From an uncultured Chloroflexia bacterium (GTDB lineage Bacteria > Chloroflexota > Limnocylindria > Limnocylindrales > CSP1-4): a DNA stretch of 64,000 bases. The stretch covers positions 384,001-448,000 of the forward strand of contig CAVVJT010000007.1 in the NCBI GenBank assembly GCA_963748625.1. The letters run 5' to 3'. The notes beneath the pieces are model-generated. The model searched no databases, was not told the DNA's origin, and worked only from the letters and a program-made list of their open reading frames with translations. This document shows, piece by piece, positions 1-64,000 of this stretch; the first letter of the stretch is position 1, and the number at the start of each line of letters is the position of its first letter. The position numbers were made by a program, and so were the translations under genes.

Positions 1-838
1 AGGCGGCCGATCGATCCACCTTCGTCGGATCCTTGCCCGAGAAGGCGCCCCCGCCGTGCCGGGCCATGCCGCCGTAGGTGTCCACGATGATCTTGCGGCC
101 GGTCAGGCCGGCGTCGCCCATCGGCCCACCGGTGACGAACCGGCCGGTCGGGTTGACGTGCATGATCGGGTCCTGGGGGCGCAGGTGCTCCGGGATCACG
201 GGAAGGATGACCTGGCCGATGACGTCGTTGCGGATCGTGTCCGCGGTGGCGTCCTCGTCGTGCTGCGTGGACACCACGACCGTGCGCACGCGGACCGGGC
301 GCCCGTGGTCGTACTCCACGGTGACCTGGGTCTTGCCGTCCGGCCGCAGGTACGGGAGCTCCCCGCTCTTGCGGACCTCGGCCAGGCGCCGCGCCATCGC
401 GTGGGCCAGCGAGATCGGGAGCGGCATCAACTCCGGCGTCTCGCGGCAGGCGAAGCCGAACATCATCCCCTGGTCACCGGCGCCCGTGTCATCGGAGCGG
501 TCCACGCCCTGGGCGATGTCGGGACTCTGCTCCTTGACGCTCACCATCGTGCCGCAGGTCTGGTAGTCGAACCCGTAGTCGGCGCGGGTGTAGCCGATGT
601 CCTTGACGGTCTCGCGGACCACGTCCTGGAACTCGACGTACGTGTCGGTCGTGATCTCGCCGAAGACGAGCACAAGCCCGGTGGTGGTCGCCGTCTCGCA
701 GGCGACGCGCGCCCGCGTGTCCTTGGCGAGGATGTGGTCGAGGATCGCGTCCGAGATCTGGTCGCACATCTTGTCCGGATGACCTTCGGTCACGGACTCC
801 GATGTGAACAGGTACTCACTGGCGTCGAGGATGCTCAT
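1..838 (-). CDS. metK: S-adenosylmethionine synthetase (3' end runs off the window)
   Basis: Manual translation from ATG at 838 gives [34 protein letters not shown], with [14 protein letters not shown] and RIIVDTYGG further on. Not in the ORF track because it has no stop in the window. Confidence 0.97.
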
Positions 839-897
839 GGATCTCCACGCTTGGGCTGGAACGAGTGCCGGCCGAGGGTATCACTCGCCTATGGAGA

Positions 898-2889
898 TCA
901 CCGCAGGCCGGGTACCTCGAGCGGCGGCAGCACATCCGCCGGCGCGAACCCGAAGACCTGGCCGAGGAACGCCAGCTCCGCCGCGTACACCGCCCGCTTG
1001 GTCTCCGCCTTGCGGAACCCGTGCCCCTCGCCCTCGAACGTCATCGCCACGTGCGGCAGCCCGCGCCGGGTGAACGCCTCCACCATCGCGTCGAGCTGGG
1101 AAGGCGGCACGACCCTGTCATCGAGGCCTTGCAGGATCAGCAGCGGGGCGCGCACGCGGTCCAGGTAGTGGATGGGCGAGCGCTCACGGAAGACCTTGCG
1201 GCCCTCCTCGGTCCACGGGGCGAGGAGTCCCTCGTCGTAGCGGGCCTCGAACTTGTGGCCGTCGATGTGGATCAACTCGAGATCCGCGATCCCGTACAGG
1301 CTGATGCCCGCGGCAAAGACCTCGGGCTGGAACGTGAGGGCTGCCAGCGTCGTGTAGCCACCGGCCGAGCCGCCCTTGATCGCCATCCGGGCCGGATCCA
1401 CGTCACCCCGCTCCACGAGGAAGCGAGCGGCCGCGACGCAGTCGTCCACGTCGTAGACGCCCCACTTGCCGCGCAACGCGTCCCTGTACGGCCGCCCATA
1501 GCCGGACGAGCCGCGGTAGTCGACGTCCACGACGGCGATGCCACGCGACGTGAAGAACGCCCGGTCCAGGGAGAGCGCGGAGGAGGCGCCACCCGTCGGG
1601 CCGCCGTGCGAGAGCACCACCAGCGGCGGCCGCTCTTCCGCCGGTCCAGCAAACCCGGGGTTCGACGGCGCGAAGTAGAGCGCGCGGGCCGTGGCGCCAT
1701 CGGTCGTCGGGAAGCTGATCGCCTCGGGCTCGGGCAGGTACGCCGCGTCCGGGTGGACCCGCAGCGAGCGGGCGAGGACCCCCTTGGGCTCGCCGGTGGC
1801 GAGGTCCAGGCGCACGAGCACGCTGCCGTCGCGAGGGCCGGCGGCGACAGCCACGGCCTGGGTGCCGGTCACCCGAAGACCCTCGACCTCGGTGTAGACC
1901 GTGTCGATCCGCGTGACGACGCCATCGGGCGCGATCCGGATCAGGCCGTCATTGCCGTCCGCGCGCGCCACCGCGAGCACGGACCCATCGGGCAGGAACC
2001 CGTACGAGCTCCGGCCGAAGACCCAGGCGGGATCGCCAAGCTCGGCCTCCATCGGGGCCAGGTTGCGGGCCGCACCGTCGAGCCCGCCAGGCCCGTCGAA
2101 GGCGTAGAGGTTCCACCAGCCGGTCTCGTCGGAGACGAAGTGCAGGACACCGTCCGGACGCCACGACGCCTGGACGATGGACACTCCCGGGCCACCGGCA
2201 AGCGTCCGGGCATCGCCCAGGCCGCCATCGGCGAGCACCGGTGCCACGCGCAGCCGGACGCTGTCCCACGGCATCTCGGGGTGGTCCCACTCGAGCCACG
2301 CGAGCGTGCGCCCGTCGGGCGAGGGTCGCGCCCCCGCCACGAAATCCACGCCCGAGACCAGGACCTGGCCGTTGCCGTCCGATCCGTCGAGCGCAAGGGC
2401 GACGATCTCGTTCTCCACGAGCAACGGATCGTTCGGGCGCTGCACGTCGTGGGTCTCGCGGACCGCGTAGATCCGCTCGGCCGACGGGTCGAACCAGATG
2501 TCGGCGTAGCGCCACGGCCCCTCGGGGGTCAGCGGGTCGGCGTCGCGCAGGCCGTCGGGGTCGATCCGGTAGAGCCGGTCGTCCCGGCCCGATGCGATGA
2601 CCCGGCCGGCGTCGACGGCATACGAGCCTCCGCCGTACTCGTGCACGCGGTTGCGCACGGCGAAGGGGTTGGGGGTGAGCTCGTGGGTCGCCCCGTCGAG
2701 CGTGTGCCGCAGGAGGGTCCGGCGGCCACCCTCGGCCGCCCGACTCTCCATCCAGTACACGTCGTCCCCGTCAGGCCACGGCTCGCTGAGCGCGATGGTG
2801 GTCCCGACGAGCAGGTCGATATCGAGCGGCGATGCCCACGAGCCGTAGGCAGCCGTGACGGGCCCCCCGGCGGTCCTGTCCGGCGTCAC
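898..2889 (-). CDS. S9 family (prolyl oligopeptidase/acylaminoacyl) peptidase
   Basis: 663-aa ORF: AAYGSWASP N-terminus, HGGPT, DYRGSSGYG, nucleophile GGSAGG, QGLDDRVV, EGEGHGF. Confidence 0.93.
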   Translation of the reverse strand: MTPDRTAGGPVTAAYGSWASPLDIDLLVGTTIALSEPWPDGDDVYWMESRAAEGGRRTLLRHTLDGATHELTPNPFAVRNRVHEYGGGSYAVDAGRVIASGRDDRLYRIDPDGLRDADPLTPEGPWRYADIWFDPSAERIYAVRETHDVQRPNDPLLVENEIVALALDGSDGNGQVLVSGVDFVAGARPSPDGRTLAWLEWDHPEMPWDSVRLRVAPVLADGGLGDARTLAGGPGVSIVQASWRPDGVLHFVSDETGWWNLYAFDGPGGLDGAARNLAPMEAELGDPAWVFGRSSYGFLPDGSVLAVARADGNDGLIRIAPDGVVTRIDTVYTEVEGLRVTGTQAVAVAAGPRDGSVLVRLDLATGEPKGVLARSLRVHPDAAYLPEPEAISFPTTDGATARALYFAPSNPGFAGPAEERPPLVVLSHGGPTGGASSALSLDRAFFTSRGIAVVDVDYRGSSGYGRPYRDALRGKWGVYDVDDCVAAARFLVERGDVDPARMAIKGGSAGGYTTLAALTFQPEVFAAGISLYGIADLELIHIDGHKFEARYDEGLLAPWTEEGRKVFRERSPIHYLDRVRAPLLILQGLDDRVVPPSQLDAMVEAFTRRGLPHVAMTFEGEGHGFRKAETKRAVYAAELAFLGQVFGFAPADVLPPLEVPGLR

Positions 2890-2892
2890 GAT

Positions 2893-4170
2893 CTAGGTGC
2901 CGTGCTGCCAGCTGGACACGTACTCCAGCTGTTCGGGGGTCATCGCGTCGAGCGTGATGCCCATGGCGGCCAGCTTGAGCGCCGCGACCTCCTGGTCGAT
3001 GGCCTCGGGGACCACGTACACGTCAGGCACGAGCTCGGCGTGGTGCTTGGCCACGTACTCCGCGGCCAGCGCCTGGTTCGCGAAGCTCATGTCCATGACC
3101 GCGGCCGGGTGGCCCTCGGCGGCGCCCAGGTTCACCAGGCGGCCCTCGGCGATGAGGTTGATCCGCTTGCCGCCGATCTCGAACTCCTGGACGTTGGGGC
3201 GCACGTCACGGATGTGGCCCTCGGCCATCGCGCGCAGGGCCGGCAGGTCCAGCTCGGCGTCGAAATGGCCGGAGTTGGCCATGACCGCGCCGTCCTTCAT
3301 CTGCTCGAAGTGCTCGCGGCGGAAGACGTTCACGTTGCCCGTGGCAGTGACGAAGATGTCGCCCCAGCCCGCGGCCTCGCCGACGGTCTTGACCTGGTAG
3401 CCGTCCATGAGCGCCTCGATGGCGCGGACGGGGTTGACCTCGACCACCGCGACGTGGGCGCCGTGGCCCTGCATGCGCATCGCGATGCCCTTGCCCACCC
3501 AGCCGTAGCCGGCGACGACGACATTGCGCCCCGCGATCAGCAGGTTGGTCGCGCGCAGGATGCCGTCGATGGTGGACTGGCCGGTGCCGTAGCGGTTGTC
3601 GAAGAGGTGCTTGGTCTCGGCCTCGTTGACGGCGACCACCGGGAAGGTCAGGGCGCCGTCCTTGGCCATCGCACGCAGGCGGATGACGCCGGTGGTGGTC
3701 TCCTCGGTGCCGCCGAGGATCTCGGGCAGCTGGTCGCGGCGCTCGGTGTGGAGCATCGTGACCAGGTCGCAGCCGTCGTCCTGGGTGATCTGCGGGTGCG
3801 TGTCCGCGACCGTGCGCAGGTGCTTGTAGTACGTCTCGTTGTCCTCGCCGCGGCGGGCGTAGGTGGAGATGCCGTATTCCGCGACCAGCGCGGCGGCGGT
3901 CCAGTCCTGCGTGGAGAGCGGGTTCGACGCAGCCAGATGGACCTCGGCGCCACCGGCCTTGAGGGTCCGCATCAGGTTCGCGGTCTCGGTGGTGACGTGC
4001 AGGCAGCAGCCGATCCGGATACCGGCGAGCGGCTGCTCGCGCTCGAAGCGCTCGCGGATCTGGCGCAGGACGGGCATCTCGCGCTCCGCCCATTCGATCC
4101 GCCGGACGCCCTCCTCGGCCATGCCGAGGTCGGTGACGTCGTGGGGGACCAGGGCCCCGGTGTCGGTCAT
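2893..4170 (-). CDS. ahcY: Adenosylhomocysteinase
   Basis: [71 protein letters not shown]. Confidence 0.98.
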
Positions 4171-5129
4171 GGAGTCTCCTCAACGGTGCCGTCCGCCTCT
4201 GGCGGTGCCGGCTGGGTGGGCGGTTGCAGCGGATGCGCCTGGGCGAAGGTGCGGGGAGCCACGGGTGCGGGCTCCGAGCGCCGGCTCGCGAACAGGCGCC
4301 GGAAGGTTGCGGTGAGGTCAGGCCAGGCCGGCGTGCTGCGCCGGACGAGCCGCTCCTCGAAGCGGCAGTGCTCCTGGTAGCCGAGGCGCCGGTAGGCCGC
4401 GATCGCAGGCGGGTTGTCGGCGCGCACGTTGAGCACGACCTGATCACAGTACCGGAGGAGCTCGTTGGTGACGGCGCTCGTCACGGCCTTCGCATAGCCG
4501 CGACCCCGGTGCTCGGCGTGGGTGAGCACGTTGCCCACCACCGCAAGCCCGGCCTGCCGGGAGATGACATGGGTCCCCGCTGCGGCGACGAGACGGCCGT
4601 TGACGCGGATGCCGAAGTAGACGCCCTCGGCGACGGCGCCCGACGGGATCCACGCCGCGAAACCAAGGCCGTAGAGGCGGTTGAGCTCGCCGACCTCCAC
4701 GGGGAGCAGTCGCTCCACGGGGGACGTGAGCGGCGCGAAGGTGGTCCGGTCGACCCACATGCGGACCATCTGCGGGCCGGGGTCGATGCGGTAATGCTGG
4801 CCGACGGCCGGCAGCGTGGCCTCCAACGACGCGACGTAGGCGATGCGGGGCCGGATGACATCGCGCAGGATCGCGGCGATCCCATCGTCACGGCCCATGA
4901 CGAACATGGGCTGCGGGGTGAGGCCGCCGTACTCGAGGCCCACCGCGACCACCTGGCCACCTTCGACCGCGATCCCCCACCGGGTCCGGCTGAACTCGCG
5001 ATCCTCGAGATCGCAGATGGCGTACGCCGCGAAGAGGCGGTCGTGCTCGAGGAAGTCGCGCAGCAGGTGGCGGTCGGTCGTGGTGCGGACGGACGGCGCG
5101 GTTCGCCGGTCGACGGCCATGGTGGCCAT
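4167..5129 (-). CDS. GNAT family N-acetyltransferase (FR47-like C-terminal domain)
   Basis: [16 protein letters not shown] acetyl-CoA motif and [19 protein letters not shown]; stop overlaps the ahcY start. Confidence 0.88.
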
Positions 5130-6745
5130 CAGGCTCCGTGCTCCGCGACCGCCGGGTCGGGTCGCGGCCTCGAGGCATCGATGGGGGTTCGTGCGGGTGC
5201 GCTGGCCTCGCCGGCCTCGGCCTCACCGCCGGTCCCGGCCCCGGCCCCATCGCCACCGGATGCAGCCGCCACCCGCCGCGCGACGAGCGCAGCGAACCCT
5301 CGGGCCTCCGAGCGGCGGGCTTCCGCGGTCACCAGGGCCTCGGCGAGCGCCGGTCCGTACGGCGCCCGCAGCACCCCGGTCTCGGTCACGATCGCCGCGA
5401 CCAGCGCCGCCGGCACCAGGTCCTGCGTCGGGTTGCGGGCCTGGGCGCCCTCGAGCGCCGTCCGCTGGCCCGCGAACCGCAGCACCGCGGCCGGACGGCC
5501 CTCCTCGAGCGGCGCGTCGTCGCCCTCCTCGATGGCCGCGTCGATCGCCGTGGTGGGGGCGAACACCAGGAACGGGATGCCGGCGGCCTGCGCGGCGAGC
5601 GCGAGCGGGTACGCCCCCACCGTGGTGATCACATCGCCCTGCGCCGTGATCCGGTCCGCACCCGCGAGCACGGCCTGGACCTCACCGGCGGCGACGCACC
5701 CGGGGGCGGCGGCGTCGGTGACGATGGCGTGCGGGACGCCCGCCTGCTTGAGCTCCCACGCGGCAACCCGGCTGCCCTCCAGGCCCGGACGACCCTCCGG
5801 GACGAGCGCGTGGATCGGGCGGCCCTGGTGGTGCGCGGTCGTGACCACGGACAGCGCCGCGCCGAAGACGCCGCCGCCCATCGCGCCGGTGCTGCCGGCG
5901 ACCATGACGTGGACCCGGTCCCCGGCCGCGGGAGGCGCGCCTGCGGACGCCGCTGGCGCGCCGATGGGCGCCTCGGGCGCGCCGACGGGTGCATCGCCCA
6001 CGCCAACGGGCGCATCGCCCACGGCAGCCAGCTCACCGCGCGCAGGGTCGGCCGGCTCCTCGCCTGCCCCCGGCAGCACCGCCAATCCGTGGGTCACCAC
6101 CATCCCGTGGTCGTCGGTGGCCTCCTCGACGATCGCCTCGGCCTCCGCCTTGAGCGCCTGGGCCAGCACGGCGGCCTCCGCGTCCACGCCCAGCTCCTCG
6201 ACCAGCGCCAGCATCCGGTCCAGCGCCAGCACCATCGGCGCCGATCCCTGGCGGGCCTGGCGGAACGCGTTCGCCGCGCCGCGCAGCGTGGCCCGCCGGG
6301 CAAACCCGCGCGAGGACGTGGACCTGGCGGCGATCAGCGCGAGCGTTGCCGCCGCGACCTGGGCCTGCACCTGGGCGCCCACGAGCGCCCCGTCGTTGAT
6401 CGCCGTGACCGCGTCCGCGGCGCTGCGCACCTGGAGGTCGGCCAGGACGTCTGGCAGGCGGCGCTGGTCCACGAGGTGGATCACATCCGCGTCCCAGCGG
6501 AAGGGCGCCCGATAGCCGGCGTTGACGGCGCTCGTCTCGCTCGCGATCGCGGGCGGGCCACCCGCCGCACCGGGCGAGCCCGCGAGCGCATCCGGGTCCA
6601 GCAGGCCCTTCGCGGCCTCCATCGACTCCGCCTGGAGCAGCTGGGCCGCGCCGAACATCGACCCCATGGACGTCACTACATCTCCGGCGAGCTGCCGGAT
6701 GAAGGTTCGCCGGGTGGGATCGACGGGCGGGGGTTTCTCGGTCAC
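5129..6745 (-). CDS. MtnA/eIF-2B-family protein (methylthioribose-1-P isomerase-like), catalytically degenerate, with N-terminal extension
   Basis: LVDQRRLP, EGRPGLEGSRVAAWEL, GADRI and AIVTETGV match the family, but VRGAP, HCN and NKIGT are altered. Confidence 0.8.
   Translation of the reverse strand: MTEKPPPVDPTRRTFIRQLAGDVVTSMGSMFGAAQLLQAESMEAAKGLLDPDALAGSPGAAGGPPAIASETSAVNAGYRAPFRWDADVIHLVDQRRLPDVLADLQVRSAADAVTAINDGALVGAQVQAQVAAATLALIAARSTSSRGFARRATLRGAANAFRQARQGSAPMVLALDRMLALVEELGVDAEAAVLAQALKAEAEAIVEEATDDHGMVVTHGLAVLPGAGEEPADPARGELAAVGDAPVGVGDAPVGAPEAPIGAPAASAGAPPAAGDRVHVMVAGSTGAMGGGVFGAALSVVTTAHHQGRPIHALVPEGRPGLEGSRVAAWELKQAGVPHAIVTDAAAPGCVAAGEVQAVLAGADRITAQGDVITTVGAYPLALAAQAAGIPFLVFAPTTAIDAAIEEGDDAPLEEGRPAAVLRFAGQRTALEGAQARNPTQDLVPAALVAAIVTETGVLRAPYGPALAEALVTAEARRSEARGFAALVARRVAAASGGDGAGAGTGGEAEAGEASAPARTPIDASRPRPDPAVAEHGA
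5958..6025 (-). repeat. Imperfect 21-nt tandem repeat encoding VGDAPVG/VGDAPVG/APEAPIG inside the MtnA-like gene
   Basis: Protein reads AAVGDAPVGVGDAPVGAPEAPIGAPAA; DNA unit gcatcgcccacg recurs 21 nt apart. Confidence 0.7.
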
Positions 6746-6800
6746 GGGACGGTAGCGGGACGCGGTGGGCGCGGTGGGCGCGGGGTGGCCTGGGCCACGC

Positions 6801-7322
6801 TCAGTAGGTGACGACGCTCGTGACCTTGCGTCCCTCGAGGCGCTCCCGACCCTTGAGGAAGTCGAGCTCCACGAGGAATGCCAGGCCGACCACGACGCCC
6901 TTCAGTCGCTCGACCAGCTCGATCGTGCCGCGGACCGTGCCCCCGGTGGCGAGCAGGTCGTCCACGATCAGCACCCGCTGGCCGGGCTGGATCGCGTCGC
7001 GGTGGATCTCTAGCGTGTTGGACCCGTACTCCAGCGCGTACTCCACGGTCAGCGTCTCGGCCGGGAGCTTGCCCAGCTTGCGCACCGGCACCAGGCCCGT
7101 GTCGAGCTGGTACGCCATCGGCGCGGAGAAGATGAAGCCCCGGGATTCCATGCCCACGACCAGGTCGATCTGCTCGTCCTTGTAGGGCTCGAGCATGAGA
7201 TCGATCGCCTCCTTGTAGGCCGCGGGTTCCTTCAGGAGCGTGGTGATGTCGTAGAACAGGATGCCGGGCTTCGGGAAGTCGGGGATCTCGCGGATCTTCG
7301 CGCGAAGCGTCTCGGCCGACAT
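6801..7322 (-). CDS. apt: Adenine phosphoribosyltransferase
   Basis: IREIPDFPKPGILFYDIT, ESRGFIF, VRKLGKLP, YALEYG, VDDLLATGGT. Start MSAETL follows a GGAGG-like RBS. Confidence 0.97.
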   Translation of the reverse strand: MSAETLRAKIREIPDFPKPGILFYDITTLLKEPAAYKEAIDLMLEPYKDEQIDLVVGMESRGFIFSAPMAYQLDTGLVPVRKLGKLPAETLTVEYALEYGSNTLEIHRDAIQPGQRVLIVDDLLATGGTVRGTIELVERLKGVVVGLAFLVELDFLKGRERLEGRKVTSVVTY

Positions 7323-7392
7323 GGTTCTCAGGAACCCTCCGTGGTGCCGCGCCCGCTCGTGCGGCGCGGGGGTGTGCGGGGACACCGGGCCG

Positions 7393-8832
7393 CTAGTCTA
7401 CCCCAGCCGAAACGCCACTCTGCCAGCTCCCGAACGGGCCGATCCGCCTTGCGGCGAGCACGCCGAGGACGGCCGTCACGCACGACACCCCGAACACGAC
7501 CGCGAGCGCGATGCCCAGCCCGTCGGGTCCCGACCGCCCGCCGATCGCCGTGATCGCACCGCCGATCCCCGCACCCAGCGTGGTGCCCAGGATGTCGGAC
7601 AGCTGGAGCGAGGACGAGGCGCTCCCCTGCTCCGCCGTGGGCACGCCGCGCAGCACCGCCAGCGTGACCGCGGAGTACATGAGCCCCATTCCCAGGCCCG
7701 GGATCGCCCACGTCAGGATCGCGATCTCCGGCGGGACGGACGCAAGCACGGTCGGGATCGTGAGCGCGGCGCCCAGCGCGACGGCACCGAACCCCAGCGC
7801 GACGAAGATGGCGGGCCCGTAGCGTTCGATCCGGCGGGCCTGCACCCAGGTGGTGATCGTCCAAGCGAGCGTGGTGGCCGTGAACACGATGCCGGTCAGG
7901 GTCGCGGGCGTGCCGCGCCAGCCCTGGAGCAGCAGCGGGATGTAGGCGTCGGCGACGAAGAACGAGAACGTCATCAGGCCGCGCAGCAGGATGGCGGCCG
8001 GGACGCCGCGGGCCAGGCGGAGGGTGCCCGGTGGGGTCAGGCTTCGGAAGGCCGGCAGCAGGATGGCGGCCCCGACGACCGTCACCACGACCGCGAGCAG
8101 CGGCTCCTCCAGCCCGAGGCCGGCGACGAGCATGCCCGCGCCGAGCGCCGCGACCAGCGCCCTGGCCAGGCGTCCGCGCCCTGCCGACGTCGCGTCCGAT
8201 GCGTCCGCGGGCGGCGGGACATCCCCCTGCACCCGGTGCAGCGCGTGGAGCGCGATCGCCCCCGACACCGCGAGGATCGGCAGCAGGCCCAGGAAGATCC
8301 AGCGCCACCCGAACAGCTCCCCGACCACCGCTGCCAGCGACGGGCCGATGACGCCCGGCACCACCCACGCGGTGGACAGCAGCGCGAACATCCGTGACTG
8401 CAGGTGCTCGGGCATGCAGCGGCCGATTGCGACGTACGCCGTGGGGCTGAGCGCCCCGCCCCCCAGGCCTTGGACGAAGCGCGCCAGCACGAGCACCGGC
8501 ATCGATGGCGCCAGGCCACCCGCGACGAGGCCGATGGCGAACAGGGCGATGCCGATCGCGAACGGCCGATGGAGGGGCTGCCGGTCGAGCGCGCCGCCCG
8601 TCACCACGATACCGACGAGGTTGCCCAGGAAGAACGCGGTGTAGACCCAGCCGTAGAGCGGCAGGTCCCCGAACTCCAGGAGCACCTTGGGGAGCACCGT
8701 GCCGATCGCCAGCGACTCGACCGCGACCAGGGTGATCGTCAGGACGAGCCCGATCGTCAGGCCGCGCAGGCCCGGCGCGAACAGGTCCGCCGTGCGCGCG
8801 GGAACCGCGGGAGTGCTCAGGCTGGAGGACAC
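7393..8832 (-). CDS. MFS transporter (DHA2-like, ~14 TM)
   Basis: 479 aa with many hydrophobic segments; ARFVQGLGGG and GWRWIFLG motifs. Confidence 0.9.
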   Translation of the reverse strand: MSSSLSTPAVPARTADLFAPGLRGLTIGLVLTITLVAVESLAIGTVLPKVLLEFGDLPLYGWVYTAFFLGNLVGIVVTGGALDRQPLHRPFAIGIALFAIGLVAGGLAPSMPVLVLARFVQGLGGGALSPTAYVAIGRCMPEHLQSRMFALLSTAWVVPGVIGPSLAAVVGELFGWRWIFLGLLPILAVSGAIALHALHRVQGDVPPPADASDATSAGRGRLARALVAALGAGMLVAGLGLEEPLLAVVVTVVGAAILLPAFRSLTPPGTLRLARGVPAAILLRGLMTFSFFVADAYIPLLLQGWRGTPATLTGIVFTATTLAWTITTWVQARRIERYGPAIFVALGFGAVALGAALTIPTVLASVPPEIAILTWAIPGLGMGLMYSAVTLAVLRGVPTAEQGSASSSLQLSDILGTTLGAGIGGAITAIGGRSGPDGLGIALAVVFGVSCVTAVLGVLAARRIGPFGSWQSGVSAGVD

Positions 8833-8916
8833 GCCCCGATTGTGCCCGACCTCAGGTCACCGCGACCCCGGAGGTCCAATTGCTGGCCGGGTGAGTCGGC
8901 GCGCCAGGAGATCGGC

Positions 8917-9780
8917 CTACGCGTGGTCGATCGCCACCTTCGCGAGCTTCACCGCGATGCTGCCGCCGGGGATCAGGAGGCCCGCGGTGTCGGCGCCCAG
9001 GTCGAACACGATGTCCCGGTTGATCCGCCGGGTCAGGTCGCTGACCTTGAGCGACTGCGCGTTGTGTGTCTCGCCGGATACCGCGTCGACCTCGATCACG
9101 CCCCGCTTGTCCTTCGCCGGCAGCCGGTACTCGAAGGCCCAGATCGGGCGGTACACGAGCTCGAGCGCTTCGACCGACAGCGACTCCTCGAAGACGGCGT
9201 CGGCCTGGAGCGGGCGCATCACCTTGGCCAGCAGCTGGCGGACGATGGCCGACGCGCGCTGCTCCGGCGCTATCACGAGAGTGCCATCGGTTCCCATCTC
9301 GGCGGGGTCCTGGACCTCCAGGCGCGGGCCGGACGCATAGGCCTGGCCCTTGCCGAACGGCTGGCCGGTGAGACCGTCCACGAAGAGCTCCTCGCGCGGG
9401 TCCTCCGTGCAGTGCTCGAGGACGTCGAACCCGAAGGCAGGTCCCGCGGCCCCCGACGGCACCACGTTGAAGTCCGAACCGAGGAAGCTCACGGAGCGGA
9501 CGTCGGGCGCGGACGCCGGGACCGTGTAGCGCCGGGTGCGGTCGTAGACGTAGTGGGCGGTGCAGGCGACATGCCAGAACGGCTCCAGCCGACGCTGGCT
9601 CGCGACCAGCTCCACGTCGTCGGCCTTGGGCCGTGACAGGAGCCCGCCGATGCCGGAGCCGACCGCGCCGGTCTTCTTCTCGTCCGCGCGACGGCGCATC
9701 TCGTCGAGGCTGATGCGCTGATCGAGCGCGAAGATGCGCGGTGTGCCGAGCGTGATCTCCACGGTGTCGCTGGCCTCCAT
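8917..9780 (-). CDS. Hypothetical protein
   Basis: 287-aa ORF with natural composition and G/C-ending codons; no family recognised. Confidence 0.75.
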   Translation of the reverse strand: MEASDTVEITLGTPRIFALDQRISLDEMRRRADEKKTGAVGSGIGGLLSRPKADDVELVASQRRLEPFWHVACTAHYVYDRTRRYTVPASAPDVRSVSFLGSDFNVVPSGAAGPAFGFDVLEHCTEDPREELFVDGLTGQPFGKGQAYASGPRLEVQDPAEMGTDGTLVIAPEQRASAIVRQLLAKVMRPLQADAVFEESLSVEALELVYRPIWAFEYRLPAKDKRGVIEVDAVSGETHNAQSLKVSDLTRRINRDIVFDLGADTAGLLIPGGSIAVKLAKVAIDHA

Positions 9781-9835
9781 GTGCGCTGCACGCGAACGAT
9801 AGTCGAGCCGGTCGGCTCCGTGCGGCCGTTCCGGG

Positions 9836-10777
9836 TCAGGAGATCAGGCGCAGCAGCTCGCCGAGGACCGCGATCTGTTCCGGCGAGGTGTAGGTGGTGT
9901 TGTTGAACGTGAAGCCCGTGAAGCCCGCATCGAGGTACGGCCGGAGGCCATCAGCTGCCTGCTCCGGGGTCCCCACCACCACGTGCGCCCGGCGCTCCTC
10001 GGGGATCAGCCCGCGCATCGCGTCGGCCTCAGCGGCCCGCGCGGCCACGAGCACCGGGGCGGCCATCGTGCGCTCGACGGTGGCAGGGTCGCGCCCGATG
10101 TCCTCGCAGTAGCCCTTGAGCAGGTCCGTCTTGCGGGCCATCGCTGCAAAGCCCAGCGGGAACCAGTGCGTCATGTCCGCGTGCCTGGCCGCGATGCGCA
10201 GCGTCCGCTGCTCGCCGCCGCCGCCAACCAGGATCCGCGGGCCCTTGGCCTGGATTGGGCGCGGGATGTTGATGACGTCCCGGGTGACGAAGTGGGTGCC
10301 CTCGAAGGAGGACCGCTCCTGCTCGAACATGCCGCGCGCGATGGTCAAGGCTTCGTCGAGGCGGTCCATGCGCTCCTTGATCGGCGGGAAGGCGAAGCCG
10401 AACGCCTCGTGCTCGGCCTCGTACCAGGCGGCCCCCAGCCCGAACACCGCGCGGCCCCCGGAGATCACGTCGAGGGTGGTCGCCGTCTTCGCCAGCATGG
10501 CCGGGTTGCGGTACGTGACGCCCGTCACGAGCGTGCCCAGGCGGACGGTGCTGGTCTCGCGGGCCAGCGCGGCGAGGACCGACCAGCCCTCGAGCATCGG
10601 CTCCTCGGGGCGGCCCACACCCGGGATCTGGTTGAGGTGGTCCATCACGGTGACCAGGGAGAAGCCGGCAGCCTCGGCCGCCGTGGCCTGGGCGACCACG
10701 CGGTCGAACATCTGCGCCGGGGGCGTGTCAGGAAAGGTGAACAGCGGAAGGTGGAGGCCGAACCAGGGGGTCGTCAT
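9836..10777 (-). CDS. LLM class (F420-dependent) oxidoreductase
   Basis: AEAAGFSLVTVMDH, LGTLVTGVTYRNPAMLAKTATTLDVISGGR, GLGAAWYEAEH, ILVGGGGEQRTL. Confidence 0.92.
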   Translation of the reverse strand: MTTPWFGLHLPLFTFPDTPPAQMFDRVVAQATAAEAAGFSLVTVMDHLNQIPGVGRPEEPMLEGWSVLAALARETSTVRLGTLVTGVTYRNPAMLAKTATTLDVISGGRAVFGLGAAWYEAEHEAFGFAFPPIKERMDRLDEALTIARGMFEQERSSFEGTHFVTRDVINIPRPIQAKGPRILVGGGGEQRTLRIAARHADMTHWFPLGFAAMARKTDLLKGYCEDIGRDPATVERTMAAPVLVAARAAEADAMRGLIPEERRAHVVVGTPEQAADGLRPYLDAGFTGFTFNNTTYTSPEQIAVLGELLRLIS

Positions 10778-10848
10778 GGCGCCAGTCTGCACCTATGCCA
10801 CACAGGGTGCCAACGGCTCCGGGTCTGGCGCTGGGCGCTGCGGCCGGA

Positions 10849-11889
10849 TCAGGCCGGGTCGCGCTGCATGAACCAGACGCGGGGCCCGCCGCCCGGCGCA
10901 TCCTCGGCGAGGATCACCCGGAATCCGAACCGCTCGTACAGTCCGACGTTGGCGGGCGTGCCCGTCTCGAGGATCAGGGGGTGTCCGTCGGCGGCCGCCA
11001 GCCCGATCGCGTGCTCCAGCAGCGCCCTGCCGATGCCCCGACCCTGCGCTGCAGGCTCCACCGCGAGCTGGTCGAGAAACCAGTGCGGCTCCTTGGGCGT
11101 GCGCTCGGCCACCCAGTCCCAGAACGCCTGGTAGCGGACGGCGCCGTCCGGGGTGAGCGCGGCGAGCGCGTCGTCGGCGTCGTGGAGGAGATCCGCCTCC
11201 CGCTCCATGGAGCCCGGCGGCTCCAGCACCATCGCGCCGAGCCCGTCGGCCGCCTCCCACATCCAGCCCTCGCGCGCGAACACGTCGTCCACCACGAGGA
11301 ACTGGTCGCGGACGCGGCGCGGGCGGTCCGGGCCGTCGCCCATCGGCCACCAGGACATGGGCTCCGTGGCCATCGCGCGCGCGAGCACACCGGCGAGGTG
11401 CGGCACACGCTCGCGGCCGGCGGCGACGACGAGGCGGGACGCGGCGGGCGGCGATGGGACGTCGAGACGCTCCACCACCCGGAAGCGCTCGAGGACGACG
11501 AGCGTGTCGTCGTCCAGCACGAGGTCCGGGCGCCTGGCCTGGACCCGAAGGTCGTCCAGGTAGCTGCCCCAGAAGCGCTCGTGGGTGACGCGGAACTCGG
11601 CGGCATTCGCGTAGCCCTCGCCCTCGTCGATGGCGTGCGCATCGTCGACGTCGGCCAGGCGGGCCACGCGGACGGCCGTGGTCTCCACGATGGCTACCGG
11701 CTTGCCGTCGGAGTCCAGGAGCACCTGGCGGTCACCTGGTGCCTCGACCTCCTCGCCGTCGAGCTCGAACTCGAGCAGCAGGCCCGCGGTGGCGGTCTTC
11801 GTCCCGGCAAGCGCGAGCGCCGTGAGCTCGTCGCGGATGGGGCCCGGGAATGCGAAGCCCCAGGAGGGCAGCGGATCGGCGTGGCGCAT
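10849..11889 (-). CDS. ASCH domain-GNAT acetyltransferase fusion protein
   Basis: N-half: GPIRDELTALALAGTKTAT...HAIDEGEG...HERFW (ASCH). C-half: HWFLDQLAVEPAAQGRGIG...LET...NVGLYERFGF (GNAT). Start MRHADP is internal to the longer called ORF. Confidence 0.85.
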   Translation of the reverse strand: MRHADPLPSWGFAFPGPIRDELTALALAGTKTATAGLLLEFELDGEEVEAPGDRQVLLDSDGKPVAIVETTAVRVARLADVDDAHAIDEGEGYANAAEFRVTHERFWGSYLDDLRVQARRPDLVLDDDTLVVLERFRVVERLDVPSPPAASRLVVAAGRERVPHLAGVLARAMATEPMSWWPMGDGPDRPRRVRDQFLVVDDVFAREGWMWEAADGLGAMVLEPPGSMEREADLLHDADDALAALTPDGAVRYQAFWDWVAERTPKEPHWFLDQLAVEPAAQGRGIGRALLEHAIGLAAADGHPLILETGTPANVGLYERFGFRVILAEDAPGGGPRVWFMQRDPA

Positions 11890-11931
11890 GCGCGCATCGT
11901 ATGGGCTGGCGCGATGGGCGAAACTACCGCC

Positions 11932-12507
11932 ATGGAACCCACGCCCGCCGCCGCCACCGACCAGCAGGCGCCTGACCGCGTCCTCGACCCCACCTACGCC
12001 GACCTGCGCGCGGCGCCGCGCGACGCCGCGCCCGTGCTCTCGCTCGTCGCCCGGCCCGGCACCGACGAGCGCGTCACCGTCACCGAGGCCGTCCTCGACG
12101 AGGTTGAGGGCATGGTCGGCGACGACTGGAGAGCGCGCGGCAGCTGGTCCAAGGCGGGTCAGGAGGCGAACCTCGAGGCCCAGCTCACGCTGATGAGCAC
12201 GCGGGTGCTCGCGGCGATCGAGCCTGACCCTTCCCGCTGGCCGATCGCGGGCGACCAGGTCCTGCTGGACCTCGACCTGTCGGAGGAGAACCTCCCGGCG
12301 GGCACGCGTCTGCTCCTTGGCGACGCCGAGGTGGAGGTCACCGCGCTCCCTCACACCGGCTGCTCCAAGTTCGCGGCCCGCTTCGGCCGTGACGCCCTGC
12401 GCTGGATCTCCACGCACGAGGGGCGGGCTCTGCGGATGCGCGGGATGTACGTGCGGGTCGTCCGAAGTGGGACGGTGCGCACCGGCGACATCGTCCGCAA
12501 GGCCTGA
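11932..12507 (+). CDS. MOSC domain protein
   Basis: GMVGDDW, QLTLMSTR, GDQVLLDLDLSEENLPAGTRL, PHTGCSKF, RGMYVRVVRSGTVRTGD. Alternative ATG at 11914. Confidence 0.88.
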   Translation: MEPTPAAATDQQAPDRVLDPTYADLRAAPRDAAPVLSLVARPGTDERVTVTEAVLDEVEGMVGDDWRARGSWSKAGQEANLEAQLTLMSTRVLAAIEPDPSRWPIAGDQVLLDLDLSEENLPAGTRLLLGDAEVEVTALPHTGCSKFAARFGRDALRWISTHEGRALRMRGMYVRVVRSGTVRTGDIVRKA

Positions 12508-12732
12508 TCGCCGGCGTCGCGCCCGGTGCCGTCGCCCAACGCACGCTCCCATCGGTCGCCCGGGGCGTGGGAAGCTCCGGATACGACCATGCTCGGTCGG
12601 ATTGCGGCTCCCCATGCCCCAACGCGACGGCGATCAGGGGCGACGAGGGGCGTTTCGGGGCCTGCAGCGCCCCAAGCCGCCGGTGGGCGGTCGAAACCGG
12701 GGCATGGGAAGCCCCGGCCGACGGCGCATGAC

Positions 12733-13293
12733 CTACCAGACGTCCCCTGCGCGCCAGTCGCAGGCGATCGGGCCGTGGACATCCAGGCCGGCTGGCGTGC
12801 GCGGCGTGCGCAGGATCATGATCCCGCCGTCCTCGTCGGGCGTGGGCTGTGGCCCGGTGGCGAGCTTCACGAACGACGGCCCGCGCCAGTGTTCCCAGCC
12901 GCTCGAACGGTAGACGGCCGCAACGTCGGTCGAGAGCGCGCCCAGGTCGAAGCCGTCGCGGATGTGCGCGTTCGCCTGCCCGAGCAGCCTCGACGCCACC
13001 CCACGCCGCTGCCAGGTCGGGTGGGTGCAGACGGCCTCCACGTAGCCGACGAGCGTCCGCTGCCCGCCGACGTCGAACCAGCGCGGCACCACGCTCGCGT
13101 GGCCCACGATGCGCCCGCAGGCCTCGGCCAGCCAGTGGACTCCGCCCATCGCGTGGTTGACGTCGTCCGCGGTGAACTCGCCGGTGGGCCAGCAGACGCC
13201 GAACAGGTCGAGCAGCTGCGCGAGGTCGGCGGCCCCGAGGTCCTCGGCCGTCACGCGCCGGACCTGGACCTGCTCCGGCATCGGCGAGGTCAC
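12733..13293 (-). CDS. GNAT acetyltransferase, AAC(2')-I-like
   Basis: FTADDVNHAMGGVH, GYVEAVCTHPTWQRRGVA, WRGP, PTPDEDGG and C-terminal CDWRAGDVW, as in aminoglycoside 2'-N-acetyltransferases. Confidence 0.85.
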   Translation of the reverse strand: MTSPMPEQVQVRRVTAEDLGAADLAQLLDLFGVCWPTGEFTADDVNHAMGGVHWLAEACGRIVGHASVVPRWFDVGGQRTLVGYVEAVCTHPTWQRRGVASRLLGQANAHIRDGFDLGALSTDVAAVYRSSGWEHWRGPSFVKLATGPQPTPDEDGGIMILRTPRTPAGLDVHGPIACDWRAGDVW

Positions 13294-13297
13294 GAAG

Positions 13298-13675
13298 CTA
13301 CCGCTGCTTGGCGGCGATGGCGTCAGCGACCTCCTCGCAGCGGATGCGCACGATCCGCCCGATGAGATCGACCGGCAGCTCCAGCTTCGTCGGGAACTGC
13401 AGGGTGCCGCGCCCTTTCACGTAGGGGGCGACCTCGTCGCCCAGCTGCTCCACCACCACGTCGCTCGCCGGGAACAGCGAGTCGTGCGCCTTGAACGCGC
13501 CGATCGAGCAGACGAAGTGCGGACCCACCTTGTAGGCGGGCATGTCGTAGGAGATCACCTCGACGGCGTCACCCGCCGACGCGAGCACGGTGGCCCGCAG
13601 CAGCTCGAAGCGCTCCAGGCGCTCCGGGGACAGCGCGCCGAGGTACTCCTCGACGCTGGAGGGCTTGAAGGGCAT
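13298..13675 (-). CDS. DUF1801/YdhG-like (iron chaperone-like) protein
   Basis: SVEEYL, EVISYDMPAY, FKAHDSLFP, GTLQFP...LPVDLI. Confidence 0.85.
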   Translation of the reverse strand: MPFKPSSVEEYLGALSPERLERFELLRATVLASAGDAVEVISYDMPAYKVGPHFVCSIGAFKAHDSLFPASDVVVEQLGDEVAPYVKGRGTLQFPTKLELPVDLIGRIVRIRCEEVADAIAAKQR

Positions 13676-13678
13676 CGC

Positions 13679-18120
<4,442 letters not shown>

Positions 18121-18124
<4 letters not shown>

Positions 18125-18852
18125 CGACGGCCCTTCCCGCCGTCCGCCTCACCGGATCCGCTGCCCCCGCCGAGGATCCTGCGCCAGCCGGTCGTGGTGC
18201 GGCGGATGCCGTCGCCACCGGCTGGGCCACCGGGCTCGCCGGGCGCCGGGAGGCCCGGGCCATCGCCGGGGTCCGCACCGGGCGCCTGCATCTCGAACGC
18301 GTTGAAGCGGTTGGCCGCCTTGGAGGTGCCGACCCGCGCCCACTCCTCGACGGCATCCGCGGCGGCGTCGAGCAGGATGGGCAGCCGGGTCCGCTCGTCG
18401 GGCGCGAACGTGCTCAGGACGTGGTCCACCGCGCCTCGCCCGGGCTCCCCGATCCCCACCCGCAGGCGGCTGTACTTCTCGGTGCCCAGCTCGTCGATGA
18501 TCGAGCGCAGCCCGTTGTGGCCGCCGTGCGATCCGGACTCGCGGAAGCGCAGCTTGCCGAACGGCAGCGCGAAGTCGTCGGCGATCACCAGCATCTCGAG
18601 GAGCGGCACCCGGTTCGACGCGAGCAGCTTGCGCACCGCGACGCCCGAGTCGTTCATGTAGGTCTGGGGCTTGGCCAGGATCAGCTCCAGGCCCCTGGTG
18701 CGCAGCTCGATCACGGAGGACGCGTCGCGGTTGCGGCCACGCCCGGACCGCCCGGCACGGTCGGCAAGGCGGTCCAGGACCATCCAGCCGATGTTGTGGC
18801 GGGTCTCCGCGTACTGGTTGCCGGGGTTCCCCAGGCCGACGACGAGCTTCAC
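18121..18852 (-). CDS. pth: Peptidyl-tRNA hydrolase
   Basis: MKLVVGLGNPG, TRHNIG, KPQTYMNDSG, GGHNGLRSI, RLRVGIG; low-complexity C-terminal tail. Confidence 0.97.
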
Positions 18853-19302
18853 GTGCGGGGCGCTGCCTCATGCGACCGTGCGCCCGGCCGGCGGACCCGG
18901 CGAGGACACGGCGAACGGCCCCGGGACGGCGTCCGACGGGGCTCGCCGTGCATGGTACCGCGCCCGTCGAGGCGGGCTCGCGCGGCGGTCCGAAGCCTCG
19001 TCCGCATCACATCACTCGGGAGGACGCGCCTCAGGGCCCGTTGGTCGACCACCCGCTCAGCGGGCCTTGCGTGCGGACTTCCACGCAATCGTGCCGCCCA
19101 GCGGCAAGCCAGGCTCCCAGGGCGCCGAAACCCGGTTCAACGGCCCGCCCGGCGGCCGATCTGTGCAGGATCCTGCACGCAGTGCCCGATGGGCGGGAGA
19201 TTCGGGGCGAGCTGCCCGGTGGACGGGAGCACGAGGGGAGCGAGACGTTCGGCCATGCCTGACGCCCCTTGCCGCTGCAGCCCGGCGGCGCCATACCTCT
19301 GT

Positions 19303-19332
19303 TGTCACGCCCCGCGGCCTCGGGGCGTCACA
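19303..19332 (+). promoter_or_regulatory. ECF-sigma-type promoter candidate upstream of A2M-like gene 1
   Basis: TGTCAC-N17-CGTCACA, 95 nt before the ATG; same motif and spacing as upstream of paralog 2. Confidence 0.7.
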
Positions 19333-19397
19333 TATCGCGGTTGCCACCCACGGACCCTGCCATGCACCCGATCCGCGGCGACCCGGGAGCTGACGCC

Positions 19398-22300
19398 ATG
19401 ATCGGCACACCCACGCCGCGTCCTTCCACCTCGCTTGATCGCCGGCCCTGGCTGACGCGCCTGGGCGCCCTCGCGGCGGCCGTCGTGCTGGTGGCGACCT
19501 GCGCCAGTCCGTCGCCGACACCGTCGCAGAGCGTCACGTCGGACGGCCGAACCCCTGGAACGGCGGCCGCCCCCGGCACCACCGCGGCGCCTGGCGCAAC
19601 GCCCGAACCCGAGTGGGAGGCCGTGACCCCCACCCTCGCCGATGCCGTCGCCACGCTTGAGCCGACACGCACCGTGCCGGCCGGCATCCCGCTGAATTCC
19701 GCATTCCGGCTTGCAAGCCTCACGGGCGAGGACGCCGTCGCGCTCGCCGCCGGTCTCTCGGCCGAGCCAGCCGTGGAGCTGCAGGTCGCCCGCGCCGATG
19801 ACGGGGCCGCCATCGTCACCCCCGTCCTCCCGCTCCGCGCGTCCACGCTGTACCGCTTCACGCTCACCGGCGAGGACGGCACGGTCCGGGGCTCCTGGCC
19901 CGTCCAGACGATCCGTGACCTGCGGATCGCGCACACCATCCCGGCGGAGGAATCCGACTTCGTCCCGGTCACCACCGGCATCGAGATCACCTTCAACGTC
20001 GACGGGGTGCGTCTCGCCGACGCCGAGCCCTACATCACCTTCGATCCGCCCATCAGCGGGCACTTCGAGCAGAGCGGCCGCAGCATCGCCTACGTGCCCG
20101 ACGAGCCCCTCACCCCCGCATCGCGCTATCACCTCAGGGTGGGCCGGGGTCTCCCGCTCGCCGGCACCGACCGGGTGCTCGAGGACGAGTTCGACCTCTG
20201 GTTCTCGACCACCGGCTTCACCGAGCCCGAGCTGCGCGTGTGGTTCCAGCGCACGCTCGTGGAGGCCGGCACCGCCGACACGGCCGTCTTCCCGGTGTCG
20301 GTGAACCGCCGCTACGACGAGAACGACGAGCCGATCGGCAAGGTCCCCGCCCGCCTCGACATCACCGTTCACCGCCTCCCTGGCATGACCGAGGCCATCG
20401 CGGGCTGGCGCAGCGTCGGTGCCTACTGGTGGGACATGTCGTCCGTCCTGGGGGCGATCGAGACGGCAGGCCTGCCGCTCGTCGTCGACGCCAGCGTGCG
20501 GCTCCGTGACTTCGGCCCCACGCAGCAGGACGACGACAGCCGGTGGTTCCGCCTGCCGGCGGCGCTGCCCGCAGGCTGGTACGTCGCCACGGTGGCACTG
20601 CCCGGGTCCACCAGCCAGGCCGTCCTCCAGGTCACCGATGTCGCCGTGTACGCCCTCACGACCACCACCCGGTCGGTCGTCTGGGCCAATGACCTCGCCA
20701 CCGGCGACCCACTCGACGGGGCCACCGTCCACCTCGGCGACCGGGCGCTCGGTGCCACCGATGCCCGCGGCCTCCTGGAGACCCGGATCGGGACCGCCAC
20801 CGACGAGACGCCCTTGCAGGAGCTGCCCGTGCTGATCGTGCGCGATGGCGACCGCGCGGCCTTCACCGTCGCGGGCGACCCCGAGTGCGGCAAGTGCGGC
20901 GGCGGCGAAGGCAACCCCTGGTGGCGCCTGTTGCAGCTGGACCGCTCCCGCTACCGCACCACCGACACAGTCGCGGGCTGGGGCGTCGTACGCGCCCGCA
21001 ACGACGGCTCCGTGCCGACCACGGTCACCGTCAGCCTGACGGCCTGGGACGATGCGTCCGGCGCCGACATCGCCATCAGCAAGACGACCATCACACCCGA
21101 TGCCAGGGGCGCATTCCTGGTCCAGCTCCCGCTGGACGACGTGCCCCCCGGCGACTACACGGCCGAGGTCGAGGTCGGAGGCGACACCATCGCGTCGGCC
21201 TCCTTCTCCGTCGGCGAGATCCTCAAGCCGGCCTGGTCCGTGGAAGTCGCGCCCGCGCGCCACGCCGTCCTCGCTGGGGCCAAGGTGGGCGTCGATGTTC
21301 ACGCGGCGTTCTTCGAGGGCACCCCGGTCGCCGGGACCACGCTCAAGGTCGGCCAGCGCCGACCGCTCGTGCGGGTCACCACGGACCTCGAGGGCAACGC
21401 CTCGGCGTCCGTCACCATCAGTCCCCGCCGCTCCGAGTCCGAGGGCATGCCCTGGTGGATCACGTCCGTCGGCGCCACCCCTCTCGACGCGGAGGAGGCG
21501 CAGATCAGCGGGGCCGCAGAGATCGCCGTGTTCCGGGCCAAGGTGCTCCCGGTGGTCGAGGCGGTGGCGACCGCGTCACGCCTGAAGGTGACCGGGCGCG
21601 TCCACGACGTCGCCTTCGGGCGGTTCGAGAACCCGCCTGCGGGCGGCCTCTGGGCCGTGGACCCGTACGGCGCTCCGCGCAAGGGCGCCCGGGTGGACGT
21701 CCGTGTCCGCCAGCACTTCTACACGAGCACCCGGATCGGCAGCACCTACGATTTCATCTCCAAGCAGACGATCCCGCTCTACCAGACGCGTGAACGGATC
21801 GTCGACCTGGGCACCCGGACCCTCCGGACGAACGCCCAGGGCCGGTTCGGGCTGCGGCTGCCGGTCAGCGGACCCAGCAACGGGTACGAGGTCATCGTCA
21901 CCGCCTACGACGCCAAGGGGCGTACGGCGAAGGTGGAGACCTGGGGCGATGCGCCCGCCACGGTCGACGTGCCGGAGATCGGCGCCAGCCTGGAGGGCCC
22001 CGGCACCTGGGACTTCCCGGTCGAGCTGTCCATCGGCGAGCGGGCACGCGTGGACTTCACGGGTGGCGCCGGCACCACGCGTGACAGCCGGTACCTCTGG
22101 ACGATCGCGCAGTCCGGCCTGCGGGACGTGGTGCTCACCACGCGCCCGAACATCTCGCTCTCGTTCAAGAAGGCGTGGGTCCCGGCCGCCCACGTGAACG
22201 CCGTGCGGTTCACCGGGGACGGGTACGAGGTCCCCAACAACAACGTGGCCCTGCTGTTCGACACCGGCGACCGGCAGCTGTCGGTGGCGATGTCCGCCGA

Positions 22301-24422
22301 CAAGGCCAGGTATCGGCCGGGCGACTCGGCGACCGTGGACATCCGGGTCCGCGACCCGCAGGGGAACCCGGTCAGCGCATCCGTCTATGTGCGGGCCATC
22401 GACGAGAAGTTGTTCGCAATCGGCGCGGCCGGCATGGAAGACCCGCTGGCGCAGCTGTACGTGGACGACGGCTCGGGGGTGATCGGCATTGGCTGGACCC
22501 ACCACGACCCGCGGCCGGTGAGCGACGGCGGTGGCGGAGACACCACGGGCGGTGGCGGGGAGCGCTCGGACTTCCGGGACTGGCTCGTCAACACGATCGT
22601 CAGCACGGACGCACGGGGGCACGCGTCCGTCACGTTCCCGGTGTCCGACGATCTCACCTCCTGGCGGATCATCGGGGAGGCGGTCAGCGACGACCTGTCC
22701 CTGGGTTCCGGCATCGTGAGCATCCCGGTGTCGATCCCGTTCTTCGCCGAGGCCACCATCGCGCCCTCGTACCTGGTCACGGACCGGCCGATCGTGGCCG
22801 CACGTGGCTTCGGCGGTGGCATGGCGGCCGGGTCGACTGTCAGCTTCACCTTCTCGTCAGACACCCTCGGCCTGGCGGCGACCACCGTCACGGCCAAGGC
22901 ATTCCGCCCCGCGGAGATCCGCCTGCCGGCCCTGGCGCCCGGCACCCACACGCTCCGGATCGAGGCCGTGACGGGCACCGGCAGCAGCGCCCAGCGCGAC
23001 GTGCTCGTCCGGACGTTCGAGGTGGTGGGGCCACGTGCCGTCCAGGCCCGGACCACGTCGTCCGAGCTCACGGCCCGGACCCCGGTCACCGCGGGCGAGG
23101 GCTTCACCACGCTCATCCTCTCCGATGCCGGCCGCGGCCGGGTCATCCCCACCCTCCAGGAGCTCGCCGACGGCACCCCGACGCGCGGCGACAGCGCATT
23201 GGCCGCAGGCGTCGCCCGCCGTGTCCTCGCCGACACGTTCGGCATCGACGATGGCGGCACCGCACCGGACGTATCCGGCTTCATGCGCTCCGGCGGCTAC
23301 TCGGTGGTCCCGTGGGGCGGCGGTGAGCTCCAGCTCACGGCGCTCGCGACCATGACCGGCGACCCGCGCGTGCGGGGCGTCGCCTACTGGTTCGAGGAGG
23401 CTGAGACCGGCACCCGCGAGAGCGATCTCTACGCGCTCGCAGGGCGCGCGGCGGCCGGCGAGCCGGTGCTCGACGAGATCCGTGCCTTCCTGGACGCCAC
23501 CGACCTGACGGTGGCCGAGCAGGTGGCCCTGGGGCTCGCACTCGTCGCCGCCGGCGACGAGGCGGGCGCGCGCACCATCGAGCAGGGGCTGGTCCGTGAC
23601 CATGCCCAGCGGTACGGGCCGTGGGTCCGGATCACCGGTGGCGGCTCCGTGGGTGACAGCCTCATGACGTCGCGCGCGGCGATTGTGGCCGCATGGCTGG
23701 GCGATCCGCTTGCGGCCGGCATGGACGCGTTCGTGGCCGACAACCCGCCGAAGGACACGCTGCTCGACCTCGAGCGCGCGCTGGCTGCGGCAGCCTGGGC
23801 CGCCCGGATGCCGGCCTCGAAGGCATCGGCGACGCTCACCGTCGACGGAAGCGCCCGCACGCTCGACATCGTCGGCGGGCAGGCGGCGACGGTGGTGCTC
23901 ACGCCCGCCCAGGCCGCAGCGGCTGTGCTGGAGCCGGCCTCGGGGTCGGTCGTCGTGACCACCCGCACGGCGGTCCCGCTCGGGACGGACACCCTGGAAC
24001 CGGTGGACGGCCTCACGGTCCAGCGCACCATCTCGCCATCTGATGGGCTCGATGCCACCGACAGGGTGCGCGTGACGCTCCGGGTGACGGTTCCGTCACC
24101 CACCGCCGAGGGCTGCTGGATGGTCACCGAGACGGTGCCGTCCGGCCTGCGGCCAGTCGTATCCATCGGCGATGAGTACGACGAGGACGAGGGCGGGTCC
24201 GCCGAGGCCGAACCCTGGAGCGTCGCGGGCCAGCAGCTGCGCTGGTGCGTGACAAGGGACGAGGCGGGCGGGCAGCCGCCCACGATCACCTACCTCGCGC
24301 GCGTCCTCACCGCGGGGACGTACACGTGGGAGCCGGCGGTGGTGCAGTCGGCGCTGGCGCCGGACCACGGGACGATCCTGCCGGCGACGACAGTCACGAT
24401 CCGGGGCCTCACAGGCGACTGA
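19398..24422 (+). CDS. Alpha-2-macroglobulin-like lipoprotein 1 (Ig-like + MG domains, thioester-less)
   Basis: Signal peptide/lipobox-like VVLVATC; TTGIEITF Ig-like domain; LDRSRYRTTDTV (MG2); ADKARYRPGDSAT; RSDFRDW...DDLTSWRI (A2M domain); YLARVLTAGTYTWEPA C-terminus. Confidence 0.88.
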   Translation: MIGTPTPRPSTSLDRRPWLTRLGALAAAVVLVATCASPSPTPSQSVTSDGRTPGTAAAPGTTAAPGATPEPEWEAVTPTLADAVATLEPTRTVPAGIPLNSAFRLASLTGEDAVALAAGLSAEPAVELQVARADDGAAIVTPVLPLRASTLYRFTLTGEDGTVRGSWPVQTIRDLRIAHTIPAEESDFVPVTTGIEITFNVDGVRLADAEPYITFDPPISGHFEQSGRSIAYVPDEPLTPASRYHLRVGRGLPLAGTDRVLEDEFDLWFSTTGFTEPELRVWFQRTLVEAGTADTAVFPVSVNRRYDENDEPIGKVPARLDITVHRLPGMTEAIAGWRSVGAYWWDMSSVLGAIETAGLPLVVDASVRLRDFGPTQQDDDSRWFRLPAALPAGWYVATVALPGSTSQAVLQVTDVAVYALTTTTRSVVWANDLATGDPLDGATVHLGDRALGATDARGLLETRIGTATDETPLQELPVLIVRDGDRAAFTVAGDPECGKCGGGEGNPWWRLLQLDRSRYRTTDTVAGWGVVRARNDGSVPTTVTVSLTAWDDASGADIAISKTTITPDARGAFLVQLPLDDVPPGDYTAEVEVGGDTIASASFSVGEILKPAWSVEVAPARHAVLAGAKVGVDVHAAFFEGTPVAGTTLKVGQRRPLVRVTTDLEGNASASVTISPRRSESEGMPWWITSVGATPLDAEEAQISGAAEIAVFRAKVLPVVEAVATASRLKVTGRVHDVAFGRFENPPAGGLWAVDPYGAPRKGARVDVRVRQHFYTSTRIGSTYDFISKQTIPLYQTRERIVDLGTRTLRTNAQGRFGLRLPVSGPSNGYEVIVTAYDAKGRTAKVETWGDAPATVDVPEIGASLEGPGTWDFPVELSIGERARVDFTGGAGTTRDSRYLWTIAQSGLRDVVLTTRPNISLSFKKAWVPAAHVNAVRFTGDGYEVPNNNVALLFDTGDRQLSVAMSADKARYRPGDSATVDIRVRDPQGNPVSASVYVRAIDEKLFAIGAAGMEDPLAQLYVDDGSGVIGIGWTHHDPRPVSDGGGGDTTGGGGERSDFRDWLVNTIVSTDARGHASVTFPVSDDLTSWRIIGEAVSDDLSLGSGIVSIPVSIPFFAEATIAPSYLVTDRPIVAARGFGGGMAAGSTVSFTFSSDTLGLAATTVTAKAFRPAEIRLPALAPGTHTLRIEAVTGTGSSAQRDVLVRTFEVVGPRAVQARTTSSELTARTPVTAGEGFTTLILSDAGRGRVIPTLQELADGTPTRGDSALAAGVARRVLADTFGIDDGGTAPDVSGFMRSGGYSVVPWGGGELQLTALATMTGDPRVRGVAYWFEEAETGTRESDLYALAGRAAAGEPVLDEIRAFLDATDLTVAEQVALGLALVAAGDEAGARTIEQGLVRDHAQRYGPWVRITGGGSVGDSLMTSRAAIVAAWLGDPLAAGMDAFVADNPPKDTLLDLERALAAAAWAARMPASKASATLTVDGSARTLDIVGGQAATVVLTPAQAAAAVLEPASGSVVVTTRTAVPLGTDTLEPVDGLTVQRTISPSDGLDATDRVRVTLRVTVPSPTAEGCWMVTETVPSGLRPVVSIGDEYDEDEGGSAEAEPWSVAGQQLRWCVTRDEAGGQPPTITYLARVLTAGTYTWEPAVVQSALAPDHGTILPATTVTIRGLTGD

Positions 24423-24531
24423 GTTGGCAGGCCTGGCGCCGGGCCGGCGGGTCCGGCGCCAGGTCGATCTCAGGCCGACACCAGGCAGCAGCAGGCGACG
24501 TCCGTCAGCACCGAGCGGCGCATGCTGTGCA

Positions 24532-24561
24532 TGTCACGTCCCGGGGCAACGACGCGTCACA
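24532..24561 (+). promoter_or_regulatory. ECF-sigma-type promoter candidate upstream of A2M-like gene 2
   Basis: TGTCAC-N17-CGTCACA, 93 nt before the ATG at 24625. Confidence 0.7.
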
Positions 24562-24624
24562 CAGCACGGTTGCGATCGCGGAGCCGGCCCATACCTGACC
24601 CGCGACGACCTCGGGAGCAATGAG

Positions 24625-27600
24625 ATGACCAGGACTCCGATGCGTCCTCTGTCCACTCCCCCGCGGACTGCCCGCCCGTCCGGCATTGTCGCCGTGCTCA
24701 CGGTGGTGGCGGTCCTGCTCGGCGCCTGCGCGACGCCCGTCCCCACACCTGGCACGACGACACCACCCGCATCCCCAGGCGCCGCCCAGTCGACACTACC
24801 GCCGGCAGCAGACGCATCGCCCGGCATCACCCCGCTGCCGACCGAGCCGCCCGCCACGGGTTGGAAGCGGCTCGACATCGCGGTCCCCCAGCCGTCCGCT
24901 CGCCTTGTGGCCACGAGGGCCGGCGCCGCGAGCGTCCACCCGGCCACTGCGTTCCACCTCACGAGCGTCGGCGGTGAGGCGATCAGCGGGCTCGCCGCCC
25001 GTCTCCGCACCGAGCCACGCCTCGATCTGCAGGTCGACCGGGTGGATGGCCCGACGGCGGTGCTCCGGCCCGCGGCGCCGCTGCGCCAGGGCACCGTGTA
25101 CCGCTTCGAGCTGGAGCGCCCAGACGGCTCCGTCGAGGCCGCGTGGGCGGTGCAGGCCGGCTGGCCGCTCCACGTCGACACGATGCTGCCCGGGGACGGC
25201 GCGCAGGACGTGCCGACGACCACCGGGATCGAGATCACCTTCGACCAGCCTGGCGTCAGCACGGCCGCGCTCGCGGACCACGTGAAGATCACGCCGGTCA
25301 CGCGGGGCAACTGGGTGGTGCGTGGCCACACGCACGTGTTCATCCCCCGATCGCCCCTGAAGCGAAGCACGCTGTACACCGTGACCGTGCGCGCCGGGGT
25401 CCGCCAGACCGGGACGGGCATGCAGCTGGAGGAGCGGCTGGTCACGAGGTTCGAGACGAGCGGGACGAAGGCCCCGAACGTCCACATCACCTTCGGGCGT
25501 GCGCTGTACGACGCGGACCCCGCCGACCGGCCCGCTCTCGGGCTGCGGATGTGGTCCGAGGACGAGGAGGGCGACACCAAGAACGTCCGCCGGCTCGCCG
25601 TGAAGGTCCACCGGCTGGCGGGCCTCCAGGATGCGCTGACCGCGTGGCGGCTCGTGCGCGGGGCCCCCGACTGGACGTGGTCCGGGACCACCCCGGTGAA
25701 GACGGCGTCGCTGCCGCTCGTCATCGAAGCCAGGGTGCCGCTCGTCCGTGACGGGCACAGCGAGGAGGCCTACTTCCGGCTGCCTCGACGCCTCGGGGCC
25801 GGCTGGTACGTCGTGGCCATCACCCACGCCGGCGTGAGCCGCCAGGCGATCCTCCAGGTCACGCCGGTCGCCACCTACGCCATGGCGACCACCTCGAGGA
25901 CCGTGGCCTGGGTCAACAACCTCGCCAGCAACACCCCGGTCGCGGGGGCGCGCGTGGCGGTCGATGGCCAGCTCGTGGGCACCACGGATGGTGACGGACT
26001 GGTCGTCGCACGCACACCGGCGGACATCATCGAGAGCGAGGCTCGCGCGACCCGGGACGAGGAGGAGGCCGAGACGCACGTCGCGGTCGTGCGAGCGCCC
26101 GCCGGGACAATGTTCGTGCCGCTCGACGATGACAGCTGGTGCTGGTCGTGCGGCATGTCGGGCGCGTCCTCGTGGACCCTGTTCACGCTTGACCGGGAGC
26201 AGTACCGCCAGACCGACACGATCAACGCCTGGGGCGTGGTGCGTGACCGGACGGATGGCTCGGTTCCCGACAAGGTCCGCCTGACGCTCGAGGTGTCCGA
26301 CGAGCTGGCCGGCCAGGGCGCCGTCCCACCGGTAGCGACTGCGACCGTCACCCCCGACTCGACGGGCAGCTTCCTTGCCCGGATCCGCTACGCCGATCTG
26401 CCGCCCGGCAACTACCGGGTGCATGCCACGGCCGCCGGCGCAACCATCGCCGACTACTGGGTGCGTATCGGCCCGATCGCCAAGCCGTCCTGGAAGCTCG
26501 ATCTCACCGTGGACCGGCACGCCGTGATCGACGGGGAGCAGGCAACCGTCACGGCCTCGGCCGCCTTCTACGAGGGCACGCCCGTCGCAGGTGCGTCGCT
26601 GCGGTTCAGCACGGGCTCCTGGGACGAGGAGGGGACATCCAGGCCGACGACGTCCGCCACCGGCGCCGACGGCGTCGCCGGGATGACGCTGGCCTTCCGG
26701 ATTGGCAGCGAGGAGGGCCAGTACGGCCCGACCACGGCGTACGTCCGCGGCGAAGAGCCCGAGGAGGCCGAGATCGCCGCCGAGCAGCCCGTGATGGTCT
26801 TCCGGTCCTCCGCACTGCTCGACGCGGAGCTCGACCTGCGCGGCACCCGCCTCGTGGCGACGGGCGCCGTCCACGCAGCCGACCTTGCCCGCTACGAGCA
26901 GCCGGGGATCGACCTGTACGAGGTGGACCCCCGGGGCGCCCCGATGGCGGAACGCCGCGTCACCCTCGCGATCACCGAGGTCACACCCGTACGCCACAAG
27001 GTCGGGACCCGCTACGACTTCATCGCCAAGCGCGTGATCACCATCTGGAACGTGTCGCAACGGCGCAAGCAGCTCGGCCGGTTCAATGTCGTCACCGAGG
27101 CCGACGGGACCTTCCGGCTGGTCGTCCCGGTCAAGGCCGGGGAGCACAGCTATGAGCTGGTCGCCACCCACGCTGACGACGCCGGACGCCGGATCCACGC
27201 AGACGCCGAGGCGTACGACGACCACGACTGGTACGCCCAAGGCGGCCAGGTGGTGTCCACGGGAACAACCAACGACGAGGGGGCCGGGGAGTACGGGATC
27301 GGGGAGCGCGTGAGCGTCCGCTTCGTCAACGGGACCCGGAACCCCGAGACCGAGCGGTACCTGTTCCTCGTCCTTGCCCGCGGGCTGCGCAGCTCTGCCA
27401 TCCAGGCCGGACCCTCCTTCAGCACCCGGTTCGGCAGGTCGCTGCTCCCCGACGCCCACGTCGGCGCTGTGCGCTTCACCGGCACGGGCTACGAGGTGGC
27501 CGTCCCGGGCTTCACGGCGGCGTTCCGGGCGACGGATCGCCAGCTCACGGTCCAGCTGACGGCTGATCGCGCACGCTACGAGCCAGGCGGCAAGGTCACC

Positions 27601-29727
27601 GTCGGGGTCCGCACGCTCGACGGCAACGGACGTCCGGTCGCGGCATCGGTCTTCCTGCGGGCCGTCGATGAGAAGCTGTTCACGATCGGGGCGGCGCGGC
27701 AGGACACGCCGCTCGAGTCGCTCTACGAAGGCACCACTCCCGGCATGCTCGGCAGCGGCGCCTCGCACAGCGCGCCGGGCAGCGGATGGGGAGACGGCAA
27801 GGACACGACGGGAGGCGGGTCTGGCGACACCGGCCGGTCCGACTTCCGCGACTGGCTGCTCGCAAGCCTCGTCCGCACCGGCGCCGACGGCCGCGGCTCC
27901 GTCTCGTTCGACCTCTCGGACGACCTGACCTCGTGGCGCGTTCTCGCTTCCGCGGTCTCCGCCGACCTCGAGGCGGGCGCCGGCAGCGTATCCGTCCCGG
28001 TGGGCCTGCCGCTGTTCGTCGAGGTCGTCCTCGCCCCCGAGTACCTGGCCGTTGACCGGCCGGTGCTGCGGCTGCGTGCCCACGGCACGTCCCTGTCCGC
28101 GGGCGACCCGGTCACCTTCGAGGTGTCGTCGCCCACGCTGCCGCTCGCGCCCGTCTCGGTGCCGGGCCTGGCGTTCGAAGCGGCGTCGCTGGCCCTGCCG
28201 GCCCTGTCCGAGGGCACCCACAGCATCCGCGTCGCCGTCAGCGCCGGCACAGGCGCCGCCCGGCGGATCGATGCCCTGGTGCGCACCTTCCGGGTCGTCG
28301 ACACGCGCACCACGCTGATGCACACCGCCTCCGGGACCGTCGAGCCTGGCACGACGGTTGGCGGGGCGGACGGCACGACCGTGGTCACGCTGGCCGACGG
28401 CGGGAGAGGACGCGTCGTGCCGGTGCTCGACGGGCTCGCAGCCGCGGACCCGTTCCGCGCCGACACGGCGATCGCCGCCGCGATCGCCCGCGACGTGCTC
28501 GCGTCGGCATTCGCCCTGCCGGACGACCCAGCGCTCGGCGAGATCGACCTGCTCCGCTTCCAGGACGGGAGCGGCGTGTCGGTGATCCCGTACGCGTCCG
28601 CCGGCCTTGAGCTCAGCGCGATGGCTGCGTTCTCGGGAGACGAGCATCTCAACCGGTCCCAGCTGGCCGGCTACCTGGGCGCCTACGAGAGCGAGCGGGA
28701 CGGCCAACTGCCGCCGACCAGCCGCCTGTACCTGCTGCTCGGACAGGCGTCGATCGGACAGGCGTCCATCGGCGACGTGATGCTGGCCGCGACCGACGAG
28801 TCCCTCACGCCGTCCCAGGTCGTCACGGTTGGCCTCGCCGCCCTCGCGGTGGGCGACGATGCCCTCGCGCGGACCCTCTACACCCGCCTCCTTGGACGCT
28901 GGGGCGAGCGGCAGGGCCCGTGGGTCCGCGTCAACGCCGGCAACGCGGAGACCACGGCAGTCACGACCGCCCGGGCGGCGATCCTGGCAGCGGCGCTGGG
29001 TGATCCGCTTGCGGTGTCGCTCGATGCCGAAGTGGCCGTGCGTCCCCCGCGCACGACGACCGTCGCGCTCGAGCAGGCGATCGCGGCGCGCTACTGGGCC
29101 GCTCGCCAGCCAGCGGTGAACGCCACGGTCGCAGTGACGGTCGACGGCGAGCGCCGCGAGGTCACCCTGGCCGGCGGCCTGCCGGTGCGACTGGAGCTGA
29201 CGCCGGCGCAGCGTGCGACCTTCCGCCTCGACCCGGTCTCGGGCGCGGTGCTCTGGTCGGCTCGCTGGGACGGCCCGCTCGCTGCAGACGACCTGCGAGC
29301 TCCTGCCGGCCTGTCCGTGACGCGCACGGTCACCCCGGCGGGCACCATTCCGGCGGTCTCCACGGTCATCGTCACACTCGACGTGACCGTTCCAAACATC
29401 AAGGGTGCCGACTGCTGGCGTCTCGTGGAGCTCGTGCCGTCCGGCCTGGCGCCCGTGGACTCCGCCGGACGGTGGGAGGAAGCGGAGGACGAGGGGCAGG
29501 GACCGGGCCCGGGCGTCGTACAGCCCTCGCAGGTCACCGGGCAACGCGTGGAGTTCTGCACGGCCTACGACCCGCAGCGGCCGGTCCACCACCTGCGCTA
29601 CCTGGCACGGGTCGTGACCCCCGGCGACTACCGCTGGGAGGAGGCGTCCATCCAGGCGGTGATCATCCCCGACGCCGGCCTGGTGCTGCCCGCCTTCGAC
29701 GTCTCCATCGCGAACACGGGCTCGTAG
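24625..29727 (+). CDS. Alpha-2-macroglobulin-like lipoprotein 2 (thioester-less)
   Basis: Lipobox VLLGAC; TTGIEITFDQ; LDREQYRQTDTINAWG; ADRARYEPGG; RSDFRDW...DDLTSWRV; YLARVVTPGDYRWE. Confidence 0.88.
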   Translation: MTRTPMRPLSTPPRTARPSGIVAVLTVVAVLLGACATPVPTPGTTTPPASPGAAQSTLPPAADASPGITPLPTEPPATGWKRLDIAVPQPSARLVATRAGAASVHPATAFHLTSVGGEAISGLAARLRTEPRLDLQVDRVDGPTAVLRPAAPLRQGTVYRFELERPDGSVEAAWAVQAGWPLHVDTMLPGDGAQDVPTTTGIEITFDQPGVSTAALADHVKITPVTRGNWVVRGHTHVFIPRSPLKRSTLYTVTVRAGVRQTGTGMQLEERLVTRFETSGTKAPNVHITFGRALYDADPADRPALGLRMWSEDEEGDTKNVRRLAVKVHRLAGLQDALTAWRLVRGAPDWTWSGTTPVKTASLPLVIEARVPLVRDGHSEEAYFRLPRRLGAGWYVVAITHAGVSRQAILQVTPVATYAMATTSRTVAWVNNLASNTPVAGARVAVDGQLVGTTDGDGLVVARTPADIIESEARATRDEEEAETHVAVVRAPAGTMFVPLDDDSWCWSCGMSGASSWTLFTLDREQYRQTDTINAWGVVRDRTDGSVPDKVRLTLEVSDELAGQGAVPPVATATVTPDSTGSFLARIRYADLPPGNYRVHATAAGATIADYWVRIGPIAKPSWKLDLTVDRHAVIDGEQATVTASAAFYEGTPVAGASLRFSTGSWDEEGTSRPTTSATGADGVAGMTLAFRIGSEEGQYGPTTAYVRGEEPEEAEIAAEQPVMVFRSSALLDAELDLRGTRLVATGAVHAADLARYEQPGIDLYEVDPRGAPMAERRVTLAITEVTPVRHKVGTRYDFIAKRVITIWNVSQRRKQLGRFNVVTEADGTFRLVVPVKAGEHSYELVATHADDAGRRIHADAEAYDDHDWYAQGGQVVSTGTTNDEGAGEYGIGERVSVRFVNGTRNPETERYLFLVLARGLRSSAIQAGPSFSTRFGRSLLPDAHVGAVRFTGTGYEVAVPGFTAAFRATDRQLTVQLTADRARYEPGGKVTVGVRTLDGNGRPVAASVFLRAVDEKLFTIGAARQDTPLESLYEGTTPGMLGSGASHSAPGSGWGDGKDTTGGGSGDTGRSDFRDWLLASLVRTGADGRGSVSFDLSDDLTSWRVLASAVSADLEAGAGSVSVPVGLPLFVEVVLAPEYLAVDRPVLRLRAHGTSLSAGDPVTFEVSSPTLPLAPVSVPGLAFEAASLALPALSEGTHSIRVAVSAGTGAARRIDALVRTFRVVDTRTTLMHTASGTVEPGTTVGGADGTTVVTLADGGRGRVVPVLDGLAAADPFRADTAIAAAIARDVLASAFALPDDPALGEIDLLRFQDGSGVSVIPYASAGLELSAMAAFSGDEHLNRSQLAGYLGAYESERDGQLPPTSRLYLLLGQASIGQASIGDVMLAATDESLTPSQVVTVGLAALAVGDDALARTLYTRLLGRWGERQGPWVRVNAGNAETTAVTTARAAILAAALGDPLAVSLDAEVAVRPPRTTTVALEQAIAARYWAARQPAVNATVAVTVDGERREVTLAGGLPVRLELTPAQRATFRLDPVSGAVLWSARWDGPLAADDLRAPAGLSVTRTVTPAGTIPAVSTVIVTLDVTVPNIKGADCWRLVELVPSGLAPVDSAGRWEEAEDEGQGPGPGVVQPSQVTGQRVEFCTAYDPQRPVHHLRYLARVVTPGDYRWEEASIQAVIIPDAGLVLPAFDVSIANTGS

Positions 29728-29780
29728 GCGCGGCCGCCCGCTCGGGGAACGCCCCGGCTGGCGACAACGGGAGAGCGGCG

Positions 29781-30318
29781 TCAGCGCTCCAGCAGGCGCC
29801 GCTCCGTCGCGCGCATCGCGGCCTCCTCCTCGGGTTCGGCGTGGTCCCAGCCGCACACGTGGAGGACGCCGTGCGTCACGAGGAGGCGCAGCTCGTCCCG
29901 GGCGTCCCACCGGACGTCGCCGGTCTGGCCGCCGCGTCCGGCCTCGGCCTGGTCCACGGCCCGCTCGACGCTCACGATGATGTCGCCCAGGTGCGTGCGA
30001 ACGCCCGGGGGCATGGGGAAATCTGGCGCGCCGTCGGTGTCGTCGGCCTTGCCCGGGTGCGGCGGGTAGGACGACGGCGGCAGCATCGGGAACGAGAGCA
30101 CGTCCGTGGGGCCGGGCTTGCCCATGTGGGCCTCGTTGAGCTCCTCGAGCTCGGCGTCGTCGGCCAGGATCACGCCCAGCGAGGCGGGCGCGGGCGCGCC
30201 GGCCGGCGTCCAGCGCCGCGGCAGCGGTCCGGGCGAGCACGGTGTCGGGAAGGAGACGCGCGACCCCGTCACGACGCTCGATGTCGATCCGCCAAGGTCC
30301 GAGGTAGTGGCTGCGCAT
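29781..30318 (-). CDS. ybeY: rRNA maturation RNase YbeY (one frameshift near 30205)
   Basis: ELNEAHMGKPGPTDVLSFP, LGDIIVS, HGVLHVCGWDH. The natural N-terminus (MRSHYLGPWRIDIERRDG...) is in another frame. Confidence 0.88.
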
Positions 30319-30371
30319 CCGTGCACGGTACGCCGTTGGGCGGGTCGCGCGTGGCGTGCGCGGTGGCGACC

Positions 30372-31337
30372 TCAGCCCGGGACGATGTGCGTCCCCGTCT
30401 CACCCTTCACGGCGCGGGAGATGTTCTCGGGCGTCGTGATGATCGGCGCGCTTGCCGCCCGCCTCCAGGTACCAGACGGCGGCCTGGATCTTGGGCGCCA
30501 TGGAGCCCTTGGCGAAGTGCGCGCCTTCGGCGAGGTAGCGCTTGGCCTCCGACACCGTCATGCGGTCGATCCACTGCTGGTCGGGCTTGCCGAAGTTGAG
30601 CGCGACCTTGTCCACGCGCCGTCGAGATCAGGAACAGGTCGGCGTGGATCGTCTGGGCGAGCAGGCTGCTGGCGTAGTCCTTGTCGATCACGGCGGCGAT
30701 GCCGACGTACTCGCCTTCGCCCTTGTCGACGACCGGGATCCCGCCCCCTCCGACGCTGATGACGACCACCCCCGCGTTGATCAGCGCCCGGACGGTGTCG
30801 AGCTCGACGACCTCCTTGGGCATCGGCGAGGCGACCACGCGGCGCCAGCCGCGGCCGGCGTCCTCGACCACGGACCAGCCCATCGTCGCCTCGCGCCGCC
30901 TTGGCCTCCTCCTCGTCCATGAACCCGCCGATGGGCTTGCTGGGGCTGTCGAAGGCCGGGTCGTCGCGGTCCACGAGCACCTGCGTGATGACGGTCGCGA
31001 CGTTGACGTGGATGTCGCGCTTGAACAGCCAGTTCTGGAGGGTCTGCTGGAGCGCATAGCCGATCGCGCCCTGGCTGTCGGCGCCGCACACGTCGAGCGG
31101 CAACTCGTGCATCCCCTCGACCTTGTGGGCGATCTCCGAGCGACGGAGGATGAAGCCCACCTGGGGCCCGTTGCCGTGCCCGATCGCCACCCGCCACCCC
31201 GCCGCGATCATCTCGGCGACGTGCGCGGTGGTCTCCTTCGCGGCGAGGTACTGGTCCTCCACCGTCTGGTGGTCCTTGTCGCGGATCAGCGAGTTGCCGC
31301 CGATGGCGACGACGGCGATCCTGCGCGACCGACTCAT
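30372..31337 (-). CDS. arcC: Carbamate kinase (about 3 frameshifts, probably sequencing errors)
   Basis: VAIGGNSL, HGNGPQVG, PSKPIG / EDAGRGWRRVVASP, GGGGIPV, AVIDKD / GSMAPKIQAA / KGETGTHIVPG* across successive frames. Confidence 0.9.
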
Positions 31338-31450
31338 GCGTGCTCTCCTCCGCGGTCACCGGTGCCCGGGCGGGCAGCGTGGACCCTGCCGGCCTTCATG
31401 ATGGCACCTCATGGTTGCATCCCGAGCCCGCTGCGAGGCGGTCAGGGCCG

Positions 31451-31480
31451 CGCAACATCGTGGTGACGGGGCACGTCTCA
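31451..31480 (+). promoter_or_regulatory. ECF-sigma-type promoter candidate upstream of A2M-like gene 3
   Basis: CGCAAC-N17-CGTCTCA, 84 nt before the ATG at 31535. Confidence 0.5.
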
Positions 31481-31534
31481 CCGCCGGTCGACAGGCGCAG
31501 CTCCCTCGCGCCCCGGCCACCTGGAGACACTCCG

Positions 31535-34500
31535 ATGCGCGATGCCACCACGCGGCGTCCCGTGCGTCTCGCTCCCGTCCTCTGATCGCCACGGCACTTG
31601 TCGTTGGCTGCGGGAGCCCTGCGCCCAGCCCGACTACCACGCCAGCAGTCCCCGGCGAGCCCTCAAGCCCGGATCCGAACGGGCAGCCGTCGGCGGCACC
31701 GGGCGTCCCTCCTGCACCGTCCCCACCGCTCGATCAGCCTCGTCGGGGCGCCCGACGCGGACGGCTGGTCCGCCATCGCCGTCGCCGAGGCTCCGCCGGT
31801 CGCGACCCTGGAGCCGCTGAGCGCGGGGGCCGGGGCGGTCGCGCGCGGACACCGAGTTCCGGCTGCGGAGCCTGGACGGGCGGCGATCCGGCGCAGCTGG
31901 CGCGGGCGCTCGTCGCGGAGCCGCCAATCGACGTTCGACGTCGTGTCGGCGTCGGGCGACACCGCGATCATCCGACCGCAGGGCGGCCTCGTACCGGCGA
32001 CCACGTACCGGATCGCCCTCACTCGCTCCGACGGGACGACGGAGGTGCGGCTGGGTCGCGAAGGCAGCCAGTCCCGCTCGACGGTCACCGACTCGGTCCC
32101 GGGCGACGCTGCCACGCGTGTCCCGCTTGGACACGGCGATCGAGATCACCTTCGACCAGCTCGGCGTGACCGCCGAGGACTTCGCCGCCCACTTCTCCAT
32201 CGCACCCGCGGTCGCCGGGCGGTTCGAGGCGCTCGGCAGGTCGATCGCCTTCCTGCCGGACCGCCCGCTCGCGAGGAGCACGCTGTACACCGTCACGGTC
32301 GGGCGGGGTCTCCCGCTGCCCGGCACGGGCGAGATCCTCGAGCGCGACATGGTCATCCGCTTCGAGACCGTGGGCAAGGTGCCGTCCAAGGTGACCGTCC
32401 GTTTCGTGCGCACGCATCGTCGAGACCTCCACCGCTGACCGGGCCCGGATCACCGTCGCGGTGGACGCGCCCTCGCGCCGCGCCGACGCCGCGCTCACTC
32501 GAGATCACCGTGCACCGCGTGCCCGACCTCGACGCGGCGGTCGCGGCGTGGCGTGCGATCGCTGCGCGCGCCCGGAGTGGACCCGCGTGTCGACCGTCGA
32601 GCCCGTGGCCACGGCAGGCCTCGAGCGGGTGTTCGCCGGCGCCGTCCCCCTCAAGAAGCTGGATGACTGGGGATCGAAGCTGGCTCACCGTGCCCAAGCG
32701 CCTGCCGGCCGGCTGGTACGTGGTCACGGAGCGATGGGCCGGCATCCCGCGCCAGGTGCTGCTCCAGGTCTCGGACCTCGCGACGTATCGCGCTGGTCGC
32801 GAGCGACCGGACCGCGGTCTGGGTCAACGACGTGCGGACGGGGAAGACGGTCGCGGGGGCGAGCGCGTCGCTGGCGGGCCAGGAGCTCGGCCGGACCGAC
32901 ACGCGCGGCCTGCTGGTGGCCGCACACGCCCGCGGCCGTCGCCGACGGCACGCACCGGCAGCGAGGCACTCCTCGTGGTGCGCCACGACGGCCAGGCGAC
33001 GTTCCGCGGCACCGGGATCGGCGGCGGGGAGGTTGGCGGAGCCGACCGACAGCGAGTACGCCGGCGGCTGGTTCGACGACGGCAGCTGGTACGGGGAGGA
33101 CTGGGGCTACGGCGGGTGGGGCAGCGCGGACGACGAGTGGTGGCGGCTGCTTCTCCACCGACCGGTCCGCCTACCGGTCCACCGACACCGTCAATGCCTG
33201 GGGCATGGCGCGCAACCGGGACACGGGCAGGGTGCCCTCGAGCCTCGTCGTGAGGCTCCGCGCATCGGGCGAGTCGCGTCCGCCCGTGATCGCCAGCGGC
33301 CGCGCGACACCGGACGCGAACGGCGCCTTCGCCGTGGCGCTGCCGGTCCGTGACCTGCCGGATGGCGACTACACGCTCGAGCTGGTGGCGGACGGGACCA
33401 CCATCGGCGAGCAGTGGCTCGAGGTGGTGGAGATCGTACAAGCCGGCCTGGCAGATGGACCTGACCACCGACCGTCGGGCCGTCATCGCGCCGGACACGG
33501 TCAGGGCGACCGTCCGCGCCACGTTCTACGAGGGGACACCGGTGGCCGGCGCCCGCATCGAGATCTCCGCCTACGGGGACGATGCGACGTCTACGACGGA
33601 CTTCGAGGAACGGTGGTCACCGACCTGTTCGGCACGGTCACCCACGGGTGTCCCTGGCGCCGGTGCCCGGCTGCCAGCCCTGCTGGGCCGAGATCGACGC
33701 CTAGCCCGACGTCCCCGAGGAGGCCGACTTCGAGGCGAGTGCGGTCGGTGGACGTGTTCGCCGCGTCGGCGGTGGTCGACGCCGAGGCGGCCCTCTCGGG
33801 CACGCGGCTGCGCGTGACCGGCACGGTCAGCGACGTCGATCTCGCGAGCGGTACGAGCAGGCGGCGCCCGGACGAGGAGGTCGACGCTCCGGGGCCGGGA
33901 CGTGCCGGGGCGCGTGTGCACCTGCGGATCGTGGAGCACTGGTCCGTGCAGCGGCAGACCGGGACGCGGTACGACCGCATCGACAAGAAGGTCGTGCCGG
34001 TCTACAAGACGGTCGACAAGCAGCGGACGGTGCTCGACCGAGTCCGTCACCGACGGCCGGCAACGGGACCTACGCGCTGGCGCTTCGACGTCGTCGGCGG
34101 CAAGCGCTCCTACGAGATCACGGCGTCCTACGTGGACGAGCAGTACGCGGACGACGCAGACGACCACCTGGGCCAACGAGGCCAGAGGACGAGGAGGACG
34201 ACGAGGAGGACGACCGACGGCGGTACGCAGCTGGTCAACGCGGACTCGCACGCGGACACGGACGGGGAGTACGACGGCTTGTACCGGGTCGGCGACACGG
34301 TCCGCGTGCGGTTCACGGGCGGCACGGCCAGCCCGTCCGTCCAGCGGTACCTCTACGCGATCGCGCAGCGCGGCCTGCGCTACGTCACCGTCGGCGACAC
34401 GCCGACGTTCCGCTCGACCTTCGACGAGTCGTGGCTGCCGGGCGCCTGGATCACGGGTGTCCGCTTCACCGGCGACGGCTACGAGACCGCCGTGAGCGAC

Positions 34501-36896
34501 TACTGGCCGCCGCGGACCTCGAGGACCGGGCGCTGTCGGTGAACGTCACCCCGGACAGCGAGCCGATACGAGCCCGGAGACACCGCGACCGTCGCGATCC
34601 GCACCCTCGGGCCCGGACGGCGCGCCCGTCGCGGCCTCCGTCTACGTGAAGGCCATCGACGAGAAGCTGTACGCCATCGACGCCGCCTACGACACCGACC
34701 CACTGGCCGACGCTGTACGCCATGGTCGGCGACGGCGTCCTGGCCACGGTGCGGTCGCACCGCGCCGCCGAGGAGGACCAGATCGAGTGCTGCGACACCA
34801 CCGGTGGTGGCGGCGATGACGCGGTCGGACTTCCGCGACTGGCTGGTCGCCACGCTGGTGACCACGGACCGGGACGGGCGGGCGACGCTGCAGGTCCCGC
34901 TGTCGGACGACCTGACCTCGTGGCGGGTGGTGGCGACCGCCGTGGACGGGTCGCTGCGGGCCGGACAGGGCGTCGGGCCGCCTCGCTGTCGGTCTCCCGT
35001 TCTTCGCCGAGGCGACCCTCAAGAGCGAGTACCTCGTCGCCGACCGGCCGGTCGTCAGCGTGCGCGGGTTCGGCAGCGCGCTCGGTGAAGCCGACCGCGT
35101 CACGTTCACGGTCAGCTCCGACACGCTGCCCATGGCTGCCGTGACCGTCAAGGCTCGTGCCTTCGGCTCGGCGGAGGTCCAGCTGCCGCGCCTGACGGTG
35201 GGCGACCACCGGGTCCGGATCGAGGCCGGCGCCGGTGGCGGCCGCTCCGACGTCCTGCGTGCGGACGTTCCGGGTGGTCGACTCGCGCGCGGTCCGCCGC
35301 GACACCACGTGGAGCCCGCTCGCGGAGCCGATGGCCGTGGACGCCGGCTCGGGCAGGACGTTCACCTACCTGACCCTCGCGGACGCGGGCCGCGGCCGGG
35401 TGATCCCGGTCCTCGAGCGCCTGACCTGGACCGATGGCGTCCGCTCGGACCAGCGGCTCGCGGCGGGGCTCGCGACAGCGGATCCTCGCGGGCGAGTTCG
35501 GCATGGACGCGGAGCCGGGGACAGAGGAGTGGCCTGTGGGCCGTTCTGGCGCGAGAACGGGCTCGCGCTCGTCGCCCACGGGTCCGCCCAGCTCGAGGTG
35601 ACCGCACTCGCCGCCAGTGACCGGCGACCCGCAGCTCGACGCTGGACCGGCTGCGCGAGCCGCTCGAGGCCGTCGCCTTCGACGCACGCCAGCTCCGCGA
35701 GCGGCGACTGCTCGCCCTTGCCGGCCTCGCTGCCCTCGGCGAGCCCGTCCTGGGCGAGGTGCGCTCGGCAGCAGCGCAGGCGGATCTCACGCTCGAGGAG
35801 CAGATCTCAGTCGCGCTCGCGGCGTTCCATCGCCGGTGACGAGGCGCTCGCCAGGCAGGCTGGAGCGGGCGGTGCTCGAAGCCCATGGGCGTGCTCGAGG
35901 ACGCGTGGCTGCGCCTCGACACCGGCGACCCGGAGGCGCGACGCGCTCCAGACGGCACGGCTGGCGATCGTGTCGGCCTCACTGGGTCGGCACGTACGCG
36001 GCCGACATGGACGCCTGGATCGAGGCGAATCCTCCGCGCGACACTCCGTGGTCGATCTCGAGCGCGCGCTCGCGGCCCGCGGCTGGGTCCAGCGGTGTCC
36101 GGGCGGCGACGCGGTCGCCGGCCTGTGGGTCGATGGCACCCGGCGCGAGGTGGCGATCCGCGGCGGCAACCCGGTGTCGGTCCAGCTGACGCCCGCCCAG
36201 GCGTCGTCGGCTCGAGGCTGGAACCCGTGTCGGGACAGGTCGTCGTGGTGACGCAGCGCGACGTGCCGCTCCACGCCGGCGGGCTCACGCCCCCGGACGG
36301 CGTCACCATCACCCGCACGGTGAAGCCCGCGGCGACATCAGGCCGACGGACACGGTGATCGTGACCCTGACCGTGCGGCTTGCCGCCGGCGGCACGCACG
36401 GAGTCCTGGACGGTGACCGACTGGGTGCCGTCCGGGCTCTGCGCCGACGGGTGGCGGTGAGTGGAACCGCGCGATCTCGCCCGACTCGATCACCGGCCAG
36501 CGGGTGGTGTTCCACTTCGGCGAGAGCCGCAAGACGGGCACGTGGATCCTGCGCTACGTCGCCCGGGTCGTGACGCCGGGCACGTACCGCTGGGAGTCGA
36601 CGGTGCTCCAGTCGGACGTCAACCCGGACGAGGGCCTCCTGGTGCCGCCGGACGAGATCACGATCAGAGGCCTGGCGGTCCTCGGGTGCCGGCGACGCCC
36701 GACGCCGACACCGCAGCCGACGCTGGAACCGACGCCCGCTCCGACGGCGGCAGTCCGTCGGATCGCCCATGCCCACGCCCAGGCCACGCCGCAGCCAACC
36801 CCGAGCCCACGCCCGGCAACGACGCCCGGCGCGACCTCGAGCCCGCGCCCGGTCCCGAGCCCGGCACCGTCCATCGCGCCGTCTCCGTCACCCTAG
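31535..36896 (+). CDS. Alpha-2-macroglobulin-like lipoprotein 3 (heavily frameshifted; read errors or pseudogene), Pro/Thr-rich C-tail
   Basis: Colinear fragments: lipobox LVVGC, DTAIEITFDQ, TDRSAYRSTDTVNAWG, RSDFRDWLV...DDLTSWRV, LADAGRGRVIP, YVARVVTPGTYRWE, ending PTPTPQPT...PSPSP*. Confidence 0.82.
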
Positions 36897-36912
36897 ACCT
36901 CCACCGGCGAAG

Positions 36913-36954
36913 TGGTATCGCCGCGCGGACGAACGACCCCTCACGGCGATACCA
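36913..36954. promoter_or_regulatory. Perfect 11-bp inverted repeat between A2M-like gene 3 and def (terminator or operator)
   Basis: TGGTATCGCCG-N20-CGGCGATACCA; the right arm overlaps a TACCAT -10-like box 7 nt before the def ATG. Confidence 0.55.
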
Positions 36955-36962
36955 TCGCGCCC

Positions 36963-37550
36963 ATGGCCATCCGTCCCATCACCACCCTCGGCGATCCCCG
37001 GCTGCGCATGCCCGGCCGCGAGGTCGCCCGGTTCGACCGTGAGCTGGGCGTCCTCATCGACGACATGATCGAGACCATGGACGATGCTCCCGGCGTCGGG
37101 CTCGCCGCCCAGCAGGTGGGCGTCGACCTGCGGGTCTGCGTGATCCGCATCGAGGACGAGCTCTACGAGGTGGTGAACCCCGAGATCGTCCATCTCTCGG
37201 GCGAGGAGGGCGACTGGGAGGGCTGCCTGTCGGCCCCGGGGCTCCGCGCCTGGCGGGTGCGGGCCGAGCACGCGGTGATGACCGGGCGCGACCGCCACGG
37301 ACGGAAGGTGAAGGTGTCAGGCCACGGTCTGCTCGCCCGGGCGATCCAGCACGAGTTCGACCACCTCCACGGCGAGATCTACATCGACAAGCTGCCGGCC
37401 GGGCAGGAGATCCTCACCGAGGAGCAGCTCGACGAGCGGCTCCAGGCGGAGCGCAAGACCCACCGGCTGGCGCGGATCCACCGGCGCAAGCCCGTCGACG
37501 CGGCGATCGACGCTGCGGCGTCCAGTGAGGCTGCGCTCGACGCAGGGTAG
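36963..37550 (+). CDS. def: Peptide deformylase
   Basis: GVGLAAQQVG, EGCLS, QHEFDHLHG. Confidence 0.96.
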   Translation: MAIRPITTLGDPRLRMPGREVARFDRELGVLIDDMIETMDDAPGVGLAAQQVGVDLRVCVIRIEDELYEVVNPEIVHLSGEEGDWEGCLSAPGLRAWRVRAEHAVMTGRDRHGRKVKVSGHGLLARAIQHEFDHLHGEIYIDKLPAGQEILTEEQLDERLQAERKTHRLARIHRRKPVDAAIDAAASSEAALDAG

Positions 37551-37838
37551 GGCCCGGTTGCGCTGCGGGCGATGGCCGCGTGCGCTGCCGGCTTGCGGTG
37601 CCCCGCGCTGGTGCCGCGTGCGCCGCTGTGCGCCCAGAGTCAACGGAATCGCGCATCAGGGGCCACCTGGGCGGCGTCAGGATGCCCATTTGCGGGTTTG
37701 TGCTGACGCCCAGGCAACGATCGGCCGCAAACCGGCATGGCCGGCGTCCCGTTTGCGGGGTTTCGTTGACCTGCACGCACGCGACCGGGGCGAGGGCGAG
37801 GAAGCGAGCGAGGCCGAGGGCGAGGAAGCGGGCGGGTG

Positions 37839-39989
37839 CTACTTCCCGTCGCCTGCGGCCCGGCGCGACTCCAGCTCCACCACCTTGTTCTGCGGGTAGG
37901 CCACCCGCTGGTGGTACATGCCCAGGAGCTGTGCCACGAACGCCTCGCGGATCCGCTCGATGTCGCGCAGGGTGAGGTCGCACTCGTCGAACTGGTCGTC
38001 GGCGATCCGGTCCTCGATGATGCGCGCCACCATCGCCCGGATGGCGGCCTCGTCACGCGTTGCCAGCGAGCGAACCGACGCCTCGGTGGAGTCCGCCAGC
38101 ATGATGATCGCGGCCTCACGGGACTGGGGCTTGGGGCCGCCGTGGCGGAACTTGCGCACATCCACCGCGTCGGCCGCCTTGCGCCCCTCGGCCGTGTCGA
38201 GCCCGCCGTACGGCGCCGCCGCCTGTTCTCGCGCCCGGGCGTGGAAGTAGCCCATGACCATCGTCCCGTGGTGCTGCGGGATGAACGCGATGATCGCCTT
38301 GGGCAGGCCGGACTTGTAGGCGAGGTCGATTCCCTCACTGATGTGGCTCTTGAGCATCTGGGCCGACTGCTCGGGGTCCAGCTCGTCGTGGACGTTGTCA
38401 GCGCCCGCCTGGTTCTCAATGAAGAACGCGGGGTTCGCGATCTTGCCGACATCGTGGTAGTAGGCCGCCACGCGGGTCAGCAGCGGATCGGCCCCGATCA
38501 CCTCGGCAGCGCGCTCCGCCAGGTTGCCGACCATGAGGCTGTGGTGGTACGTGCCGGGCGTCTCCACGAGGAGCCGGCGCAGGAGCGGCTGGGACGGGTT
38601 CGCGAGCTCGAGCAACTGGAACGACGTGACGATGCCGAACACCGACCCGATCACCGCGAAGGAGCCGACCGCGGCCACCGCCGAGCCGCCCGCCGACACG
38701 GCGGCCGCGCCGATCAGCTCCAGGATTCCGCGGATGTCCCGGTCGCCGAGGAGCGCGAACGTCACGACCACCAGCGACTGGACGACAAACACCCCGACGC
38801 CCGCCTGGAGGAAGACGGTGAGGCGCTCGCCGCGGCGCACGCCGACGATGCCCGACAGGCCGCCGAGCATCACGTAGGCCGCGAGCTCCAGCCCGCCACC
38901 GTTCACGGCCGCCGCGACCACCGCGATCAGCGCGGTCAGGATGACGGCGACGCCGGCGTCGAGCAGGACGGTCACGAGCATGCCGACCGCCGCCAGTGGG
39001 AGCGCATACGGAAGCCAGGCGCGGTCGGCCGTGAGCTTGAGGGCGAAGACCGACACCAACAGCAGCAGGCCCAACAGCAGCAGGACGTTGTTGCGGTGCC
39101 AGAAGTCGCGCCGGAAGCGCCAGGTCCACGTCAGCAGCAGGCCCACGACCAGGACCGTGAGGAGCACGAAGCCGCCGAGGCGCACGGGGTCGAGGCCGCC
39201 ATCGTTCAGGCCGAGGGTGTCGACGGCCTCCATCGCGACCGCGTCCACGAGGTCGCCGCCGCGGATGATGGTCTGACCGCGCTCCCAGGACTTGACCTGG
39301 TCCACGACCGCCTCCGCGGCCCGGGCGCGCTCCTGCTCGGTGACGATCTCCGAGTACGAGGAGTTGGGGACGACCAGCGGACGGATGAGGGAGGCCGCGA
39401 GCGCCGCCTCGGCAGCGGTGAGGTCCCCGCCCATGCGGCCGGCGAGGCTGGACCTGACGGCGGCCACCTCAACGTCACGGAGCTCGGAGCGCTCGAGCGT
39501 GTCGAGGACACGTGCCGCCTCGCTGCGGACGGCGGCCCAGCGGGCGGCGTCCAGGGCGAGCAGCGTGGTGCGGTCCTCGGTCCCCACCTGGTTCGCGAGC
39601 GCAGCCGTGAGCAGGGCTGTCCGGGTGTCCTCGCTGACCGCGTCGCCGAAGGCGAGGTCGATGGAGGTGACCAGGCGCTCGAACTCGCCCAACTGCTGGG
39701 TGGCGACGGCGACCGCGTTCGCGAGGGTGAAGTCGTACTGGGGATCGACCGCGGTACGGGCCGCCTCGCGGGCCTCGTCGGTGAGCACCTTGCTGACGTA
39801 CTGGGTGGTGCGCGTGGCCTGGACGTTGGCCGGCGCAGGCTTGCCGACCTCGAGCGGCGGCTGGGCCGGCAGGACGTCGATCCCGAGGATCACCGACATC
39901 GCGATGATCAGCAGCAGCGACGCGCCGATCAGGCGGCCGGCGTCACCGCGCGTGAAGCCTGTGGTCTGTTCGCTCGACTGGGCAAGCAT
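37839..39989 (-). CDS. 7TM-HD (HDIG) phosphohydrolase, PgpH/YqfF-like
   Basis: Extracellular domain, multiple TM segments, then ETPGTYHHS, YYHDVGK, FFIENQ, QHHGT, GPKPQSREAAIIMLADS. Confidence 0.92.
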   Translation of the reverse strand: MLAQSSEQTTGFTRGDAGRLIGASLLLIIAMSVILGIDVLPAQPPLEVGKPAPANVQATRTTQYVSKVLTDEAREAARTAVDPQYDFTLANAVAVATQQLGEFERLVTSIDLAFGDAVSEDTRTALLTAALANQVGTEDRTTLLALDAARWAAVRSEAARVLDTLERSELRDVEVAAVRSSLAGRMGGDLTAAEAALAASLIRPLVVPNSSYSEIVTEQERARAAEAVVDQVKSWERGQTIIRGGDLVDAVAMEAVDTLGLNDGGLDPVRLGGFVLLTVLVVGLLLTWTWRFRRDFWHRNNVLLLLGLLLLVSVFALKLTADRAWLPYALPLAAVGMLVTVLLDAGVAVILTALIAVVAAAVNGGGLELAAYVMLGGLSGIVGVRRGERLTVFLQAGVGVFVVQSLVVVTFALLGDRDIRGILELIGAAAVSAGGSAVAAVGSFAVIGSVFGIVTSFQLLELANPSQPLLRRLLVETPGTYHHSLMVGNLAERAAEVIGADPLLTRVAAYYHDVGKIANPAFFIENQAGADNVHDELDPEQSAQMLKSHISEGIDLAYKSGLPKAIIAFIPQHHGTMVMGYFHARAREQAAAPYGGLDTAEGRKAADAVDVRKFRHGGPKPQSREAAIIMLADSTEASVRSLATRDEAAIRAMVARIIEDRIADDQFDECDLTLRDIERIREAFVAQLLGMYHQRVAYPQNKVVELESRRAAGDGK

Positions 39990-40013
39990 GGCCGCATTCC
40001 TCCGGACTGGAGG

Positions 40014-40490
40014 CTAGTGCTCCGTGTCGTGTGCCGCAAGGTCCGCTCGGGCCAGCGCCTGGGCCACCAGGCCCGCAGCGGTCTTGCCGTCGGCGCGGCC
40101 GCGGATGCGCGGGGAGAGCACGCCCATGACCTTGCCCAGGTCGCGCGCGGAGGCGGCTCCGGTCTCGGCCACGGCCTGGTCCACCAGGGCACGAAGCTCG
40201 TCGTCCGTCAGCTGCTGCGGGAGGTAGTCGTTGAGGATGGCGATCTCCGCCTCCTCCTTCGCGACGAGGTCCTCGCGGCCGCCCTTGCGGAAGGCGTCCA
40301 CGGACTCGCGGCGGGTCTTGACCTCCCTGGTGACGACGCCGAGGATCTCGTCCTCGGACAGGGTGACCTTCTTCGCCTTCTCGGTGTTGTAGATGGAGTT
40401 CTGGACCATCCGCAGCACGTCGCGGCGCAGCGCGTCACCGGACCGCATCGCTGCGATGGTGTCGTCATGGAGTCGTTCGCGTAGGGTCAC
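40014..40490 (-). CDS. GatB/YqeY domain protein
   Basis: LRERLHDDTIAAMRSGD, REVKTRRES, YLPQQL, DLGKVMG, GRADGK; GTG start after AAGGAG. Confidence 0.93.
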   Translation of the reverse strand: MTLRERLHDDTIAAMRSGDALRRDVLRMVQNSIYNTEKAKKVTLSEDEILGVVTREVKTRRESVDAFRKGGREDLVAKEEAEIAILNDYLPQQLTDDELRALVDQAVAETGAASARDLGKVMGVLSPRIRGRADGKTAAGLVAQALARADLAAHDTEH

Positions 40491-40577
40491 CGGATGGCTC
40501 CTTGCGGACCCCCGGGGTGCCAAGAGACCCGCGGATCGCTCCACTCGCGTGGGGAGTCCGCGGGTCCCGGGAAAGGC

Positions 40578-40763
40578 TCAGCCCTGGCTCGCTCGCGCGT
40601 TCTTCTTGCGCTTCGCTTCCTTGCGCTTCCGCTTCACCGACGGCTTCTCGTAGTGCTCACGACGACGCGCCTCGGCGAGGATCCCGCTCTGCTGGATCTT
40701 CTTGTTGAAGCGTCGGAGGGCGCTTTCGAACGTCTCGTTCTCGCCCACTCGGACTTCGGCCAA
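40578..40763 (-). CDS. rpsU: 30S ribosomal protein S21
   Basis: (M)[21 protein letters not shown]...[14 protein letters not shown]; TTG start after GAGGAGGTGA RBS. Confidence 0.97.
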
Positions 40764-40886
40764 ACCCGGTTCACCTCCTCGGGCAGGGAGTTGGTGCCTC
40801 ACCATGTCCACACGCGAATGCCCAACGGTGCGGGGCGTCCGACAGACGACGTGACGGGCACGCCAAGCCTGCCGGCAGGCCGCCGG

Positions 40887-40915
40887 AGTGTATGCCCGTG
40901 CATGGAGAGGGTCAA
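40887..40915 (-). promoter_or_regulatory. Sigma70-type promoter of rpsU-yqeY
   Basis: TTGACC-N17-TACACT on the minus strand. Confidence 0.7.
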
Positions 40916-41058
40916 ACGCGCGGGGGTAGGAGATAGAGCGGACGGAAACGCGCCGGTGATCGCCGCGATGCGCGTTCAGGCTCGTGGTCCTTCGCTTCGG
41001 AGGTCTCCTGCGAGAGCCGGGGTCATTAGTCTGCCAGCACGTTCGCGGCGTGGGGCGA

Positions 41059-41953
41059 CTACTTCTTCGCCGGCCCAGGAAGTTCTCCTAGCCTTCGCAA
41101 CTCGCTACGGATGAGCCGCGTCAGCTCGCGCCGCAGGCGGACAGTCTGGCCAGCCTCGAACTCCAGCGCGTCGTTGTTCAGCGTGACGTCATTGAGGGTC
41201 AAGAGTCGAGTGCCGCTGCGCTCGAGTCGGTGCAGACCTGGCGAGCACCTCGGCCCTCGATCGCAGGGCGTCGCGAAGGCGAGGCCGGGCTCGAGGCGGT
41301 GCAGACGCTGGCGACGTGCCTGTGCTCGATCGCTCAAGGGCGCCGACGCGGCGATGCCCGCGCTCGAGTCGGTGAGACCTAGGCGATCGACTCACGCCCT
41401 CGAGTCGCGCAAGGGCGTCACGATGGCGATGCCCGCGCTCGAGTCGGTGCAGACCCTGGCGATGTCGACCTCGCCCTGAGTCGCTCAAGGGCGTCACGAC
41501 GGCGATCCGCGCACGAGATCGGTGCAGTCCTCGCGATGTCGACCTTCGCCCTCGAGTCGCCGAGGGCGTCGATGGCGATGGCCGGCGCTCGAGCGTTGAG
41601 ATCTCGGGCACGCCAGCATCCTCGAAGGTTGTCGAGTCCAACTCGACGCCCTCGGTGCGGAGCCAGGTCGTCGCTTTCCGCGACGAGCCCCGGCACGTCC
41701 GCCACCACGTGTCGCCACCGATCATCAACAACGCCAACCACCCGACAGGCCTTGGTCGCGTCGCTGATGTGGCGCATCTGGCTCGCCGCAGCGGCAACGG
41801 GTCGGCGGAGTCCGGCCCACCGACGGGCACGACCTCGAGAACGACCAGGCCTGCTGGCGTGTCGACGGCCAGGTCAAGCCTCAGCCCAGCGATATCGACC
41901 GACTTTGCCTCAATTCCGCGCATCGCCAGACGGCCGCTGATGGCGCCCGGCAA
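41059..41953 (-). CDS. Hypothetical protein: PD-(D/E)XK-like N-terminus plus 12-aa tandem repeats (frameshifted)
   Basis: N-terminal [23 protein letters not shown]; repeat block ([18 protein letters not shown]); C-terminal [33 protein letters not shown]...*. Confidence 0.5.
41216..41595. repeat. About 5 degenerate tandem copies of a ~72-78 nt unit
   Basis: gcgctcgagtcggtgcagacc..ggcgatgtcgacct..gccctcgagtcgc.caagggcgtc..gatggcgatgccc recurs near 41217, 41289, 41360, 41436 and 41510. Confidence 0.85.
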
Positions 41954-42007
41954 GTGCCGCTGCTACCTGAGAGTCCTTCTCCGGGGCCCGTAGCGCCGTT
42001 CGACCCT

Positions 42008-42690
42008 TCAGCTGCTCCTGCCATCCCGCGTCCGTTGGGTCTGGGTAGAAGATGCCCTCGATCGTGCATCGAGGTCCTCGACCGTCTCGACGACCGCCAC
42101 CAACTCGGAGCCTTGGGCCCCAAAGACGTACACGAGGTTGCGGGCAGCTGGAAGCGCCAGCTCCGGAACGCCCGGCGCATCCTCGTCCCGCTTGCTCTGA
42201 ATATCCTCAAGGAACGCGAGCAAGGTGAACTGCCGCGGCTGCCGTGGCGTCCAGCTCTGATACGGTGCCACTACGATGAGCTCGGCCTCGCGCAGCCCGC
42301 ATCGTTGTAGCCAGGTCGCGCCCGCCCTTGTGCGACACCTGCGTGCCGAGGCCGTGTGAGCCGCGAGCCAGTCCTGCGGCGCCGATCGACACCGCATCGC
42401 CCGTTACGCTCGTGTACCGCTCGGCGAATGTGACAGCGAGGTCGAGGGCGACAATGGCCTGACTGGCGTCGGCGACGGCGTCGCTCGGGTCGTCCTGGCG
42501 AGACCCGTGAAGGTCGCGAGGCGTCTTGGCGTCGGAGAGCGGTCCTACGCGTGGATGCGGACTCGAGTTTGCATTCGCTCCACCCTCGCGCGTGCGAGGA
42601 CGGCTCCGCGAGGCGAGCCTGTGGGCCAGCGATGAGGCGCGGCGATCGCCTGCTGATCGTCCTCCCAACTCGTCCGCGGCCATCATCATG
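42008..42690 (-). CDS. Hypothetical protein (frameshifted) immediately downstream of hsdR
   Basis: Protein-like fragments in two frames: [27 protein letters not shown] and [15 protein letters not shown]...[11 protein letters not shown]...[17 protein letters not shown]. Confidence 0.4.
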
Positions 42691-45600
42691 CCACGGCCCA
42701 CAAGCCGACAGCACCTCGGCCTGCTCGAGCACGAGTCTGCGTCGCCTTCTCCTGCTTGTCGGGCGGGTAGCCGTGCTTGCGCAGGATCCGCTTCACGATG
42801 ACGCGGAGCTGGGCGCGGACGTTCTCGCGGACGGTCCAGTCGATGGTGACGTTGGCGCGGACCTGCTCGGTGAGCTCGCGGGCGATCATCAGGAGCTGGT
42901 CGTCGCCCAGGACCGCGACCGCGCTGTCGTTGACCTCGAGCGCGTCGTAGAAGGCGAGCTCGTCGTCGGTGAGGCCGAGCTGCTCGCCGCGCGGCTGACG
43001 CCGCCCGCAGCTCCTTGGCGAGCGCGATCAGCTCCTCGATGACCTGCGCGGTCTCGATGGCGCGGTTCTGGTAGCGGCGGAGGGCCTGCTCGAGCAGGTC
43101 GGCGAAGGAGCGGGCCTGGACGACGTTGCGCCGGCCGCGGGACTTGATCTCGCCGGCGAGCAGCTTGCGCAGCAGCTCGACGGCGACGTTCCGCTGCGGC
43201 AGGCCGCGGACGTCGGCGAGGAACTCGTCGGACAGGATCGAGATGTCGGGCTTCTTGCAGGCCGGCCGCGGCGAAGATGTCGACGACCTCGTCCGACGCG
43301 ACCGAGCGGCTGACGATCTGGCGGATGGCGTGGTCGAGCTCCTCGTCGCTCTTCCGCTCGGTCGCGGCGCTCTTGGCGAGCACGGCGCGGACGGCCTGGA
43401 AGAAGCCGACGTCGTCGCGGATCTCGATCGCCTCGTCGGCCGGCACGGCGAGCGCGAACGCCGCCGACAGCTCGGTCACGACCTGGAGCAGCCGGGCCTT
43501 GCCGTCCTCCTGCGCGAGGATGTGCTCCTGCGCGAGCGGGAGCAGCGAGACCCGCTCGTCGGCCGGTCCCGGTCACCCACGCGCGACCGGTCGAAGCCGT
43601 GGAACAGGCCGCAGCAGATCTCGTACTTCTCGAGCATCAGCGCGACCGCCTCGCGCTGGTCGATCGCCGTCCGCCCGGTGCCGCCGCTCTCGGTGTAGGT
43701 CGCGAGCGCCTTGCGCAGCTCGTCGGCGAGGCCCAGGTAGTCGACGACGAGGCCGCCCGGCTTGTCGCGGAACACCCGGTTCACGCGGGCGATCGCCTGC
43801 ATCAGGCCGTGCCCGCGCATCGGCTTGTCGAGGTACATCGTGTGGAGCGACGGCGCGTCGAACCCGGTCAGCCACATGTCGCGCACGATGACGATGCGGA
43901 ACGGGTCGGCGGGATCGCGGAACCGGGCCGCGAGCGCCTCGCGCCGGCCCTTGTTGCGGATGTGCGGCTGCCAGTCGAGCGGGTCGGTGGCCGAGCCGGT
44001 CATCACGACCTTGAGCGCGCCGCCGGCGTCGTCGTCGACCGACCCAGTCCGGGCGCAGCAGCGCGATCTCGCGGTACAGGTCGACCGCGATCCGCCGGCT
44101 CATCGTGACGACCATCGCCTTGCCGTCCATGACCGCGAGCCGGTCCTCGAAGTGCGCGACGAGGTCCCGCGGCGACCAGGCGCATCCGGTGCTCGGAGCC
44201 GACCAGCGCCTCGAGCTGCGCCCAGCGGCTCTTGAGCTGCTCCTTGCGGTCGACCTCCTCGCCCTCGGTCACCTCGTCGAAGGCCGGGTCGATCAGCGGG
44301 CGCTCGTCCTCGCGCAGGGTGATCTTGGCGAGCCGGCTCTCGTAGAAGATCGGGACGGTCGCGCCGTCCTTGACGGCGCGCTCGATGTCGTAGATCGAGA
44401 TGTAGTCGCCGAACACCGAGCGGGTGTTGGCGTCGGTCGCCTCGATCGGGGTGCCGGTGAAGCCGATGAAGGACGCGCCCGGGAGCGCGTCGCGCAGGTG
44501 GCGGGCGAAGCCGTCGATGAAGTCGTACTGGCTGCGGTGCGCCTCGTCCGCGATCACGACGATGTTCCGGCGGTCGGAGAGGACCGGGTGCTGGTCGCCC
44601 TTCTCGTCGGGGAAGAACTTCTGGATGGTCGTGAACACGACGCCGCCCGAGCCGACCGAGAGCTTCTCGCGCAGGTCGTCGCGGTCGGTCGCCTGGACCG
44701 GGTCCTGGCGGAGCAGGTCGCGGCAGCGCGAGAACGTGCCGAAGAGCTGGTCGTCGAGGTCGTTGCGGTCGGTGAGGACGACGACCGTCGGGTTCGCCAT
44801 CGCGGGCTCGAGCACGATCCGGCCCGCGTAGAAGGCCATCGTGAGGCTCTTGCCGGAGCCCTGCGTGTGCCAGATCACACCGACGCGCCGGTCGCCGGCG
44901 TCGCCGCCCGGTCGGTCGGCGATCTCGTACCGGCCGAGCTCCTCGGCCGCCTTCGCGTGCGCGGCCCGCGGGGCGCCGCGCGCAGCGTCTCCTCGACGGC
45001 GGCGTTGACGGCGTGGAACTGGTGGTAGCCCGCGATCTTCTTCGCGATCGCGCCGCCGCCCGCGTCCTCGAACACGATGAAGTGGCGGACGCAGGTCGAG
45101 GAACCGGCGGTGCTCGAACACGCCCTCGAGCAGGACCCGGAGCGCCGGCATCGCCGGTCGGGGCGTCGGCCGCGCCGTCGATCGTGCGCCAGGGCTTGAA
45201 CCACTCCTTGCCGGCGCCGAGCGCGCCGATGCGCGCCTGCGTGCCGTCCGACACGACGAGGACCGCGTTCGTCCCGAACAGGGCCGGGATCTGCGCCTGG
45301 TACGTGCCGAGCTGGTTGAAGGCGGACCAGATGGTCGCCGCCTCGTCGGCCGGGTTCTTGAGCTCGATCACCGCGACCGGCAGGCCGTTGAGGAACAGGA
45401 CCACGTCGGGCCGGCGCTCCTGGCCGCCCTCGACGACCGTGAACTGGTTGACCGCGACCCAGTCGTTGGCCGCCGGGTGCTCGAAGTCGATGACGCGGGC
45501 CTGGGCCCCGGCGATCGAGCCGTCGGCGCGGCGGTACTCCACCGTCACGCCGTCGACGAGCATCCGGTGCAGCGCCCGGTTCCGCTCGAGCAGCGTCGGC

Positions 45601-45843
45601 AGCGCGACGCGGGTCAGCTTGCGGAAGGCCTCATCGACCGCCTCGGCCGGCAGGCCACGGGTTCAGGCGGGCGAGCGTCCGCCGGAGCCGGCCCTCGAGG
45701 ATGACGTCGCGGTACCCGGGATCGGACCGCTCCTCGCCGGGCGCTCCGACGGCGATCTCAGGACCGTGGGCGACGGACCAGCCGAGCCCGTGGAGCCAGG
45801 CAAGCGCTGCCTCCTCGACGATGGACTCGCTGAACGTCGTCAT
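42686..45843 (-). CDS. hsdR: Type I restriction endonuclease subunit R (multiple frameshifts)
   Basis: [16 protein letters not shown]; [20 protein letters not shown]; WHTQGSGKS; ADEAHRSQY; FTGTP; [10 protein letters not shown]; QAIARVNR; [10 protein letters not shown]. Confidence 0.95.
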
Positions 45844-46030
45844 CGACGGCAATCGCTTAACAAGATCGGCCCGCAATCGAGCACGAAATGGACGCTCTGT
45901 GCCGCCGCAGTCGACGATAGGCGGCCAGACGCTTGAATGAACTCATGCGGTCGGCACAGCCTCGGTCACTCTCAGAGGTGCCACCCGGATCGTGCGGCCA
46001 CTAGACATAGCCGCTACTATGCTGCACGTG

Positions 46031-46079
46031 GACTGGGGATTCCCGGTCGGCTGTGGGCCTCGACGGATTCGTCGGGGCC
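46031..46079 (-). ncRNA. Candidate DUF3800-associated structured RNA (twin hairpin)
   Basis: 8 nt after the DUF3800 stop: GGCCCCGACG-AATC-CGTCGAGGCC, a 7-nt linker, then GACCGGG-AATC-CCCAGTC. Both stems have an AATC loop and one C-A mismatch; no U-tract. Confidence 0.6.
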
Positions 46080-46087
46080 TTCTGCTT

Positions 46088-46830
46088 TCATGATGGGAAC
46101 ACCTTGAGTCCCCAGCCCGCCACCTTGCCACCGCGGCTCCGGCGGAGTTTGCGCTCGATCACGTCGTATGCGCGGTTGGGTTGCTGCGGGTCAAGCACAT
46201 GTCGCCCGATCGGCCGGGCGAGCAGATCTGCTACCTGGAGCCCGGGAACGTTGGCCGCCTTGGAAACAAAGCGAGCCTCAAGGTTGAGGGTCACGCCCCG
46301 GTAGTTCTGACGATCACAGACGCGCCGGAACTCGAGTTCGAGTGCGTCATCCTCGCGCTTGCCGCGCATTTCCAAGATGACCGGCGTCGGGGGATTGGTC
46401 GCCCCGTGCTGAGCAAGCCACAAGTACGTCCGCTCAAGTCCGAAGCCGAGAGCAGTCTCATACGGGTTCTCGGGCCAGTGGTACCGGTCGACCAGCAGGT
46501 CCTTGCGGATGACCGACGCGATCACAGTCATCTCCAGGATGTCGATCACGGCGGTCAGCTCGTCCATGAAGGCGGACTTGCGAGCTGGATCGCGAAGGAT
46601 GGAGAAGCTGCCCATGTCTTTGCGGATCTCACGCTCATGCAGCACAACCTGGTCATGACCGAAGTGGCGGAACTTGAACTCCGTGAGCATAGGCAGCACG
46701 GTGCGCGCGTAGTAGGTCTTCTCGAAGATGCAGAACGCGAGCACGAAGACCGGGTAGTGGGCATCGATTGAGGTCAGCCCATGGTCGCCGCTCTCGTCCA
46801 CGAAGACGATGTACTCCCCGCCGGCGTCAT
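46088..46830 (-). CDS. DUF3800 domain protein (RNase H-like fold)
   Basis: YIVFVDESGD, VVLHEREIRK, ILEMRGKREDDAL, GLQVADLLARPIG, WGLKVFP. The likely ATG at 46830 is out of frame with the body (probable indel). Confidence 0.88.
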
Positions 46831-46832
46831 CG

Positions 46833-47775
46833 TCAGAAGCCCAGGACCACGCGACGGAACTCGTCGGCCTGCTCACGCCCGCGTCGCGGATCTCGGAGGG
46901 CATCGAGGTAGATGCGCGTTGCAGCAGCCATCCACCGGCCCTGGTGGAGGCAGCGGAACTTGAGCCCGAAGTCACCTTCAGCCTGGACCAGGACGAGGTT
47001 GAACCCTTCCTCGGCCGACCGTGCGTCCAGGGCTTTGATCACGTCCCCAGGGCGAGAACTGGCCGCGACCCGGATCTGCGTGACGAGCGCGGACGTAAGG
47101 GCTGGGGCGAACAGTGCGGCGGCCGCCACCGCGGTGGCCGCGTAGGCGATCCCGGCCGAGTTGAGGCGCTCCGACGCCAGCGCGCTCAGGTCACCGCCCG
47201 GGCGCCCGAGCATGTATGCCGCCGTCCGCCGCGACTTCGGCTCGACATCCTCTTCGGCCCACAGGTCCAGCAACGCGGCCGGAGACAGGACCCTGCGGGT
47301 GTGGTCGGGCTCGTGCTCGGACGTACCGCGGGCCAGACGCCGGGCGCTCCTGCCGTACGCGCCATCTCGCCCACGCGCGCGCTCCGACGTGCCGAACGCG
47401 AGACGCGCATGGTCGTGCCCGGCAAGCTCCGGCACGAGCAGCGCGGCGTGCTGAAGTCACCGTGACGGCGGCCGAGTCAGCGGATCGCGGCGCCGCGCAG
47501 CGTGATGCGGTCGCCAGCGTCGAGTCGTCGGCGCCGACAGCTCACGTAGCGATCCGGCCTCGATGGCGGTCGTCGCGCGTCGCCGACCCGCGAGTCGCGC
47601 GGACTCAGCCTCGGCAGAGCGACGTCGGTGCGCTGGCCGGGCCCCATCGGTGCTGGTCTGTCCGGCGGGATGCTCCGCGCCGTCAGTCGGCCGAGCAGGC
47701 GCGTCGTAGCGCGAGTGAATCCGCGAGCGTTACGCGGACTCCGCCAACGATCGGACCTCAGCGGGCTCAGCACAG
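46833..47775 (-). CDS. AbiEi_2/DUF2186-like transcriptional regulator (type IV antitoxin-like); 5' part garbled
   Basis: PAALLDLWA, YAATAVAAA, EEGFNLVL, RIYLDALRDPRRGREQADEFR. The 5' boundary is approximate. Confidence 0.65.
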
Positions 47776-47779
47776 GGGC

Positions 47780-48945
47780 GGCGCTCGGTCCCAGTGACCG
47801 GCACCGCTGCCAGGCTCAGGTCGGTGGCACCAGAGCGACGCAGCTCGAGGCCGAGCCGGCGCGACTCGAAGCGGAGACGTGCTCGTTGATCGCAGAGACT
47901 CGTGAGGACGTTGGGAACTGCGCGTCAGGCCGACACGAAGGCGGTCATGTTGCGGCCGAGCGCGGCCCGGAAGCCCGTCGGGATCTGGGCAACTGCACCA
48001 ACCCGTCCGACGTTCGTGATCACACAGTCGCCCTCTCGGGCCTCGATCCGTGCAGTCCAGAGCGCGGTAGTCATCGTCCGCGACGAAGTACTGGTCGCTG
48101 GTATCCAGCATCCCGTGGTCGCCAATGTTCCCGAGATGAGAAGGGGAAGGCCGGCGACCTGCCGCTCGGGCTTCTTGGCGTGCAACAATCTACGACATCA
48201 GCGAGTGACCCCAGCTGCCGACCATCCACCCGGCGGGATCGGCCCAGATCGGACTCGGCCCAAGCCGGGAATTCGTCAGCCAATCGCGCCGGCAGGACCG
48301 GTTCCTGCCCATCCCCCTTGGCACGAACGGCGTCAAAGTCAACGAACCACGACTTGAAGAGCGCCCGCGCGGTCGCCTCGAGGGTCTCACTCACCCGCCG
48401 GTTCAGTTCGATCTTGTCGTCGAGCGCACCGAGGATGCCGCGATGCGACGCTGTTCGGTCGCAGCGACGGACGCGGCAGCCGAGCAGTCTGGCAAGATCG
48501 CTTGCTCGGATGCCAGAGGCACCTGCTCCCGTGTTGACGACAGACGCTCTCGGATTGCGGACCGCCGCCGCAGGACGACAGGAAGAAGTAGAAGTAGAAC
48601 AAGGGGTCCGCAATGGCCCGGTCGAGCCGCACCCGGATCACGTGCGACTCGAAGGACGACTGGTGCGGGGTCCCCCAAGAAGATCGAGCACTTGCCCGCT
48701 CCGGCCAAGACCAGCGATTGGCGTGCGAATAGCAGGTCGCCCGTCCGCAGGCCAAAGCGCGATTGCTTCCGGTTCCGTCGAGCGGAACAGCGATCCATGA
48801 CAACGTCGCGCAGGCGCCGATGGGCGAACAACGTCGCCCATGTTCACGCATCTTCGTGCCGGCGCCTCGTATTGCCGTCTCGGACGCGTTAGCCCGTTCC
48901 GGGAAGGCTCAAGACAGGCTCCCGAATTCCACGCCCGCTAGTCAC
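47780..48945 (-). CDS. hsdS: Type I R-M specificity subunit (many frameshifts; second TRD appears shortened)
   Basis: GDLLFAR, FESHVIRVR, GIRASDL, ILGALDDKIELNRRVSETLEATARALFKSWFVDF, GDCVITNVGRVG, FESRRL. Confidence 0.85.
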
Positions 48946-50489
48946 CGAAGCCGAGCCCCCGAAGGTTCGCCTCGATCAGCGCGTCGAAACGCTCTCCCTC
49001 GGCCACCTGCTCGCGCAGCGTCGCGGTCAGGCGGCGCATCTTGTCCTCGAACGGCTCGTCGTCCTCCTCGGCGTCGGCGGCCCCGACGTAGCGGCCGGGC
49101 GTGAGGACGTGGCCGTGGCCACGGATCTCGTCGAGCACGGCTGACTTGCAGAACCCGGCCTCGTCCACGTACTCGCTCGCACCCTCGTCGCCGCGCCACG
49201 CGTGGTACGTGGCGCGACGTGCGCGATCTCCTCGTCGGACAGCTCGCGGTGGGTCGGTCCACGAGCGAGCCGAGCTTGCGGGCGTCGAGAACAGCGTCTC
49301 GCCGCGGCGGTCGCGGTACGGCCGTCGCGCTTGTCGCGCGCGAGGAACCAGAGGCAGACCGGGATCTGGGTCGAGTAGAAGAGCTGGCCAGGCAGGGCGA
49401 CCATGCAGTCGACGAGGTCGGCTTCGACGATGTTCTTGCGGATCTCCCCCTCGCCGGACTGGGACGAGCTCATCGAGCCGTTGGCCAGCACGAAGCCCGC
49501 GATCCCGTCGGGCGCGAGGTGGTGGAGGAAGTGCTGGACCCAGGCGAAGTTGGCGTTGCCTGCCGGCGGCGTGCCGTACACCCAGCGCTTGTCGTCACGC
49601 AGGCAGGTCGCCGCGCCAGTCGCGAGTCGTTGAACGGCGGGTTGGCGAGGACGTAGTCGGCCTTAGGTCGGGTGGCGGTCGTTGTGGAAGGTGTCGCCGT
49701 GGCCGATCTGGGCGTCGATCCCACGGATGGCGAGGTTCATCTTCGCGATGCGCCAGGTCGTGTAGTTGGACTCCTGGCCGTAGATGCTGATGTCGCCGAT
49801 GCGCCCGGCGTGGCTCTCGATGAACCGCTCGCTCTGGACGAACATGCCGCCGCTGCCACAGCAGGGGTCGTAGACGCGGCCCTTGTACGGGGCGAGCATC
49901 TCGACGAGGACGCGGACGACGCGGGCGGGCGTGTAGAACTGGCCGCTCTGCTTGCCCTCGGCGCTCGCGAACTGGGCGAGGAAGTACTCGTAGACCCGAC
50001 CGAGCGTGTCCTTGGCCCGGTCGGCGGGGGCGCCGAGGGCGATGTCGCGACACGAGGTTGATGAGCTGGCCGAGGCGCTGCCTTGTCGAGGCCCGGGCGG
50101 GCGTAGTCGCGGGGCAGGACGCCCTTGAGGCTCGGGTTGTCGCGCTCGATGGCGTCCATCGCGTCGTCGACGAGCGTGCCGATGGTCGGCTGCGGCGCGG
50201 CGGCCTTGAGTGCGGTCCAGCGCGCTTCCTTGGGCACCCAGAAGATGCTGGCGGCGCGGTACTCGTCGGGGTCCTCGGGGTCGGCGCCGTTGGCGCGGTC
50301 GGCCTCGAGCTCGGCGTGCTTGGCCTCGAAGGCGTCGCTGATGTACTTGAGGAAGATCAGGCCCAGGACGACGTGCTTGTACTCGGCGGCGTCCATGTTG
50401 TTGCGGAGGGCGTCGGCGGCCTGCCAGAGCTTCGCCTCAAAGCCCAGATTGGTACCCGTCTCGGGCTTCGCTCGTGCTGTCCTGGCCAA
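48938..50489 (-). CDS. hsdM: Type I R-M N6-adenine methyltransferase subunit M (frameshifts)
   Basis: [29 protein letters not shown]; YDPCCGSGG; ANPPFN; NANFAW; LTPGRYVG; TTG start after GGGAGG. Confidence 0.95.
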
Positions 50490-50628
50490 GACCCCTCCCC
50501 GTGCCTGATCGGCTGCAGCCCGAGGGTAGCGACCGGTCGTCGGCCGCGCCGCGGACATCGGTAGCATGACGACGGCGTACTCGATGGCCCACGCGGAAGA
50601 GCGTTCGCCAGACCGCCTCGTCGGACGG

Positions 50629-51111
50629 CTACCCCTCGCGGCCTGCTCCCTCCATGGCTTGCCGAGCGGCTGCCAGGGTTGCGACTACGGCCGCACGTCG
50701 AGTCGGGGCGCGATTGAGCGACGACGGCGAGGGGTGGTATGTCGCGAGGCGCTCGATCCCATCGCCCATCGTGGATCGGCCCTCCAGAGCCGCGATCGTT
50801 GCCCGCACGTCGACGAGCTGGCGCGAGGCTGTCACCCCGAGGGCGACGAGCACCTGAGGACTGATCACGGACAACTCGATGTCAAGGTATGGGCGGCACG
50901 CGCGGATCTCGATCGGTGTCGGTCGCCGATCGGCAGGGGGTTGGCACTTCACCGTGTTCGTCACGTAGGCGTTGGCGCGGTCAAGCCCAGCCGCATTCAG
51001 CAGTCCGCCGAGCGACCGGCCGGCAGTTCCGACGAAGGGCACACCGACATGGTCCTCGCTGGCCACCCTGGACGCGATCTGCGCGGAGATCGGACGGGAC
51101 TCCGCGAGCAT
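50629..51111 (-). CDS. Uracil-DNA glycosylase superfamily (family 4-like); N-terminus uncertain
   Basis: [50 protein letters not shown]. Confidence 0.85.
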
Positions 51112-51139
51112 CGGCGGGGTGCGGGCGTCTCGATCAACC

Positions 51140-52068
51140 CGCTCCGTCCGGGCGGCTGGCGAGAGGATGTGATCAGTGGCGATGTCCCAATACGACGTGA
51201 ACAGGACCCGAAGGTCCTCTCCGTGGTCGCTGGTGATCATCTCCGAGTTCTGTCCGGAGTAGATCGCGGTCACATTGGGCACGTTGCGCGCGGATTCGCG
51301 GCCGAGGATAGCGGCCGTGCGTGGCTGACGTGCCGCGAGGCGTTCACGCGCCAGGCCGACCTGATGCCCTTGGCGGCAAGCTCCCGCCTCAAGTCGACGT
51401 ACTGCTTGCGCGCCTTCGGGCCAGAGTTGTCCGGGAGATCGAGGGAGAGGATGCGAATTCTCCGAAATCCTTCGCGCGTCCGCAGCGTCCAGCAGGGACT
51501 CGAACGCAACGGGCATGAAATGCTTGTCCAGCCACCAGATGAACTCGGAGCACTCCTCGAGGGCACGCCGGAGCCAGAGCTTATTGGAGTATGGAGTGTC
51601 CGGACTAACAAATACCGCGCGTGGTACCGGGTCGGTCGACGCAGGCCGACAGAGGATCTCAATGGCGCCGGACCGCTTGACGTACTTCACCATGCCGGCC
51701 GAATGCATAAGCATCAATAGCGACCCGAGCTTGCGGTCATTCAGTTCGTCCCCGAACCCCTGACTCCGCAGGGCCGTCTCGGCCGTAGCCCGACTGGCTG
51801 TCGACACGCCCGCCAACAGCTGACAGATTGCTGCTGCCGGCGGGTACTGTGCGAGGGCAGCACCGAGAACTGTCCGGGCAGCATCCGTCTCGCCCGTGAG
51901 GAACGTGAGGCGAAAGTAGTCCGCGCCGGCCGCCGTCAGAGTGGATTGCCCGTCGACCAACAGGAGTTCCTGAAGGAAGGCCACCGCCTCCGGATCCTGG
52001 GCGGTTCTGCGCTCGCCCAGAGCCTTGATCACCCCCTCATAGGCGACCCAGGACCTACTCGGGAGCAC
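51140..52068 (-). CDS. Helical/wHTH + PLD-like nuclease-fold protein (compensating frameshifts near 51.3-51.45 kb)
   Basis: PDTPYSNKLWLRRAL...IWWLDKHF...IRILS...THGR(x)ILG...FTSYWDIA resembles the DxxF / IRIL / H(D/G)R layout of PLD-like domains; GTG start overlaps the upstream stop. Confidence 0.55.
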
Positions 52069-52840
52069 CGTCACCGTCCGAGGCCAACTGCGACGCGAGG
52101 TTCTGCAGCTCCGACACAACCTTGCCGATCTGCGCGAAGTCGACAGCCTTGAGGGGGCTCGTCGAGAGGATTTCGAGGACAATCTCGCCAGATGCGATCG
52201 GCCACACCTGGCGAAGCACGGGCGGGGCCTGCGTGGGGCGCTCACGCCGGACAGCCGGCCCGGCTCCCACAGGCTCCGCTCCGCCGGACTCGAACGCGTC
52301 CGCCCCGACATCAGCGATCGGGCTGAAGATCACGTGGGTTGAGTCGGGCGCCGTCGCGATCCCAGCGGCGATCGCGCTAGCAACCAGAGACCTTGTGAAG
52401 TCGTCCCTCGCCGTGATCGAGACGCCGTGCGTGTGGACGGCGTTGTTGCCAAGAGCGGTCAGCTCGAGGGGCGTGTCCTTGGCCACATCCGCATAGGTCT
52501 TTGCGAACACTGCAGCCGAGAAGAAGGCCTTCTGAAGCGCTTCCTTCTCGCTGTCCTCGCTGGTGGGCAGTGCGATCGCCAGCCCGGTCGAAGTCAGAGA
52601 CAGCCGGTCACCCGTACCCGCGAGCACACCCCACTCCCGCATGGACGCAAGCTTCATCCGAAAGGGGCCGCTGTTGTCGGTCTTGTGGCCGAGGTAGGTT
52701 GCGATGGAGGCGGTGCTATGCGTCTTGCCGTACTTGCCGAGCTTCTTGAGAGCTTCCGAAGTGTCTGCCAGATTGAAGGTCGGAAACCCAACGCCGGGGC
52801 GACGCCGTGTCGAGAGGCCGACCGATGAAGGCTCAGTCAT
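52055..52840 (-). CDS. Winged-helix protein (DUF5343-like)
   Basis: FPTFNL...IATYLGH..NSGPFRMKLASMREWGVL...LSLTSTGLAIALP...ALQKAF pattern, a flexible linker and a small C-terminal domain. Confidence 0.6.
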   Translation of the reverse strand: MTEPSSVGLSTRRRPGVGFPTFNLADTSEALKKLGKYGKTHSTASIATYLGHKTDNSGPFRMKLASMREWGVLAGTGDRLSLTSTGLAIALPTSEDSEKEALQKAFFSAAVFAKTYADVAKDTPLELTALGNNAVHTHGVSITARDDFTRSLVASAIAAGIATAPDSTHVIFSPIADVGADAFESGGAEPVGAGPAVRRERPTQAPPVLRQVWPIASGEIVLEILSTSPLKAVDFAQIGKVVSELQNLASQLASDGDGAPE

Positions 52841-53080
52841 TCGTGTACTCCGAATCCTCAAGTGAGTTCGTTGAGTACATACCGTACTGTGCCGGACTCT
52901 CGCCGTCAACCCCCGGTAGCTCACCGAGATCGCCGGTGCGCTTCTGCCCGCCCGTTCTCCTGACCCGTCGAACCCGGGGGAGGGATGGCCGCCAGCGTGT
53001 GCGGACAGCTGTCACCGGGCATCCTGGAGCCCGTGCTCGCGGGCGCACCGGCGTAGGATGCGCGGCAAGGGGTGCTCGCG

Positions 53081-54148
53081 ATGCGCAAGACCGCCATCGT
53101 CGTCGTCGTGCTCGTGGGACTCATCGCGCTGCCGGGGCTGCTGGCCGGCCTCCTGCTGCTGTCGGGCACCGTCAAGGTGGGCGACCCGATGCTTGATCCC
53201 GCACCCACCGGGCCGACCGTGTCCGCAGCGCCATCGCCCGGAGCGGCATCGCCCGCCGCCGGGGATCCCGTCTTCGAGGCCGACATCGCCCGTGCGATCG
53301 AGTCTGCGCAAGCTGTTCGGCCTCCGGTCGGACGAGGCGTGGGTCCGCCAGGTGGCCGCGGACCCCATGGCCCGGATCTTCATGCTCGACTTCCCGATGA
53401 CCCGCGAGGAGGAGCGCGAGTTCGAGGCGCGCAGCAGCTCGACTTCGAGCAGATCGCCCAGGCGGCCCAGGCCTACGGCGACGAGCATCCGGACACGTTC
53501 GGCGGCGTCTGGATCGACCAGCAGCGCCAGACCGTGGTCGCCGCCTGGACCCGCGACGCGGAGCTCCACCGGATGGCCATCCTCGCGGACCTGCGCAGCT
53601 TCGGCCCGGTCGAGGCCCGGACGGTCGCCTACTCGGAACGGCAGCTCGCTGGCGCTCCAGGAGCGGATCGACGGGCCGGACTGGCTCCGGACGATCCCGG
53701 CGGCCTTCATGGGCAGCAGCACCGACATCATGGAGAACCGCGTGTGGCTGGGGATCTCGTCGGCGGTGCCGGACGCGGAGGCACGGATCCTCGACCACCT
53801 CGGCGTCGGGGCGGACATGCTCCAGGTGAGTCGGATGGCACCGGGGTCCTGCTCCAGGATCGCGGCACGATCCACATCCACGTCGTGCGGCCGGACGGCA
53901 AGGGGACGGGCGGCTTCGACTGGAACGTCGAGTGGACGCCGGACCGGCCCGGTGGCGGTGACTGCGGCGAGATGGTCGGCATCGCCATCCCGGACGACGG
54001 CCGCTTCGACCTCGCCTGCGCACCGGGCGGCTGGACCATCGCGATCCAGGAGCGCGGCGGCGACGACGGCTGGACCGACATCGGCACGGGCCACGTCGTG
54101 GTGCCCGAGGGCGGAGACGTGGACCTGGAGATCAGCGTCCAGCCCTGA
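53081..54148 (+). CDS. Membrane-anchored/secreted hypothetical protein (frameshifts)
   Basis: Hydrophobic N-terminus MRKTAIVVVVLVGLIALPG, Pro-rich linker, then FGLRSDEAWVR, TFGGVWIDQ and CGEMVG...LACAPGGW alternating between frames. Confidence 0.7.
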   Translation: MRKTAIVVVVLVGLIALPGLLAGLLLLSGTVKVGDPMLDPAPTGPTVSAAPSPGAASPAAGDPVFEADIARAIESAQAVRPPVGRGVGPPGGRGPHGPDLHARLPDDPRGGARVRGAQQLDFEQIAQAAQAYGDEHPDTFGGVWIDQQRQTVVAAWTRDAELHRMAILADLRSFGPVEARTVAYSERQLAGAPGADRRAGLAPDDPGGLHGQQHRHHGEPRVAGDLVGGAGRGGTDPRPPRRRGGHAPGESDGTGVLLQDRGTIHIHVVRPDGKGTGGFDWNVEWTPDRPGGGDCGEMVGIAIPDDGRFDLACAPGGWTIAIQERGGDDGWTDIGTGHVVVPEGGDVDLEISVQP

Positions 54149-54175
54149 CGTCCCGCGCCGGCAAGAACGCGAAGT

Positions 54176-54208
54176 CGCCGGGCGGCCCCTGCGGAGGGCC
54201 GCCCGGCG
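54176..54208. terminator. GC-rich hairpin between convergent genes
   Basis: CGCCGGGCGGCCC-N7-GGGCCGCCCGGCG, 13-bp perfect stem. Confidence 0.6.
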
Positions 54209-54239
54209 CTGGAGGTGAGGATGCTGGTGGAGGCGTCGG

Positions 54240-55775
54240 CTACCGGTGCGGATCCGACGCCGGGTTGTAGATCGCGTAGAGCTGGCCCATCTCGACGAGC
54301 TCGCCGCCGATGGACGTGTGCACCTGGTCGGTGGCCAGGAACCAGCCGCGGCCGAGAACGCTCGACGCGTCGATGATCCCGGACGACTCCTCGTCCTGGG
54401 TCAGGAAGCCCGGAGCGCCGGGGGTGAACCGGGCCGGGTCGTGCTCGGCGATGGCGGTCAGGGTGTCGGTCGCGATGGCGTACGACCAGATCCTCGCGAG
54501 GTAGGCCTGGTTGCCCGGGTCCTCCTGGATCAGGACGTTGCCGTAGCGGTCGACGGTGAGGTTGTCCATCATCTGCGGGCCCTCGGTGCCGTCGAGCAGT
54601 ATCGAGAGCGTGCCGCCCGCGGCCGGGTTGCGCACGTCGTCGAACCGGAGGCGCCACAGGCGGGAGTTGCCCACCTGCGAGGCGTTCTCGAATCGGTCGG
54701 TGGTGACAAAGTAGAAGTCATCGGGGTTGCGCGGGTCCCAGGCGCCGTCCTCCGGGCGGAGGAACTCGGTGACGCCGTTCTGCAGCGAGGCGACCTGGAG
54801 CTGCTCGCCGGTCCAGGACGACACGTCGCCGAACTCGTGCAGGTCGAAGGGGACGCTCGCCCCGTTGACGCCCGCAAGCCGGTCCTCCATCGAGGCGCCG
54901 GCGTACGTGACGCCCTTGTAGCTGCGGTCGGCGGTGGGAGCACCCGGGACGGCCACGCCGAAGAGCGAGCCGCCGACGAGACCGGCGCGCTCGAGCGCGG
55001 TGCCGCGACGCTGCTTCTCGCCCACGTAGACGTAGACCTGGCCCGGCGTGGAGTCGTCCAGGCCGATCATGACGGTCGTGCGGCCACCGGCCGGCGACGC
55101 GACCAGGTTCTCCCAGCTCGCCTTGCCGAGGGCGGGCAGCTCGTACGAGGTGCCCTGCGCGGCGCCGGTGACGAGATGGGCGAACGCACGACCCTCGTCG
55201 CCTGCCTCCTCACCGCTGAAGAAGACCCGGCCGTCGTAGCCGGTCCGGGAGCGGGCGTCCCAGAGCGCGGACTTGGCGGGCAGGTCGGCGGAGCAGAAGC
55301 GGTTGAAGTTGGCGTCGGCACCCGTGCGGGTCTCGTAGGCGCCGGTGGTCGCGTTCCAGAAGTAGGCGGTGCGGATGAGGTCCGAGCCCTCGTCGACGTC
55401 GAGGTCGTCGCCGTCGATCTCCCACTGGGAGACGAAGGCGCCGCCGGTGCCGCCGTGCGCCCGGCCGATGCCGACGCCGGACCCGAGCTCGTGGGTCGCG
55501 AACAGGCGCAGCTCGTCGCCGTCGCGCGAGCATGCCCAGGCCGTCGGGGATGCCGACCAGGGCGTAGCCGTCGACCGTGTCGCCGACGGTCAGGATGGAG
55601 CGGGTCTTCACCCCGGGCGCGATGGGCACCACGTAGGGCGACTCGCTGGTGCTGGGGCCGGTCGAGGTGGCCGGCCTCCGCGGCGAAGCGCGGCCGGTGC
55701 TGCGACGAGGCTGGCGCCGATCCAGGCGCCGGCTGTGATCTGCACGGCCCGACGCCGCGCGGGGATGTGTCCCAC
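54240..55775 (-). CDS. PhoX/DUF839-like secreted alkaline phosphatase (frameshifts in the 5' half)
   Basis: RR-containing signal; SILTVGD..VGIPDGLG; NRFCSADL; WEN; FLRPEDGAWDP; MDNLTV..LIQEDPG; ESSGIID. Confidence 0.78.
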
Positions 55776-55828
55776 GATCCGTGTTCCTCCCTGTCCTTGC
55801 TTGATGCGGTCAGGTTGGGGAGCGTCAG

Positions 55829-55894
55829 GTCAACACCCGGTTCACGGGCCGTTCGCGGGACGTTCACGCGCCGTTCCAGTTCGGTCACGGGCAG
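55829..55894. promoter_or_regulatory. PHO-box-like array of 11-nt direct repeats upstream of the phoX-like gene
   Basis: GTCAAC (55829), GTTCAC (55840), GTTCGC (55851), GTTCAC (55862), GTTCCA (55873), GTCAC (55884), at an exact 11-nt period. Confidence 0.72.
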
Positions 55895-56008
55895 GGCGGC
55901 CCGTCGCTCGCGGGCCGGGTCACGACGCGCCCGTCGCGCGTCTTCACTGCGACCGGATGACGTGCGGACCTCGCCAGCACCACGCCGGCCGACTAGGATC
56001 AGCCGACC

Positions 56009-57682
56009 ATGGAGACCTTGCTGGACCTGCTCGAGGAGAGCGCCGCGCGCTTCGGGGACCGCAACGCGCTCGGCCTACGCCGCGACGACGGCACGACCTT
56101 CCACTGGACGCAACGCGAGCTGGTCCGCCGCAGCCGGCTGGCCGCCTGGCGCCTGCGCGCGATCGGCCTGCACCCGGGTGACCGCGTGCTGACCTGGTCA
56201 CCCTCCACGCCCGCGCTGCCCGCCGCCTACTTCGGCTCGATGTACGCGCGCTTGATCTACGTCCCGCTGGACTCGCGGATGAGCACCGACGCGATCGCCG
56301 GGATCGTCGCCACCTCGGGTGCCGTGCATCTGCTGCTGGGCACCGGCCGCGACGCCCCGGACCCGCGCGAGGTTGGGCTCGACGGCTTCCCGACCACCAC
56401 CATCGAGGAGCTCTCTGCCGACCCGGACGACACCTTCCCGGCCGACTGGGAGAACCAGGTCGTCGCCTGGGAGCGCCCCCGGCCGGACGACGTCTACCAG
56501 CTGGTGTTCACGTCGGGCACCACGGGCAACCCCAAGGGCGTGATGCTGGCCCACGAGAACTCGCTCGCGGGCGTGCAGTCCTTCCACGGGATCATCACGC
56601 CGATGGAGCACCGCGTTGTGTCGCTGCTCCCGCTCTCCCACTCGCTGGAGCAGCAGGTCACGCTGTTCTACGCGCTGAGCGTGGGCGCCGACGTGCTCTA
56701 CGTCCGCAGCCGCAACCCCCGGGTCATCTTCGACAGCCTGCGCGAGCACAAGGTGTCCACGCTGCTGCTGGTGCCCCAGGTGATCGACCTGTTCTGGAGT
56801 GCGATCGAGCGCGAGGTGGCCAAGCAGGGCAAGGCGGCATCGTTCGAGCGGCTGCGGGGGATCGCCCGGCGGCTCCCCTACCCGGCGCGCCGCCTGCTGT
56901 TCCGGCAGGTGCACGCCCAGCTGGGCGGCGGATTGCGGCTGATCGTGTCGGCTGGGGCGTTCCTGCCGCCCGCCCTCCAGCAGGCCTGGGAGGACATCGG
57001 CGTCATCGTGATCCAGGGCTACGGCGCCACCGAGACCGCGGCCGGCTGCGCGACCACCATGACCGACCACCCGCTCGGCTGCGTCGGCTGGCCACCCAAG
57101 CCGGTGGAGATGCGGATCGCCGAGGACGGTGAGATCCAGTTCCGCGGCCCGACGCTGTTCAAGGGGTACTGGAACAACCCCGACGCGACGTCTGCCGCCC
57201 TCACGCCCGACGGCTGGTACATGTCGGGCGACCTGGGCAAGCTCGATGCGCGCGGGCGGCTCCACCTGCACGGGCGCAAGAAGGACATCATCGTCTTGCC
57301 CAACGGGTTCAACGTGTACCCGGAGGACATCGAGAACGCCCTGCGGGTGGCGGGGATCCGGGATTCGGTGGCAGTCGAGACGCGCCCGGGCCGGATCGAG
57401 GTGGTAGTGCTTGCACCCGGGACGCATGCGGCGCCGGGCGACCAGCGCGCTGCCAACGCCCTGGAAGGTGCGCTGCCCGATGCGGTGCGCGCGGAGATCG
57501 AGTCAGCGGTGAAGGCCGCGAACGCCGCACTTGGACCTAGCCAGCGGATCGCGGGCTGGCGGCTCTGGCCCGACACGGACTTCCCGCGGACGCACACCTT
57601 CAAGGTGAAGCGGGACCGGGTGCGGACGTGGGCCGCCGTGGACACACCGCTGCTGGTCGACGAGGACGGCCCGCGCGCCTGA
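56009..57682 (+). CDS. AMP-binding enzyme (long-chain acyl-CoA synthetase-like)
   Basis: FTSGTTGNPKGVML, LPLSH, QGYGATE, GWYMSGDLG, GRKKDIIV..G.NVYPEDIE. Confidence 0.93.
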   Translation: METLLDLLEESAARFGDRNALGLRRDDGTTFHWTQRELVRRSRLAAWRLRAIGLHPGDRVLTWSPSTPALPAAYFGSMYARLIYVPLDSRMSTDAIAGIVATSGAVHLLLGTGRDAPDPREVGLDGFPTTTIEELSADPDDTFPADWENQVVAWERPRPDDVYQLVFTSGTTGNPKGVMLAHENSLAGVQSFHGIITPMEHRVVSLLPLSHSLEQQVTLFYALSVGADVLYVRSRNPRVIFDSLREHKVSTLLLVPQVIDLFWSAIEREVAKQGKAASFERLRGIARRLPYPARRLLFRQVHAQLGGGLRLIVSAGAFLPPALQQAWEDIGVIVIQGYGATETAAGCATTMTDHPLGCVGWPPKPVEMRIAEDGEIQFRGPTLFKGYWNNPDATSAALTPDGWYMSGDLGKLDARGRLHLHGRKKDIIVLPNGFNVYPEDIENALRVAGIRDSVAVETRPGRIEVVVLAPGTHAAPGDQRAANALEGALPDAVRAEIESAVKAANAALGPSQRIAGWRLWPDTDFPRTHTFKVKRDRVRTWAAVDTPLLVDEDGPRA

Positions 57683-57714
57683 CTGGCCCGCCCCGCGCGC
57701 CTGACTGGCCCGCC
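57671..57714 (+). repeat. Exact 22-bp tandem duplication spanning the stop codon
   Basis: ccgcgcgcctgactggcccgcc occurs twice in tandem. Confidence 0.85.
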
Positions 57715-57724
57715 CGGCCATGGA

Positions 57725-58180
57725 TCAGCGGACGCGGCCCTCGCGCATCAGGGCGAGCGCCTTCTCGACGCGACGCGCCTTCGTCTCGGGGTTCCTCGTC
57801 CCGGCGACGCTCTCGGTGAACACCCGCTTGTTGGAGTACGAGAGCCCGTCAAAGAACGCCTTGGCGGCCGGATCCGCCTCCAGCGCGGCCGCGAGCTCCG
57901 GGGGGACCTCGATCTCGCGTGGGGCGGTGTCGAGCACGAGGGTGACGGTGACCTCATCGCCAGCCTTCAGACCGGATGCCTCGCCGTGGGCCGAGGCCAG
58001 GCCGAACCAGTACTCGCCGCCCATCCGCGCCACGGATGTCCGGTACGTGTAATCGTTCAGGGTGGCGACCACCTTGGGGTGACCTCCGCCGCCAAGGGCC
58101 TCGACGATCTCGTCGGGGACGCGGACGCCGCAGGTGGCCTTGCCGGTTCCAACGAGGGTGGCGCGAAACGTCTGGCTCAT
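57725..58180 (-). CDS. DUF1905 + YdeI/OmpD-associated family protein
   Basis: VPDEIVEALG, YRTSVARMGG, PREIEVPPELAAAL, FDGLSYS, ETKARRVEKA. Confidence 0.9.
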   Translation of the reverse strand: MSQTFRATLVGTGKATCGVRVPDEIVEALGGGGHPKVVATLNDYTYRTSVARMGGEYWFGLASAHGEASGLKAGDEVTVTLVLDTAPREIEVPPELAAALEADPAAKAFFDGLSYSNKRVFTESVAGTRNPETKARRVEKALALMREGRVR

Positions 58181-58232
58181 GGACGGGCAGTCTAGCCGCG
58201 ATGACGACCGAGGGATTGGCGTGCAGGCGAAG

Positions 58233-58742
58233 ATGCGGGTGGTGCTCTCGCTGCTGGGGCTGGTGGTCGGGTTCGTCCTGATCACGGCTGCAGCACGGGC
58301 GTTGCCCCCGTCCCCGGAGGACCAGCTCGCGACGGCCCGTCGGTTCGAGGAGCTGCTGGTGCTCATGGATGACCTCGGCCTCGACGGCTGGCACGACTGC
58401 CCGACCTGCCAGCCGATCGACATCCGGCCTGGGGCGTCACCCGCCCCGCTGCCGTCAGGCACCACCGCGTTCGACACGCTGAAGGCGGCGACGGCGGGGA
58501 TCGTGCCGGGCGGGCGGCTCGTGGAGATCACGACGCTGGCACCTGCGGGAGATCAGGCTCCGACGACGGACGCGGGAGGCCGGGTGGTCCAGTTCACCGT
58601 GGTTGCGCGGTCGATGCTGGGCGGCGAGACCGGCCACGACCTGTGGCTGTGGACCTGGTACGAGGACCCCCAGTCGGTCGGGCCGTGGTCGCTCAACGAG
58701 CACTGGGAGTTCGAGGCGACCGGCGCTCCCGAGGGAGACTGA
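58233..58742 (+). CDS. Exported hypothetical protein
   Basis: N-terminal hydrophobic segment, CPTC motif, natural composition. Confidence 0.6.
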   Translation: MRVVLSLLGLVVGFVLITAAARALPPSPEDQLATARRFEELLVLMDDLGLDGWHDCPTCQPIDIRPGASPAPLPSGTTAFDTLKAATAGIVPGGRLVEITTLAPAGDQAPTTDAGGRVVQFTVVARSMLGGETGHDLWLWTWYEDPQSVGPWSLNEHWEFEATGAPEGD

Positions 58743-58799
58743 GCAGACGGGCGCTCGGCGGTCGGCGGCCACACCAAGGGCGCCCCCCTGGGCGGGCCG

Positions 58800-59390
58800 T
58801 CAGGGTCGGACCGGCTCTCCCAGTCCTGCGAGCGCGGTGGCCACGGCAGCCGCACCGCCGGTGGGCGACACCTCGGGGGACCAGGTGAAGAACACGAGCG
58901 TCGGCCCGATCCGCTGCATCACGAACTGGCTGTCGCGGGGGTAGGAGAGCGAGCCCGGGCCGTTGCTCGCGAACTCGAGCATCTCCCGTCCAGCATCGTC
59001 GGCCGCGGTCGCCGAGGGCAGCTCGTAGATCACCACGTACCCGTTCTGCGGGTCGTCGGGCAGGACCGCCTGGACCAGCCTGCGCGGCGCGGTCGCCAGC
59101 GACGGGCTCTCCCCGGGCCGGTATTGCGAGAGCGGGTCCTGGGTCTGCAGGCCGGCGCTCTGGAGCGCATGCACCACCTGGGTGTGCGTTCGCTCGGCCG
59201 CGGCGGTCGTCGGCGGGATGCTCGGCGGCACGGAGCCCAGCCGGACCCCGATACCGAGCATCGGCAGCAGCACGAGGATCATGCCGGCGACCAGGCTGCC
59301 GACGGCCAGCACGACGAACCAGGCAGGCGGGCCTCCACGCTTGCCGGTGGCCGGTGCGGAACCCCCGGCGGAGCCCGGTGCCGTCGTCAT
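58800..59390 (-). CDS. Membrane-anchored hypothetical protein
   Basis: Single TM then a soluble domain; start overlaps the HIT stop (ATGA). Confidence 0.75.
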   Translation of the reverse strand: MTTAPGSAGGSAPATGKRGGPPAWFVVLAVGSLVAGMILVLLPMLGIGVRLGSVPPSIPPTTAAAERTHTQVVHALQSAGLQTQDPLSQYRPGESPSLATAPRRLVQAVLPDDPQNGYVVIYELPSATAADDAGREMLEFASNGPGSLSYPRDSQFVMQRIGPTLVFFTWSPEVSPTGGAAAVATALAGLGEPVRP

Positions 59391-59731
59391 CCGGGCGGCC
59401 ACCCGAGGCCGCGCCCGCCGAGCAGGTGGTAGTGAAGGTGCTGCACCGACTGGCCCGCGTCGGGCCCGACATTGGTCACCAGGCGCCAGCCGCCGTCGAG
59501 CCCCTCGGCGCGCGCGATGTCCGCGGCGACGGCGAAGAGGCGCCCGAGCAATGGCGCGTCGGTCTCCGACAGGTCGGCGGCGGACGCGACGTGGGCCATC
59601 GGGATCACAAGGACGTGGACGGGGGCCTGGGGGTTGATGTCCCGGATCGCGAACACGAGGTTGTCCTCGTGCACCTTGGGCACCGGGATCTCCCCGCCGG
59701 CCATCCGGCAGAACAGGCAGTCAGCGCTCAT
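59387..59731 (-). CDS. HIT family nucleotide-binding protein (HinT-like)
   Basis: DCLFC, DINPQAPVHVLVIP, GQSVQHLHYHLLGGR, WPPG*. Confidence 0.96.
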   Translation of the reverse strand: MSADCLFCRMAGGEIPVPKVHEDNLVFAIRDINPQAPVHVLVIPMAHVASAADLSETDAPLLGRLFAVAADIARAEGLDGGWRLVTNVGPDAGQSVQHLHYHLLGGRGLGWPPG

Positions 59732-59819
59732 GGCGCGAAGGGTACGGGAGGCGGGTGGTTCCTGCCGTTGGGAGCTCCAGGGCGGCACCTGAGCGGCTCC
59801 AACAGATCCCTGGACCCAT

Positions 59820-61394
59820 TCAACCGGTGACCTGCACCGGAACCGCCGCCCGCAGTGTCCGCCGGGGCGGATCCAAGGCCAGGATCCCACCCTCGACACG
59901 CTCCGGTGTGTCCTCGTCCACGACCTCGCGGCGCACGTGGGCGATGACGTTCTCCAGGTCAGCGGGATCGCCGGGCCGCGGTGCGACCACGACCAGCACA
60001 TGGTCCTCAGCGTGTCCGACCCAGCGGCCGTCGTCCAGGCGTGACTCGAGGAGCACCCGTGACTCCGTGCCCAGCGTCCGGCGCGCGAACGCCTCCTTCG
60101 CCTCCGCGGCCAGGTCCAGCAGCCGGGCCGCGCGGGCCTTCTTGATCTTCTCGGGCACCTGGCCGGCCATCCGCGTTGCCGGCGTGTCCGGGCGGGTGGA
60201 GTAGCGGAACACGTGGAGGCCGGCCGGATCCAGCCCGCGGATGAAGGCGAGCGAGCGCTCGAAGGCGGCCTCGTCCTCGGTGGGAAAGCCCGCGATCACG
60301 TCCGCGTGGACGGCGACGCCCGGGATGGCCGCGCGCACCCGCTCCACGACCCGGGCGTACTCGGCCGAGAGGTAGCGGCGGCCCATCCGGCGCAGCACGC
60401 CGTCATCGCCGCTCTGGAGCGGGAGATGGACGTGAGGCAGGGTCCTCGGCGAACCGTCCACCCAGGCCGCCAGCAGCTCGTCGTCCACGTGCTGCGGCTC
60501 GATGGACGAGAGCCGGATCCGCTCGACATCGGTCTCTTGGAGCAGGCGGCGCACCAGTCCTGCCAGCGTGAGCGCGCTCCGCACATGCGACCCTCGGGCG
60601 CCCCGCTCCGACCAGCCACCGTCGTACGTGCCGATGTTGATCCCGGTCAGCACGATCTCCCGGTGGCCGGCGTCCAGGGCCCGGCGCACGTCGGCGAGGA
60701 CGACCTCGGGCGGGAGCGAGCGCTCGGGGCCGCGGGCCCGCGGGATGATGCAGAACGTGCAGTGGAAGGAGCAGCCATCCTGCACCTTCACGAACGCACG
60801 CGTCCGCTCCACCGAGGCGCGGTCGTCGACGACGCCGTCGAAGGGTGCCCCGACGACCGCCTCGACGCCGGACAAGGTGGGCAGGGCAGCGCCCAGCGGA
60901 GCATGCGTGGCGGCGGTCGCCGCGGCAGCGCCGCCAGGGGCAGCGCCGTCAGCTACGTGCAGGTCGGGGATGCGCAGGTCGGGGATGCGCAGGAGCGCCT
61001 CCAGTTCCGCGAGGAACGCGCCCTTCTCCTCGTTGCCCACCAGACGCGCCCGGGCGTCCACCGCGGCGAAGACTGCCGGATCCACCTGGACGGAGCAGCC
61101 GGTGACGACCACCTGGGCCTCCGGGTTCGCGCGGCGGGCGCGGCGGACGGCCGCTCGCGACTTCTCGTCTGCGGTGGTGGTGACGGTGCAGGTGTTCACC
61201 AGCACGAGGTCAGCGAGAGCGGCAGGATCCACGAGCGGGATGCCGGCCGCACGGAGAAGGCGGGCTGCACCTTCCATCTCGGACTGGTTCACCTTGCAGC
61301 CGAGATTGACGATGGCCGCACTGCGGGGTCGCGCGGGCGCGCCGGAGTCGGCGGATGCCGGTGTGCCCGGGCCGGGGGAGCCGGGCTCGATCAC
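59820..61394 (-). CDS. mtaB: tRNA t6A37 methylthiotransferase (radical SAM)
   Basis: NLGCKVNQSE, NTCTVT, TRAFVKVQDGCSFHCTFCIIP, IRLSSIEP, HLPLQSG, HVFRYSTRPDTPA. Confidence 0.92.
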   Translation of the reverse strand: MIEPGSPGPGTPASADSGAPARPRSAAIVNLGCKVNQSEMEGAARLLRAAGIPLVDPAALADLVLVNTCTVTTTADEKSRAAVRRARRANPEAQVVVTGCSVQVDPAVFAAVDARARLVGNEEKGAFLAELEALLRIPDLRIPDLHVADGAAPGGAAAATAATHAPLGAALPTLSGVEAVVGAPFDGVVDDRASVERTRAFVKVQDGCSFHCTFCIIPRARGPERSLPPEVVLADVRRALDAGHREIVLTGINIGTYDGGWSERGARGSHVRSALTLAGLVRRLLQETDVERIRLSSIEPQHVDDELLAAWVDGSPRTLPHVHLPLQSGDDGVLRRMGRRYLSAEYARVVERVRAAIPGVAVHADVIAGFPTEDEAAFERSLAFIRGLDPAGLHVFRYSTRPDTPATRMAGQVPEKIKKARAARLLDLAAEAKEAFARRTLGTESRVLLESRLDDGRWVGHAEDHVLVVVAPRPGDPADLENVIAHVRREVVDEDTPERVEGGILALDPPRRTLRAAVPVQVTG

Positions 61395-61879
61395 CACAGC
61401 GCGGGCTTCTGGGACATCAGGAACGCGATCAGGCCCACGGCGGTCGTGATCGCGTAGGCCACGTAGCGCTGCCGCTTGGCGCCCTCGCGCCAGCGGGCGC
61501 GATCCTCGTCGGTGGTGATCGCCTCGCGCCGGAGCAGGCGGCGCAGGCTCGGGCGCTGGACGGCGAACGCCACGATGGCGACCGCCGCGTAGGTCACGAG
61601 GCTCACCATCAGCCACGACTGCTCGAGCATGCGCGGACCCAGGACGGTGAGCATGGCGATCCCGGTGAGCGCAAGGCCGATGCCGATGACGAAGGAGCCG
61701 TGCGCCTGCATCCACAGCATCAGCCGCAGGAGCCGGCCCGGCTGCTCCTGCTCCGCGCCCGGCGCGACCGAGCGGTTGCGCAGCGTGAACGGCAGCAGCA
61801 GCGACGGGACGAGCAGCGAGATCGCCAGGGTGATGTGCGTGGCGAGGATGGCAGGGAACAGGGAGGACAGGTCGGGCAT
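61391..61879 (-). CDS. 4-TM membrane protein (DUF2269-like)
   Basis: Four hydrophobic segments, N-terminal H(I) and C-terminal LMSQKP. Confidence 0.7.
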   Translation of the reverse strand: MPDLSSLFPAILATHITLAISLLVPSLLLPFTLRNRSVAPGAEQEQPGRLLRLMLWMQAHGSFVIGIGLALTGIAMLTVLGPRMLEQSWLMVSLVTYAAVAIVAFAVQRPSLRRLLRREAITTDEDRARWREGAKRQRYVAYAITTAVGLIAFLMSQKPALW

Positions 61880-61956
61880 CTCGCTCGAACGTTCGGCACG
61901 CGGCGCGGCCCGGATGGCGGGCGCGCGGTGGGCAGGATCGTACCGCAGGGTGCGGT

Positions 61957-62400
61957 TCAGGCCGGTTTGCGGCCCGTGGAGTCCGGCAGCGCGATCACGG
62001 GGTGTCCCTCCGCCCGAGCCACTGCAAGGAGCGCCCGGTCCGTCGTTGCCACCGGCTCGCGATGGAGCATCGCCGTGGCAAGGATCACGCAGTCGGCAAG
62101 GGACACCGCACGGTCACGACCGTTCCAGTGACGGGCACGCAGCAGGCCGGCGAGCCGCGCGGTGTCGGCATCGGGCGGGTAGACCTCCAGCCCACCGGCG
62201 AACAGCAGCTCAAGCGCACGATCGCAGGCGTCCACCCGAAGACTGTGAGTTCGCACGAGAACATCCATCGCCTCTCCGATCGTGATCGCAGACACCGCCG
62301 CAATCCCGTCGTCGGGGTCTCGCAGGATCGCCCCGACGGCTACTGCACAAGGCTGCCCCAGGAGGGCGCCGATCACGGCGCTGCTGTCCAGGACAGTCAC
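61957..62400 (-). CDS. PIN domain toxin (VapC-like)
   Basis: VLDSSAV, SAITIGE, SLADCVILA, VATTD. Confidence 0.9.
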   Translation of the reverse strand: MTVLDSSAVIGALLGQPCAVAVGAILRDPDDGIAAVSAITIGEAMDVLVRTHSLRVDACDRALELLFAGGLEVYPPDADTARLAGLLRARHWNGRDRAVSLADCVILATAMLHREPVATTDRALLAVARAEGHPVIALPDSTGRKPA

Positions 62401-62642
62401 GACCAGCCGCGCCGCCGGTACACGTAGTCCTCTTCCTCGCGAAGCTGGGCGATCGCCTCCTCGGCGGTTGGTCCATCGGACTTGAGAGACCCGATCGCGG
62501 CTGCGATAGGGTCGTCGGGGATGGGTCGGAGCACGATCGAGTCGCCGCTGTCGACGAGCAGCAGTCTGGTGGTCCCCCAGCGGTGGCGGATGTCGGCCGG
62601 AATGGAGATCTGGCCTCCACGTGAGATTGTGGCAATCCTCAT
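62397..62642 (-). CDS. AbrB/MazE/SpoVT family antitoxin
   Basis: ISRGGQISIPADIRHRWG...IVLRP; stop overlaps the toxin start (GTGA). Confidence 0.9.
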   Translation of the reverse strand: MRIATISRGGQISIPADIRHRWGTTRLLLVDSGDSIVLRPIPDDPIAAAIGSLKSDGPTAEEAIAQLREEEDYVYRRRGWS

Positions 62643-62683
62643 GCGAATCAGCCTAGTTCATGCGTCAAGGCTCTCTCGCATGA
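62639..62683. promoter_or_regulatory. Candidate autoregulatory operator of the TA operon
   Basis: TCATGCG at 62639 and 62658 and its inverse CGCATGA at 62677, around a TAGGCT -10-like box 7 nt before the ATG. Confidence 0.6.
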
Positions 62684-62695
62684 TCCACGAGCTTG

Positions 62696-63733
62696 TCAGG
62701 CCGGACGGACCACCTCGAGCGCCACCCAGTCGCCTTCAGCCCAGCGGTTCGCGATGCGCAGCCCGCGAGCCTCGAACGCCGCGACCACCTCGGCCTCGCG
62801 GTTGCTGAAGATGCCCGATGCGACCAGCGTGCCCCCCCGGCGCAGGTCCTCGACCAGGCCGTCGGCCAGCATCACCAGGAGCGATGCGATCAGGTTGGCC
62901 AGCACGATGTCGAAGGGACCCTCGCCGGACGGGGCGCTCCCCGCCCGCGCATGGATGACGCGGGCCAGCCGGTTGCGCCGCGCGTTGGCGTGGGACGCCT
63001 CCACCGCGATCGGATCGACGTCCACCGCGAGCACCTCGCGCGCGCCGAGCCTGGCCGCGGCGATCGAGAGGATGCCGGAGCCGGAGCCAACGTCGATCAC
63101 GCGCGCAGGTCCGCCATCGACGGCGCCGGTGGCGATGGCGCCCCGGTCCGCGAGCGACTCGAGCGCAGCGAGGCACAACCGGGTGGTCGGGTGGAGGCCG
63201 GTGCCGAAGGCCATGCCCGGGTCGAGCGCCAGGACCACGTCGTCGGGCTGGCGGCGGTGGCGGCGCCAGGTGGGCCGGATCACGATTCGCCGGCCGATCC
63301 GAAGCACAGGAAAGTGGACCTTCCACGCGTTCGCCCAGTCCGCCTCGTGGACGACCTGGCAGGCAAGCTCCCCGATGGGCCGCAGCCCGAAGGCCTGCAG
63401 GTGCCCGAGCTCCCGGTCGGCCTGGGCGACGGCGGCGCGCACGGTCGCGGCATCCAGGATCGGCAGGCTGGCACGCACCATCGCGGGCCGGGCGAGGTCC
63501 ACGCGCGCGGCAAGGCCGTCCTCGACCAGCTCGAAGGCGGGCTCCACGCTGGTGCCCCCTGAGGCGGCGCGCGAGAGGATCTCGGACACGGCCTCGACGG
63601 CCTCGTGGTCGGCCGCGACCGCGAGCTCCAGCCAGGCGTCCTTGGCGGCGATGGCAGCCGCGAGGTCGATCCCCTCGAGTGGGTCGCGCGCGTCGGGCAT
63701 GTCGGGGGCGTCGGGCGCGGGTGCCCCGCTCAC
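62696..63733 (-). CDS. prmA: Ribosomal protein L11 methyltransferase
   Basis: DWANAWK, LDPGMAFGTGLHPTTRLCL, DVGSGSGILSIAA, ANLIA, SGI. Confidence 0.95.
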   Translation of the reverse strand: MSGAPAPDAPDMPDARDPLEGIDLAAAIAAKDAWLELAVAADHEAVEAVSEILSRAASGGTSVEPAFELVEDGLAARVDLARPAMVRASLPILDAATVRAAVAQADRELGHLQAFGLRPIGELACQVVHEADWANAWKVHFPVLRIGRRIVIRPTWRRHRRQPDDVVLALDPGMAFGTGLHPTTRLCLAALESLADRGAIATGAVDGGPARVIDVGSGSGILSIAAARLGAREVLAVDVDPIAVEASHANARRNRLARVIHARAGSAPSGEGPFDIVLANLIASLLVMLADGLVEDLRRGGTLVASGIFSNREAEVVAAFEARGLRIANRWAEGDWVALEVVRPA

Positions 63734-64000
63734 AGACCGAGCTTCTCGCGCAGGCCACCGCCCTGTGCGACGTGCTCGCCGCCCTCCTTCGCGTACGCCT
63801 CGAGCAGCTCGCGCTGGCGCTTGGAGAGCTTGCTGGGCACGACCACGTTCGCGATCACGTGCAGGTCGCCCCGGACCGACTGGCGGCGCAGGTGCGGCAC
63901 GCCCTTGCCCTTGAGCTTGATCTCCGTGCCGGGCTGGGTGCCGGCCTTGATCTCGACCTCGACGTCCTCGCCGTCGACGGTGGGCACCGCGAGCTTCGTG
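63730..64000 (-). CDS. dnaJ: Chaperone DnaJ, C-terminal part
   Basis: VPTVDG..IKAGTQPG..LKGKGVP..RGDLHV..VVVPSKLSKRQRELL; directly upstream of prmA. Confidence 0.93.
   Translation of the reverse strand, partial: TKLAVPTVDGEDVEVEIKAGTQPGTEIKLKGKGVPHLRRQSVRGDLHVIANVVVPSKLSKRQRELLEAYAKEGGEHVAQGGGLREKLGL

What the first reader, a model, noticed from the sequence alone, without database searches (positions are those of the whole stretch)
50629..52840. Candidate undescribed anti-phage module: winged-helix protein + PLD-like nuclease + uracil-DNA glycosylase at the head of a type I R-M operon
Seen: three tightly coupled minus-strand genes. The first two overlap (GTG at 52068 lies inside the upstream gene). 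They look more AT-rich than the host and sit ~140 nt upstream of hsdM. Gene 1 has a winged-helix pattern (LGH..NSGPF..KLAS...WGVL...LT..G). Gene 2 has a helical N-terminus and a C-terminal WLDKHF / IRIL / THGR layout. Gene 3 is a family-4-like UDG. Known: genes embedded in R-M loci are enriched for defence functions, PLD-fold nucleases act in defence (e.g. DISARM DrmC, BfiI), and UDG-fold proteins act on uracil or modified bases. Inference: a sensor-nuclease pair, possibly aimed at uracil-containing or modified phage DNA that escapes type I restriction. I do not recognise this trio as a named system.
Basis: partly seen in the sequence, partly recalled or inferred. Interest (0 to 1): 0.8.

Follow-up and report, generated by a model that had tools for sequence, protein, structure and literature searches.

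The report
Winged-helix plus PLD-nuclease gene cassette
Two of the three flagged genes form a conserved, unnamed gene pair (a DNA-binding protein plus a likely nuclease) that travels as a small cassette among bacterial defence genes, while the third "gene" is only a broken leftover of a DNA-repair gene.

Summary
Partly right. Genes 1 and 2 are real, overlap by 14 nt, and are lower in GC (0.646) than the window (0.716). A gene-1-like protein lies just upstream of gene 2 in 25 of 26 public loci with room; the 26th was not tested separately. In two metagenome contigs of related strains, from two studies, the 1,871-nt cassette (51176-53046) is replaced by 121-142 nt.

Gene 1 models as a tandem winged-helix protein; its best fold matches are the FokI and N.BspD6I recognition domains and BrxA (Z 8-10). 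Gene 2 is winged-helix plus a PLD-fold domain (Nuc, Z 12.6). That domain has an Asp after strand 2 and an H-D-R motif, not the HxK motif. This MIT_C/"PB-PLD1" type is a predicted, untested nuclease. The same domain is fused to GmrSD_N, SNF2 and AAA_35 modules elsewhere.

No member tested hits Pfam, NCBIfam, PADLOC 2.0 or PHROGs. PADLOC or restriction genes lie within 4.5 kb in 8 of 19 loci.

The "UDG" is not part of it. It is a 5'-truncated remnant, separated from gene 2 by a 117-nt fragment of an unrelated gene on the other strand, and no other locus has a UDG after gene 2. In this assembly gene 2 is broken by three frameshifts.

Most likely a candidate restriction-like defence pair; function untested.

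The parts
52055..52840 (-). Gene 1: 261-aa protein with two tandem winged-helix units (about residues 20-90 and 95-172), a disordered linker (179-202) and a small beta-hairpin-plus-helix C-terminal domain (207-254).
   Evidence: ORF. 14 homologues besides itself; alignment A2 with invariant GH.T.NSGPF..K. AF2 model pLDDT 84.6. Fold matches: FokI 2fok_A Z 10.2 (176 aligned), N.BspD6I Z 9.7, BrxA Z 8.4.
51176..52068 (-). Gene 2: winged-helix N-terminal half plus an H-D-R-type PLD-fold C-terminal domain. In this assembly it is read in frame 0 (52068-51460), a second frame (51467-51342), a third (51328-51308), then frame 0 again (51309-51176). The natural stop is not identifiable.
   Evidence: Frames. 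35 homologues; full-length ones are 304-328 aa. AF2 model of homologue P0014, pLDDT 90.6. TrmBL2 and PLD-superfamily fold matches.
51176..53046 (-). The cassette (gene 1, gene 2 and about 200 nt upstream of gene 1) that is present here and replaced by 121-142 other letters in related strains.
   Evidence: Contig joints 51175->53047 (run X1, depth 16) and 51176->53027 (run X3). GC 0.646.
51059..51175 (+). Fragment (about 117 nt, from the middle to C-terminal part) of an LLM/F420-dependent oxidoreductase gene, without either end.
   Evidence: 78-80% DNA identity to congeners G004 and G007. Translation matches their LLM ORFs. No close paralogue in the genome (best 42% aa).
50629..51058 (-). 5'-truncated family-4-like UDG remnant (about 143 codons). 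It keeps VKCQPP, ACRPYL and HPSP but lacks motif A and the N-terminal Cys pair. It has no start codon of its own.
   Evidence: Pfam UDG profile 20-136/141; TIGR00758 34-159/173, below cut-off. Junction at 51058|51059, where a related contig holds 1,708 further letters.
48941..50567 (-). hsdM of the neighbouring type I R-M operon, given as context. It is split over at least three ORF frames in this assembly.
   Evidence: HsdM_N and N6_Mtase pieces in three ORFs.
42689..45942 (-). hsdR of the same operon, given as context. It is split over several frames.
   Evidence: HSDR_N, SWI2_SNF2, T1R_D3-like; T1RH-like_C lies in four ORF pieces.

Best explanation
Window 51176-53046 holds a self-contained, horizontally moving two-gene cassette. 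It most likely encodes a restriction-like, DNA-targeting defence module that works without a methyltransferase of its own.

Gene 1 is a tandem winged-helix DNA-recognition or sensor subunit, built like the recognition domains of type IIS enzymes and like BrxA. Gene 2 is the effector. Its N-terminal winged-helix half holds DNA. Its C-terminal PLD-fold domain carries an Asp after strand 2 and an H-D-R motif before strand 5, with conserved Asn and Glu. This domain would cut or otherwise process the phosphodiester backbone, probably as a dimer in the way PLD nucleases work. The two genes are translationally coupled and probably act as one complex.

SHOWN: the genes, their conservation and adjacency, the folds, the motif, the cassette boundaries, the neighbours, and the absence from the libraries searched.
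INFERRED: DNA as the target, nuclease chemistry, complex formation, and a defence role.

The adjacent UDG remnant and LLM fragment are debris of a rearrangement and have no part in it. In this assembly the gene-2 frameshifts are more likely sequencing errors than decay, but that is not settled.
For: 1. Conserved pair. A gene-1-like sequence lies directly upstream of gene 2 on the same strand in 24 of 26 loci with at least 800 nt of room, by tblastn (7 genome and 19 metagenome loci). L039 duplicates L014. The L035 upstream ORF matches the gene-1 profile (hhalign probability 81%, E 1.2e-5). L034 has the same layout but was not tested separately.
2. Translational coupling. The ORFs overlap or abut in the window (14 nt) and in L010, L024, L025, L029 and L038.
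3. Discrete cassette. Contigs of two runs from two studies join 51175/6 to 53027/47 without the pair. GC is 0.646 against 0.716.
4. Gene 2 fold. The AF2 model has pLDDT 90.6. The C-terminal domain (residues 151-310) matches Nuc at Z 12.6 and SauUSI at Z 12.3, and every entry listed is a PLD-superfamily fold. TrmBL2 is the top full-length Foldseek match.
5. Motif. D185, H255, D256, R257, G277 and E281 are invariant, and N267 and N270 nearly so, in 29 sequences. They lie after strand 179-184 and before strand 258-260. That is the signature described for PB-PLD1/MIT_C as a predicted nuclease site (PMC12065111, passages read).
6. Effector position. The same domain, with the same motifs, sits at the C-terminus of GmrSD_N/DUF262 proteins (3), SNF2 helicases (4), an AAA_35 ATPase and an ORF6N protein, among 37 longer relatives scanned.
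7. Gene 1 fold. FokI recognition domain Z 10.2 over 176 residues, N.BspD6I 9.7, BrxA 8.4, BpuJI 7.4. Only 7 of 48,161 chains reach Z 8.
8. Neighbours. PADLOC hits at E<=1e-8, or R-M genes, lie within 4.5 kb in 8 of 19 loci: window, L008, L009, L010, L021, L022, L038, L042. Integrase, recombinase, transposase or phage genes occur in 9.
9. Rarity and patchiness. 0 of 400 other genomes sampled from the phylum hold it at E<=1e-10.
10. Precedent. PLD-wH fusions and PLD-plus-sensor END nucleases are modification-dependent restriction enzymes (PMC11037411 and PMC12191111, passages read).
Against: 1. No H-D-R-type PLD domain has a demonstrated nuclease activity. The paper that names the motif calls enzymatic activity a hypothesis. 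MITD1, the solved example, is titled there as a membrane-binding protein.
2. The canonical HxK(x)4D motif is absent.
3. The best full-length structural match, TrmBL2, is a non-catalytic DNA-binding protein.
4. Gene 1's fold matches are modest (Z 8-10), in a range the tool warns can be a common arrangement. Foldseek alone gave nothing better than E 0.016.
5. Four of 19 loci (L012, L029, L032, L041) show neither defence nor mobile genes nearby. Loci L009, L021 and L022 share a Fic neighbour and may be one lineage, so the counts are not independent.
6. In this window gene 2 carries three frameshifts and reads H-G-R instead of H-D-R, so this copy may be dead.
7. No experiment of any kind exists.
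Confidence: 0.5

Rival explanations
1. The pair is a non-enzymatic DNA-binding module of mobile elements: a TrmB/TrmBL2-like regulator or chromatin-type protein plus a partner. The PLD-like domain would bind a ligand or phosphate rather than cut, and the pair would control or maintain the island it rides on.
For: TrmBL2 is the top full-length Foldseek match, and TrmB chains match the C-terminal domain at Z 9.5-10.8. HxK is absent. Integrases or recombinases lie next to the pair in L008, L014/L023, L025, L010 and L021. No activity is known for H-D-R PLD domains.
Against: The polar H-D-R, Asp, Asn and Glu set is invariant across very different architectures. The domain takes the effector position behind GmrSD_N, SNF2 and AAA_35 modules, which is not where regulator ligand domains sit. 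No TrmB or Regulator_TrmB Pfam match appears in 29 members even at E<=5.
Confidence: 0.2
2. The pair is a toxin-antitoxin or abortive-infection module. The gene 2 PLD protein is a toxin held in check by the gene 1 protein and released on infection, rather than a restriction enzyme that tells foreign DNA from self DNA.
For: Two small overlapping genes with the putative neutraliser first. No linked methyltransferase in most loci. PIN/antitoxin and Fic neighbours.
Against: Gene 1 (261-300 aa, two DNA-recognition-like wH units) is large for an antitoxin, and both proteins carry DNA-binding folds. Nothing here separates this reading from the main one except the mode of triggering.
Confidence: 0.15
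3. One reading: gene 1, gene 2 and the UDG act together. A variant is a gene 2-UDG fusion in which the catalytically dead UDG part senses uracil or modified bases, as the dead EndoIII domain is proposed to do in END nucleases.
For: In the window as assembled, frame 0 runs without a stop from gene 2's C-terminal part through to the UDG stop; the genome's own gene call is this 479-aa ORF (P0060). A PLD nuclease plus an inactivated glycosylase sensor has a precedent (PMC12191111). A distant UDG lies two genes upstream of the pair in L014/L023.
Against: The linker is the antisense of an unrelated gene fragment. The UDG part lacks its first ~33 TIGR00758 profile positions (roughly 55-60 residues by comparison with this genome's full copy), including two of its four Fe-S cysteines by recalled family layout, so it is unlikely to fold. 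A related contig has one more C after 51114, which would put the UDG part out of frame with gene 2. No UDG follows gene 2 in any other locus. Related strains hold the UDG side without the pair. P0060 is this genome's own call and includes the wrong-frame middle, so it is not independent.
Confidence: 0.04
4. Here the cassette and the R-M operon are decaying pseudogenes: the frameshifts are real, so nothing functional is encoded at this locus whatever the family does elsewhere.
For: Three frameshifts in gene 2, and hsdM and hsdR split over three and more frames, while flanking genes of 724 and 557 aa are intact. Truncated UDG and LLM genes lie next door.
Against: Between the shifts the amino-acid sequences stay well conserved. 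A second assembly of near-identical sequence (P0032, P0038) is shifted at other places. A short-read contig disagrees with the window by single-base indels at 50532 and 51114. All this is the pattern of long-read consensus errors.
Confidence: 0.2

Closest known systems
PB-PLD1 / MIT_C-type PLD domain: the Menshen NsnC C-terminal variant, BrxL C-termini and human MITD1 (PMC12065111)
   Same: PLD fold. A conserved Asp/Glu after strand 2 and an H-D-R motif before strand 5. It occurs behind ParB/DUF262-type modules. MITD1 chains match at Z 10.1-10.2.
   Different: Here the domain follows winged-helix units in a roughly 310-aa stand-alone protein that is always paired with a second winged-helix protein. 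The Pfam MIT_C model hits only 1 of 29 members, at E 0.12. I did not compare it directly with a PB-PLD1 sequence.
PLD-wH type IV restriction endonucleases Aba4572I and CbaI (PMC11037411)
   Same: A winged-helix reader combined with a PLD-family nuclease domain. They are often near type I methyltransferases (17 cases in that paper).
   Different: Those are single chains with the order PLD then wH, and with HxD/E(x)4K-type catalytic residues. Here the order is wH then PLD, the motif is H-D-R, and there is an obligatory second gene.
Type IIS enzymes with a separate recognition module (FokI, N.BspD6I, BpuJI) and the PLD-type BfiI
   Same: Gene 1's two wH units superpose on the recognition domains: Z 10.2, 9.7 and 7.4 over 168-176 residues. 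A PLD-fold cleavage module sits on a different polypeptide segment.
   Different: No sequence similarity and no cognate methyltransferase. Recognition and cleavage are on two proteins. The Z values are modest.
TrmB / TrmBL2 archaeal regulators
   Same: The same overall architecture, winged helix plus PLD-like domain; top full-length Foldseek match (E 7.7e-7).
   Different: 12-15% identity, rmsd 18-27 over the full length, no Pfam TrmB match. TrmB's PLD-like domain is described as a sugar-binding domain (entry title), and I am not aware that it carries the H-D-R set (recalled).
END nucleases: PLD nuclease plus inactive EndoIII/OGG sensor (PMC12191111)
   Same: A defence nuclease built from a PLD domain plus a DNA-reading module. 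It was likewise not recognised by PADLOC or DefenseFinder when found.
   Different: Single gene, N-terminal BfiI-like PLD with HxK, glycosylase-fold sensor.
Family 4 uracil-DNA glycosylase (TIGR00758, PF03167)
   Same: The remnant at 50629-51058 aligns to the central and C-terminal core, with the HPS-type motif B.
   Different: It lacks the first ~33 profile positions and scores under the family cut-off. It is only 37-49% identical to any UDG of 40 relatives. The genome has three other UDG-superfamily genes.

Membership tests
PLD superfamily (fold) | Alpha/beta PLD fold of about 150 residues | tested here: met
   Model residues 151-310 against Nuc 1byr: Z 12.6, 143 aligned, rmsd 3.3. All 50 entries listed belong to the PLD superfamily.
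PLD superfamily (canonical enzymes such as Nuc, BfiI, DrmC) | HxK(x)4D ... GSxN catalytic motif | tested here: not met
   The position holds T-H-D-R-W-(I/V)-(I/V) followed by A-(R/W)-N-(V/I)-P-N. There is no Lys and no conserved Asp at +5.
MIT_C / PB-PLD1 type of PLD domain | Conserved Asp/Glu after strand 2 and an H-D-R motif before strand 5 (as worded in PMC12065111) | tested here: met
   D185 follows strand 179-184. H255-D256-R257 precede strand 258-260. All are invariant in 29 sequences and kept in 17 of 18 diverse architectures (one has H-G-R). The window itself reads H-G-R inside the frameshifted stretch.
MIT_C / PB-PLD1 type of PLD domain | Match to the Pfam MIT_C model (PF16565) | tested here: not met
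   1 of 29 members, at E 0.12. Structural match to MITD1 at Z 10.1-10.2.
TrmB family regulators | Match to the TrmB or Regulator_TrmB sequence models | tested here: not met
   No such Pfam hit in 29 members at E<=5. Only the fold and architecture are similar.
Type IIS recognition-domain / BrxA-like tandem winged helix (gene 1) | Two or three consecutive wH units superposable on the FokI, N.BspD6I or BrxA DNA-binding parts | tested here: inconclusive
   Z 10.2, 9.7 and 8.4 over 158-176 residues. Foldseek's best is E 0.016. No sequence-level match.
Family 4 UDG | Full-length match over the family cut-off, including motif A and the N-terminal Cys pair | tested here: not met
   TIGR00758 at 114.9 bits against a 125.3 cut-off, profile 34-159/173. 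Pfam profile 20-136/141.
Known or candidate defence systems of PADLOC-DB 2.0.0 | Match of either protein to any of the 5,027 models | tested here: not met
   0 families for the window's pieces at E<=1. 0 families for 6 full-length gene-2 and 7 gene-1 family members at E<=0.1. Newer PADLOC or DefenseFinder releases could not be run.
Defence-island gene (guilt by association) | Known defence genes near most family members | tested here: inconclusive
   8 of 19 loci have R-M genes or PADLOC hits within 4.5 kb; 4 of 19 have neither defence nor mobile genes. The sample is small, partly related, and has no background control.

The most novel reading that the evidence does not exclude
The pair is a new kind of split restriction enzyme with no methyltransferase of its own. 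A FokI/BrxA-like tandem winged-helix subunit reads DNA, perhaps a modification or a foreign-DNA feature, and hands it to a partner whose H-D-R-type PLD domain is a true nuclease. That would be the first enzymatic activity shown for the MIT_C-type PLD site, the site shared with the C-termini of BrxL (BREX), some Menshen NsnC proteins and human MITD1.
Probability: 0.25. Interest if true: 0.7.

Novelty: new variant of a known kind. Interest (0 to 1): 0.5.

Why it matters
If the pair protects against phages or plasmids, it adds a compact two-gene system to the defence repertoire. It occurs mainly in Actinomycetota, which are under-sampled in defence screens. It would also give a small, tractable protein for testing whether the H-D-R variant of the PLD site is catalytic. 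The Menshen paper raises that question explicitly for BrxL and MITD1.

The check also carries a practical lesson. A run of three 'coupled genes' in a high-GC, indel-prone assembly can be one cassette plus gene debris read through for lack of stop codons.

Tried and rejected
- Complex prediction of gene 2 (A1) with its cognate-type gene 1 (A3) gave no verdict. It was accepted after queue-full answers. It counts neither way.
- Viral contigs held no relative of gene 2.
- Pfam, NCBIfam, PADLOC and PHROGs gave no family for gene 1 or gene 2.
- The profile search of gene 2 against PDB sequences gave only a chance-level row, E 1.4.
- Gene 1 against gene 2 by hhalign: probability 2.3%, E 0.021. The register is plausible (wing plus second wH), but common descent is not shown.
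- No longer or fused forms of gene 1 were found; the tool notes this is weak evidence.
- P0060 (479 aa, gene 2 plus UDG) first looked like an independent fusion. Its sequence is the window's own frame-0 ORF, including the wrong-frame middle. P0137 is a frameshift-ridden read-through of a gene 1-gene 2 locus. Both were dropped.
- I looked for shared synteny between the LLM genes of congeners and the window's flanks and found none, by blastn or tblastn. Where the fragment came from stays open.
- The scan listed only short, imperfect repeats, and no direct or inverted pair brackets the two cassette ends.
- The consensus promoter and terminator scan found 0 sites in 50400-53150.
- The earlier-findings index had nothing for this place or this protein.
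- Public runs: four metagenome runs hold small shares (0.06-0.10) of the stretch. No contig covers 51219-51700, so the frameshift cluster and the H-G-R/H-D-R question could not be resolved.
- Atlas leads (PLDc_2 at 0.77 for gene 2; DUF5343 at 0.87 for gene 1) are under the tool's 0.9 line and were used as leads only.
- Literature: four full-text searches, and passages from five papers, turned up no description of this gene pair. Supplementary tables of those papers, for example lists of embedded or candidate systems, were not seen and could name it.
Full report
WHAT IS AT THE COORDINATES

The window comes from a high-GC genome (window GC 0.716; 10 contigs). On the minus strand there is one clean ORF, gene 1: ATG 52840, stop 52055-52057, 261 aa.

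Homologues begin MLPDRGW where the window has (V)LPSRSW.

Gene 2 cannot be read in one frame. Its homology runs in frame 0 to about 51460 and in a second frame over 51467-51342 (IRILSLDLP...AWRV). It then runs in a third frame over 51328-51308 (SATHGRY) and in frame 0 again from 51309 to 51176 (ILGRESARNVPNV...YWDIAT).

IS THE ASSEMBLY AT FAULT?

hsdM and hsdR downstream are also split. HsdM_N and the two halves of N6_Mtase lie in three ORFs, and the T1RH-like_C domain of hsdR lies in four. Flanking genes of 724 aa (7TM-HD) and 557 aa are whole.

A second public assembly of near-identical sequence (P0032, P0038; 98-100% identity) is shifted at other positions. A metagenome contig differs from the window by single-base insertions after 50532 and 51114.

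I read these as consensus errors of an indel-prone assembly, concentrated in this island. I could not prove it, because no public contig covers 51219-51700.

THE 'UDG'

The third 'gene' matches Pfam UDG only over profile positions 20-136 of 141. It matches TIGR00758 only over 34-159 of 173, at 114.9 bits against a cut-off of 125.3. Similarity begins at ...[10 protein letters not shown], just after the place where family 4 enzymes carry GE(A/G)PG. That layout is recalled, and it is visible in this genome's own full copy, L015.

The sequence before that point is not UDG. Window 51059-51175 read on the + strand is a piece of an LLM/F420-type oxidoreductase gene. It is 78-80% identical in DNA to two congeners and matches their LLM ORFs. 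The frame-0 'peptide' that links gene 2 to the UDG core ([16 protein letters not shown]) is simply the antisense reading of that fragment.

The remnant is only 37-49% identical to any UDG in 40 relatives. The genome has three other UDG-superfamily genes.

The long 560-aa ORF, and the genome's own 479-aa gene call P0060, exist only because this GC-rich stretch has no stop codon in that frame.

THE PAIR IS A CASSETTE

A 2,980-nt contig of run X1 (depth 16) lies on window 50409-51058. It then holds 1,708 letters that the window lacks, then window 51059-51175, then 142 other letters, then window 53047 onward. A 230-nt contig of run X3, from another study, joins 51176 to 53027 with 121 letters between.

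So related strains, 92-98% identical over the shared parts, have the hsdM/UDG side and the LLM gene but no gene 1 or gene 2. The 1,871 nt from 51176 to 53046 are an insertion or replacement inside the LLM gene. Separately, the window has lost 1,708 nt that would have held the 5' parts of both the UDG and the LLM gene; that last point is inferred, since I could not read those letters.

The cassette's GC is 0.646. No repeat pair marks its ends.

If the extra C after 51114 is also the true state here, gene 2's frame does not run into the UDG part at all. I worked this out from the frames printed.

CONSERVATION AND CO-OCCURRENCE

The gene 2 N-terminal part finds 35 proteins, the full-length ones 304-328 aa, none with a Pfam domain. 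Gene 1 finds 14 besides itself. Five pairs of hits share the same longest-contig length.

In 7 genome loci (Terrabacter, Nocardioides, Microbacterium, Asanoa, Solirubrobacteraceae, a Gemmatimonadetes MAG and an Actinomycetota MAG) and 31 metagenome loci, 26 have at least 800 nt upstream of gene 2. Of these, 24 have a gene-1-like tblastn match there on the same strand. In L009 only the last ~44 residues match.

The L035 upstream 288-aa ORF matches the gene 1 profile (probability 81%, E 1.2e-5). L034 has the same layout but was not tested on its own. L039 is the same contig as L014.

The family is rare. It was found in 0 of 400 other genomes sampled from the phylum at E<=1e-10 and in none of the viral contigs. 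The 1.84-billion-protein library holds 79 representatives at E<=1e-30.

WHAT THE PROTEINS LOOK LIKE

Gene 2, modelled from homologue P0014 with 29 sequences (pLDDT 90.6), has a helical winged-helix N-terminal half and a C-terminal alpha/beta domain.
- Foldseek's best full-length match is TrmBL2 (E 7.7e-7), followed by FAM83, PLD3/4, Nuc, MITD1, Zucchini, NgoAVII and SauUSI.
- Re-alignment gives Nuc Z 12.6 (143 residues, rmsd 3.3), SauUSI 12.3 and NucT 12.1. Every entry listed is a PLD-superfamily fold.
- The PLD-fold claim therefore stands, but the motif is not HxK(x)4D.
- Invariant are D185 (after strand 179-184), H255-D256-R257 (before strand 258-260), G277 and E281; N267 and N270 are nearly invariant.
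- This is the signature a 2025 paper describes for 'PB-PLD1' and MIT_C: Asp/Glu after strand 2 and H-D-R before strand 5. It is also found at BrxL C-termini, and enzymatic activity is stated there as a hypothesis (PMC12065111, passages read).
- The Pfam MIT_C model does not recognise the family: 1 of 29 members, at E 0.12.

A profile search found the C-terminal domain alone in many other architectures. Of 37 longer relatives scanned, 4 carry SNF2 helicase domains, 3 GmrSD_N/DUF262, 1 AAA_35, 1 ORF6N and 1 TPR in front of it. The motifs SPxTPYSN, WxD, ILS, HDR(W/F), NVP, GQYSE and WW are kept.

Standing where GmrSD-type enzymes carry their nuclease is my strongest argument that the domain is an effector that cuts nucleic acid. 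The GmrSD layout is recalled.

The K186/H187 of WLDKHF are not conserved outside the family, so I give them no catalytic role.

Gene 1 (model pLDDT 84.6) has two winged-helix units, a disordered linker and a small hairpin-plus-helix domain. Foldseek gave only weak wHTH matches (best E 0.016). The search against all cluster representatives put these on top:
- FokI, Z 10.2, 176 residues
- N.BspD6I, Z 9.7
- an uncharacterised protein, 3bhw, Z 9.1
- BrxA, Z 8.4
- BpuJI, Z 7.4, also covers the whole tandem

Only 7 of 48,161 chains reach Z 8. These values are modest.

NEIGHBOURS

Within about 4.5 kb of the pair:
- window and L008: a type I R-M system (L008 also has an integrase)
- L022: an HsdR-like helicase further out (5.2 kb); within 4.5 kb, PDC-M05A/B and SoFic
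- L021: SoFic, a serine recombinase and a D5-type primase
- L009: PDC-S04 (Fic)
- L010: a TIR-TM gene overlapping the end of gene 2, with terminase-like, primase and recombinase genes
- L011 and L026: a CAP12/Pycsar-type TIR and Ymh
- L038: EcoRI R-M and PDC-S54
- L042: NaeI
- L025: an integrase and NOV_C
- L014/L023: an integrase, with a distant UDG beyond it
- L013: a PIN/antitoxin pair
- L034/L035: phage capsid genes

L012, L029, L032 and L041 show nothing of the kind.

Counting the window, 8 of 19 loci have R-M genes or PADLOC hits at E<=1e-8. I set aside the ShosA-model hit on a DprA gene in L010, and the cyclase/cNMP hits in L035, as probably housekeeping. The loci are few and partly related, and I have no background control.

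READING

The best-supported explanation is a mobile two-gene, restriction-like module: a DNA-reading winged-helix subunit and a winged-helix/PLD effector. It is related in logic to PLD-wH type IV enzymes (PMC11037411) and to END nucleases (PMC12191111). It uses the H-D-R type of PLD site and two polypeptides.

Folds, motif, adjacency, cassette borders and neighbours are shown. Target, chemistry, complex formation and the defence role are inferred.

Three rivals remain:
- A non-catalytic TrmB-like regulator of mobile elements is a serious rival.
- A toxin-antitoxin or abortive mode is a variant of the main reading.
- The UDG trio is very unlikely.

This copy may be inactive if the frameshifts are real.

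VERDICT

No library searched here names the pair (PADLOC-DB 2.0 of 2023, Pfam, NCBIfam, PHROGs). Four literature searches found no description of it, and supplementary lists were not seen.

I class it as a new variant of a known kind and score interest at 0.5.

Noticed in passing
window 46088-47456 (-): A DUF3800 gene (46088-46975, Pfam E 3.4e-15) and an ORF without any family (46836-47456) sit between hsdS and hsdR of the type I R-M operon. They are 'embedded' genes of the kind proposed elsewhere to be defence candidates. Neither has a PADLOC hit.
   Followed up: partly
window 42689-52068: Frameshifts are dense in the low-GC island: hsdR's T1RH-like_C domain lies in four ORF pieces, hsdM in three, gene 2 in four. 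Flanking genes of 724 and 557 aa are intact. This could reflect low or mixed coverage of a strain-variable island, or base-calling trouble on modified DNA.
   Followed up: partly
window 51058|51059: A related metagenome contig (run X1) has 1,708 extra letters exactly at the UDG/LLM junction. The window therefore carries a deletion that truncated both genes. In that strain a presumably whole UDG heads the type I R-M operon without the gene pair.
   Followed up: partly
L010:10899-11978 (+): In Nocardioides panacihumi a TIR-TM protein gene (PADLOC TIR-TM, E 2.3e-48) overlaps the end of the gene 2 homologue. This may be a three-gene variant of the module, or just a neighbouring system.
   Followed up: no
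proteins P0162, P0170, P0195, P0143, P0188, P0196, P0150, P0152: The H-D-R PLD domain forms a wide, Pfam-less domain family. It is fused behind GmrSD_N/DUF262, SNF2 helicase, AAA_35 and ORF6N (KilA-N-like) modules. 561 representatives score E<=1e-3.
   Followed up: partly
L022:2393-3666 and L038:2734-3966: The candidate systems PDC-M05A/B (E 1e-103 and 1e-71) and PDC-S54 (E 1e-139) lie next to the pair in two metagenome loci.
   Followed up: no
L014:2115-2900 and L023:2430-2810: A distant UDG-superfamily gene (Pfam E 1.7e-10) lies upstream of the integrase that precedes the pair in a Gemmatimonadetes lineage. It is not similar to the window's remnant at E<=1e-3. A second UDG near the pair may be chance, or may hint that such islands insert near UDG genes.
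   Followed up: partly
window 41000-42700: No Pfam match was found for any ORF of 100 aa or more between the end of hsdR and rpsU (ribosomal protein S21). No integrase or tRNA gene marks either end of the roughly 12-kb low-GC island, and there are 0 tRNAs in the whole window.
   Followed up: no
G000:C7:448940-449449 (just beyond the window's right end): A further, full-length UDG-superfamily gene (Pfam 88 bits, profile 1-135) lies about 14 kb from the remnant.
   Followed up: no
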